Below, in pieces: positions 1-64,000 of a stretch of 64,000 nucleotides of DNA (positions are counted from its first letter, which is position 1; the number at the start of each line of letters is the position of its first letter). A model generated the notes under the pieces. That model worked only from the letters and a program-made list of their open reading frames with translations, had not been told where the DNA came from and ran no database searches. The position numbers were made by a program, and so were the translations under genes. This stretch comes from Octopus sinensis (lineage: Eukaryota): the NCBI RefSeq assembly GCF_006345805.1, contig NC_043001.1, positions 43,772,001-43,836,000 on the forward strand, read 5' to 3'.

Positions 1-640
1 TTCTAGTTTTGACACAAGGCCAGCAACTTTTGAGGGGAGAGGGAAGTCAATTACATCAGCCCTAGTACTTGACTGGTACTTTATTTCATCGACCTTGAAA
101 GGATGGAAGGTGAAGTAGACATTGGTGGGAATTGAACTCAGAGAGTAAAGAGTGGAAAGAACTGCTGCTAAGCATTTTGTCTGATGCGCTAATGAATCTG
201 CTAGCTCATCACCTTAGTATTAATAATTCTTCTCTACTATAGGCACAAGGCCTGAAGTCTTCTGGGAAGAGGGCCAGTTGATTACAACAACCCCATTACT
301 TATTTTATCGATCCCGAAAGGATGAAAGGCAAAGTCGACCTCAGTGGTATTTGAACTTGGAACATAAAGCCTAAAAAATACTGCTAAGTGTTTTGTCCAA
401 CATATTTAACAATTCTGCCAGCTCACTAGACTTCAAATTTTGGCACAAGGCAAGCAACTTTGGGGAAGGGCATAAAACAATTACAATGACCCCAGTGCTC
501 AACTGGTACTTATTTTATTGACCTTGAAAGGATAAGTAATGTCAACCTCAGCAGAATTTGAACTCAGAACATAAAAACAGATAAAATACTGCTCAGCATT
601 TTGCCCTGTGTGAAAACAATTCTACCAGCTTGCTGTCTTT
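1..640 (-). mobile_element. Three tandem copies of a tRNA-derived SINE with a Nin/Deu-like core
   Basis: Units of ~210 bp: gcacaagg..tttatcgaccccgaaaggatgaaaggcaaagtcgacctc..atttgaactc. Further copies at ~8450-8800, 25200-25420, 42250-42460, 52275-52490 and 52920-53330. Confidence 0.7.
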
Positions 641-2790
641 GCCATAACCTTAATATTAATAATAAATACTAGTGAATGTTTGATATATCTGGGGGATTAA
701 CATCCTAACAGCAATTGCAATAATTTAGTACCAATCTTTACATTTGAAATAACGATAGCAATAGCAGCAGTTTTCTGATCAAACTCAAGCTCCATGGTAG
801 TGAGATTAAAATAAATGTCATCTTCCCAAACAAATAACCTGTCAATATTGAGATAACTGTCAACCAATCAGTTAGTAGACGCAGTTAAGTGTATCTTTTA
901 TTTAATAACCTTCTATGTCATTGCATGGTTACAGCTATAACCATGTCTATGATTGTAACTACATAATCATTTATTGGTTATGCAAGACTGAAGCTACAAC
1001 AATCGTGTTGGTATATTCTAAAGTGATTATCATATAATCACCTGCTGGAAACTTCTAAGTTTTCTGTAAATAGCAACAGCAATTTGAAAATATGTGACTT
1101 CTCCCTCAGTAGATTGATCAGTTGGTTTTATGAGGGTTAGTGTCAAGTAAAGCATAACTAAAGAGAGAGATAAGAGAAATATCTGTGTGTCATGTTCAGT
1201 TGACATTGATATATACCACAAGGAAATTATATTAAAATACACAGTCATTAGTAATCTGTTATGCATTTATGGGCAAACATACACACACGTTCAAATGTAG
1301 TTTCCTTATTCTCTCTTTGAAATCAATCACTGGACAGCAGCCTTGCTGAGGCACTGCTTTTCAAGACTTTAGTCAGTTATTTATATATGCATATAACCAC
1401 ATGGGCTCTGGTTCAGTCCTGCTGCATATCACCTTGGGCAAGTGTCTTCTACTATAGCCCTGGGTCAATCAAAGCTTTGTGAGTATATTTGGTAGACAAA
1501 AACTGTGTGTGTGCATGTGTGTGTGTGTTACTATCTCCTTGTCTTGACTTCATGTGATAACTGTAAATGAATGTAACTGTCCAATCTTCCACGAAAACAT
1601 ATTTGGTTAAGGGGAATATTACCTGACTTGGAAACAGGTGAGAGTTGGCAGTAGGAAGGGCATCAACTTGCAAGAAAATATGCCTCAACAAATTCTTCTA
1701 GTCCATGCGAGCACGGAAAAGTAGACATAAAAAATGATGATGATAACACACATATATACAGACAGATACATTAAAATGAAAACATACAGATGATTTAAGA
1801 AGAGCCAAGAGGAAATCAGACCCCAAATATCTCACTTGAGTTGTAATTAAACTGTCATCATGTATCTTTTGTCTGCAACCTAATTAACCTTCTCAATAAC
1901 TCCAGAGTTGTCACCTTCCAATCAGAGACTATTAGAAGTAAATATCTTTATGGGTAATTTTGCAATGTGGCTTTTGTATTTAATTTTTTCTATCAAAAAA
2001 ATGGTTTCGTATTCAAATTTCTTAAGATATTCTTGAATATTCATTCATTTAAGTTCACTGATCAATGTTGCTGCTGCTGTTTTAGTCCCACCAGTATTCA
2101 TGTTTGTCCTCGTTTTTAAATTTATGATAAGAAGCATTCCAGCAGAGAGAGTTTCACCTTTTTTGTTCTGACATAGTGTATCTGGAACAGTATTACTTTT
2201 CAAGATAGTAGAGTGTAATTTGACTATGTCTAGTAGGCAGTGTGACCGTTTAGAAGCTTCTTTTATCTCTTATTTGCTTCAAGTCGTTGGATTGAAACCT
2301 AGCCAGGACAATGTCTAGAAAGAATCAGTCAAACAAATTGACATCAGAGCTAATTTTTCTAAGTTTGGTACTTATTCTATTTCTATCAGTCTCTTTTGTC
2401 AAAGCCCTAAGTCATGGGGACATAACCAAACCAACACCAGTTGTCAGGCAGCATGGGGTGGAATATATACACACATCCCAACCACATGGTTCCAGGTTCA
2501 GTCCCATCACATGACATCTTGGGCAAGTGTCTTCTATAGCCTCAGGTTAACCAAAGCCTTGTGAGTGGATTTGGTAGATGGAAACTGAAAGAAGCCCATT
2601 GTGTATGTGTGTGTGCGTTTGTCCCCCACCATTGCTTGACAACCAATGTTGGTGTATTTACATCCCAAAAGAGACCGATAGAATAAGTACTAGGCTTACA
2701 AAGAATAAGTTCTGGGGTCGATTTGTTCGACTAAAGGTGGTGCTCCAGTATGGCCACAGTCAAATGACTGAAACAAGTAAAAGAATAAAA

Positions 2791-2844
<54 letters not shown>

Positions 2845-2850
2845 GTATAT

Positions 2851-3535
2851 AAATTCGAGAAGAGCCACCTTTTATCAATTAAACACTGAAATAACAATGA
2901 TATAATGAAATTATACCATATAGAAAAAAATTAAATATACGATAAAACATATACCAATAATTAAGTAAAGTACAAAATAATAATAAATAAAAAGTTAATA
3001 ATTAGTATAATTTACCAATATTCATTCATAAAGCATTAGTTGGGCCACAGCTATAACAGAAGACACTTGCTCAAGGTGCCATGCAGTGAGAGTCAACCCA
3101 ACAGCCTGTGGTTGCAAAGCAAGTTTCTTAACCACATAGCCATGCCTGTACCTGTTTCTTAAAGTCATGCCAGCAGAACTATGTTAGTGGTACATCCAAA
3201 GTTTGCCTCACACAGAAGTTTGATTTATTGTGCTTCAACTCCTGGAATCTTCAGAGATTTCAGTACTGCATTCACCTTGATACTTTCAAAAGCATTTACA
3301 TAATCAATAAACTTTACATATGGAGGCAGCTTTCACTCGTTCTTAAAGCTCTGTTAGAATGAATAATTGGTATAATTTACCAATTATATACTTTTTATTT
3401 ATTATTATCTTGTACTTTACTCAATTATTGGTATATGTTTTATCGTGTATTTAATTTTTTTTTCCATATGGTATAATTTAATTATATCACTGTTATTTCA
3501 TTGTTGAATTGATAAAGGTGGTTCTTCTCTAATTT
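2851..3535. repeat. AT-rich inverted repeat (arms 2851-3020 and 3365-3535) enclosing a copy of 3775-4120
   Basis: gagaagagccaccttttatcaatt versus aattgataaaggtggttcttctc, plus a direct duplication of ~345 bp. Confidence 0.85.
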
Positions 3536-3667
3536 ATTTACATATATTATATATTGTGAAATTTGATTTAGTATTACTAAATTGAATTTTTCCCTGTAAG
3601 TTTGGAATAATATTCCCTATCATTATTATATATACATACATACATATATACATGTATGTACATACAT

Positions 3668-3741
<74 letters not shown>

Positions 3742-3904
3742 AAAACAGACTTCCAGACAGTTGCCATCTACCAAATTCATTCATAAAGCATTAGTTGGGC
3801 CACAGCTATAACAGAAGCCACTTGCTCAAGGTGCCATGCAGTGAGAGTCAACCCAACAGCCTGTGGTTGCAAAGCAAGTTTCTTAACCACACAGTCATGC
3901 CTGT

Positions 3905-4480
3905 ACCTGTTTCTTAAAGTCATGCCAGCAGAACTATGTTAGTGGTACATCCAAAGTTTGCCTCACTCAGACGTTTGATGTATTGTGCCTCAACTCCTGG
4001 AATCTCCAGAGATTTCAGTACTGTATTCACCTTGATACTTTCAAAAGCATTTACATAATCAATAAAGTTCACATATGGAGGCAGCTTTCACTCATTCTAA
4101 AAGCTCTGTTAGAATGAATATGTGGTCTATTGTGCTGTAGTTCATCTAAAACTCTGCATGCTTGTTTGACTGTTGATCACAGATGTTTTGATAGTTTGGT
4201 AACTATGACTTTGTAAACAGTTTGTGGAAGTGAGGCAAGAGGACTATGAAGCAATAGTTTCTCAGATATTCCCTATCATTCTTCTTATAAAGCAAAATAC
4301 TATTCAGCTCCTTCCACAACAAAGATATTTTCCTTCATTCAACTATCAATTGTGACATAGAATGAGGATCTGTCACAACTGCTACCTTCCACTCCATAAC
4401 AGTTTGATTGTCACCTCATCTTTTCCTGAGGTATTATTTATCTTCATTATCTTTAAAGCATTCCCTATTTCACTGAGCAG
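3905..4480 (-). mobile_element. LINE (RTE-like) RT fragment; part of it duplicated at ~3160-3365
   Basis: Minus strand: IGNALKIMK..SGKDEVTIKLL and FIDYVNAFESIKVN.VLKSL. Confidence 0.7.
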
Positions 4481-4829
4481 AAATATATACATACATTAAA
4501 TACAGACTAAGGGAAATATGAGATGAAATAGATTGGTAAAATTTCAGAATTTTGTGCTTCAAAGATAGTGATGAAACACAGAGACATAGGATGATACTAT
4601 AAAAGCCCATTTAGTTGAAGCTATTTTCTTTCAAAAAGTTTTCTATGTAATGTTCATTTACATTAATGGTAAGAGACTTCCAGAAAGCAGTGGCTGTTAA
4701 GGAAAAGAAAATTTTGTAGCACTTAGAATATCTTTTAATGTTTTTTTTTTACAGCTTCAGGAGGAGTATTGCCCATCACCTTCACAGACCATCTGGGATT
4801 AGAGAGACTGATACAGTTGATATTCAACT

Positions 4830-5400
4830 TAAATGCCTATAACTAGATGTCTATAAGGAAATAGTAGGTGGGAAGGAAATTGCAGATAAATGATGCTCTG
4901 TGAAGGAAGGAAAGAAAATGAATGAATGAAGGACAAAATGGGTGAGCCACTGTGGTGGAGAGGCAGATGTGTTGTGTGGAGGTGGTATACAACTAGCCTT
5001 GCTAGAGAAGCAGAAGCTGTTGTTGTTGAGACAGTACATTGCATGCCAGCAGTTGTAGCGTAATGGTGAGTGAGTTTTAACCAATTACTCAGATGTCCCT
5101 TAACTGAATGCAGCCAAAGATGTTTAATAATTCAGCATTAATACTGTTCTAGATATGACAGCAGTATTCCATTGAAGGTATGACTTAATCTTTAAATGGA
5201 ATCACCAACTAACCATGAACAGAGTGTCTTTGGGATGCAGTTTTAACAATGTTATGTATAAGGGGGTTGCTGAGAAAGGCCATCAGAAATTCTGAGGCTT
5301 TGCAGTTGTTGCAATAACTTTTGGAGTTTCAGATGAAATTCATAAACCCAGATCAACATCTCTAGATATTTAGACATTGCTTTCTGATAGGTGTATATAT
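4830..5400 (-). mobile_element. CR1/Jockey-like LINE 3' fragment
   Basis: Minus strand VIPSMEYCCHI*..LLNIFGCIQLR, matching RP.MEYCSHIW..LDRIQ.R. Confidence 0.55.
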
Positions 5401-5627
5401 CTAGGCATATACATGCAGAGTATGAAGACACCTAACCCTAATCTAGAGTGTAGAACATTTGCAGCTTATCAGACCTCTAGAGATTTATAATCCAGGTTTT
5501 TCAATAATTTCAGAGTTGGCTCTTATGTCAATTAGAGAATATAATTTATATCAAGTTTATTCAGATCTATTCCTGCTTTATTGTATTATGGAACTACCTT
5601 GCTCAATTGGATCTCATACTCTATGTG

Positions 5628-6835
5628 CAGGGTGTTTGAGCTAACTTTGAAGATTTTTTAAAGTCTCCATTAAGGAACAACTTAATGAACTGGTGAAAAG
5701 TCAACAATGTTGGAGAGCATTAAATTCAAAGTTGTAGTTAAGAAAAAGTTAGTTGACATGGAGGACTGGAAGCCATCTGAATATTGGAGAATATTGAATA
5801 TTGAATATGATGATTCATGCCAGGTATCAAAATGCCAACATGATGACTACTGCTCAATGCTCTTTGATGGACAACAGCTGCAACAGAGACTATGAATGAG
5901 GATCTTAACAACAACTCATACAAGAGGTGAAAAGGATAAATTCTGATAAGCAAGGCCAAGGACAACCATGTGACAAAAGCAAAGAAGATCCTGAACAAGT
6001 TGAGGCATCCTCTTGAGCTGAGGATGATTTGGTTCTTAGGTTAGTTAGTTAGTTAGTTAATTTGGCTCAAAAGCAAATAGCAAAGCCATGTAGGGGGACA
6101 TGGAGTTAAGTACAGGGTGGTGTTCATGTAAAGAGTTCAGGCCACTTGAGGTCCAGGGAGGCTTTGAACAAAGGTGAAAAGAACTTCTGCCAGGAGCAGT
6201 TGCACAATACCCTGAACAACAGGTGGTTTGCTTACAATCCATGTGATGTCCCATGTATCATGAAAACCAAGGTCCCCCAAACTGTGATGGTCTTTGGATG
6301 TGTCTCCAGAGAAGGTGACATCATGTTGCCCCACATCTTTGAACAGGGCCTTAGGCTCAATTCAGATGGCTATGTGAAGCTGATGGAGACTGTGGTCAAA
6401 CTCTGGATGGAGAGGGTTGCTGCTGGAAGGCCATATATGTTCTACCTTCAAGATTCAGCTTCTTGCCATATCTCCAGAAAGAGTCAGAAGTGGTTGTCAG
6501 AGAATTTCCAAAACTTAACCAACCCCAATTTCTGGCCTCCTGATTCACTCAATGACATATCAGATACAGTTGAGAAAGACACCAACTGCTCTCTCAGCAA
6601 CACCAAAGATAAAACCAAAGAAGTGTTTGAAGATCTTCCCAAGGACACTGAGGAATGAATGCACCAAATTCTGGAGCCATCTCAAGACCATGGTGCAAAC
6701 TGAGAGCAGCTACTTTGTTATCTCTCAGTCATAATCAAGTTGATATTTTCTGATTATTTTAAAGGACGTTTTGGATGGGATAGTGTGTTTTCTTTTCCTT
6801 TTATGTAAACTGTCAAATTTAGCCTGAACATCCTA
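5628..6835 (+). mobile_element. Tc1/mariner-superfamily transposon, degenerate transposase
   Basis: VMVFGCVSREG..YLQDSASCH..WPPDS. TIR-like ends cagggtgtttgagctaactttga and tcaaatttagcctgaacatccta. Confidence 0.85.
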
Positions 6836-9800
6836 TATGTATATTATTAGTGGTCAGTAGAGCATATAAGAAATTTGATTGACTCTTTGACTTCTGTACC
6901 ACACATACACACACATTAGCAAATAACATTGCTCAATATGTAAGAAACAAAGTTAAGTTTCTACATTGAGAGACACCTGAGATTCAAGGGGGGGGGGGCG
7001 CAAAGTGTGTCATGAGAAGTAAAATGGCTTCATCTAAAAATGAAAAATTTGGTTTACTAAAACTAATAAGAAAAAAAGCTGGTGAATATTTGACATATTC
7101 AAGAATTATCAACAGCAGTAGTTAATATCAGCAGCAAAAATAGTTTTGCATTCCTATATTCCTGATAAAAACAAACAAATAAAAAAAAATAGTACTTCAG
7201 CTGTTAATATTATTTAGTGGCTGGGTTTTTTTTGTTTTTGAATAAACACAAGATTGATAACTGTCAACTTGAATTTAAACACAACTACAAGCAAACAGCA
7301 AGCTGGTGCACCAGCTCTGTATGACTGTGTATGTAATTGCATATTATATATTTTCAAGCCTGCATGTGATCTAACTCTATTCCAGGAGTAGTAATCGTAA
7401 CATAAAAGCTAAGTTCAATCTACTAATGTTTGTGCAACACAATTCTTGTAACAAAGCAAGTTTACAACAGCAGGAAAGAATGCAGAACTCTAACATCTGA
7501 GAATTGGTGATACTCGTGTAGCAGGAATATCTAGAAATCAGATCAACATATCCGATATCCCAATTTGCTAGAATACAACCCCAGTCATTGAAAAGATCTG
7601 ACTAATGAACAATATGACTTTTCTTGGAAATACCATTCTTTTACAGTTGAAAACTGTATGAATATACGTCAAAGAATAATGGTGGGCCTGTCATACAATC
7701 ATTCTAAAGTTCCAGACTTTCCTACATTATATTTTTCTTTCCTAAGCAGTGTAAGAATCTTTACTATGAGGAGGCTACTGACCACCAAGAATGGCTTATG
7801 TTAATAAAATTTTTACTTTTGTCAATCACACACATAATATGCATAATATGTTGTTTGATGATATAAATATATTTCAATTTTCCTTCTGTACATGAAAGGA
7901 ATTCACTCCCTACATACAGAGAGAAAGACATTCCTGTATCAGTTTCAAGCTGACATAACAATTAACCACAATAAGCACGATATATAACAAAACAGAAATA
8001 CAAAATCCATAGTTACTTCCACATACTATTTTTTTTTAAAGAAAAAAATCAAAACAAATACAGCTATAAGTACAAATAAACAAATACAAATAGTGATTAA
8101 GACTAATTAATCCCATTAGAAGAGATATTAACACATAAACAAGAGTTATTAATAGTTTTAGAAGTCCGCAGCAATCCAAAAAAGCATGTGCATAATTAAG
8201 CATATATAAAATGGTAGCATTTAATACATAACGTGTGTACTACTTTGACAATAGGTCTGATCAAGATAAGTTTGCTTGCTTTAGATTAAAAGCTAAATGT
8301 TGCGTTGATTAAGTAACATAAATAATTAGGCTGCTAGAAGATAAAATTGGCTTACAAAGAATCTTTAAGAAATGACAGACAGGTAAAGTCACCCAGATCT
8401 AAGTTGGAGAAATGCCATTAATACTAATATTAATAACAATTTCTAACATGGCACAAGGTCACAACTTTTGAGAGAGAAGAAAATTATATTAATGTAACTA
8501 GTACTTTGATTTCATCAAACCCATAAAGTTGAACTTGGCAGAATTCAGAATGTAAAAAAAAACATTAATATTTTCTTTTTTTTTTTCTACTATAGGTACA
8601 AAGCCTGAAACTTTGGAGAAAAGGCCTAACTGATTACATTGGATCCCCGCTTCTTTTTGCTCAACAGGTACATATTTTATCGACCCTGAAAGGATGAAAG
8701 GCAAAGTCAACCTCAGTGGAATTTGGACTTAGAATGTAAAGCTAGAAAAATATGCCATTACTTATTTTGTCAGGCATAATAATGATTCTGCCAGGTCGCA
8801 TTAATAATCATCATCATCGTTTAACATCCACTTTCTATGCTGGCATGGGTTGGACACTGACATGGAGCTGGCCAGCTGGGAGCTGTCCAGACCCCAATTG
8901 TCTGTTGTGGCATAGCTTGTACAGATGGATGCCCTTCCTGATGCCAACTAGTTAACAGAGTGCGCTGGGTGCTTTTCATTGCCACTGGCATGGGTGTGTT
9001 TATGCAGCACTGGCATGAGTACATTTTATGTGGGACCCGCAACCTGAAAGAACAAGCCTGTATGTGTGGAAGACAGTGATTTTACTTAGCTTGACTCATC
9101 TCATGATGATGACGATGAGAAGAAGAAGAAGAAATTTCTTCAAGATGAGAGCTAGTAACCATAACAGAGGAATTAGATATAACATTAGAAATGTATGGTG
9201 TTAGCCAGTCACCATAGCTACATTGAAGGCCCCTGGGCAAATCAGTGCAGTGGGTTCTGTAGTATTTATTTATAGACAGCAAGCCACAATATACATAGGC
9301 TTGAACTGGGCCCCTAGACCCAAGGAGCCTCTGGCTAACTGCCCAGTGTGCCCATATCTTAAGCCAGCCTTGGTGTTATAACTTGTAAAGCCTGATACAA
9401 TTTCTTATGCATAGATATAGAAACAATTTGTTTTAACATTTTGGAAAGGGGACAGTTAAATTTTACAGAACTCACTTTCTCTCCACCTCACATGAATGAG
9501 GATTCTGTGAAAAGTAAATCCATGGAGAAAGCCTTTGCAGCAAACTCCACATGGTATGCAATTGACATATCTTCTCCAAAATGTATCCTTTTCTCCTCTT
9601 CAAAATCTACCTTGCATACCAGCAAACACTACACTCCAAAGATTGCTCTTACACTCACCCAACATCAGACTTTTGAGACATACTCGACTTGAGAACAGGT
9701 ATAAGTTTTAAACATTTTCAAAAAGTCTCATGACTGAAAAGTTTTAAGGATCAAGTACATTGCATGAAAATCTTCAGAAGCAACTTTAACACAAATGTCA

Positions 9801-10596
9801 CTTACAAGAATTCCCAAGTCAGAGGAGTTAGAAACTTGAGGGATTTCAGTCCCATCCAAGAAATATTTAGTATTGAAATTTTTCAAGCAAAGATATAAAA
9901 CCAAACAATTTTATAATACAACTACAATTTACCAATCTCTTGGCTGGTTGCCTTATATCCTATTGATTAGACCATTTTTGCTCTCGGTTTCTTTTGACTA
10001 CACACAAACGCCATTTTTACAGGGAGATGAGAAATATAATCAATTGTCCTAACTATAAACTCCTAGTAGCTATTTTATCAACCCTGGAGAGAGGAAAAGC
10101 AAAAGCTTAAACCAGCAGAATTTGAATTCAGAAGTATAAAGCCCCAAAGTATATTTTTGAGAGTCTGACAGGATGTAATATAAGTCAAATTTTCTTGAAG
10201 AAAACAATGTAACCTATTCTTATGTAATATTAATATCAAATGTGTTAAACTGGCAAGGGACTTGATAGCTATGTTGTTTAGGTAACGGGTTAAAATGCAA
10301 TGTTACAAGACTGTAAGACATACTACTCATCTATTTACCTTAGTTAAACTCTTGGTTAGAAATAAAATGAGTGCAAGTTTGTATCCTGTGAGATATAGTA
10401 GACATGGCTACTTTCAGTCAAGGCCAATCAAACCATTATCTCTACTTCCTCTCATGGCACAGCAACCATAAATATCTAATACATTTATTTCAAATCTAAT
10501 TTATACTGATCAAACCATTATTAACTACCATTATTAATTCTAGTGACTAATCTATTTAGTTCCTGATTAAGCTACACTCATTTATTCACAAAAGTA

Positions 10597-10977
10597 TCTC
10601 TTTTACTTGTTTCAGTCATTTGACTGCGGCCATGCTGGAGCACCGCCTTTAATCGAGCAACTCGACCCCGGGACTTATTCTTTTTGTAAGCCTAGTACTT
10701 ATTCTATCGGTCTCTTTTGCCGAACCGCTAAGTAACGGGGACATAAACACACCAGCATCGGTTGTCAAGCAATGCTAGGAGGACAAACACAGACACACAC
10801 GCATATATATATATATACATATATATATGACGGGCTTCTTTTCAGTTTCCGTCTACCAAATCCACTCACAAGACTTTGGTCAGCCCGAGGCTATAGTAGA
10901 AGACGCTTGCCCAAGGTGCCACGCAGTGGGACTGAACCCGGAACCATGTGGTTGGTAAACAAGCTACTTACCACACA
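10597..10977 (-). mobile_element. tRNA-derived SINE (dominant family, CORE-like caccttgggcaagtg)
   Basis: Head gtggtaagtagcttg..ccgggttcagtccc, internal (TA)/(TG) tract, tail gactgaaacaagtaaaag. Older copies at ~1390-1740, 2480-2790, 24890-25150, 31727-31975, 38190-39420 and 45290-46350. Confidence 0.85.
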
Positions 10978-11106
10978 TTTCTGCAATGGACTTACAAAAA
11001 AACTTTGTCTCAGTGTTTATGAGCCAACAATGGAACTTCTAAGGAGCTATCCTTACCCTTACTGTGTGGAGAGTAAGGTTAGCTTACAACACAGTAGTAA
11101 TTTGAA

Positions 11107-11327
11107 CCCTTTCGTTACTGTATTTATTTTGAGATTCTCTGTGTCTCTTTCAATTATTTTAAATATAACAAAGAGTTTAGTAAAATAACTTAGTTATCAT
11201 TAAGCTAGTGTTAGGAACATAAATTGTGACTAAGGTTTGGTGGTATATTTTAATGCAAAACTTATGAAAACAAGACATTTGTACTACAGAGCCAGAGCCG
11301 GTTTTGGCCGGGTTGGTAACGAAAGGG
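11107..11327. mobile_element. piggyBac-like MITE
   Basis: TIR ccctttcgttac / gtaacgaaaggg with TGAA and TTAA flanks. Same family as 42768-42971, in opposite orientation. Confidence 0.8.
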
Positions 11328-11339
11328 TTAATAGTTTAA

Positions 11340-11534
11340 CCTGTTAGCATTTAAACCAGACATATCCAGCTCAGATATGCTGTTTTATGTTCTAGCCATC
11401 CAGATGCAGCTTATCACACCTACATTTCAATGCTATTGTAAAAATATACAATCATATCATCAAAATTTCAAAGCTATGAGATAATGTGAATGAAAAAGCA
11501 TTACATTTGACAGAATAATCTGAATGCTAAAGGA
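11340..11534. mobile_element. Second piggyBac-like MITE
   Basis: ttaa-cctgttagcattta ... tgaatgctaaagga-ttaa. Confidence 0.55.
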
Positions 11535-12384
11535 TTAAAATATCAAAAGAAACATGCTTGTACAATCACAAAATCTCAATTCTATTTTGTATCTGTTTCA
11601 ATATTGGTTTGATTTGAACAACACTATGACCTGCCTGGCAAACATTAGATTGCCTTGATATTTCAAACTTAGTTTGTGAGACAATTTATATATATATATG
11701 AATAGTGAACAAAAGACACTTCCAAATGTTTAAAAATAACCCTTAGAAGGTAAAAAAATATTAATAAGTATTTCCAGAACAGAAGTAATAATGATATTGA
11801 ATTGAATAAATAAATATATGATAGAGACAGAGAGGAAACAAAATTCAAACTAAACAGGACTATTATTGATCAGTGGTTCTCAATCCACCACAAAGGATAT
11901 TCAGGTATGTTGTGGATTTAAAAAAATGTAATTTAAAGCTTTAGAAAATCCATACTAATGCTTGAGTGTTTTGAAAATGTTATCTATAATTCTATTTATA
12001 CGTAAATATGATTAATAAAATAAAGTAAGCAACAGTTTTCTATACCTTAGCTTTTTTTTTAAACTTTACATACAAAGTATGCCAATTTTTTTTTTAATCT
12101 TCAGTGCACTACAAAGTCAAAAAACATTCAGAAATGACTGCTTTGGGTCCTTGTGTCAAAAGCTCAAACGGCAGTACAGGTCCAAAGTTTTTTATAAAAA
12201 AAAAACACACACAGAGAAAGAAATTTCCCATCTGACTGAGATTCATAAAATATTGTCAGTGAGTGATTTTCAACAGATGCAGTGAAACTGTGTTAAATGA
12301 TCAAGTCACAGAAAGCCAAAGAAATTTGTCACATTAAGAAATGAAAAGCTGATGTAATTCTTGTGTGTACTTAAATTACTAAGG

Positions 12385-12790
12385 ACAATTTGAGGAAAAG
12401 AGGCCAGGGTGGAGCAGGCAACTAGTTTGTATATTGACGACATCCTGGTAGATGAAAGTGTGGAATTGGCAGAGAAAAGTGTGAGTCATCTGAGACATTT
12501 CAGAGTGATAACAAAAACACTGGAGGCTATAGAAGGAAGCATGGTACTGGGGGTCAGGTTCGAAAGAGATAAAGCGGATAGGATTGTTTTGGAGAGGAAA
12601 TGATATCTCAGACCTGCACAAGGATATGAATAGGAAAGAGCTGTTCTTGACTAGTGGGAAGCTGGTGGGACACAATCCTGTTGCAGGATGGCTTCAAACA
12701 GCACGTAGCTACATCAAGAGGCAAGCTGAAGGAGTGAAGTGGGGTAATAAAGTAGGAGAGAAGACAATTGCAATGATACAGATATTTGTA
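12385..12790 (+). mobile_element. LTR retrotransposon pol fragment (RT)
   Basis: ATSLYIDDILVD (YxDD), then a frameshifted RKELF..GKLVGHNPVAGWL. Confidence 0.75.
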
Positions 12791-15404
12791 ACAACAATAG
12801 TAAACAATTATTCGTCCAGGTATATTCAAGTTGTTTTTGGTCCTAACATCAAAGTTTGACAGCAAAACAAAAATAAATACTGGGGACAATTTGATTGACT
12901 AAACTCTTCAAGACAAAGACCTAGCATGGCTGAAGTAGAATATCAAAATTAAAAATTTGAACCAATGAGAGAGAAGAGATTCAGTTGCTTAACTTAATAG
13001 ACAGAGCAGTCGAATCATACTTAACCATCTTAGATAAAATTTTTAAAAAAGGGAGGAAACATTGAACAATGTAGTCTCTGATATACACAAAGATGAGGTG
13101 GTCATAGTTGGAATGTGTCTGATCATGGGTTTACTTAGAGCTGAAATGATACCAGCTTCAGTCATTGAACTGTAGTCATGCTGAGGCACTGCCTTGAAAG
13201 GTTTTGTCAATCAAATCGATTCTAGTGCTTATTTTGAAATTTGATGCTTATTTCCATACCTCTCTTTTTGTTGAACCATTAGATTACAGACATACAAAAA
13301 TCACTGCCAGTTTTCAAGCAGTGAGGGACAAATACAAAGATATACATACACTGGGCTTCTGCACAGTTTCTGCCAACCAAATCCACTTAGTTGGCCCGGG
13401 GATTGTTGCGCAAGACACTTGCCCAAGATAGACAGACGGACAGAATATATCTAGCTTTGAATCATATCGATGCTCATTAGGATCGTTATCTCCTGGATAC
13501 TCGTTCTTGATAGATTAAAGTGAAAGAACTACATTCAAAGACTGCTATAAGAGACTTGATGTTCTTTTTTTTTTTAATCATAGGTCAGCCTTGAACCATC
13601 TGAACTGTGGTCAAAGTCGTCCGAGCAATATCATCCCTTTTTTATTATGAGACCTGGTATATCTAAGACTACATTATCTGATGGGCTTTTTTTCCCCTTC
13701 TTTTCTTCCCTGAAAACAATAGGATATGATCTGAAGGATATTTGGTCGCGTAGAGGAGCCAACTACAATTCGTACAAACGTACAATCTCTCTCTTTTTGG
13801 TGTTTTTTTTCTTCTTTCCTGTCAATGGAATTCATTCAAATTGCTATAGATAGCAATGATGTGATGCTCTCACCACGAACTGTCACGAATTTAAACTGAC
13901 CACTTGTCCTGCTCGACTTACCACTTGACATCATTCATTTTCTTATTTTTGACGTATTCGGAGAGGAGGTTTGGTGAACGAAACAATTTTGAATCGGCGT
14001 CATAAACAGCGGGTAAAGAAAGTGTGAAAAGACTTGGGAAGTCCACTGAATTGTAGTTATTTTTAGATTGTTTACGATATACACAATAAACCTTCTCAAC
14101 GAGACAGAAGGAGGGGGATGTTTTTATTTGTCTGAATGAAATACGCATTTAAATATGAATTTTATTTTCCTTTCTTTATGTAACTGTACAGAGGCTTTCA
14201 TGCCTAATTTCTGGATCTTTGGTAGTTTACTGTCGAGTTCTATGGTTTTTACTCCAGTCGCAAATTTCATTTTGCGACAAGAATATATCAATACGTATAC
14301 TTCTCCTGTTATAAGAAATGTCTTCATCCTTGCCTTTTATGTATATCAGCATCTTTCAGCGGAACCGTCGTAGTTGTCTGACATGCTTTTGTCTTGACAA
14401 CAGAGAAGTTCTATAGGTAAATAATTTAGGTTCTTCTAACACTTTTGCCATGTTCCATCAAACCAGTCGAACTGGGATGAAACAATTTTTAATTATAATT
14501 AAACAGTACAATTAAAGTTTAAATTGGTATAACATATGATTCTACTAAATTTTTGCTATGCCCTTCCTCGGAATTTCAGGGTCCACCTCACTCAACCAAA
14601 GATGCATTTACTTACATAACCAGTCAGAAATATATAAAACAAGAAAGCGGTGCACACCGTGCGGACCACCTTAATATAATGAATAAAATTACTCAAAAAA
14701 TTTAGAACATAAAGTAATCACTAGACTTACAGAATACACAAAAATATCAGATATTAGACAATCGTAATCAAGACAGCATAAATGAATACATTATTCTCGA
14801 TATGTGTGTGCGTGTGTCCATGTACACACCAGAAATCGAAAGAAAATATTTAGTGATACACAATGTAGCGGGTTGGTTTTCCTGATTAAATAAAATTTTA
14901 CCATATATAGCAATTTTTTTTCTTACTCATTTAATTAATTGATAAAAAAAAATGATTTTAGTTGAGCAAGGAGGAACTAAGGACGGATTATTTACATATG
15001 GATTAAAACCGTTCTGCGTGTGTTGAGCAATAATAGTGGGAAGAAAAAACAATATTTACATTGTTGGGCAGTCGCCTTCGATAATATCTGGGTGAACGCC
15101 TTGACTACAGCAATCATAATCACAAAGATAACAAACAAAAAGAAGTGGCAGCAGGAATAAGATTTATGACAATAATTTCTCACTGGTAGAGTAAATAAAA
15201 AGGCAACAAAGAGACTATGAAACTAGGCAAAATAGTAAGACTAAAAATCGACAGTATCAAGTTATAGTAAACATAGATACACAAGACATAGATAATGAGC
15301 CTGACGTCAGGGTGCTGAAGAATACAAACATGAGGTAAGGAATTGGTTGCTTTAACCGGCCAAACGACAGGAAGCAATAAAGAGAAATTGTGAAAAATTC
15401 TTAC

Positions 15405-15728
15405 CTCTGTAGTCATGTTAGTAAGAAAAGGCGACGATGCTTCACGCTTCTTTCGTATTTTATTATCACCAACATTATCGTTATTAAATAATGTCTCGTC
15501 TGGTGAGAGCATCGACATCGCTCGATTCTTGTCGAAATTCGGGTCCACTTTCAATATACGAGTTCTATCATCAACATTGTATAAATCTGACCCTGTTTCT
15601 GGCAGATGAATGGTCTTAGAATCTGAACCGAATCGTTTCGCCTGGACAGTAAGAAAAAGGGATAAATCCAAATAAAATAACAGGCTAAGAGGTAGCCAAG
15701 ACCACCTGTACGCAAACATGTTCGCCAT
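15405..15728 (-). CDS. First coding exon of a secreted or type I membrane pro-protein, possibly a SORL1/sortilin-family Vps10p receptor
   Basis: ATG at 15728 in good context (caacATGg). Hydrophobic signal peptide WSWLPLSLLFYLDLSLFLTVQA, propeptide, furin site RKKR, then EASSPFLTNMTTE and a strong donor GAG|GTAAGA at 15405/15404 (108 codons, phase 0). The region is CpG-retaining. The family assignment rests only on exon architecture. Confidence 0.7.
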
Positions 15729-16182
15729 GTTGATAGGCGAATCACTACTCAAGTGTTCTTACGCCAAGCAGTTTGGAGATGACAAAAAAATAGTCCGCTG
15801 TGAAGCGATTTCGACAAATTTTCCAGTAGTGTTTACAGTAATTTATTACATGTCTTAATCTCCAGGAATAATTGTTTGACTGGAATGGAAAAGGAAAAAC
15901 ATGTTTTTAATAGGGATGAGATGTAGAAATGTAATATTTCTGTGTTAACAATATTAAATGAGTTATGAGTATTTACTTTAGCGCAATAACTGCATTAACA
16001 ACATTGATATGTATGTATATGTATGTATGTATGGGTGTGTGTGTGTGTGTGCATGTATGTATGTATGGATGGATGGATGCATGTATGTATGTGTATGTGT
16101 GTGTGTGCATGTATGTATGTATGTATTACATAAATATACATTTACATATATATATATATATATATATAATACATACACACAT

Positions 16183-18240
16183 ATCATCATCATTTAACGT
16201 CCGTTTTCCATGCTGGCATGGGTTGAACGGTTTGACAGACTCTGGCAAGTCAGGACACTGTTCCAAGCACTACTCTCTGCTTTGGCATGGTTTCTACGGC
16301 CGGATGCCCTTCTTAACACTAATCACTTTACAGGGTGTACTTGGTGCCTTTTTATGTGACACCAGCAGCAGTGAGGTCACCAAGTAATTTACAAGACAAG
16401 ACCCCCCCCCCTCAACTGCGGTGGAGGAGAAGTATTGAGTGGGGTGGCTTTGTACCAGGTGATGAAAGGTTAGAGTATAAATACAGGGACAGTAAAGGTG
16501 TGTCTTACAGTAAAAGGGACCATGGCTACTTCAGTAGGAGAGAGAAAGAGGGGAGTAGGAAGAGCAGATGGTGAAGATATGACAGGATGGGTGCACTCAA
16601 GTTACAGGGAAGTGTATGTAAGTGAAGAGGAACCAAGGATTGAATAGAGTGGATTGGGTGAGTAAGTTCAGGAGACTGCAAAAAGAGAGTGGAAGGTGGA
16701 GGGAAGGGAATGTTGTGAGAAGATATGAACAGAGGGAAATGTTGTGGGGAAAAGATTCAACAGGGATACATTGTATGCAAGTAGGTTTGCAAGGGTGTGA
16801 AGAGAGAATAGGAGATAGAAGGGAGGGGAAGACAGCAAGTGGTGAACTCAGGTGGTAGTGGTGGATGGGAATACGGGTTGTCAAGGAGAAGATTGTCAGG
16901 GACAGATTTGTATGCAGTGGCATGTGGGGAGGTTTGTCAGAGACAGACTATGTACAGAGGCATGGACATAAGTGCCATGCCCCTTTATGGCCTCAATTTT
17001 ACTAGCTGAATGGGTCTTCTCAAGCACAGAAAATGCTAATCATCTCAGTCCTTTGTCATCTCCTCTGTGTTAACATCTGAAGATTATTTTTCACCACTTT
17101 GCCCCATATCTTCTTAGGTTGTCCTATTCTTCCTTCACATTTAGAAATCGGGAATACTTTATGCAGCTATCTTCATCCATACACTTCACATGACCATACC
17201 AGCACAGTCTTCTCCCTTGAACACTACATCTAATGCCTCTTATACCCCATTTTTCTCTCAACACATTTACGCTTTCGCATACATGCACACTGACATTGCA
17301 CATCCAGCACAGAATGCTAGCTTCATTTCTTAGTCCACATTTCACTATCATGTAGCAGAGCTGTTTCTTCCCAAGCATCATGCAATCTGTCTTTCACTAT
17401 GAGGGAGAGACTTTTTTGTAACCTACAATGGCAATAGCTCTCTGAACTTTGCTCAGCTGGTTCTAATTCTAGCAACTAGACTTTCAGAGCATCCTCCACC
17501 ACTGCTAATTTGGTTGTCTAGTTAACAGAAAGTATGAACTACCTCTAAGAACACTCTACCTCTTGAGCATTGGAGGAAATTTATTTCTTGTGTTTTCTTA
17601 ATGTTTATAGTTCCTGCACATCTGCAACACGCAACATTCCTATGATTCCTCTGCACCTCTTCTGTGTCAATAGCTTGCACTGGGTACATCATATGAAATT
17701 TTCACTTACATTTTCTATATATCAAGCAGGGACATTTCACTAAGGGATTAGTAGTTTGTCTGCTTTCCTGCTTACTAGTACTTTACTAAAGTAACTCTAA
17801 GGCCTTTGATTCCAGGTATTGTTTCCACACTTGAAATTTCTTTCCTAATTCTATTATAGATTTAATTATAAGAACAAGGTCATTAGCAAAGAGAAACTCT
17901 AATGAGCAACCAGTTTTAAATTTCTTTATTATAGCCTTGAGGGCCATGATGAAGAAGAAGAGCTGAGAACTAAGCCTTTATGAACTCCTGCGTGCACACT
18001 AAATTCATTGCTGACTTTTACCTTACTAACAACATCCTCAAACATGGCCTGGATGGCTCTCACCAGCCAGCCATCTACTCCAAGCTCTTGTAACAACTGC
18101 CAGATGAGGGAGCGAGGAACTCTGTGAAAGGCTTTCTCCATATCACTAAATGCCAAGTACAGCTGTATTTTAGGTTAAATACTTTTCCTGAAGTTGCATT
18201 ATTAGGAAGATAGCATCAATAGTGCTTCTTCCTGAATAAC
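16183..18240 (-). mobile_element. RTE-clade LINE remnant (RT to (GAT)n tail)
   Basis: AFSDMEKAFHRVPRSLIW..GVHKGLVLS and RRLCWYGHVKCMD. The 3' end reads catcatcatttaacgtccgttttccatgctggcatgggttg on +. Confidence 0.8.
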
Positions 18241-18600
18241 TTGAAATGGTTAATAGATCAGTTTACTTTCATAAATTTACTAGTGCAACAAGTGAGAACA
18301 ATAGATGGAGAATTTGTAGGAAATTATGGATTTGGTTTTGAATCCCGGTTTAGAAATTTGGTTGCAGTTCACTACATAACAAAAAGGACTGACAGGAACC
18401 TCTTCATTAAAGTGTCCAGTATATATAATCCTATAAGGTCGCAGATATCTGCACTGTTGAATGCTCCCTACACCATGTCAAAGGAGCCCTACTGGATCAT
18501 TTTGTTTGACCTAGGCCAAAGTTCTATTGAACAGCTGTTTTCCTAGCATGCATAATTACATCTACATCTTTATCACTAGCATCAGTAAATTCTGTAACAA
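18240..18600 (-). mobile_element. Penelope-like reverse transcriptase fragment (degenerate)
   Basis: Minus strand with frameshifts: DKDVDVIMHARK-LFN..VKQND..FDMV*GAFNSADICDLIGLYILDTL, matching the PLE RT pattern IIMHARK.LLF..FDVTMGS.DGAE.C.LVGLY.L. Confidence 0.7.
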
Positions 18601-18729
18601 TCATAAGTGCACCCCTTCTCTCCTCTCTTCATCTCACACCTACTTCCTCTTTTCACTCCTACCCACCTCTCCTCTCCTCTCTTGCCCTGACACCTACTTC
18701 CTTTCATCTCTCCTACCCATCTTCTCCTT

Positions 18730-19120
18730 TCATTGTTATCCCTCCGTCCAGACCCCACCCCTACACATCCCAAATGCACCATCCCACTCCACCCCCACAC
18801 ATCCCACTCCAACATACCCCACCCCTACGCCCACACCCTCATCCCAAACCCACACTCTACCCTCACATCCCCACACCCAACCCTCACATCTCCATACCCC
18901 AACACTGCCACACCACACCACATCATGCCACATCATGCCACACCATACCACACACCACCACATCACACCACACCACACACACTGACCACTTCCCAGCACC
19001 CACACCATCATCCACACACACACACACACACATTACAGACACACACACATGCACACGCGCACATCCACACGTCAAAGTCACCAGCCCCTATCCACATACC
19101 CTCACATACACATGCATGAG
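18730..19120. repeat. CA/CCA-rich low-complexity tract
   Basis: Degenerate (CA)n and (CCACA)n. Confidence 0.9.
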
Positions 19121-19204
19121 CACCTTCGTTTTGGGACCACCAATACTTTATTTATCTTCCTTTCCTCCTAACTCTCCTGTCAAACTACCTCTGTCCAGCC
19201 AGCT

Positions 19205-19400
19205 GCCATGATTGACCACTAGCTCCAAAAGTTTTTTTATTCTCTCTCTCTGTTTATTTCCTTGTGTTCCTTCCTATTGAAGAGTGTAGGCTCGAAACAT
19301 AAAAGACTTTCTCAATTTCATGAGCGTTAAACTAATACTCCTCTTTGTCGTTTATACACCTGTCTTCATCTTTTGTTTTTCTGTAAATTTCAACTATCTA
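19205..19400 (+). mobile_element. Possible Penelope-like terminal repeat of a second family, with a decayed hammerhead-like motif
   Basis: cttc CTATTGA a gagt-gtag-gctc GAAAC ATA aaag at 19270-19305. Confidence 0.45.
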
Positions 19401-19422
19401 TATATGTATATATATATATATC

Positions 19423-19462
<40 letters not shown>

Positions 19463-19529
19463 GTATATATATATATATCTGTGTGTATATATATATATAT
19501 ATATATCTGTGTGTGTTTATATATATACT

Positions 19530-20071
<542 letters not shown>

Positions 20072-20243
20072 CACAGGCATAGGAGTGGCTGTGTGGTAAG
20101 TATCTTGCTTACCAACCACATGGTTCCGGGTTCAGTCCCACTGTGTGGTACCTTGGCCAAGTAAATGTCTTCTACTATAACCTTGGGCCGACCAAAGCCT
20201 TGTGAGTGGATTTGGTAGACAGAAGCTGAAAGAAGGCCGTCGT

Positions 20244-20306
<63 letters not shown>

Positions 20307-20512
20307 ATATGTTTGTGTGTCTGTGTTTGTCCCCCCAACATTGCTTGACAACCGTTGCTGGTGTGTTTACGTCCCCATAACTTAGCAGTTCGGCAAAGAG
20401 GCCGATAGAATCAGTACTAGGCTTACAAAGAATAAGTCCTGGGGTCAATTTGCTCGACTAAAGGTAGTGCTCCAGCATGACCACAGTCAAATGACTGAAA
20501 CAAGTAAAAGAG
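20072..20512 (+). mobile_element. tRNA-derived SINE, full-length copy (inverted relative to 19530-19927)
   Basis: Reverse complement of the neighbouring copy. Confidence 0.85.
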
Positions 20513-20554
<42 letters not shown>

Positions 20555-21110
20555 TACACACACACGCACATATAAATGATTGTGTATTTTTTCAATGTGT
20601 ACAAATAACACAGAAAAAATAAATGAATGCAAAAAATCCACATAAGTACCCAAGATGCTATGGTCTACATATAAAGGTAGAAATTCCAGTCATCACATTC
20701 TGTTAAAATGGCTTATTGATATGTTTTGTTTCTTTTTTTCCCTGGTGAGAAGATTGCATTGTTTTACATCATTTTATTCCCTCTGGAATAATACTAATGT
20801 TTTCTTCGAAACATATGTTGGAAGTATAAAGATTTGAATAACAACTGTGTTTAAGTCCAATTCTTTATTTATCATATAAATATATATATATAGCTGGAGG
20901 CTATAGTTGAAGACACTTGCCCAAGGTGTCACACAGTGTGACTGAACCCAGACCATGTAGTTGGTAAGTAAGCTACTTACCACACAGCCACTCCTGCTTG
21001 GTATGGAGGGTCGTTTCTGTTAGATACTGAAGGGGGGAAAACAAAGCATGTCAAAAGACAAATGAACTTAGTAGAGTCAATGGTCAGCCCACAGCTGGAA
21101 GTAATATATA

Positions 21111-21377
21111 TATATATATTTAAATGGGAAAGGCCGGTTTATGGGATTACCTTAGGTTTCCCATCCATAAAGGGTTTAGTTTTATGGCGTATCATCAGAT
21201 CCCAAAAACCTGTTGGCCCATGACTCTTAAAAACATGGATGGGGAAATGCCATATTTTTAAAAGTTCGTAGGCCAACAGGTTTTTGGGATCTGACAATAC
21301 ACCACAAAGCTAAACCCTTTATGGATGGGAAAGCTAAGGTAATTCCATAAACTGTACTTCCCCATTTTTAATATATA
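21111..21377. mobile_element. Palindromic MITE (~265 bp hairpin)
   Basis: Arms include tttcccatccataaagggtttag / ctaaacccttt atggatgggaaa and tcagatcccaaaaacctgttggcc / ggccaacaggtttttgggatctga. Confidence 0.75.
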
Positions 21378-21432
21378 CTATTCTACATCTTAGAGTGTGC
21401 TTCTTCTTTCAGATTTATGATTTTTATACACA

Positions 21433-21468
<36 letters not shown>

Positions 21469-21714
21469 GAGTATGGACAGAAATATAGACATAGTTATTT
21501 ATTTGTGTGTGTGTGTGTGTACATATATATATATAGATAACTCTTAGAGTTACTGTTAACCAGTACAATCTGTCACATGCCAGCCCAACCAAGCTTGCTT
21601 GGTATGGAGGGTTGTTTCTGTTAGACACTGCAGGAGGGAAAACAGTGCCTGTCAAAAGACAAATGAACTTAGTAGAGTCAATTGCCAACCTAAAGCTGGA
21701 AGTGAGAGACCCTC

Positions 21715-22320
21715 TAGTCATTATATTTAAGAGATGAGGAATTATGTAAATTATTAACATTATTTACATTGACAGATATTTGTCCTCATCTTGTTTGTTG
21801 TTAACACGTTTCAGCCTTCATCAGATGTCTTGGGGAAATTTTGAACCTGGGTTCTATTTCCTAAGGTACTTTTCAATGTTGTTGTTATTATTATTATTAT
21901 TGAGTGAGAGAGCAGTGCATGCTATCAAAGTGACACTGGGGTAAAATATATGAAGCCCAGTATACCCATCATGACTACCCATCTGATAAGGGTACACCAG
22001 ACACATGCATCACAACCATGTGTGCAACATAGACAGTGCATGACCTTGCAGGTGGGGCCCAGTTAGAATTTTCTTCTGGTTGAGCAGTCCATCCCACACA
22101 AAAGGTCCCTGAATAAGGATTGTTTAAGGATGTTGAACGAAACACCCATGTTTCCAGAGGTGAATTGTTCAAACCCCAAAGAATCCCTATGATGCTCCCC
22201 CACTACTTCTGCTTGTGATCAAAGACGAACATATCGTCAGCCACTAAGGGACATGGTCAACTGGTTAAGGTCAAATAACTGATAAGCAAATCTGTGGTAT
22301 TGAGTACAAGCAAATCTGTG

Positions 22321-22377
<57 letters not shown>

Positions 22378-22455
22378 TCACTGCCTGGAATCGAACTCAG
22401 AATCTTGGGGGTTAGTTGCCCATGCCCTTAATCACTATGCCATATGCCCATTGGC
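21715..22455 (-). mobile_element. Fifth copy of the hammerhead/tRNA-head repeat, split by another retroposon
   Basis: Tail and hammerhead at 21715-21890 (gacat CTGATGA aggct GAAACGT gtt, stem II deleted). Head at 22370-22455. Insert at ~21900-22323. Confidence 0.7.
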
Positions 22456-22729
22456 GTCATTGTATAGACATTCCTCAAGGAGAAGAAAATCTTGAAACAA
22501 CACCCACCCACTATAAAGCTAGAGATCTTGTTTTTGCTTGTTTCTGGACTTGGTAGAGGAGAGTCTAAGCTGTGCAAGCTGTTATTGACTTTAAATTTCA
22601 GAATGGTCATTGCCGATAGCCATTAACTTTAACAGCTAGAGTAAGATAGTTTTTGTCAGTGATGGTTTTACTCGTCCATTGACAGTTGGCAGCCACCATA
22701 TATGTATGCGTGCATACATATCATCACCT

Positions 22730-22730
22730 A

Positions 22731-22766
<36 letters not shown>

Positions 22767-24830
22767 TTTTACATCCATTTTCCTATTGTTACATAGATAG
22801 GAAGGGACTTTTCAAGCACAGCATCCTGCCTCTTGTTGCATTTTTGTTATTTCCTTTATGACATTCAGCTTCCTGAGATAAACTTTTGCCTCTTCTGCCC
22901 ATGTCTTATTTAGTCTACCTCCTCCACTTATTCTTTTCGCATGAATCTCCTGCTACTTCTTCAACCCTCTCTCATCATCCATATGCATTGCTTGTCTATA
23001 CCAGCTTAACTGTGTCTCTCTTGCACACTTATGATTCTTCAAATATCCAGTTTTTCTCTTAGCTCATCTATGCCTTTTTGTTCATACACAACGACATTAC
23101 ACATCCAACAGATCATGCTGGCTTTATTTTTTTCTAGCCTGTGCATGTCATCTGTATTTTGTTTTTACATTTGGATTTTCTTTTCAAAATCTTTCTCACT
23201 CTCTACAATACAAATTTTTAGATGGTACAGGTTGTTATTGAGCCACCTAATATGACTCTCAGAAGGCTGTAATCTCGCTGGTAGTAAACCCAGATGAAAA
23301 ACATATACAAGCAAGGTTGTAACTTTAAACACGTTTATTGTGGCTGCACATATATACACAATGGAATGATAAACAAAATGGTTGGTGTGTAAGGGCCATG
23401 GTCTTCTGTATTGTGCTCCTATGTACAAACTGGCCTGTGACATAGGATAGAGCCAGTCAAGTTGCGTCTTCATAGCTTGCATGTCAATGTAGAAAAGAGG
23501 AAGAGATGAGGTCATGCGTCTGAAGCTTAATGTTGTATAACACCCTCTATATCTGTATAGCCAGCTTGTTTACCTGCTGTCAAGCGGGGTAATGTGCCTA
23601 CAAATCTGGTCATCAGCATAAAAAAGTTCTCATGGGTAACCAACCTTAAACTCCTGAAGGATTCTCTAAACAAGAGGTTGATTGAAAACCAAGCGTTAGG
23701 ATCTCTAAATTCCTTACTGAACTCATTGCCTCACTTTGATGAATGCATCTTGATACATGGATTGCATTGCCCTCACTAGATCCCCTATAAAATCCTAGTT
23801 TTCTTAGCTACTGTCTTGATACTCTATCAAAGGTCACCTCTAGATCTATAAATGCTAAGTGAAGAGTCTTACTCTCTTCTTTTGAAGTTATCTCACTATG
23901 AAGACATTATTAGTAGTACATTGGCCTGGGACCCATCCAACTTGCATATCATCAAAGTGGAGTCTCTTTCTAATCAATTAAGCTTTGTTAATTTCATAAC
24001 TTGGTCTGTCAGTTTGATGTCTCTGTGGTTGCTTCTTTCTAGAGTAATTTTTTAGCCCTTGCTGCAGTCAATGATTATGCTGCTACACCAGTCATTAGTT
24101 ATGACATCTCTCTGTATTACATATTTCACTGAGTGGGCAAATAGATTGAATTCTATTTCACAGGATAATTTCAGTATCTCAGCAACTTTACTTGATAGAC
24201 TAGCTGCTTTCTCTGATTTCTTATCCTTCAGGCTCAGGTTTCTGTTTTCCCTTTCTTTTCATAATATGTGTCATCTATAATCACACTGAACATATATCTA
24301 GCAGAAGGATGTTTTAGTTCCCATCTCTTCTTTCTCCAAACTGTTTGTCTCTCAATCTGTCTAGCTCTTATTTTGAAGTCATTAATCAGTAGATTATTAT
24401 TAGTTGGCACATTTTTCATGAGGTAAAAAACTTAGTATTTATAACCATTCATCTATCTCTTTTCTTGGAGAGAACAAAATCTATTTGGCTTGTATGTTTT
24501 CCTGATTGGAGGATGATCAAATGGCAGATGGTTTTCTGAAGTTTATGTTTAAGAGGATTAGTTAATTTGCACCATAGGATTCCAGAAGCAATGATTCCTC
24601 CTCATTTCTAGAACCAAAGCCATAACTACCATGTGCTTCATAGTAGCCACCATAGTACTATCCAACATGTCTATTGATATTACCAGCCATGATAATAATG
24701 TTACTGTCATTGGTTGTCAAGATGATACATTAGACAGTCTCATAGAAGCAGATCTTTTACTTGAGATTCTAATGAATTGGGAGAAGCATAGTGACATATT
24801 TAAAACGTTCTTCATTGAATTAGTTGTTGT
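22730..24830 (-). mobile_element. Degraded RTE-clade LINE (endonuclease to RT to tail)
   Basis: AGNINRHVG..HGSYGFGSRNEE (APE region) and EFKVGYP*ELFYADD (RT). (CAT)n on + at ~22730. Confidence 0.7.
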
Positions 24831-25560
24831 ATTCATTACCCTCATGTATATGATATTAAGGTCTTTAGTACCATGTGGATACTAAAAAACCAAAACTTTG
24901 CGAGAGGTTTTTGTAGATGGAAACTAAAAGAACCCTCTAAGATATGTGTTTGTGTGCGTGGTATGTGTGTCTTTGCGTATGTGTTTCTATCCCACTCACC
25001 ACTTGACAACCTTGTTGGTGTGTTTACATCCCCTGATAGAATAAGTAGCAAGCTTTAAAAAAAAATCAAGTACTGGGTCAATTTATTTGACTAGAAATTC
25101 TTCATCTGGGTGCTTCAGCATAGCCACAGTCTAATGGCTGAAACAAGTTCGAGAAAATTAAGTGAAATACAGGTACTTGTCCATTAGTAAAAATAATGAT
25201 TTCAAATTTTGGCACAAGGCTAGCAATTTTGTGGAAGTTGGTTAGTTGATTACATTGACTCTAGTACTCTACTGGTACTTATTTAAGTTTACCAACTCTG
25301 AAAGGATGAAAAACAAAGTCAACCTCAGTGGAATTTGAACTCTCAAAACATAAAGATAGATGAAAGGGTCTAAGAATTTTGCCCAGTGTACTAATGACTC
25401 TGCCAGCTTGTTGCCTTAACATTAGTGTAAATAATACAAGTTTAGTAATACTGTATTGTGTAAGGTACCAGTAAACCAGTCTGGGAGCCACAGGACTTTG
25501 AAGTTCCTGCTCATAAATTAGTGTGGATAACAAGAAATTCCAGACCATCAGTGTCCTGAA

Positions 25561-26483
25561 TGTTGATGTACCATTATATTGCTACGTTTTGTTAGGTAGA
25601 GGACTGTAAACGACTGTACTAGGAGAGGTGATGAGAATGGCTCCTTTAGTACACCACACAATCGATACAATAAATGCGAAAAGAATAAATGAGCATAAGT
25701 GCCAGAAGGAAAAGAGAGACACAACCGGGCAGAATGTTTAAGAGAATATTTTATTTATATATTAACATGTGTGTGCATGTGTCATATATACATAATAATA
25801 GACAGGCCGTCATGTGTGTACAAACATGGATGTATGTGTGTGCGATAAGTACAGAGCATTGAGAGAGTCTATAATAGAATGTTAGAAGAATGTTCAGACA
25901 CAAGGATGATAAATACCAGTTCGTAGTCAACGTACACAATAGGTGAAGTGCTGTAATAAGAAGTTGTGGCAGTAATGCAGAGCTGGTTGCCGGTTACTCA
26001 ATACAGGAAGTTCTCGCAGGTTGTATTTGCTGCTAACCATGGTGAAGTAATTTACAAACAGTGTTGAGATAGAACCTGTGCAAGGGTTGCTGTGTATGTA
26101 GAGAGATGTTGTTGATGATGTTAAGAAGATGGAGGCGACAGAGATGGAGGTCTTGAATGCTGCTGGACGAAGTTGTGTCTCCATGTGGCTGCTGGTGTGT
26201 TGTCACTGTAACTGGCTGTGTCCTGTGTGGTCAGTGGCTAGACCTTAAAAGGTCTGGAACCGAAAGACATCGAGACAGAGTGAAACTACAGTTTTATAGC
26301 ATGCTATTGGCTCACTGGAAGTTTGTAAGAGACTGTCTCATGTGACCTTATCAGAAGGCTTGGTTGGGTTGCATATTGGCGCGCAATAGAGCAAGAGACA
26401 AATTGCACCAATACCAACCAATCAGAGTAGTGGACATAACAGGGTCCAAAAGGGCGGCCGAAGGCTAGCTGTTATCTACAACA
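25561..26483 (-). mobile_element. Possible solo LTR with TATA/CCAAT promoter
   Basis: TGTTG..CAACA ends. Minus-strand ctataaaa at ~26291-26298 and several CCAAT boxes at 26300-26425. No TSD found. Confidence 0.3.
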
Positions 26484-26559
26484 TCCATATTTATGTACAT
26501 ATAACAGAGAGGAATTTCCCTCAAGTCGTATGTAACAGGACTATTTATTTGACAAGAAG

Positions 26560-27517
26560 CATGTTGCTGAAATGAAAGAGAGGTTCTGTTTGCCTGTAGT
26601 CATAATCTGATATTCACCATGTGTAATGTCAGTGTGCATACTTGACAGAGTGTTAGTGCCTCGAGAGAAAGGTTGGACCTAAGAAACATCAGATGTGGTG
26701 TGCAAGAGAGACGACCATGCTGGTACGGTCATGTGGTAAGAATGGATGTCGATAGCTGTGTGAAAAAGTGCCACACCCTAGCAGTTGAGGGAACCTATGG
26801 AAGAGATAGACACAGGAAGACCTGGGATGAGGTGGCATGACCTTCAAACATTGGGCCTCACCGAGGCAATGACTAGTGATCGGGACCTCTGGAAATATTC
26901 TGTGCTTGAGAAGACTTGGTAAGCGCAAGTGAGACCATTACCTTGTGGCCTATGCTAGGGGTGTAACCAGTCCACTTATGCATGCCTTTCCTTCATTGGA
27001 CACTAAACTCTGCTTGGGAAGACTTGTTGAGGCAAGTGAAATCGAAATCAAATTTGATGACTGGCATCCGTGCTAGTGGAGTGCTATGAGTACCATACGA
27101 GTGAGATCGTTGCCAGAGCAACAAGTTGGCCTCCGTGCCGATGGCACATTAAAAACACCATTTGAGCGTGATCATTACCTGCGTCGCCTTACTAGCACTT
27201 GTGCTGGTGGCACGTGAAAAAACATTCGAGCAAGGTCATTGCCAGTGCTGCTGGACTGGCTCCCGTGCAGGTGGCACATAAAAAGCACCATTTGAGCGTG
27301 GCTGTTGCCAGTATTGCCTGACTGGCACTCGTGCCGGTGGCACGTAAAAGCACCCACTACACTCTCGGAGTGGTTGGCATTAGGAAGGGCATCCAGCTGT
27401 AGAAACGCTGCCAGATCAGATTGGAGTCTGGTGCAGCCATCTGGTTTTCCAGACTTCAGTCAAACCGTCCAACCCATGCTAGCATGGAAAGCAGACATTA
27501 AACGATGATGATGATGA
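26560..27517 (+). mobile_element. RTE-clade LINE 3' end with internal tandem ~60-70 bp UTR repeats and (GAT)n tail
   Basis: QERRPCWYGHVVRMD..RKTWDEV. Recurrent ggtggcacgtaaaaagcacc units. Confidence 0.8.
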
Positions 27518-27944
27518 ATGTAATTCTTTGTCCATTTGAACATTAAGAAGATTGAAAAGGAGCATGTTTATAAGTTATTCTAATTATTATGCTTATCTTT
27601 CTGAAGTGGCCTTCAAATTCTCAGACATTGATAATATGTTCTGTAAATAACTACGTTATGCTGTTTTATATATATTATTACTTTTATTACAGTAACAGAC
27701 TTTGAGTGTGGCAATAACACTAAAAACTTCACTGTCACCTTTTTCTATTGTTATTGAACAAAAGATGACATAGTTAATAGCAATTGCATTTTAGTTAGTA
27801 ATATGAATAGTATCTCTTTCCAGTTAGTAATAGGCATATCTGATTTTATGCAACAAAATCTCTCAGTTACAGAGTTTTATTGTTATTACTTGGTTGTAAT
27901 ACATATATTGGAATCTTAATATATGAAATGCAAAGTCACTCTAG

Positions 27945-28235
27945 AATGTCACATACTGTGATGTCTTCTCCAGTGCCAACTTGATGTGTTCAGCTACCAA
28001 CCCAAGCTCGGCTACACATTTGGCTGAGAAGAGCACATGGTCAAAATATCAGTTGCTCTCTGACAAGTTTACTGTTGAGCCTGTGGTAGTGGAGACCTCC
28101 AGCACTCTTGACCTTTGGACCATATCCCTGCTTATCACTATAGCCGAGATGGCTATCTGCAAGTACAAGCCCTGTAAGTCAGATTGTCTGTTTCAGCGCA
28201 TCTCCCTCACCATCCTCCTGGGGTAACACTTTTCC
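27945..28235 (+). mobile_element. CRE/NeSL-type non-LTR element, C-terminal restriction-like endonuclease fragment
   Basis: *NVTYCDVFS..AEKSTWSKY..FTVEPVVVETS..LFQRISLTI, matching WD.T..D..AE..K..KY..F.P.AVET.G..LFQRLS. Confidence 0.7.
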
Positions 28236-28609
28236 CATTTTATCTGTTGGGAACATTAAGCAGTTTGAATTACAAGGAACTAAGAGAATGTAAACATTTC
28301 ATAGCTAATATTGCTGTTGACAGGAATGAAAAGTGGGTCATGTGTTTAGTGGTGTCAAGTAGAATGCATGAAGCCACTTTGCAGGTCTGATGCAGTGGTG
28401 CATGAAACATTGTTCTTTTGTGATTGAGATGTTTAAAAACTATCAGTGGATATCAAATTATTAATGGGTTTGTTTCCAGTTTGTGTGTCACACTGGAAAG
28501 AGAGTGCAGTAGTTGTGATCAAGGGATGGAAGGGTTAAAAAAGAAAATTTACAAAGAGGTAGAGAAAATTGTGATGTGAAGGAGGAAAAGATGGAAGCAG
28601 AGAGAGAAT

Positions 28610-30195
28610 TATGGTTGTCTTACCTGAGTATCTGGAAGGGTCACTCACAGGGTCCACAAGCTCTGTCTGCCACTGTACTATCTATCTATGTGGAAGGGGC
28701 TGCTCACAAAATCAACGTGATCTGTCTGCTACTGTACCATCTAACAGGTCCACTTTCATACGCTATCCACTGCCAACTGCCTGCTCATGCCTTGCCAACC
28801 CTGCATGCCCACTGTGGCCCTTCTGGTGGGACTCACTGGCCACACTTCCAACAGGACATGCATACTCCTTCACTTCCAGTCCTTCCTTACAACACAGCCT
28901 GGCTCATAACACCACATGCCCCCACCCAACCGATCTGATGATCATTCAACCAACTTGCCCATTCCTTCTCCTTAACCCTGACCACACGCCTTAACTTGTC
29001 TCATAATCAGCCAACCAGTGAGGAGGGCACCACTCCCTCTGTGACCGCCGTGGGACTTCAGGACTGGCCTCAGTCCCTGGCATGTTGCTGCCAGCTTCGT
29101 CCTCTTGTCCATTACTGTTGTTTCCATCCTCCATCGCATTGATGATCCTGCGCACATCCAAAACATGATGTGGCATGTCATCTATGGACACATTGTTATT
29201 CAAATTTATTGTTCCCTTTCCCCATTGTGATGTGCACTGAAAATTTGGGGTTTAAATCCAGACTTCTTCCCCGACTTGCACAAAGGCATGCTCTTTCTCT
29301 TCTGTGGATTGTGGCAATGCAGTACATGTATTTCTCAACTCATACTTGAATATTTCCTTGTATGGAACTGAGTCCTCACTCTATCCCAACCAGGGCAACA
29401 TATTATACCAAAAAATGGCCTCGATTGGTGAGATGTGGCCCCTCTCTGCTATGGTCTTGATGGTGCAATGATGCTTCTCTACAACCCTATTGCCACTTGG
29501 CTGGTACGCTGCCCTGAAGAAACGGCTAACACGTTTCCCTCAGCACCGCCGAGTGAAATGCAGTGCCATTATCCACAAGCAGCTCATCCACAGGGCCTCA
29601 TTCTAGGAATATCTCATTTAGTATTCTTGTGATTTCCTACATGTTCCCCACCTTCATCTCCCTTCATATGGCCAACTGCTCCACTTGACAGTCGACCATC
29701 GAGAGGTATGCCGGTAGTGCATCATGTCCACTGCCAGACGTTTCCAGTTGTGTTCCACTGGAATGCTTCCTGCCTCATTCCTGGAGCAGTGTCAATGGAC
29801 TGGCACCTGTCACAGCTCCCAACTACTCTCTGCACACTCTGCCTGGTCACATCAGAGTCAACTTTCCTGACTAGGAACAGGATCCCGTCCACCCCCATGT
29901 GATGCATGGAATGCAGTCTTCTCAGCTCTGTGTCACTCAGTTGATACACTGCAGCCACTCCTTGCTCCAGATCCTCCGACACCTGCAGCCAGGCTTTCTT
30001 TACTCTAGTCAGGACGTCCACTGTATTCCTCTCAGAGGGCACAAAAACCACACTCAGCCTCAAGTCAAACTTGGCCGCTAGCTCATCCAGAATTCCCAAA
30101 CAGCATCTTATCAGCATCTTTGTGCCCCCTTTGGTTCACATCCTCCGCTTGCTGGTGACCACTGATCCCACCCATTTAAATACAGTGGCCGAATA
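28610..30195 (-). mobile_element. LTR retrotransposon 3' part: RNase H end, integrase, PPT and putative 3' LTR (28610-28916)
   Basis: VFVPSERNTVDVLTR; HHCC zinc finger (LHSMHHMG..CDRC); C-terminal RRSQRE..PPHWLADYE*. A G-rich tract precedes TGTGG..CCATA. Confidence 0.8.
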
Positions 30196-30212
30196 TTATT
30201 ATTATTATTATT

Positions 30213-30560
30213 ATTACCCTGCATGCATAAGCAAAAGCAGGGTATTGTAGTTGGTCATCTTAGTCTGTTTGCCCGTGTGTTTGCAAAATTACTGGAAAAC
30301 AGCTGAATGGATTTTCACCAAATTTGGCAGAAATACTCATTGGTAATTGGTTTGAACTCATTCAATTTTGGCAGATGGGTGAATCAAAATGTCTGTCTTT
30401 TCTTACACATAAATATATGCGTGAACGATAAGCAGGGGAAATAACTCTTGATGTCATTTTGTTGAAATATGAATTTTGTTTGAGAATATATTTACTAAAT
30501 TAAATTCTATTTTATCCTTGTGTGTATGCAGAGTATGCATCGCTTCTCTGATGCCTTCCC
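30213..30560 (+). mobile_element. Helentron/DINE-like non-autonomous element
   Basis: ttaccctgcatg..gcagggtatt near the start. A subterminal reverse copy atgcagagtat precedes a terminal hairpin gcatc..gatgc. Confidence 0.5.
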
Positions 30561-30566
30561 CCCCCA

Positions 30567-31110
30567 TTATTATTATTATTATTATTATTGAGTGAGAGAG
30601 CAGTGCATGCCATCAAAGTGACACGGGTAAAATATACGAAGCCCAGTATATCCATCATGACTACCCGTCTGATAAGGGTACACCAGGCACATGCATCACA
30701 ACTATATGTGCGCGACATGGTGATCTCATATCAAGATAAATAGCACATGACCTTGCAGGTGGGGCCCAGTTAGAATTTTCTTCTGGTCGAGTAACCCATC
30801 CTGCTCAAAAGCTCCCTGAATTAGGGTTGTTTAAGAATGTTGAACGAAACACCCATGTTTCCAGAGGTGAATTATTCAAACCCCAAAGAATCCCTCTTAA
30901 CACATGGCTATGATGCTCCCCCACTACTTCTGCTCATGATCAGAGATGCACATATCGTCAGCCACTAAGGGACATGCTCAGCTGGTTAAGGTCAAGCAAT
31001 TGACAAGCAAATCTGTGGTATTGAGCAGAATATTTGCTGTAGCCCATCTTTTATACCAAGACAAAACAATGTACATGGTAACACTTCCAATCAGTTAAGA
31101 TCAGAATACA
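30567..31110 (-). mobile_element. Retroposon 3' end with (AAT)n tail; same family as 21890-22323
   Basis: Highly similar sequence starting gagtgagagagcagtgcatg after (ATT)n in both places. Confidence 0.7.
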
Positions 31111-31212
31111 CACTTTCTGACAAGTTGTGGTGCACCTGAGCACTGTATACAATAATTTCATTATTATTATTACATCAGGGCACTACATCAGGGTAGTGTA
31201 CTAAATCAGGGC

Positions 31213-31271
<59 letters not shown>

Positions 31272-31863
31272 GGGCATAATAGTTTTAAAAGTAAAATCAA
31301 ATTTAGATCAATATTAATATCCTCCTCCCCTCCTCCTCCTTCTTCTTCTTCTTCTAACAACAACAAATTCGGAAAAAAAACATAAAAAGCATCCCTGATT
31401 AACTAATCAATATTAATCAAGCTTGGTGAAGGGAGGAAATTTAATTGAAGGGGAGTAACTATGTTATACGCTTGACAGTTATGTTGACTATGTTGACGGG
31501 AAAATATCTAAATCTAAATTAAATTAGATCTTGATAAAATATACTATTTTTAAATGTATAACAAGAGCATGGATATGGAAGCTGAGATGAATAGAAAATA
31601 AATGAATTAGTAAATTAAAAAATTGATTCTACAAAGGAAAAACAGGTATTTTAAATATAAAATATAGGTAGCGGGAAATGATAAAAAAATTAATATATAA
31701 AATGTTTTTAATTGTTTGTAAATTAGGTGCAGGAGTAACTTGGTTCCCAACCATATGGTTCTGGGTTCAGTCCCACTGCGTGGCTCCTAGGTCAAGTGCC
31801 TTCTATCAAAACCTTGGGCTGACCAAATCCTTGTGAGTGGATTTGGAAAGTGAAAGAGGCCCG

Positions 31864-31921
<58 letters not shown>

Positions 31922-33991
31922 ATATGTTTGTGCTCCTTCCCCCCACCATCGCTTGACAACCGATGCTGGTGTTTACTATTCCTGCTTTGTTTATTTCCCT
32001 AGATATTGCCTTTAAGGAATTTTAATGTTGAATAGATATAAAGCTGTTCATGCTCGTCTATAAATTGTGTTGTATTCATGACTAATTTCCTTATCGTCTG
32101 CGATAAGGAAAGCAGGATGGTGAAGTGGTAATAAAGTGGCTGTGGTGGTAGGAAGAGAGGACAGAGAAGTGTTAAGAAACACTGTTAGAAAAAACGGTGC
32201 TCAGACTTCACTGCTTTGACCTAGAATGTGCAATGCTAATGTTTACTTGATAACAAACTTGGGCTTTGAAAATTAACCCTGTCAATTTGTAGCTAAAAGT
32301 AAACTTGTGAAACACAGATGCCCATAGCGGTCAAACTATGTTTAAATTCTGGACTGTAGATTGCAAAGTAATGCAGCTTTGCATTTTTATTTTTTTATTT
32401 TTTGGTTTTGATAAAGAGAAGAAGCTTTCACTGCTCTTTTTAGGTCTCTGATGTTGTTCTTGTTGTTTAACTCCAGATTACCCCTGTTGTGCAGACACAT
32501 GGCTTAGTGGTTAGGGTGTTGGACTTATGATCCTAAGATTGTGATACTGATTCTTGGACCAGGTGATGCATTCTATTCTTGAGCAAAACACTTCATTTCA
32601 CATTTATCCAGTCCACTCAGCTGGCAAAAATGAGTAATCCTACAATTGGTCAGCATCCCATCCAGGGGGGAATATATACACCACAAAGGCTAGGAAACTG
32701 GCCCTATGAGTTTATATGACCCAGGAAGGATCCTTATCCTTTGTCCTTTTCCCTCCTGTTGAAGTAGACCTGTGATCAAAGGCATTCCAATCATAACTAT
32801 CCTGTATTTTGTGGATGTGGTGGGCTCTTTTCTTACTTAAGATGGTAGAGTGTAATTTAAGGTAAGTTTGGCCACTTCTTCCAGAAGGGCAAGCAACCAC
32901 ATAAAGGCTCCTTCTGTAGACCAGTGTGATTGATATAACTAATATCACTTTTTCTAATTTTACCATAGGGCCAGGAATTTCAAGAAGAGAGGGCTTGTCA
33001 ATTACACTGACCTCAATACATAAGTGATATTTTATTTTATCCACGCTGAAAGGATGAGAGACAAAGTTAATTTCAGTGGCATTGATACAGCTAACATTAT
33101 GCTTGCACTATTGTACAGGTTTTTGGGGATAAAAAGTTTTAGCAGGGAGGTTGTTTCAGAGTGTTGTATTCTGAGAAGAAAAGATGGAGTGAAATATTTA
33201 ATATGGTTGTTGGGATAAGTGGGAGATTGTAAGAATAAAGATGAGAAGCACATTAATGAAATAGGGTTTGGAAGAGCATCCAGCCACAGAAACCATGCCA
33301 AAGCGGACATTGTAGCTTGATGCAGTCCTGCAGCTCACCAGATCCTATCAATCCATCCAACCCATGCCTACATAGAAGATATTCGTTAAATGATGATGCT
33401 GAAGGATCATAGATGCTGGAGTACATAGTCGACAAGTTCAGTAAAGCAGGAACTGTCATAGTAATAATAGTGGATAAGAACTTGTTTGTGTGTTCACAAA
33501 TGAGGGTTTGCCTTTCAGTTGAGTGGGTTTTTTAAATATTCTGTCTGAAATGTTTGTTGTTGCTGTAATTGTTACTGTATAACTCCAGGAGTGTTCTGAT
33601 TGTGCAAACTGATAGGTATTTCATCTGACCATAACTATCCTATCTTTTTCCTATGTGCAGGTGGTCCAAGATGGCATTACTCAATATGTCATTTTCTAAG
33701 ATGGTGGAGTATGATTCAAGAGAGATTTGGCTGCTATCTCTCTAATAGGTTGAGAGGTTCCAGTAGCAGCTGTATTATTCTAGATACTATGTGCAGTACT
33801 CCAAAGTATGGTGCATTTGTGTGTTGTAATGCTTCAAGAATCCATCTTCACTGTGCCAAAGATGAGTGGCTGTTATAAAAGGCCAGTTGGGATTTTGATG
33901 TCTAACATTTATAGAGGTTCCAGTTGTGTATAATATTGCAAATGTGCTTGTTTGATATGTATAACATGTGCATTGACAGTGGCTATATGTT

Positions 33992-34378
33992 CATTATTTA
34001 CATTATTTACATTTGACAGATATTTGTCCTCATCTTGTTTGTTGTTAACACAATGTTTTGCTGATATACCCTCTAGCCTTTATGTGGTGTCTTGGGTTCT
34101 CATTCCTAAGGTATTTTTTCGATGTTGTTGTTATTGTTATTATTATTCTTCAGGTCACTGCCTGGAATCGAACTTGGAATCTTGGGGTTAGTAGGCCACA
34201 CTCTTAACCACTATGCCATATGCCTGTGGGCAATTATAGAGTGAATTTTAGGGCTTAAAGATTTAATATTTTCCTATCCTTCCTTAATACCAGTTCCCAT
34301 ATGCTATTCATATCTGCATTTGGTCTGCGTAGGAGGTTGTTGTGTCCTAACATATGTGCTGCTTCTTTTAGTGACCTG

Positions 34379-34455
<77 letters not shown>

Positions 34456-34646
34456 CAACAACAACAACATCGAAAAATACCTTAGGAACGAGAACCCAGG
34501 TTCGAAATATCCCCAAGACACCTGAAGAAGACTGGAGGGTATATCAGCCGAAACATTGTGTTAACAACAAACAAGATGAGGACAAATATCCGTCAATTGT
34601 AAATAATGTACATAGTTCCTCATCTCTTAAATATAGAACTGTATGA
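33992..34646. mobile_element. Penelope-like element remnant: ORF 3' end plus terminal repeat (-), with an inverted terminal-repeat copy (+)
   Basis: The minus strand reads KEAAHMLGHNNLLRRPNADMNSIWELVLRKDRKILNL* (resembles a GIY-YIG C-terminus), then a tRNA-like head, (AAT)n and a decayed hammerhead. The inverted copy spans 34370-34646. Flanking direct repeat ctatatgtt at 33983-33991 and 34647-34655. Confidence 0.7.
34517..34562 (+). ncRNA. Minimal type I hammerhead ribozyme motif
   Basis: gacac CTGAAGA a gactg-gagggtatat-cagcc GAAAC ATT gtgtt. Stem I is gacac/gtgtt, stem II has one mismatch, and stem III ACAT is a CpG-decayed ACGT. Confidence 0.75.
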
Positions 34647-36329
34647 CTATATGTTGTTGAAAGATTCAGCATTCTCATATTCTTGAAGAAGGATGTTTTC
34701 AAGATCTAGTGGTCATAACAGGAAAAGCCCTCACCCAACTGATGGCTTCCATCTAGAAAATTTCACTTTGATCAAGTTTAGGACAGAAAAAATTTTACCA
34801 ATGTTTGAACCTTATATCAGATAGTTGCTAAATGAACTGTTTAACTATAAAGCAATGTATGTTTATATACATACATGCATACATACATACACAGCTGTCT
34901 AAAAATCTCCCCAAGATACTATCTTCTCATGATGATAAAGAATTAACCTCCTGAATTTTGTGGAAATATTTTTCCTGTTCAAAAGCACTTATTCAGCACA
35001 CATACATACATGTGCGTGTGCACACACACACACACACACACATGCACCCACACATACATTGTATGTATGCATTTGTATATGTATATATGTGTGCGTGTGT
35101 GTACCCTTGTCTAGATAACATGTAATGATTGTAAATGAATGTCATTGTCATGCAAGTGTGGATTGATCATGTGCATATTTAACCCTAGCACTTTCAATTT
35201 CTTTGGCTAAAGGGTAGTGCTCCAGCATGGCCACAGTCAAAATAAAAGAATACCAGAGGGACGTTCTGTACCATTGAACCAAGAAGGTTCTTTGAATATA
35301 TATGATGCATTTTAAGGCTACATAGTAATTCTGTTTACATTTGTGTAACTGAGATATTTTGGTTGGATTATATAGTTATTGGTTTTACACTTCTTTCTAT
35401 ATTCTGTAAGTGTCACAATATAGAAACGTTTCTCATGGCACCAGCACACAATTTACAGATGATTACATTTTTTATATTTTCTGTGAAGGTTTCACTGGTC
35501 CAGCTAGTAAGAATTAAAAGGACAACAATTAACTACTGTATCCACAATACACAAAGGTAGTGTTTCTCTGCCAGTGACCATGAATATATTTGCTTGAAAG
35601 TAGTTGATCAGATAAAATTCAGTCACTTCATGTGATGCGATACAGGTGGGGGTCTAATCAGTCTTGATAAAATAAATAAAATCAATAGAAAGCAAGTTAC
35701 TTAGAATTTGTAATGACTTCAAGAAATTTTTGAGAACTACTTTTGTCACTTTTTATAGTCCAAGTAGTTTTAGGGAGGGTATCAAGTCATAGAAACCTTG
35801 CCAAGTAGATCATAGAGAGCAACACAGCCCTTGGGCTAGTTGGATCTTGTTGAATCATCCAACACATGCCAGCAGGGAACATGAACATTAAAAGATGATG
35901 AAGATGATGATGATGATGACAACAATAATGATGATGATGATGACGGTGCTGATGATGACAATGATGACAACAACAACGACGACGATGATGAAAGAATCAA
36001 TGGAGAAAATGTGGACTATGTCAACAATCTTTACTTGTTTCTAAGCGACAGTATTTTTTTCATGACCAAACATGTTTTCCGTGGGAGAATTTCAATGAAC
36101 AACAACTTACATGCTCACTTACAACTGTCAGAGAATATCAAGACATGGGTACTCACAAACACACATGCACATATTGAACTGGGGTCAGTGTCAAGGTACT
36201 TCATAAGACTGAAAAGCAAAGTTAAGCTTGGTAAGATTTGAACTCAATATGTAAAGGATGTAATCGAATACCACAAGGTATTCCAGTGCTCCACTGATTC
36301 TACTACTGCATCATCTGGTGACAATGTTT

Positions 36330-36622
36330 ATATGTTTGTTCCTTCTCGAGCCATGCCTGGCTTATAAGAGCCAGTTTCCCGGTTTCCTTGGCGTATATAG
36401 GTTCCCCACCTGGATGGGACACTGGTCCGTCGCAGGTGAGCTGCAAGATGCAGGAGGAAAGAGTGAGAGAAAGTTGTGGCGAAAGAGTCAGTAGAAGTTT
36501 GCCATCACCTTCTGCTGGAGCTGCGTGGAGCTTAGGTATTTCGCTCATAAACACACGCTTCGCCTAGTCTGAGATTCGAACCTGCGATCCCTCGACCGTG
36601 AGTCCGCTGCTCTAACCACTGA
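36330..36622 (-). mobile_element. tRNA-derived SINE with a V-domain-like core
   Basis: Head agtggttagagc..ggttcgaatc and core cctgcgacggaccagtgtcccatccagg. 11-bp TSD tgacaatgttt at 36319-36329 and 36623-36633. Related copy at ~32495-32710 (+). Confidence 0.7.
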
Positions 36623-38806
36623 TGACAATGTTTGTAAAATTACGGAATCAATATTTAATATTTCTTTAATATCTTTAGTTTACTACTTCCTGGTTTTGTG
36701 TCTAATTCCTGTCTACTATGATTCTGTCTTTCACTACTTGAAGAATGATTAAGTAAAATATACTGGAACCAGTTTAGTTGCATTCACTTCCTGAAAAACT
36801 TTAGGCTTTGATGTCAGTCAAATGAAATCAATAGTAAAAGACTAGGTTTTCTTGTAACAGAGAGAGACCTTAGCATTGCCTATGATAACTGTGGAAATGC
36901 AACAAAGCTGAACAAGATTAGAAATGAATTTTCAAACATCATTTTCTGATAAATGTAATCTTCTTAAGTGGACAGGTGTGTGATTACAACCATGGTTTAA
37001 AAGTCAGCAGAAGAGACAGGCTGTTGAATCTATTGATGACTTTCTAATTATCTAATTATGATTATGTTTATTTCTTGTAGATTTGAAGCAAGAATCAACT
37101 CAGGGTTAAGTAAAACAATTTACCTTGATGTGACATAACATTAAATAGTGTACATTCTATTTTATTTTGTCAACTCAGCCTTTTATTATACTTGTCAAAG
37201 TTTATTTTATAAACTGGAGTTTTGGGGCCATTAAATATGCATTCCAATAGATTTTCCCAAACTGACCTCTTCCCTAAAAAATAAAACACATAATTAGAAT
37301 AAAAGATAAGTTCCCAATCCATTGGATTGATTTTAATTAAAGACTGAAAGTATTTTTGATAACACACCCTTGAGAAAATATATAACAATCACAAAATCTT
37401 GTCTTGTTTTCACTGTAAATTTAAGAATATAGCTAAAACAGCTAAAGCTGATGTTTTCTGTCACCATGTTATGTATGCTCTGTAAATGTACTGTGAGTTT
37501 TTGAGGTGAGTTAGAAATTGCCAAGTTATATACATAATTGCTGATTTATAATATAATATAATCATCCTTTAATGTCTGCTTTCCATGCTGGCATGGGTTG
37601 GACGATTTGACTTGAGCTTGAAAGCTGGAGAACTGCACCAGGTTCCAGTCTGATTTGGCTTGGTTTCTACAACTGGATGCCCTTCCTGGCACCAACCACT
37701 TTACAGTGTGGGCTGGATGCTTTTAACGTGGCACCAGCATGAGTGCTTTTACATGGCACAGACATAGGACTCTCACAAGCCAATCTTCTTCACTAGGGGA
37801 TGTAGCCTTAGTTCTTCTGTTGTAGAGGATGGGTTTTCTTGAGTACTGTAAGGCACCGGATATCTTGGTCTTTTGTCATCTTGCCAAAAAGATAAAGCAA
37901 AAATGAACTTAAGTCCTAGATATTTTTCAAGATGATTATATTTGTTGGTTGTCTTAATGTATTGTTCTTAATCCCGAGATAATCCAGCTGTGACCATTCA
38001 GAATTTAAAAAATTACTGGATCTATACTTTCTGATACAGTGCTTATGAGGATTGGAAAGAGAGTGAACTGTAATGTTTCAGCTTTTTCAAAATTGTCCAA
38101 AACCAAGAGAAGAAAAAATTATATGGATGAAAATTCTGTTTTGCCTTCTCATGAATAAAGAAGGTGCCAAAAAAAAAAAAAAATCCTTAATAGGTGCAGG
38201 TGTGGCTGTGTAGTGTGAAGCTTGCTTCCAAACCACATGGTTCCAGAGTCAGTCCCACTGTATGACACCTTGGGCAAAGTGTTTTCGAATATAGCTTTGG
38301 TCTGACCAAAGCCTTGTGAGCAGATTTGGTTGACAGAAACTGAAAGAAGCCCGCCCGCCCGTCCATCCGTCTGTCCGTCCGTCCGTCCGTCCGTCCGTCC
38401 GTTCGTCCATCCATCCATCCATCCATGTGTGTGTGTGTGTGTGTGTGCATGTGTATGTGTGTGTGTGTCTGAGTCTGTGCCCCCCCCCCTCGCTTGACAA
38501 CTGGTGTTTGAATGTTTGTCATCGTAACCTAGCAGTTCGACAAAGGAGACCGATAGAATATGTACCAGTGTTATTAAAAAGTAAGTACTGGGGTCGGTTT
38601 GTTCGACAAAGATCGTTCAAGGTGGTGCTTTAGCATGGCCCTAATCTAATGACTGAAACAAGAAAAAGATAATAGGTGCAAGCGTGGCTGTATGGAAGCT
38701 GGCTTCGCAGCCACATAGTTCCGGATTCAGTCCCACTGTGTGACACCTTAGGTAAGTGTCTTCTACTATAGCTTCGGGCTGACCAAAGTCTTGTGAATGG
38801 ATTTGG

Positions 38807-39206
38807 GGATCTTTTCGGTTTGACCGGCAGTTTATTAAAATAATTTCCACGTAACTAAACACTTTTAAACTTCGTATACTGGTAGAATGTGTTTATAAAA
38901 CATCTTTTTCTCTTGGCTTTATTGAGAAAATTCTATAGTTTGTAAGATATTTGTTGTTGTTTTTTCTTCAATTTCTGCAATTTCAACCAATCAATGACGT
39001 CTAATGAGGTGCCGTATGAATATGTCCCTCGTTTAAGAAACAGATTGGGTTTATTTAGATTTCTGAAGAAAAAAAAGATACCCTTCCCCCCACCCCTAAC
39101 CCTAAAACAGATTGAAATGCAATAGATCGATACTAGGGTCATAATTATGGGTGACAATTACATAAGACACCGCTAGAAAAAACTGCCGTCCAAACCGATA
39201 AAATCC
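38807..39206. mobile_element. Non-autonomous DNA transposon (Merlin-like: GG..CC ends, ~8-bp TSD) inserted in a SINE
   Basis: TIRs ggatcttttcggtttgaccggcagttt / aaactgccgtccaaaccgataaaatcc. TSD ggatttgg / tgatttgg. The host SINE resumes after the insert. Confidence 0.7.
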
Positions 39207-39929
39207 TGATTTGGTAGAAACTGAAAGAAACCCGTCGTGTGTGTGTGTGTTTGGGTCCCTCGCCATCGTTTCACAACCGTCGTTTACGTCCCCGTAAGTT
39301 TGCGGTTCGGTAAAAAGGATTCGACAGAATAAGCACCAAGCTTAAACAGAAAAGTTCTGGGCTCAGTTCGTTCGACCAAAAATTCTTCAAAGTGGTGCTA
39401 CAGCATGGCTGCAGTCCGCTAAGAGTTGCTGAAGTATGGAACAAACTGCCGGCATCAGTTGTTAGTTGTCGAAGCACTGCATCTTTCAAAACTTCTATGC
39501 TTCCTGAGATTCGCCAACACTACACCTGATTTTCTCCCCTCCATACACACGCAAGCATATATCTGACTCATACACAGACATTTGAACATTACTGCATATG
39601 CTTTATACGCACTTTTGACAAGTTGTGGTGCACCTGAGCACTGTATACAATAATTTCATTATCTTTTATGGGTTTTTTCCACGAGTAACCTTTCGAAGCG
39701 CCTCCCCCTATTGGGAGTTTTAATTGTTACTTACATTTCGTTGTTATCCTGCTTTTGTACACGGACTTTTTCAAACGGACAAAACCCTTTATAACTTTCG
39801 TCCTGCGTTTTGTCCCTTTATGTTTTAATCGATTTTTGTTAGCCCTTGTGGCCAATAAACGAACGAATTATTATTATTATTATTATGACGAAACAAGTAA
39901 AAGATAAAAGATAGATTTCTTTATTAAGC

Positions 39930-40230
39930 CACGCAGGGCCGAACACAGAGGAGGCAATAATAAAAGATTTGTTGACGACAGGCGGGTATTTATCTCTTCC
40001 AGAAGAACTAGTCTATTGTGTCCTTGACACGACGTCAATGGTAAAGTGTAAGTTGGAGGGAATGAGTAACCTCCCTTACAGGAGAAGGTCTCTGAGTGAC
40101 GTTTCATAAATCTCATTAGTCGTTTACTGGAATTCTCATAGTGTTGTTTGGTATTTTTGTGGCTCTAAGAAATTAATTCGTTGGTTACAAACAAGAAAAC
40201 CAATTTAATCTGTACACCACGTCACGATCT
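39930..40230 (+). promoter_or_regulatory. Candidate PPM1K promoter
   Basis: CpG-retaining patch with CRE/ATF-like half sites: gacgtca ~40031, tgacgt ~40097, cacgtcac ~40218. Confidence 0.4.
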
Positions 40231-40328
40231 TCCTTGACTACACCGTCACTACACAAAGAAAACTGAAGACAGAGAAAAAGGTTGTACTTGTAAACTATCT
40301 ACATTTCCCTCTAAGCTGCTGATTCAAG
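40215..40328 (+). other. PPM1K: Probable non-coding first exon (5' UTR) of PPM1K; start approximate
   Basis: Locally CpG-retaining unique sequence ending in a donor-like CAAG|GTAAT at 40328/40329. The ATG exon has an acceptor 33 nt upstream of the ATG, so an upstream exon is required. Confidence 0.5.
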
Positions 40329-42767
40329 GTAATAATTTATTGTAAATTGTTTTTCATCAGTATTTAACATTTTATTGCTTATTCTCAAACGTTGTAATTG
40401 ATACGATTTTAAAATCGTAGTGGATCGTTTCATTTCAATCAGTTCTTTCGTGTTTGTATGAAATTATTCTAATTATATATTTAGTACAAGTGGTGTCGAA
40501 TTTTTCTCAACAGCAGTTAATGTGTTATCGAAGAGATAAATCTTGTTAAATTCTTATATACTAACAGATGATATTTGTTATTTGGACATTCATTACTGTT
40601 ATGATAATGTTCATAAAATCGTTATAAACAACATAAATATTCATAATAATTATTACACACATACACACACGCGCACGCACATAAAAAATAATCGTTGGTT
40701 GCAATCGATTTTTATTAATTTATATATATATTTGTAAATTCCCCGCCTTTAATGCGTTAAGTTCTTCATTCAGCTTGGAGTTAATGTTATAAATAACACC
40801 CCCTCTATCCATCTATCTTTCTTTCCATCCATCTATATATCTATCTATCTATCTATCTACCTATCCATATATGCAGGAAATGTGGCCATGATCTTCAAGC
40901 ATTAAAAAAACTTAAGGTGTCTGTAAAATTACTCAAAAATTATGCAACGTATTCCCCATTATAACTTAGAAGTAAAAATAACATTTATATTAAGGAGAAT
41001 GTAGACAAGATGATGTAATAGAAAGGTATACGTGCATGGAAGTTGGTAGTCTGTTTGCTGTTAGAGGAAGGTATGTGTGTATGGAAGTTGGTAAACTGTA
41101 TGTACGTATAGTATTAAGAAATAAATTCTGCTGGAAAATGTGAAACACTTGTCACGTGGATACTTGAGAAGACAGACATGGAAGCAAATCTACGCATTAC
41201 GTTTATCAGAAATATCCGTGTTGAAGTATAGATGGAATATTTACAGTTTGACAGTTTGATGGAGAATACGAAGAAGAATAATGAGAAAAAGAGCAGTGAC
41301 AAAGAAAGAAAGAAAAAAATAATGGTTAGAAAGGGATGGAAAGAAGCTGAATTGAGAGAGGGAGAGAGAGAGAGGTGAAACAGGAGGTGTGTGAGCTTTC
41401 AGCCAATAATAATAATGATAAGTACCTTAGCAATTTCACGTAAGTTCGAATGTAGTTTAGTTTGCAAATAAGAACAGTTGTGTGTGATTGATGTGTGGAA
41501 ACAGAAGATTTGACATTCTTTCGAATTGGAGATAATTCATTTTAAAATATATCTTCTTACTATTTTAACATAATTGCAAACGTTCGTATGCGAATTGCAG
41601 GTTACTCTGAAATTTTGTTGCAAATTTTGCTGTTTAAATGCATGAGTTGTTTGGTTATAAAGTCCAATTATTTATCTGTTAGATTTCCCCGTCCGGTTTT
41701 AGACGTGGCTAATTTTTGAAGAATGCTGGTAATCTTTGTTAACTGGTTTAAATTATCGTGTTTACGAAAATCTTGGACTTTTCGATTTCTCCTTCCAAAA
41801 ATAAGAAATAAAAAAAGAAAAAGACTAACAATTTTACATACAGAATAGTGATATTCACAATTGTTCCAATAATTTGAATTAAACTATATAACTGTTTTGA
41901 AATTAAGTTGGAATTCTTTATTTTAGTAAGCATTTCTAGACTTTCAAATCAAAAGATATTGATTTTTGATATGATCTATAAAATCAACAAGAATTATTGC
42001 AGCAGTGATGGACAGCAGAAACACTAGAGTGTCAGACTAAATGTATTCCAGTATTCAGTTTCATCTTTTAAAAAAAGAAAAAGGAAAAAGAATCTCAGTT
42101 CAAATTTTCTGGGATTGAGTATCAGTAATATGCTGAAGTTGGTTCAGTCTATTATGTCCTCCTTTTACTAATCAGCATCTTTAAGATAAAAATAAATGAA
42201 GACAAAGAGATGATACACTATCTATTGTTTATTATTCAATTAGTAGATGGCAGCAAGCTGGCATATTTTTTAGAGCACGAGAAAAAAATACTTAGCGGCA
42301 TTTCTTCTGGTTCCTTACATTCTATCTTCAAATACTGCTGAAATCAACTTTACCTTTCATCCTTTTGGGATCGATAAAATAAGTTCCAGTTGAACATAGA
42401 GTCAATGTAATTAACCAACCCATTTGCTGGCTTTGTGCCAAAATGCAAAACCATTGTTCAGCAAGTAGAATCACATTCTTTCACAGTGGAAATTACCCAA
42501 GTTTATAGTTTTAGATTTAATATACAAGAAAAGGTGTGCATGCAACATAATCTAACCTTGGAGCATGCCCAAGTTTATAGAGTTTTAGTTTGAAAGAACT
42601 CCATCAGTGCATGCTGCAACGGGATTTGATATAACTGGAAGCTTTCAACTCAGGAGATGGGTAACAGTTAAAGCTATAGGCAGTTAATTTAGCCCTGAGA
42701 TTTTCATGCTAAACACAAATGCTTTACTGATTTCAAGTGCTGGTATTGCTTTTGCTAAGTTTCTTAA

Positions 42768-42971
42768 CCCTTTCGTTACCAACTGGCTCTGTAGTACAAA
42801 TGTCTTGTTTTCATAAGTTTTGCATCAAAATATACCACCAAACCTTAGTCGCAATTTATATTCCTAACACTAGCTTAATGATAACTAGGTTATTTTACTA
42901 AATTCTTTGTTATATTTTAAATAATTGAAAGAAACACAGAGCATCTTAAAATAAATACAGTAACGAAAGGG
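42768..42971. mobile_element. piggyBac-like MITE
   Basis: TTAA TSD on both sides and TIR ccctttcgttac. Confidence 0.85.
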
Positions 42972-42975
42972 TTAA

Positions 42976-43800
42976 GAGTTAGGGACATATAAATGTGAGT
43001 TCCATGTAGATCTGGATTTATGGAAGCCATATTGGTACTCATTGAAGAAGAAATGAAACTTATGGTATTGAAGGTGTTTGTGATTGTCTCTATCACTTTT
43101 GAGATGTTGGAAGTGAGACTGACATATTTGATAGTTGGTAGGGTCAGAGAGGTTACCCATTTTAGAGATGGCTTACTTTTTACTTGTGACGGCGTTCACC
43201 CAGGGCGGGTTGAGCTGGCTTCTTCTCTCATAGAAGAGGTTTCGTGGGAATATTGAATTCACAAGTGGTCCTGGACATCCTGCATGCACGTCCCGAGTGA
43301 CGGGATGCCCTGTTTGCCGTGGAGTCTCCACAGATGCAGGGACAGAACGACCGCGAAGCTGCCGATCAGACGCCTCTTGGAATTTTCACCAGAGCCCCAT
43401 TGGCCAGGCTGCGACCCTAATACCACTCAGTGCCAGACCAATCCGCCTTGGGTGGCCCTACCAGGAACCGAAGTTCCCAACGGCATAGCTCTGACACTGC
43501 CCGTTTACACCATCCCTAACGCTTTGAGGAGGGGTTGGACTTTAGGGTAGATTTTAGAGATGATTTAAACTGTGGTATGTTTCTAATGACTAGATTAGAG
43601 ACTAGCCCTGAGGAATATTGAGGGGCTTTACCCATGAACATGAGGGCTGCAGACCACCCCCAGATTGAAGAAGTTGATGTCTATGGAGAAAATATGTGGG
43701 CAGAAGAAGAATGTCAAAGAGCTCTGGTTTTGAGAAGAAAGATTGGGGAAACTGTTAGTTTCAAGGTTTGAGATTTGATGAAAACTCTGTATTAATTAGG
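42976..43800 (-). mobile_element. CR1/Jockey-like LINE fragments with an intervening GC-rich segment
   Basis: GNLSDPTNY..EYQYGFHKSRST at 42976-43170. The upstream boundary is uncertain. Confidence 0.55.
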
Positions 43801-44463
43801 TGATGTTGGGCAGGAATGAGATGTAACTTTCTTGCCAAGAGGAGTAAAAAATAAATTGTTGTAGTAGTAGAGGAAACATGGAAAAGGAACAACATGATTG
43901 TTGTATAACTTCAGGCTCAAGCTGATTTAGAAGTTCCTTTCATCAGAGACATATTTGTCACAATTGTTATGTCTTTGTTTCAAACATAGTTTATCTAATT
44001 TTAGACTACATTATCTAATGGGTCCTTTTTTTTAAAGATGGTAAGGTATGATTTGAGGGCTATTTGGCTGCTATTTCTTACAGTTTGAGTGCCAGTATTG
44101 AAGCTCTCTCATTTACTAAAAATTGCATAATTGTCTGCTAGGGGTTGTAGTGTGTTGGTGAACAAATCCCTATTATTCAGTCAGATAATTTTTGTTTTTG
44201 TTTTGGTGGAGTTAGTGGTGGCAGTGCTGTACAAACTACTTGTATATGGTGCAGTAGTATTGCCTCAGATATATGAATAGTACTCCAATTTAACCGCATT
44301 TGAGCTTGATTCAACACAAAAAGAGACCGTTACTTTCTCAAAAAATCTTTGGAAAAGGGTTTTCTTTTTATATATTAAGAGAGCCTTCAGTTGTACATTA
44401 ATAAAATGCTTCTTTTTCCCTCTATTTCAGAAGAAATTATTACTGCTATTTGAAACTTCTTGG

Positions 44464-44995
44464 ATGCTTATCTCAAGACAACCTGCTCAACTAGCCTCTT
44501 TGATCAAGGCTCAATGGCTTTTAATTTCTCAGAAGCCAACTGTAACTCAATTAAAACAGAAATTCTACCACACTTCTTCAAAAAACTATAGGTTTCTATC
44601 TGATCCTGAGAACAAAGGTAGTCGACAAGCTGGAATTAACTTTGACACCCTTGGCTGTTGGAATAGTCGTCTTGAGTTACCAATTCACTATGAAGAAAGT
44701 ATTGAACGAGGCAAGATTATTCCCAAAATTCCATTGACAGAAATTGGAAGTGCTACACTGTTAGGACGGCGTAAAGTTAATGAAGATCGCTATGCTGTTG
44801 AAGAACTTTCTCCCAATCTTCTCTATTTTGGAATGTTTGACGGACATGCGGGTACAGAAGCTGTTGATTTTGTCAATCAAAAGATGAAGAAGAGCATTTT
44901 GTTTTGGTTGAACCAAACTGATGATCTGGAAGAAGTTATTAAGCAATCATTTATAGATGTCAACAACCAACTTGCCCGTTATTTACTTTTCTCAC
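44464..44995 (+). CDS. PPM1K: Protein phosphatase 1K (mitochondrial PP2C / PP2Cm), coding exon 1
   Basis: Acceptor tctttttccctctatttcag at 44430, ATG at 44464. Basic N-terminus consistent with a transit peptide, then WNSRLELPI..IPKIPL..GRRKVNEDR..YFGMFDGHAG (PP2C motifs). Donor CAC|GTATGT at 44995/44996, phase 1. Confidence 0.95.
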
Positions 44996-46471
44996 GTATG
45001 TTTTGCTCACTTTCTTTTTTAATTAATTGGGAATAATTCTTCTTTGGAATGCAATTATTATAGTTTTTTTTTGTGGGGTGATGAGAGTCAGTATTTCACT
45101 GTCTTTACATTTTGTGTGGTCTTTACAATGAAATAACTTAATGCTGTTATTCATTGTTATTAGAGGAATATTTAGATATTTGCTCATGTTGGCCAAAAAT
45201 GTTTTTTTTTTTTATTGAAGAGTAGATCAAATGGTATCTGAAAAATATATTGTTTTATGGGTCATGAGCTCTTGTATATATTGGAGGTGAGTACAGGTAT
45301 ATGGGCTGTGCTTCCTAACAACCTGGTTTTGTGACACCTTAAGAAAGTGTCTTCTACTCTTATCATGGGTTCACCAAAGCATTGTGAGCGAATTTGGTTG
45401 ACCAAAACTGAAAGAAGCCCATCATATGTGTGTGTATGTATCTCCTTGTCCTGACATGATGCAGTAGTTGTAAATGAGAATATTTCATTACCAATCTTCT
45501 GTGGAAATATACATGTGAAGCTATTAAAGAATATTACCTTGCTTGGAAACAGGTGAAGGCTGGAAACAGGAAGGACATCAGGCTGTAGGGAACCTATGTT
45601 AATGATTTTTGTTTGATCCATGTAAACATAGAAAAGTGGATGTCAAAATGATGATGGTGGTCATGATTAGTTTAACAGTTAAAGACTGTATATCAGATTA
45701 GTGGGTCAACATATATTTGGTGTCTCATTCTTTCAAAGCTTAGTATAACACCGAATTAAATAAAGCTATGAAAGCATGAAATTAAGTTTAGCTTGGGACA
45801 TATAGTGACAACTGCATTGTTAGACTGTCCAGGCAAGCTTAGATATTGTTTTTCAAAGAGATGTAATTGGTATGGATATATTATTAAAAAATGAGTAAAA
45901 GATGTAGGCTATCAAATCATCATCAACATCATCATCATTTAACATCCACTTTTCCTTGCTTGCATGGGTCAGATGAAATATGTTGAGGTAAATTTTATAC
46001 AGCCAGATACTCTTCCTGTCACCAACCTTTGCTTGTTTCCAAGCATGATAATATTTCCCCATGCTCAGACATATTTTTCATGGAAGACTGGAAAGGAACA
46101 ACCTTGTCTATGCAATGATAATGCTCACTTACAACAGTAATGTGATGTCTAGACAAAGACACACACACACACACACACATACACGCACACACACACAGGA
46201 TTCTTTCAGTTTTTGTCTACCAATTCACTCACAAAGCTTTGTTTGCCCCTAGGCTATAGTAGAAGATACTTGCCAAAGATGCCATGCTGTGGGACTGAAC
46301 CCAAAACCATATGACAGCAAAACAAGCTTCATAACAACATAGCTATGCGAGTATGGATATATATATATCAGAATAGTATGGACAAAGAAAACTTGGACTA
46401 ACACGTTTGAGGCTGATGTGAAAGAGTTCAAATTAATAGTTAAAGTACAAAAGGTATCTCTTTCTCTTTCT

Positions 46472-46862
46472 CTCTTTGTACTTGTTTCAGTCATTTGACT
46501 GTGGCCATGCTGGAGCACCATCTTTAGTCGAGCAAATCGACCCCAGGACTTATTCTTTGTAAGCCTAGTACTTATTCTATCAGTTCTCTTTTGCCAAACC
46601 GCTAAGTTACGGGGACGTAGACACACCAGCATCAGTTGTCAAGCGATGTTGGGAGGACAAACAGACACACAAACACACACATATATATATACATATATAC
46701 GACGGGCTTCTTTCAGTTTCCGTCTACCAAATCCACTCACAAGGCTTTGGTCAGTCCGAGGCTATAGTAGAAGACACTTGCCCAAGGTGCCACGCAGTGG
46801 GACTGAACCTTGAACCATGTGGCTGGTAACCAAGCTACTTACCACACAGCCACTCCTACGCA
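46472..46862 (-). mobile_element. tRNA-derived SINE, full-length copy in a PPM1K intron
   Basis: Same family sequence. Confidence 0.85.
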
Positions 46863-47487
46863 TATATGATAAGATTAAGATATTTGTAATTTGCAAATGA
46901 TCTGTCTGATCTACAAAACAAATGAACAAATTTTTGAAGGTATATCTTTTATATTTTACTTGTTTCTGTCATTGAACTGTGCCCATACTGGGGCATTGTC
47001 GAGGGTGCATGGTTTGGTGGTTAGAGTGTTGCATTCTCAATTGCAAAGTCATGGTTTCAATTCCTGGACCAGGTAGTGCTTTGTGTTCTTGAGCAAAACA
47101 CTACATTTCGTGTTGCTCTGCAATCATTCCAGCACCTGATGTGTTGTGTGCTGTGCAACTGTTCAAGCAACACCGATTTGATGGAAAGAGTGAGCCGCCA
47201 ATGTGCAGCACATGCATTTAGTCACTATAAACAAATCATTTATGCAGGTGTCCAGCAAAAAATTGCACAACCTCTTTCTTGGACCATAAGACTACTATCT
47301 TTGTTCTGGGACATTACCTTGAAGAGTTTTAGTTGAAAAAATTAGCCTCAATAGTTATTTTTATGTCTGATACTTATTCTATCAGTCTCTTAGGCTGAAC
47401 TGCTAAGCTTTAGGGATGTAAACAAACCAACACTGGTTGTCAAGCAGTGTTGGAGAGAGACAAAGACACACACATATAAATATATAT

Positions 47488-47765
47488 ATCATCATCATTA
47501 TCATCGTTTAGCGTCCGCTTTCCATGCTGGCATGGGTTGGATGGTTCAACTGGGGTCTGGGAAGCCAGAAGGCTGCACCAGGCCCAGTCTGATCTGGCAA
47601 TGTTTCTATGGCTGGATGCCCTTCTTAACGCCAACCACTCCATGAGTGTAGTGGGTGCTTTTTACGTGCCACCGGCACAGGTGCCAGACGAGGCTGGCAA
47701 ACGGCCATGATCGGATGATGCTTTTTATGTGCCACCAGCACGGAGGCCAGACGAGGCTGGCAACA
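47488..47765 (-). mobile_element. RTE-type 3' end fragment; related copies at ~8808-9100, 37558-37885 and 62998-63245
   Basis: (CAT)n followed by cgtttagcgtccgctttccatgctggcatgggttgg. Confidence 0.7.
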
Positions 47766-48080
47766 GCCAATAAATATATATATATGTATATATATACACA
47801 CACACACATAACAGGTTTCCACACTTTCCATCTACCAAATTCATTCATAAGGCATTGACCAGCTCCAGCTTCTAGTAGAAGACATTTGCCCAAGGTGCTG
47901 TACAGTAGGATTGAACCTGAAGCCATGTAGATGCAAAGTAAACATCTTAACCACACAGCCATGGTTGGTATAATTTTCATGATTACCATAAAATAGGTTA
48001 ATACTTAGGTGTCATTTGTAATTTCAGCCTTTGGTGTTTTTTATAATTATTGTTTATTTTAATGTTATGTATTCTTGTAG

Positions 48081-48394
48081 GTTCTTCCAATTTCCATTGT
48101 GGGACAACAGCTACTGTATGTTTACTGAAAAACAGTGTTGGATTGGTGATAGGACATGTTGGCGACAGTTGTGCTATTCTTTGCCGACAGGGAAAAGCAG
48201 TTCGTCTGACTCAAGACCATGATCCTGAAGTTGAGGAAGAAGCTTCTCGCATCAAAAAATGTGGCGGTTTCATTTCTTTGAACAGTTTAGGACGATCACA
48301 TGTCAATGGCCGTTTAGCCATGACAAGGAGTATTGGTGATTTGGATCTGAAACCATATGGAGTTACTGCTAAACCTGATATTCTTACAATGGAG
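48081..48394 (+). CDS. PPM1K: PPM1K coding exon 2
   Basis: Acceptor ttcttgtag|, phase 1 matches the previous exon. Encodes [50 protein letters not shown]. Donor GAG|GTATGT, phase 0. Confidence 0.96.
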
Positions 48395-50169
48395 GTATGT
48401 TATATAATTTTATGTTGGTGCAGTGTTAGAAATGGAATAGACTAACTTAATCTTGTGTGCGTTTTTTTAAGAAGCTAAATATGCTTGGCATAAAGTGAGA
48501 GTGAAGAATAATACATATGCATGTTAAAAATTGAAACGCTTTCTCTCCTTTATTTGTTTCAGTCATTAGATTGTGGCCATACTGGAGTACCACATGTGAG
48601 TTTTTAGTTAAACAAATTAGCTCCAGTACTTACTATAAGTCTGTAATTATTCTATCAGTCTCTCTTGGCCACACTGCTAAGTGGTAGTAACATTCTTCTA
48701 CTTATTGCTTTCATATATTTAGTTGAAATATTTAATTTCAATCAGCTCCAGTTTTTCATATTTTCTTTGTGATAATCAGAAATATTAAATTTCTAAATAT
48801 CTCATAGAGATATGTACGGTGGTGGGGCGATAGAATGGTTGTATACTGTCAATTTAACGTGACAGTAGGGGATTACACCACCGCTGTTTAGACCTAGGAA
48901 GCATCGACGCTTCCTGTCGGCTTCGACACATTTCCTGTGATAATGAATCTTCATTAAATGGCAGTTACTTTAGGAAGATCGGATTTCTTCTTCAGAGCTA
49001 GAAAGTATCTCAGTTACTGACTACTGTCTCGAAATAAAATACAAATTTATTGTGGGTTAGACTTCTACTTGCATCTGTTATAGAGCTAACCCATTGATAA
49101 TATATCTTAAAACCATATAATACAAATGCTCTTCTAAGCTTATTATTATAAACCTGCTTCAACTCAACTCATTTAATGCATTAATCTCTCCAGGAATTTA
49201 ATTATTCCAAATGAAATCATTCCTGGCCTAGCTAATTAAAATAAAATAAAATAATCATCATTTACTTGGTTGTAAACTACTGGTAATGTGTCTCAGCTGG
49301 GTTGGTGTAGCACAAATATGTTGGATAACATCCAATAATACACCACATAACTGAATGGTATAAAGTCACTCACAGATGCAGTCCAGTTTTTCGACCATGG
49401 ATGTGCTGTCTCCTCTCTCAATTTTTTTTATGGCTTCTGCTCCTCAGCATTAGGTGATCTTGTATCACCTCCACCCAGGTATCCTCTATTCATCCTCCAC
49501 TCCTCCCTTCACTCTTATAGTGTCCAACTTCCATTCCTCACTAGCCACTATCCATAACTCTTCCTTCCCAGAATGCCAATACACTGGAATTCTTTTCCTG
49601 TACATCTTTCGCAGTTGGAATATTAATGGCATCAGTCTCAATGATCCCAGAAGGCTTGCGAAGGTCATGGATACTTCCCCACCATTTCCAGAGTAAACTA
49701 ATGAAACAAGAAAGGCAGTTTTCAGTTCATTGAAGCCAATGAAATGGTTCTCTGCACAGTCTCACAACCTGCAAGAAATTGCAGTGAGATCTTCCTCAGA
49801 TCACATCTTACTGCCTTGAAGATAAAAGAGGACATATGTAAGAAGGATAACTGTGGTCCTTAAAACAAAAGATGGAATGATCACAGATCTGCTCAGTCAT
49901 GCCTGATGTGAAGTTAAATAAAAACAACAACAATTTTCACTTTTAGTCTTACATACCAACTCAAATGCTTGAATTTGGAGAACTTACATTCTTTGTTGTA
50001 GTTGTTCAAGAAAGTAATCAAGTGCATCAATCTCACTGGTCTTCGAGAACCTGTGAAAGCTATGTCCCTTTCTCTAGACAAAACCTTTTAAAAGTTAATG
50101 GAAAATGAATATCATCTTTTTGCAGATCCTTTTCTAATATTTATATATATATATATATATATATACATA

Positions 50170-50392
50170 CATACAAGGAGGTGCTGTAAAGTTCTTGACT
50201 TTAAGGGTGTTGCAAAAGGCCTGGTTGGAGGCCCAACCTTCTGAGTTCTTTTACAGTGCTTGGAAAAACTGAAGGACCACTGCAATAAGTTTGTGAATCT
50301 GAGAGGGGAATATATTGAGTAAAATTATAATTAACTGATTCTCCTGTATTTTCTTTTACCCAAAGCCAGGAACTTTTCAGCCTCCACCTTGT
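50170..50392. mobile_element. Mariner-like MITE
   Basis: TIR-like ends acaaggaggtgctgtaaagttcttgacttt and aaagccaggaacttttcagcctccaccttgt. Confidence 0.6.
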
Positions 50393-50401
50393 GTGTGTGT
50401 G

Positions 50402-50456
<55 letters not shown>

Positions 50457-50687
50457 TCAGTGTATCATATATCTGAAAAAAAAAAAACCACAGTCTAAAG
50501 CATTGAGCAGTAATGTATTTATATGCAGTTAAGTATATGTCCAGTCATAGAGTGACCAATGGTTTCATATCTATCAAGCGCTTAGCTTTATGGACGACTT
50601 GTCAGACTCTAATGGCAATGGGCATAAGAGGTATACATCCATTGACATTAGAGTCTGACAAGATGTCCATATATATATATAATGTGT

Positions 50688-51530
50688 ATAGGGTGTTCCA
50701 AAAGTCACTGATAGGTTTCAATTTCTAATAACTTCCTTAACTTTACATATAAATGCATGAAATCTTGATACAATATAAAGGACATGATGGAAATTAATAT
50801 TCACAAGTCAAATTTTGAAACACCACTACATCACCTATCAAAAATGACATCGCTTAAATGACAGCCATTTTTGGTTTCGTATGCCCATGCTCATTCCAAA
50901 ACTTGCACCATAACACCCTCAAGAGTTTCAGACCTCCACTTCGCTGATTTTTCTATTGATGTTCTCCTTCAGTTGCACCAGGGTCTCTGCTATGTTGACA
51001 TAAACCCTCTCTTTCAGGTATCCCCACAGCAAAAAATCTGTGAAAGCTAGTTGACATTGCTGTTGTGGAAAATTATTCTCTCTCCAAAGCACTGCTATAG
51101 CAACTGCATTGTTTCTCTTGTGGTATGAGCAGTTGCCCCATCTTGCTGAAACCATGTGTGAGGTCTACTTTGAATGGCTGGGCACAAAAAGGTCTCAATC
51201 ATGGATATCTGAAAGAGAGAGTTTATGTCAACAAACCAGTGACCCTGGTGTAACTGAAGGAGAACATCAATAGAGAAATCAGAGAAGAGGGGTCTGAAAC
51301 TCTTGAGAGTGTTATGGTGCAAGTTTTGGATGGGCATGCAAAGCCAGAAATGGCTGCCATTTAAGCGATGTCATTTTTCATAAGTAATGTAGTGGTTTTG
51401 CAAAATTTGACTTGTGCATATTAATTTCCATTATGTCCTTTATATTCTATCAAAATTTCATGCATTTATTTGTAAAGTTAAGGAAGTTATTAGAAATTGA
51501 AACCCATTAATGACTTTTGGAACACCCTAT
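50688..51530. mobile_element. Tc1/mariner-derived foldback element
   Basis: Inverted arms of ~330 bp starting tagggtgttccaaaagtca. Transposase remnants WFQQDGATAHT and DFLLWGYLKERVYVN. TA flanks. Confidence 0.85.
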
Positions 51531-54389
51531 ATATGTCATATTTAGCACTACTATTATGGGATCACATTTTAGTGCTTTAGTGTTTTTGTATTCAAATACA
51601 GATGAGGTTACTGATTTTTTTTTTATTTTGGGAGGGTCAATAAAGTAATGCTTATATGGTATAATTACTATAACAAAAGTAGTTGATTAAAAGTTAAATG
51701 CACTGGAAGAAAACTCTTGTGTTTAATTAAGAAGGATCTCCCCATTGATCAAACCATAAAGTTTTATCAAATTTAAGCAAATGAGGTCAAATAAGGTTAA
51801 GGCATGATTGTTAGTTTTTCCCTGTGCCCACAACAACAATCACATTTTCTCTAAAGCATGTTTTTGAGGATGCCTAGTTTTTTTCTTTTTTAAATCACAG
51901 GTTTTGATGTTTATTCTCCAGCTAAAATGAAAATTCCAATTAATAATTTGCCTGCATATGCCAATCAGTATATTTCTCCTTAATTTATTCATGCCATTGA
52001 CCTGTTTAAGTTATTTCCCTCAACTCATTTTTTAAAAATGAAGGTTATAGTTAACTGTTAGGTTTATTTTTAATTTCATTGGAATAATTTTAGCTATAAT
52101 AAATTTATTTCACATTAGTAAATTGAAAATATGTGACATGTTCAAAACAGGTGTTAATTATGGCTTCAAAATTTTGACTTAAGTAGTTTTTACAAGCTAT
52201 TTGTTTGACTTAAAACCTAAGGATATGATCAATGATTCTTTGAGGTATGAAGGTTCATAATATTTGGACCCTGTGGGCAGCAAGCTAGCAGAATTGCTAG
52301 CACACCAGGCAAAATGCTTTGCTGCATTTCATCTGTCCTTACATTCTGAGTTCAAATTCCACTGAGGCCGACTTTGCCTTTTGTCCTTTTGGTGTCAATA
52401 AAATAAGTACCAGTTGAACACTGGGGTTGATACAATCAACTTACCCCTCCCCTGAAATTGTTGACCTTGTACCAAACTTTGAAACCAATATTTGGACTCT
52501 GTAGCATCAAAGGAAATCATAGATTTTTCTCTCTCAGGAAAGGATGCCAGGGTCTGACATACATTTCTGGAAGCTGTCATACATATGCCTGGCAGTTGTA
52601 AGTTATAGAGTTTGGTGTAAATCTTGAGAGTTCAAGAACCCAATATTGATAAATCAACTATTGTTTTAATGTTATTTCTTCACATGCATTTTTTTAAAGT
52701 TCAGAATCTCACTGTTTGTAATTAAGTTACCATTTTAGCGAACTTTACTGCTCATTCATTTGAAAATTAATAAAATAGGTACTAGTATGTTACTAGTCTC
52801 AATACAATGGGATTGAATTGAAAGTAAAAGCTAACATGGGTTATAATTTTGAAGCCATAATAAATAAGGGCAGTTTTGGAAATGTCTAGAATGTTTATTT
52901 TGAATATTCTTTTTATTATAAGGCCACACATTTTTTTAGGAGGAGTGTAATTGATGTAATCAGTCTCATTGGTTCATACCTATCAGCCCCTGAAAGGATG
53001 GAAAGCAAAGACAACCCTGGAGGGATTTGATCTCAAGACTTAAGGTGACATAGCTAAATGCCACAAAGCATTGTGTGATGCCTCTCTACTATTTCTGCCA
53101 ATCCACCTCCTTATTGTTGTTATTCATAAGGATTTCTAACAGAGGCACAAGACCACACATTTTGGATGAAGGTATAGTTGATTAGACTGACTTCAATTGA
53201 CTTCACTGGTACTTTATTTTATCAACCTTGGAAGGACGAAAGCAAAGTTGACCCCTATGGGTGTGAATCCAAAATATAAAGACATGTAAATAAATACTGC
53301 AAGGTACTCTGCCCATTTGCCAACTCCCTACTTTCTTATTCACGGTAAAGATAAATCAATGTTAAATATGGTTCACTTACATCATTAACGACACTAATGA
53401 AAATAGCTTGAGGAAGTTTCTTGATCCTCTGATAATATAATTGATGTTTTTAAAAGTATCAGCACTTAGCCAATGCTCAAGCATGATTTTAGTTGTGCTG
53501 GCTAAAAGAGAAAACTAAATATCGTGTCAAAAACATCAAAGAATCCACTTTAGTATTAGATGGTAATCATAGACAACTATATTTCTGAATATTCAATGAC
53601 AAAGGTCCTTTCAATTCCTCAAAATATAGCAGCACCATACTATAAGGTGTTAGAATTGCAAAAGGGATAAATTGCAGGACTAAATGTCTTGCAGTATTTA
53701 ATCTTATTCATCAGCATTCATATTTCTAATTCTCTCAGAGTGCCAGAACTGACTTTGTTTTTCTTCCATCTGAAGTCAATAAAATATGTACCAGACTGAG
53801 GTTAATTCCATTGACTATACCCCTCTCTCCTACAAACAATGTCTTTATGCCAATTTAACAAATCACTGTGTGTAATTCTAATGATATCAATGACCAATTA
53901 TTTTATGCATCAGATCTAAATAATTAAAATTTCTCCAAGAGTTTTTTCATTGTGTATCTCTAGTTTCATGAAAGCATGTACTAGAAACTCCAAATCTACA
54001 TATACCAGTTATATAACAGGAAATCTATTTTGTGAGTATATTGAAAAAAGATTAAATGTAAATATATCAGTGGAAAATATAAGAAAGATAAAATGTGTCT
54101 TCATATAATTTTGAAAGAAAAGAATGTTGATCGATGGTTTTTTTTTTAAGATTACAGTTAAAACGGAATTCTATCTTTTATCTTTTACTGGTTTCAATCA
54201 TTAAGGAGCACCACCTTAAAAGGTTTAGTTAAACAAATCAAACCCAGTACTTATTTTTGAAAGTATATTCTATCAGCCTCTTTTGCTGAACTGCTAAGTT
54301 ATGGTGACATAAACAAGCCAATACTGGTTGTCAAGTAGTGTGAGGGAAAAACAAACTCAAAGACACTCACTCACACACACACACACATA

Positions 54390-55087
54390 TTAGGGTGGAG
54401 GGCTTTTTCACGATTTTCAATTTTGATATAGAGGTAGTGTGGCAAAGTTGTGAATGGGTATCAAAATAACTGGCGTAAAACCTTAGAACTCAGCAACAAT
54501 ATCTTGTCTCCACAAATGCATCAAAAAATGGAAAATGTGGAGAAAAAACGCCTCTACTTATTAGCTTTAAAATACAGTTTTCATTGCATCTTCTTTGGAT
54601 AACTTTTAAATGACTCTGATGAAATTTCTCTAAAATATGACTTAAACATATTTTTTTCTGTGACTTCATCTTCTGTCTCCAGAACCACCTCAAAATATAC
54701 AAAAATATTGTAAATATTGTAATTTATAAAATGCAGAAAATTTTTCATGTAGATGTAAATTACAATACACCCCATCCCTCCTTGTGGAGGCAGAATATGA
54801 AGTCACAGGAAAAAAAAACATGTTCAATTGTATTTTAGAATAATTTCATCACAATCATTTAGAATCTACCTGAAGAAGATGCAATGAAAACTTTATTTTA
54901 TAGCTAATAAATAAGTAAGTAAGAGTATTTTTTCCCCCTTTTTCCATTTCTTGATGTGTTTGAGGAGATGGAAGATATTGTTGCAGAGTTTTAAGATTTT
55001 GCACCAGTTATTTTGATGTCCATTAACAACTTTTCTGCACTACCCTTATCACATAATTGAAAATCATGAAAAAATGCTCCACCCTAA
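54390..55087. mobile_element. Long-TIR foldback MITE
   Basis: Imperfect inverted arms of ~300 bp: ttagggtggag..ttttcacgattttcaatt versus aattgaaaatcatgaaaaa..ctccaccctaa. Confidence 0.75.
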
Positions 55088-55499
55088 TGTATATATGATG
55101 GGTTCCCACATAGTCTACCATATTCACTCACAATAATAAAAGACAATAATAAAAGGCAATAATAAAAGACACTTGCCCAAGCTACTGCACTATGGAACTG
55201 AACCCAATACCTCTTGGTTGCAAAGCAAGCTTCTTGACCACACAGCCATGCCTAATTTATTAACCTTTGAAGTTGTCAAAATATTGCTAGAAACTCTTTG
55301 GTTTGTGTAAGAATAAAAAGAGCACTTTTGAATTCTTTAACAATGGATCTACACTTTTTTTCATATTTCTTATATTCCTCTTTTATTGGTTTCAGTCATT
55401 GGACATTGGCCATACTGGGGCACCACTTTCAAAGATTTTGGTCATTTCTATCAATTTCAGTGCTTATTTTATCCTTCTCACTCATGAGATATGGAATGG

Positions 55500-56250
55500 A
55501 CCCACAGCTTTTCTTCTCTCCATGTCCTTAATTGTTTTATCTTACATGTTGCTTTCAACCTTCTGTATTTTGTAGGGTCAGCATGAGGTAGCCTCTCTAT
55601 ATCCTTTGCTTTCTTCTTGTTCAATAGCCTCTAATAATAACACTTCCAATGCTACTTGTCTTTTATATTGATGGGGAGTTTGTTTTCATTGTTCTGAATA
55701 GACTTCTCATCAATGATATCTTGGTTCTCTCTCACATACTCTCTTGCAATTCTGAGCCTCTGATTTTCACATTACAGGGTAAATCTCTTCCTTTCTGGCC
55801 TGTCCATAACCAAGTACACCTGTTGCCTAGCTGCTCTTCTAGCCATTTGATAATTTCTCCCTAATATTACTTTCCTTCTAGGTTTTCCAAGCTGGTCTCT
55901 TAGCCCTTATCATCCTATCCACCACAGTATTACTTTCAGTGCAGCTGGGACTTTGCCCCAGCCACATGCCTGATCTGTGTCCTTAAGCAGGCTATTTCAT
56001 AGGAATTCCTAGTTGTCATCTGTGCCACAGATGCTTAAATCTTTCTCGTTACAGTCATATACATCAATTACAATTCCTCTAAACCTATTTAGTTTCCATG
56101 TCTTCCTTCTCCATATCATCTTCTGTTTCTGTATCTGCTTAGTTCTGACTTTGAAGTTAATAGCCACTAATCCATGTGGTGTAGTCCATTCTTCATCATG
56201 AAAGGTTTTGATTTTCATGATAGCCCTTCTGTTCCATTTCCTGTCATACA
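55500..56250 (-). mobile_element. RTE-like LINE fragment (post-endonuclease region)
   Basis: IKTFHDEEWTTPHGLVAINFKV..RRKTWKL. Confidence 0.55.
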
Positions 56251-57677
56251 TGTGTGTGTGAGTGTGTGTGTGTATGTAGTCATAAATGGGGGAAATAGTT
56301 TGATGAAATTTTATTTAACAATAAGAAAATTCAAATATTATGACAAATATTGTTTTTCCATATACTTACCTTATATGCTTCAATCTATCCTAATCTACAA
56401 TACTAAATTATATTAATCTTATCCTACATTATAAACTATTCTCTATTTACTTATATATTTGAACTTTTAATCTTTAATTTAATATTTTTCTTGTTGATAT
56501 CAAACTCTATATTTTGTAAACTCTGTTTCTATAAATATATGATTTTCCTCTCTTTATACCAAAACTATCTAATAATTATTTCTTAAAATTTTAATAAATC
56601 TCCCTTCTCATCTTAGAAAACTGTTTCTTTAATTTATATTAATTTTATTCTCATTATCTTCCATACTTCCTATAAATTAAAAAAAAATATTTACTTCAAA
56701 TTTCTTATATTAAAAAATTTAATATTGTTCATATTTTCTAGTTGATATCAGTCCCTATATTTCATAAATATTTAGTTGTAGTTTGTTTGTTGTTGTATTT
56801 TTCTATGTTTATGATCTTTTATTTTCTAGATTTTTAGTAATAAAATATTATTGTACTAATAACATTTACTAGTAACTTTTTAATTATATTACTAAAATTT
56901 CCTTCCATTTATTAGAAAATTCTTATTAATTTATATCAATTTTATTATTATTGTGTTCCATAATTTAAAAAAATTTTGGGTTTGTGTTCTTGTTACATTA
57001 CATTGAGGATTTAGTATTTAGCAAAGACTTTCTTTTGCATGAGGTTTTGCATTATTTTGAAAGATGTTTTGCATTTTCCATTAATGCAGACATGTAAGTA
57101 ATTTATCTATTATTAAATATAATAATATAAATTATTTACATGTTTTTAAGTAACGAAACAATTTGTCATGATATTTGAATTTTCTTATTGCTTAATAAAA
57201 TTTCACCAAACTATTTCTCTATCATTTATAACTTTATACACTCCTTATTGTTTTCTCTTGTATGGTACAATATATTCTGTATGTTTTGTAGAATAAAACA
57301 TTAAGGAGCTTTTCTAATGAATACTACCAGATTACTTGAACCCATTGTGACTTAAATATATATATATATGTATATATATGTATGTATATGTATGAAATAG
57401 ATGTTTGAAAAACCTTTGAGTATTGTAGGTGAAGAGTTAATCAAAACATGTAAGGTGATGTCAATGAATGAAAACACCTACTCTTCTTCTCTCAACAACA
57501 GTTCTTCATTGCCTTCTCACCCATTCTCCATCGCTAACCATTTCTCATTCTCCCATACATTCTTGCAATTTCTACTCACTGTTCTCCTTTCTCACTCCCC
57601 ACCTTCTGTTCTGTAATGTGAAGCTCTTTTAAGCAAGAAACCTATTCTACTCTGGCCTTTTCTCTCATACTTTAATC

Positions 57678-57812
57678 CAGTGTTTCTCAACTTTTTTACC
57701 CTTGCATAACCCTTAAAATAAATTACGTCTCAAGGAACCCCTGCACAAAACAAATTATATACCATATCTTTCTCATATTTTGTTCATCGTAGTTTGCGTG
57801 GTAAATATCATA

Positions 57813-57861
<49 letters not shown>

Positions 57862-58493
57862 CTAGTTTAAGAAAAAATTAATATTTCTTTGTCAAATTTA
57901 TTGGTAATGCTTGATAAGATACATACTGCTTGTTTATGATACCTCATCATGGAATTTTCATTCATGCACAAAAAAATCTAAACTTAAACATAAAAAATAA
58001 ACATAAGTAACCAATATCATATACCTATAATACATAAATGTAAATGGAATGAAAACAAATAATTGTGTATCAATTTATTATTTATTTATCCTTTACTGGC
58101 AATATTGAAAAGACAAAAGATAAATCAAGGCAAAGTGTACTGTGAACCAATAAATTATACTAAGAAATGTTACTTTCAAAGCCATTTGGTAAAGTGAAAC
58201 GTGTTTCTCTAATGTGAAACCTGTGCCTGTCTTTTGCAACACAAATATTTAATTTGAAGTCCAACTTTAGATAAACACACACGGATTTCATTTTCAGTGG
58301 TTGTTATGTCTTTTTGATATCATAATAAGTTAGATAGGATAATGTCTGTATTACAATAACCAATATGTTGTGCATGTATAGAAATATTACGATCATGAAA
58401 TTAGTATTAGCTTATCTCACTCTTTCTTGTGTAACTCCTAGGGACCTTTTGCGGAACCCTACAGTTCTAGGGAACCCCAGTTGAGAAATGCTG
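57678..58493 (-). mobile_element. hAT (Buster/Charlie-like) deletion derivative
   Basis: TIRs cagtgtttctcaac / gttgagaaatgctg. Perfect 8-bp TSD ctttaatc at 57670-57677 and 58494-58501. Internal C-terminal remnant EIRVCLSKV..LCCKRQAQVSH*. Confidence 0.9.
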
Positions 58494-59516
58494 CTTTAAT
58501 CACTCATCTCTTAGCATAAAGCTGCCTCCATCTTTACTGTAACCCCACTAAGTTGAAAGGAATCTAAGTCTTGCAAGTTACATGGTGATCTCACTAGTGC
58601 TGGTGCCGTGAAAAAAAGCATCCAGTATCCTTTGTAAAGTGGTTGACATTAAGAAGGACACTCAGCTGTAGAAAATATGCCAGAAGCAAACATTGGTGTA
58701 CAATGCTGTTCTCAGACCCATCAGATCCTGTCAAACTGACCAACCATTGTCAGCATGGAAGATGGACATTAAAAGATTACGCTGCCAATGCTGTCAATAA
58801 AAATGCTGTTGCTGCTAATGTATTTCTTAAAATTACTACATTTTACAACAGAAACTGGCAATGAGGCAATGAATATGTGACATTAGCATTAGTTATAGAT
58901 TCTCTTCTGGTTTATGTTGTGAATTAAAAAAAAAAGGAAAATTATAAACTTTCGATAAAGTTATATGATTATAAATTTGGGAACTATTCACTTCATTTCA
59001 AGTCCTGAAACACCTTTAAATACTTTCATCCCTACTATATTTCATTTGGTGATCAAAACTGATGCTGCAGCCATGGCTGTATGGTTAAGAAGTTTACTTC
59101 ACCACTGCATGGTTTCAGGTTCAATCTCATCTGTGTATAGTTTATGCATTGGATTCACCAATATTGTATGAGTGAAATTTGATTGACAGAACCTGAATGA
59201 AAGTTTGTTCTGTGTGTGGGTTGTGTGAGAATTGGTACATTCGATAGAAATACCCTGCAATATTGAAGTCCAACTGAACTGGCTGCTTTTACTTCAAAGT
59301 CTACTTTGCATTTCATATCTTAAAATATCTTAAAAGAATAACAAAATAAGTACCAGACATTTGGGTTTGATATCATCAACTAAAATCTCAAAAGCATAGT
59401 CACAGTCCCATTACTGAAAGCAGTAAAAGAAAAAAATAAATAAAAGAAAGCTGGAAATAGTAAAAGATATTTCATCTGTAGAGATGAGGTTAATAGTCTG
59501 AAGAATTATAGTCATA

Positions 59517-60065
59517 CAGTTCTATATTTATGAGATGAGGAATTATGTACATTATTTACATTTAACGGATATTTGTCCTCATCTTGTTTGTTGTTAACAC
59601 AACATTTCGGCTGATATACCCTCCAGCATTCATCAGGTGTCTTGGGGAAATTTTGAACCTAAGTTCTCATTCCTAAGGTATTTTTGATGTTGTTGTTATT
59701 GTTATTATTATTATTATTATTATTATTCAGGTCACTGCTTGGAATCGAACTCGGAATCTTGGGGTTAGTAGCCCGCGCTCTTAACCACTATGCTATCACT
59801 ACACCATATGCCCGTGGACATATGACATAGTGGTTAAGAGTGCGGGCTACTAACCCAACATTCCAAGTTCAATTCCAAGCAGTGACCTGAATAATAATAA
59901 TAATAATAATAACAACAACAACAACATCGAAAAATACCTTAGGAGTGAGAACCCAGGTTCAAAAATTCCCCAAGACACTTGATGAAGGCTGGAGTTCAGC
60001 TGAAAAGTTCTGTTAACAACAAAAAACAGGATGGGGACAAATATCCGTCAAATGTAAATAATGTA
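59517..60065. mobile_element. Head-to-head inverted pair of the same Penelope-like terminal repeat (tRNA-like head + hammerhead), inside the last PPM1K intron
   Basis: Minus copy ~59517-59812 and plus copy ~59817-60065. A 13-bp direct repeat aattatagtcata sits at 59504-59516 and 60066-60078. Confidence 0.8.
59596..59641 (-). ncRNA. Minimal type I hammerhead ribozyme motif
   Basis: Minus strand: gacac CTGATGA a tgctg-gagggtatat-cagcc GAAAT GTT gtgtt. Confidence 0.75.
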
Positions 60066-60212
60066 AATTATAGTCATATTAACAATAACTTATCACAGAC
60101 ATTTAAACATTTTGAAATATTTATTGATAAAACATACAGTGGGATGGTTTTGCACTTTCTATCTTGGTATGACCTTATCTCAATTTAATTATTTCAATTA
60201 TATTTTTTTCAG

Positions 60213-60482
60213 GTTAAACACTCAAAAGATGCTTTCTTGGTACTGGCATCAGATGGGCTCACATTTGTGCTTGCAGACCAAGAAATTGTGGATGCAGTCA
60301 GTAAGTGTGACATTCCTAAGGAAGCTGCTCATTTGGTGACAGACCAAGCCATGCAGTTTGGCTCTGAAGATAATACAACAGCTCTCATCATTCCATTTGG
60401 TGCTTGGGGCAAGTATCAAGCTGCCGACACTTCTAACCAGAACAGTTTTGGACGACAGTTATTAGGTGTTCGATATTGCTGA
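60213..60482 (+). CDS. PPM1K: PPM1K final coding exon
   Basis: Acceptor ttttttcag|, phase 0. Encodes VKHSKDAFLVLASDG..QFGSEDNTTALIIPFGAWGKY..TGA. Spliced CDS is 532+314+270=1116 nt (371 aa), the expected size for PPM1K. Confidence 0.96.
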   Translation, partial: VKHSKDAFLVLASDGLTFVLADQEIVDAVSKCDIPKEAAHLVTDQAMQFGSEDNTTALIIPFGAWGKYQAADTSNQNSFGRQLLGVRYC

Positions 60483-61173
60483 AGGTAAAAAGAAAAAAAA
60501 AAGAAGAGAGAAAAAGAAAAAGAAACAAAGACAAAACAGATTCCAAAATCTTCCTTCAGAATCTTGCCCTACCTCTTTGCTGTGCTTCACCTCCCTGTAG
60601 TCAATCCTTTACAGAAATGCTGCATTACACATAATAATGTAATATCAGATTCAGCCATGAACACACTAGCTTACTGTACTAGGTTTGCACTTGTACTTTT
60701 AGTATACTGTGATATGTAATTTGGCATTAGTACTAAAAATATTAACAGCTAAATTTTACGTGGTGACAGCTCATGAGAATCCATTTGTTAAACTGCCACT
60801 AGGAAATTATTTAAGGAAGTGTCTGCTATAAATTTCTGCTTTACTGTTTTCTTGTCCTACACCTTAGCCACTAAGTAACATCACTGATCTATGATAGCAA
60901 CAACAGCCAACAGCAATAATTACTGTAATAAAATCTGATTACTTCCAGTCTGTAATCGCTTCCTTTTGTTGATGGGAATCCAGTTGTATGCTTGCAGGAT
61001 GCAGTAATGAGATAAGACAAGCAAAGAGCCATTGTGATGGTTTGTTATGCAAGAGCAATGATAAAGTAATGCAGTTTTGTTTTGGAAAATGGAGGTGCTA
61101 GTCTTTTGGTGCCAGTACCATTTAGTTGATGGTTATACAATCATGGAATAATGGAGTAATCAATACAAAGTTT

Positions 61174-61179
61174 AATAAA
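61174..61179 (+). terminator. Candidate PPM1K polyadenylation signal
   Basis: AATAAA about 690 nt after the stop, followed by a GT/T-rich stretch (atgtgtttttgttt). Confidence 0.5.
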
Positions 61180-62463
61180 AAATATTAATCTATTATTTAT
61201 ATGTGTTTTTGTTTATTCTTAAACATTTTCTTATTTTCATATTTCCTAAAATTTTATCACATTTCTGCAAATTCTCACTGAAGCTTGTGTGTTGTTCAGT
61301 TGCTTCAGTTGAAATAAAAGTCAATCAGCAAACTTATTAATGCAATCATCATCATTATTGTTGACGTTACAATACCTGTTTCTTTTTTTTTTCCACTGAC
61401 ATCTGAACATTTGGTTGGCTGTATTTGCATGCAATATAACATAATCTCATTCTTTTCAATGTTATATCATTTCATCTGTGAGACTTGGTGATTTTGCTGT
61501 CTTTCCTGGATCTTTTTTGGTTTGACTTTGCTGTGGTATCCTTAAGTAGTTGCCCTTGTTTTTTGTTTTTTTTCAATCTGGTGTCATTCATTTATATGGC
61601 TATATCAATGAAATTGTTTTCCTTGCTTGCATTAGCAAATGCTTTTATAGTCTAGCCACCAGTTTGGCTCACTTGCAACCAGCCACTAATACAAGTTAAT
61701 ATTGTACAACTACTATATATCATACCACTTTTTGAGACATACTTGTTTAAGGGAGAGGCTCTTTATTACTGATAGAGACAGCAACTGTCTGAATGTCTTC
61801 TATTTTTCTCTTATTGAGATACTGTTAGTTCACTAGAACAACATCTAGCTAAATAGCAGAAACTTCTTTCAGCAACTGAATTGAGAAAGAGTTTCATGAA
61901 CCTTGTAAATATGTGTAGAACATTTAAAGTCCTGGAGTTTTGTCAATCTGTCAGTGCACCCTAATACTTACTTTGAGTATTCAAGACTGAATTCTTACCA
62001 CTTCCTTTCTTACTTACAAAACAAAGCCACTTTCTAACTGATTATGGTATTTTGTGTCCTTTGCTACAAGCTAGTACTTTTGTCTTTGCTTTATTGTCCT
62101 TTAATTCTTACTAGTTGATACATACCTATTTAATGAATTTCTCATTAAATTTTTCTGCCGGTCTTAACCTTTTCTATATGACCTAATACATGATCTGAAC
62201 TTCTCTCAGAAATTATATCTAACTTGCTCAGCCCCTACCAAACTTCATAAAGACTGCTACCATTTAGGTGTCTTTCATTTCTAGTATGTCATGGCACTTT
62301 TAACATTGTTGCAATCAGACCAAAAAGAATATATATAAAAAGAAAAGCCATGATTATTTCAGTAAGAGCAAATATAACATTAGACCTATTATAATTCTAT
62401 CTCGAAATATATGCCAGTGGACTAAATTTGTCCTATTTAGATGTTAGGTGATGTCCTCTGAAC

Positions 62464-62504
<41 letters not shown>

Positions 62505-62508
62505 TATA

Positions 62509-62901
62509 TCTTTATATATAAAAGTGAAGTTGTGTGTCTGTCTCCTACAATTTAGATTCCTAACTACTCCCACATTTTGTGGTGGAGTGTAACCAAAAGC
62601 GCGTATCTTATAGTTGTGATTCATATCGAGTCCTTCTGGGTATTAGCGCGTGTCTACGATGAGTCTACGATTTAAAAAAAAATTTACCATCATTTTTTCC
62701 CATTTTTAATGCATTTTTTTGCTATTATATAAGGGAAGTAACTCTCTAAAAATGTATTATTAAATCTCAGAACAAAAAGCTACAGTAACACCCCCCTTTA
62801 TGGTTAGCCATATTGAGATGGCTATTATACTTTACATCTCTAAAAATGCTTATATAGTTATTTCCCTTACAAACCCGAGCAATGCCGGGCGATACTGCTA
62901 G
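62509..62901 (+). mobile_element. Non-autonomous Helitron
   Basis: 5' TC after A, 3' hairpin cccgagcaatgccggg, then CTAG followed by T. Confidence 0.75.
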
Positions 62902-63344
62902 TATATATATATATATATATTATATATTTGAAAAAATGAATAGAAATGGTTTTTCTGATAATTTTTCCACTTTAATAATTAGATATTTATGTAAACTTCA
63001 TCATCATCATCGTTTAACGTCTGTTCTCCAGGCTCGCATGGGTTGGACAGTTCAACCGGGATCTGGGAAGCCAGAAGCCTGCACCAGGCTCCAGTCTGAT
63101 CTGGCAGTGTTTCTACAGCTGGATGCTCTTCATAATGCCAACCACTCCGTGAGTGTAGTGGGTGCTTTTTACGTGCCAGGCGAGGCTGGCAACGGCCATG
63201 ATTGGATTAGTGCTTTTTACGTGCCACCGGCACGGAAGCCAGTCAAAACACTTAATTATTTAAGTGGAAAAATTACTAGAAAATCCATTTCTATTCATTT
63301 TTTCAAACATATAATACTGTAACAGGTATTTTCTATTTCTTATT

Positions 63345-63348
63345 CTAC

Positions 63349-63379
<31 letters not shown>

Positions 63380-63968
63380 GGGCATAAGCACACATGCATG
63401 TAAGTACACACAAACACATAGGAACACACACACACAGAGGAATGCACACACACAACCCCATGTACACACGCATACACAAACTCACGTACACACACACATA
63501 CACACACATGCACATACACACACACATGCACACACACGAATGCACACATACCTAACACAACCCCACGCACACATGCACGTACAAAAAGCGCATATATGCC
63601 TCCACACAAAACCCCTCACACACACGCACATACACATGTGCACTGCACACACATACACATGCGCACTGCACACACATACACATGCAAATACACAAAATAC
63701 ATATGCACACACATGCACACAAATAAACCCATACATACCTCCCACAAACAACACATACATGCACACAATTATACATACATGGACATATGCACATACACAC
63801 ACTCACACACACAGTAATGCACATTTACTCCACAGACACAACCCCATGCACACATATACACACATGCACATACATATACATACACACACATGCACACAGA
63901 CACAGGCACACACTGCACACAAAACACACACACACACACAACATATACATACATGCACACATATATAC
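63345..63968. repeat. (CA)n/(TA)n-derived low-complexity tract
   Basis: Direct reading. Confidence 0.9.
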
Positions 63969-64000
63969 TTCAAACTACCTGTTAAACACCTTTCTACTGA

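Follow-up and report, generated by a model that had tools for sequence, protein, structure and literature searches.

Penelope/Poseidon Penelope-like elements (PLEs), in the accessible parts of the descriptions of Anolis PAc (PMC11167929), D. virilis Penelope (PMC2377424) and PMC8557442, have one ORF for a reverse transcriptase (RT) with a C-terminal GIY-YIG endonuclease (EN), a terminal repeat (pLTR) at both ends and an inverted, 5'-truncated partner; most copies are short, the two 3' ends lie 30-40 nt apart and a hammerhead overlaps the ORF start. Some EN+ families have an intron in the 5' UTR. The promoters in print are LINE-like internal promoters (PMC2377424, PMC8557442). The minimal hammerheads of metazoan PLEs are expected to function solely as dimers (Cervera and de la Pena 2014, PMC4209133). 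In the available text on schistosome Sm-alpha and Sj-alpha (PMC6765202, PMC2770079, PMC8490949), these are ~300-nt high-copy repeats in which a tRNA-derived Pol III promoter is followed by a type I hammerhead; they are non-coding and often tandem, and the hammerhead is canonical and active. Animal non-LTR retrozymes are likewise ~300-nt hammerhead units akin to PLE pLTRs, arranged in head-to-tail arrays that yield circles, and the accessible portions of the sources gave no description of a tRNA head for them (PMC7229834; bioRxiv 10.64898/2026.07.22.740005).

The repeat unit analysed here, from a 64,000-nt stretch of Octopus sinensis contig NC_043001.1 (the window), is the pLTR of a PLE encoding RT and GIY-YIG. 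It shares the ORF layout, the pLTR at both ends, the inverted partner, the spacing of the 3' ends, the hammerhead overlap and the prevalence of short copies given above for Penelope/Poseidon elements. It differs from those elements, as far as the accessible descriptions extend, in that a tRNA-derived head bearing A and B boxes sits at the apparent start of the RNA, an (AAT)n run lies within the pLTR and the sense strand has no TTTT; no 5' intron was seen among the read joints listed. The ribozyme resembles metazoan PLE hammerheads (PMC4209133) in its short stem I, the extra nucleotide between 9 and 10.1, the G10.1-C11.1 pair, the palindromic 15.2-16.2 and the lack of a loop 3, and is otherwise alike except that stem II has 5-6 bp versus 7-8 bp in the S. 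mansoni families. Unlike Sm-alpha and Sj-alpha, the octopus unit has coding sequence, being the pLTR of an autonomous element, and its hammerhead is minimal; in contrast to retrozymes its copies are single or head-to-head. The original prediction had taken the combination of Pol III promoter and hammerhead to be undescribed. The schistosome repeats, in the parts of the sources available, already unite the two (PMC6765202, PMC2770079); for the pLTR of an autonomous PLE we found no such description in the literature. Our preferred reading, to which we assign a probability of roughly 60%, is that the unit is an autonomous PLE's terminal repeat, that the head is its internal Pol III-type promoter and that the short copies are run-off cDNAs copied from the 5'-terminal part of the element RNA. 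tRNA-derived SINEs were reportedly described from octopus by Ohshima and Okada in 1994. Those SINEs and the LTRs of Cassandra, Helenus and Ajax (PMC10886601, accessible part) also have a small-RNA-derived internal promoter in a retroelement or terminal repeat, but all are non-autonomous, whereas the octopus PLE head sits in ORF-bearing copies.

All five stretches of the unit are present in the window with a pairwise match of 77-92%. The motifs resembling A and B boxes lie at the places originally described, and so do the hammerhead consensus and the (AAT)n(AAC)n run. The five stretches are real, but they represent three insertions rather than five copies (Table 1). Two are inverted pairs with 12-13-bp target duplications (33992-34643 and 59517-60065), in agreement with the predicted inverted terminal repeat, and the third (21715-22455) is a single copy whose microsatellite is interrupted by an unrelated ~420-bp repeat that parts the head from the 3' part. 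The element reads on the minus strand in 21715-22455, 33992-34231 and 59517-59812 and on the plus strand in 34370-34646, from which the head is missing, and 59817-60065. By direct reading, an intact hammerhead is present in 0/5 window copies.

Table 1. Coordinates of the three insertions and their parts in the window.
Feature	Position	Strand	Basis
Left target-site duplication of the 33992-34643 pair, 12 bp, 1 mismatch	33980..33991	+	read from flanks
Right target-site duplication of the 33992-34643 pair	34644..34655	+	flank sequence
Short microsatellite, ORF ATG (motif at 34094-34106), hammerhead decayed and carrying a deletion, 3' end of the short type	33992..34151	-	
tRNA-derived head; A box 34208-34218, B-box-like 34164-34173	34152..34225	-	
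PLE ORF 3' end, GIY-YIG endonuclease C-terminus (indirect assignment); stop 34255-34257	34255..34371	-	translation
Inverted 5'-truncated partner of the 33992-34643 insertion: last head bases, (ACT)n(AAT)n(AAC)n, then hammerhead at 34517-34562 with a mismatch in stem II and loss of ACGU; 3' end of the long type at AGAACTGT, 34635-34642	34372..34643	+	
Second insertion, left 13-bp target-site duplication	59504..59516	+	
Second insertion, right 13-bp target-site duplication	60066..60078	+	
Second insertion, arm 1: head with B box at 59741-59752, then microsatellite, hammerhead at 59596-59641 with the first stem II pair broken, 3' end of the long type	59517..59812	-	
Second insertion, arm 2: head with A box at 59823-59833 and B box at 59865-59876, then microsatellite, hammerhead at 59974-60014 (decayed), 3' end of the short type	59817..60065	+	
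Third insertion, 5' part: microsatellite plus a head with A box at 22432-22442 and B box at 22387-22398	22325..22450	-	
Third insertion, 3' part: microsatellite, hammerhead with stem II deleted, tail	21722..21901	-	

The ORF end of the first insertion (34371-34255, minus strand) translates as LKEAAHMLGHNN...IWELVLRKDRKILNL*. In other genomic copies it continues into a CVYSIPCSCGRLYKGET-type EN, thumb and RT, and the unit extended upstream joins an RT + GIY-YIG-type ORF, as had been anticipated. An RT domain was recognized in a 432-aa open stretch of this single ORF (Pfam RVT_1, E 3.2e-10, 40.5 bits versus a cut-off of 29.6), and a PDB search returned a single weak RT match. Three fragments from the family itself gave no Pfam GIY-YIG match; the atlas placed the sequence at 0.97 with clusters carrying GIY-YIG on 12-27% of members, and the EN-type C-terminus is 29% identical (E 2e-20) to L301, the C-terminus of which matches GIY-YIG at E 1.5e-4. 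These comparisons indirectly point to the C-terminal GIY-YIG endonuclease of EN+ PLEs. A cysteine cluster was not visible by eye in the segment joining RT to EN, which in the Penelope/Poseidon clade is not Zn-finger-like; the head-less octopus PLE L335 differs. From the ORF stop, 30 nt lead to the head, after which come (AAT)n, the ATG, the hammerhead, the tail and the remaining ORF; this order is found at both ends of long copies (L122 being near-full). With the RVT_1 match and the EN-type C-terminus, the repeat flanking the ORF start in long copies confirms the predicted Penelope-like origin. Further EN+ PLE features are the direct repeat of the pLTR at both ends, the inverted 5'-truncated partner, a 30-40-nt tail and 3' ends in two classes ~35-40 nt apart, with clusters holding 132/289 and 108/289. 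Far from being non-coding, the unit's 3' half encodes the first ~55 codons of the ORF, and among 11 copies translated the frame from ATG through hammerhead into ORF is open in L132, L149 and L154. A splice joining the ATG within the unit to the ORF was considered and set aside, the frame being open as it stands. The family numbers ~17,000 genomic copies, mostly short and diverged by ~5-10%, and no intact active copy was seen among those examined.

The family-majority sequence has the CUGANGA and GAAA cores, stems I and II, an NUH site, the extra nucleotide after position 9, G10.1-C11.1 and a palindromic stem III. Judged by its sequence, it would be a textbook minimal type I hammerhead of the predicted dimer type. 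Its exact 46-nt form occurs 761 times in the genome versus 0 for the reversed control. Rfam nevertheless gave neither hammerhead nor tRNA on the family, in scans covering the window, one good copy and 20 exact-hammerhead loci. Comparison of ribozyme core columns (0.930) with other non-CpG columns (0.936), in a sample partly picked by hammerhead, gave no sign of selection on the ribozyme in genomic copies.

The head begins 30 nt past the ORF stop codon and keeps its A and B boxes, although the cloverleaf is lost (acceptor 2/7 pairs, T stem 3/5). Among 27 distinct tRNAs of the Octopus sinensis genome its best match was tRNA-Arg(TCT), with z 7.7. Because it aligns to the genome's own tRNAs, we regard the head as tRNA-derived; this part of the prediction holds, although like Rfam, ARAGORN made no tRNA call (0 on the window). 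A tRNA-derived sequence with both boxes at the 5' end is a SINE-type head. No A/B pair was found in the 3' UTR of L335 or in three foreign PLE 3' UTRs (86-180 nt, possibly incomplete).

For an unbiased view of the 5' edge, 30 copies were chosen solely for carrying an exact motif of the head. The first base lies at -8..+1 in 22 of them and at -9..-44 in none, and the other 8 extend into the ORF (one of the latter, L361, re-scored by eye owing to an indel). Genomic counts of exact motifs drop accordingly, from 4203 and 4245 within the head to 1024 just upstream and 685 another 98 nt upstream. When copies were instead picked by hammerhead, 28 of 59 kept head sequence, with starts at -18..+6 (16), within the head (11) or in the ORF (1); those without it are 5'-truncated in or just past the microsatellite. 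The expectation that most copies are headed is thus borderline, with 28-32 of these 59 keeping any head. Target duplications flank 4/16 edge-started copies versus 5/240 mismatched pairs, and are present but not general. The edge starts sit 5-14 nt ahead of the A box, in the place expected of a type-2 Pol III start. The sharp edge fits a Pol III start site, which on these sequence grounds is probably located at head -8..+1.

A search of sequencing runs listed no RNA run on record containing the stretch; the 20 rows listed, from 6 organisms, contain part of it. Three unstranded RNA-seq runs (X21-X23; 11.5-12.9 million reads), which are blind to short Pol III RNAs, contained 6941, 5389 and 4864 reads on the family, equally on both strands. 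Coverage of the ORF start was ~100-fold below that of the unit, and the reads showed neither sharp ends nor ends at the cleavage site, where such libraries are not expected to reveal a ribozyme cut. No GT-AG was present among the read joints listed, the reads stemming from many copies. The pattern fits passive inclusion in other transcripts.

It had been proposed that the repeat is expressed alone, as a short non-autonomous SINE- or retrozyme-like RNA; Pol III would make it from solo or internally deleted masters and the PLE would mobilise it in trans. Headed copies do exceed ORF-linked ones 4- to 10-fold (5 heads versus 1 ORF-end module in 800 kb), their 5' edge is sharp, internal deletions occur in a few of the long copies (L133, L141, L145), and Sm-alpha (PMC6765202, PMC2770079) and the non-autonomous Chlamys elements (PMC8557442) provide precedents in the accessible text. 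However, the majority sequences of 70 edge-started and 94 ORF-linked copies differ at 0/256 columns, no diagnostic SINE subfamily columns were found, and the one column reaching p 1e-4 is a decaying CpG. Divergence is also equal, at 0.927 for edge-started (n=22) and 0.923 for ORF-linked copies (n=8) from one selection group, indicating the same age. Whereas a tRNA-SINE is a non-coding independent lineage, here the ORF starts inside the unit; and whereas non-LTR retrozymes have at least two consecutive head-to-tail hammerhead units, the octopus copies carry one hammerhead per unit, with its cleavage site spanned uncut, and 90 loci yielded 1 head-to-tail junction (L049) and no array. With sequence and age alike in short and ORF-linked copies, and with the ribozyme placed within the first codons of the ORF, a separate SINE is not supported by these comparisons, and we regard a stand-alone RNA as unlikely. 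The short copies terminate at two PLE-type RT start sites and include ORF codons, and are best read as likely run-off products of internal reverse transcription.

If the head is the promoter of the PLE, as we prefer, the element RNA would start at head -8..+1 and continue into the ORF, and the element protein would begin reverse transcription internally, at either of two sites that lie ~130-165 nt into the ORF. Internal initiation has been demonstrated for Anolis PAc (PMC11167929, accessible part). On linear RNA the RT would run off at the start site, giving solo units of head-to-tail length, often as inverted pairs. For copies crossing into the ORF end, the template would have to be tandem or circular; cleavage and ligation by dimeric hammerheads could provide such templates. 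Solo copies, ending at the RT start, would miss the downstream protein-binding region and may for that reason be dead ends rather than SINE masters, an argument taken from a lizard element.

A hairpin of -7.1 kcal/mol spans -14..+8, exactly over the 5' edge; it could halt RT or induce fold-back and counts against the Pol III-start model. The head might then be a SINE fragment that a Pol II element picked up passively and that plays no part as a promoter. Its edge would in that case mark a hot spot for RT stopping or template switching at the small palindrome just ahead of the A box, or a chance Pol II start. The hairpin is comparable with hammerhead stem II (-8.1), several inverted pairs join at it, the head is 64-72% like other SINE heads of the genome, and both the silence of Rfam and ARAGORN and the LINE-likened published promoters agree with such a capture. 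Yet an inverted partner accompanies only 5/22 edge-started copies, and fold-back therefore cannot account for most edge starts. The position of those starts relative to the A box, the retention of the boxes despite lost pairing and the failure to find a SINE with this head on a different body in 800 kb likewise speak against capture without function, as does the missing TTTT described below, and we consider it improbable.

The preferred reading, with the head as promoter, can be carried further. Along the ORF sense strand (2311 nt, 147 fragments) no TTTT, the Pol III terminator, is common to even 12% of copies, and the unit majority also lacks it. The 2.3-kb ORF hence has 0 ancestral TTTT versus 3-6 expected, with P = 0.008 by base composition or 0.07 allowing for TT depletion, for a single ancestral sequence; GGGG is likewise absent (0 versus 2.6). 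By contrast, TTTT is normal in three foreign PLE ORFs (3.2-5.8 per kb) and a second PLE of the Octopus sinensis genome (4 versus 3.6 expected), and 16 composition-matched long frames contain 2.45 per kb. Hunting for head-less PLE controls returned the family itself at 30/30 top and 19/20 lower-ranked loci, L335 being the sole such control from the octopus genome. Synonymous-codon shuffles of four natural open stretches gave no single significant TTTT deficit (1 versus 2.8, 0 versus 0.3, 1 versus 1.5, 0 versus 0.4), and a pooled dinucleotide test (27 versus 77) overstates significance because the copies share one ancestor. The absence of ancestral TTTT suggests that the autonomous element itself may be a Pol III transcript. 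Tentatively, and with more doubt than belief, one may picture a PLE in which a captured Pol III promoter of tRNA type replaced the usual PLE promoter and TTTT was purged over the whole 2.6-kb sense strand; the Pol III RNA would be translated and reverse-transcribed, and the SINE-like stubs would be strong-stop-like run-offs.

PLE transcription and the role of the hammerhead are known from very few elements. If Pol III plays no part, this family is a PLE like others that has captured a piece of a SINE. As an annotation warning, its ~17,000 stubs would pass as tRNA SINEs, yet they resemble by-products of an autonomous element. The end of a PLE is also a possible route by which SINE-like elements could arise. 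The start site of the family can be mapped, and the family lends itself to a clear test of whether Pol III transcripts can sustain a protein-coding retrotransposon. If they do, cap-independent translation would be needed and silencing would be unlike that of Pol II elements.

To establish what kind of element carries the repeated unit, the family was extended upstream from the end of its ORF. As the original prediction of a Penelope-like element (PLE) had anticipated, the extension reached a GIY-YIG-type C-terminus, the thumb and a reverse transcriptase (RT; Pfam RVT_1, E 3e-10). Pfam gave no GIY-YIG match on three of the element's own fragments, and the endonuclease assignment rests on atlas look-alikes and on L301, a foreign, complete-looking PLE on a 2680-nt metagenome contig (827-aa open frame) that itself matches GIY-YIG and aligns to the element at 29%. 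L301 carries a minimal hammerhead within inverted terminal repeats and no tRNA head. A second, distant PLE of the octopus genome (L335; G000:C13:14770000-14776000, - strand; 29% identity, 503-aa open stretch) has a cysteine-rich linker preceding the endonuclease and appears Neptune-like by eye; no tRNA head was seen in it.

Among 30 loci chosen by the ORF 5' region the terminal repeat unit (pLTR) was seen to precede the ORF directly. The unit starts at its tRNA-derived head in three of these (L127, L144, L154), and ORF-end sequence precedes the head in three (L131, L146, L147), an arrangement that passages of PMC8557442 describe as the partial-tandem form. One near-full natural copy (L122) runs for ~2.8 kb from head to head. 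An ATG downstream of the microsatellite is in frame through hammerhead and tail into the ORF, and of 11 translated copies 3 keep this frame open, with stops or shifts in the other 8; the hammerhead likewise overlaps the ORF start in the Anolis element PAc, according to sections of PMC11167929. Unit 3' ends form two clusters (132/289 and 108/289) ~35-40 nt apart, matching the tail of PLEs and the pair of internal sites at which RT starts in PAc, as that paper's passages describe, and 16 units continue into the ORF. We regard the identity of the element as a PLE as near certain.

All five proposed copies in the window proved genuine, with a mutual likeness of 77-92%, but they derive from three insertions. 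The repeat that interrupts the single copy separates its head from its body; the same repeat recurs in or beside the family's (AAT)n run upstream of the unit in five other loci (L004, L009, L128, L148, L248) and may target AAT microsatellites. Insertion 2 lies ~150 nt upstream of the phosphatase exon, presumably in the last intron of that gene.

Copies of the family and neighbouring features in the window
Feature	Position	Strand	Description
Insertion 1	33992-34643		Inverted pair within a 12-bp duplication
Insertion 2	59517-60065		Inverted pair within a 13-bp duplication
Insertion 3	21715-22455		Single copy, (AAT)n split by another repeat
Unrelated repeat	21902-22320		Inside insertion 3
PP2C-family phosphatase gene	60213-60482	+	Final coding exon (Pfam PF00481, E 3e-8)
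Inverted-repeat element	21150-21350		Found by hammerhead core pattern, CTGATGA on minus strand at 21198; possibly another PLE stub
SINE head	32493-32555	+	Other tRNA-derived family, 65-69% like the PLE head; Rfam tRNA score 26.4 bits
SINE head	19869-19916	-	Other tRNA-derived family, 65-69% like the PLE head

The predicted hammerhead was recovered in the family majority, with stem I GACAC/GUGUU, CUGAUGA, stem II GGCUG/CAGCC and GAAAC-GUU. It has an additional A after CUGAUGA and is without loop 3, and all its features are among those that passages of PMC4209133 list for metazoan minimal hammerheads. A hammerhead of this form would be expected to cleave only when dimeric. The hammerhead is intact in 59 of 181 copies, a sample biased towards good copies, and broken in all five window copies, and its core is no better kept (0.930) than the other non-CpG columns (0.936). 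Recognition by standard models, suggested earlier as a check, did not follow: neither Rfam nor ARAGORN called a hammerhead or tRNA in the family. For PAc, the ribozyme required the protein and the main substrate was uncut RNA (PMC11167929, in part).

The exact 46-nt hammerhead occurs 761 times in the genome (reversed control, 0). A sample of 800 kb from the 2.72 Gb, taken as 80 stretches of 10 kb at even spacing, contained 5 hammerhead modules, 5 head modules and 1 ORF-end module. This extrapolates to ~17,000 copies, an estimate whose margin of error is wide; exact head motifs number ~4,200 genome-wide, or ~18,000 after correction for an exact-match rate of 0.22-0.24. Median identity to the family majority is 93-95%, and CpG columns have decayed. 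Four loci (L136, L139, L140, L151; three on small contigs) are 98-100% identical across 3.2 kb, flanks included. They probably represent haplotypes left unmerged or a duplication, and the family counts thus include some redundancy.

The head aligned best with the genome's own tRNA-Arg(TCT) (z 7.7 against shuffles), but this isotype is tentative because Ala (z 6.9) and Cys (z 6.5) score close behind among 27 distinct tRNAs that cover only 6 amino-acid types. Its A and B boxes lie 45 nt apart, cloverleaf pairing is lost, and its likeness to other SINE heads of the genome is 64-72%. That the head is built into the family was confirmed by the downstream body in 26 of 30 head-picked copies; its retention is partial, with some head in 28-32 of 59 hammerhead-picked copies and none in the rest.

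Thirty copies were chosen solely by an exact match to the motif at +2..+23, counted from the head's 5' edge. Of these, 22 start at -8..+1, none at -9..-44, and the remaining 8 extend into the ORF (one of them, L361, after re-scoring by eye). Across the genome, counts of exact motifs fall from 4203 and 4245 within the head to 1024 just upstream and 685 another 98 nt upstream. The step is 4-fold raw and ~10-fold corrected, the latter possibly overstated since the correction derives from ORF-linked loci. The edge-started copies begin 5-14 nt ahead of the A box, the spacing expected for Pol III starts of type 2. An RT stop at a hairpin, which we keep under consideration, could also produce this edge: a hairpin of -7.1 kcal/mol spans it and coincides with the start positions, but only 5 of the 22 edge-started copies have an inverted partner. 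Three unstranded RNA-seq runs were uninformative, their reads being equal on both strands and without sharp ends. We favour a tRNA-derived promoter of Pol III type, which the pLTR probably carries at the RNA start, and put the probability that the element uses Pol III at about 0.65.

Transcription of the whole element by Pol III appears doubtful to us; one lead fits it. Sense-strand TTTT occurs at 0.40 per kb in a set of 147 natural fragments of the ORF (131 kb, coverage 22-87), versus 2.08 expected from composition, no TTTT run is common to >11% of copies, and the unit majority lacks TTTT as well. Runs of A (28 versus 29.0) and of C (5 versus 3.1) are as expected; GGGG is missing too from the ORF sense strand. 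TTTT reached 3.2-5.8 per kb in three foreign PLE ORFs, 4 versus 3.6 expected in L335, and 2.45 per kb in 16 long frames chosen to match its T content, equivalent to 5.7 expected in 2311 nt. The deficit represents one ancestral sequence, with P(0) of 0.003-0.07 according to the null, and was not significant in codon shuffles of single open stretches.

The proposal that the repeat is a stand-alone SINE was not upheld. The majorities of 70 edge-started and 94 ORF-linked copies differ at 0 of 256 columns, and identity within one selection group is closely similar (0.927 versus 0.923). Overall identity is 0.932 for the edge-started and 0.896 for the ORF-linked copies, but these two sets were selected in different ways. 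No head-to-tail arrays were found (one such junction in 90 loci), and solo copies end at RT start sites. Because majority and age are shared, arrays are lacking and ends fall at these sites, we read the short copies as probable cDNAs that ran off the element's own RNA at its 5' end. A short master RNA mobilised in trans by the PLE retains some probability as their source. The PAc template had to reach ~55 nt past the RT start sites, as reported in part of PMC11167929.

A Pol III promoter and a hammerhead, a combination initially not known to be described, have been reported together in the schistosome SINE-like elements Sm-alpha and Sj-alpha (passages of PMC6765202, PMC2770079 and PMC8490949). 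Excerpts of other work treat retrozymes as pLTR derivatives (bioRxiv 10.64898/2026.07.22.740005, PMC7229834), the D. virilis Penelope promoter (PMC2377424) and heads of small-RNA origin in LTR elements that are non-autonomous (PMC10886601). Surveys of cephalopod repeats (PMC13282606, PMC8967140, PMC6962438) describe SINEs and PLEs as abundant and, in the passages covered, report no link between a tRNA head and a PLE. Nor did the listings and passages covered in the full-text literature describe an autonomous PLE with a tRNA-type promoter in its pLTR. What is probably new here is an autonomous PLE whose pLTR bears a tRNA-derived and probable Pol III promoter at the start of its RNA.
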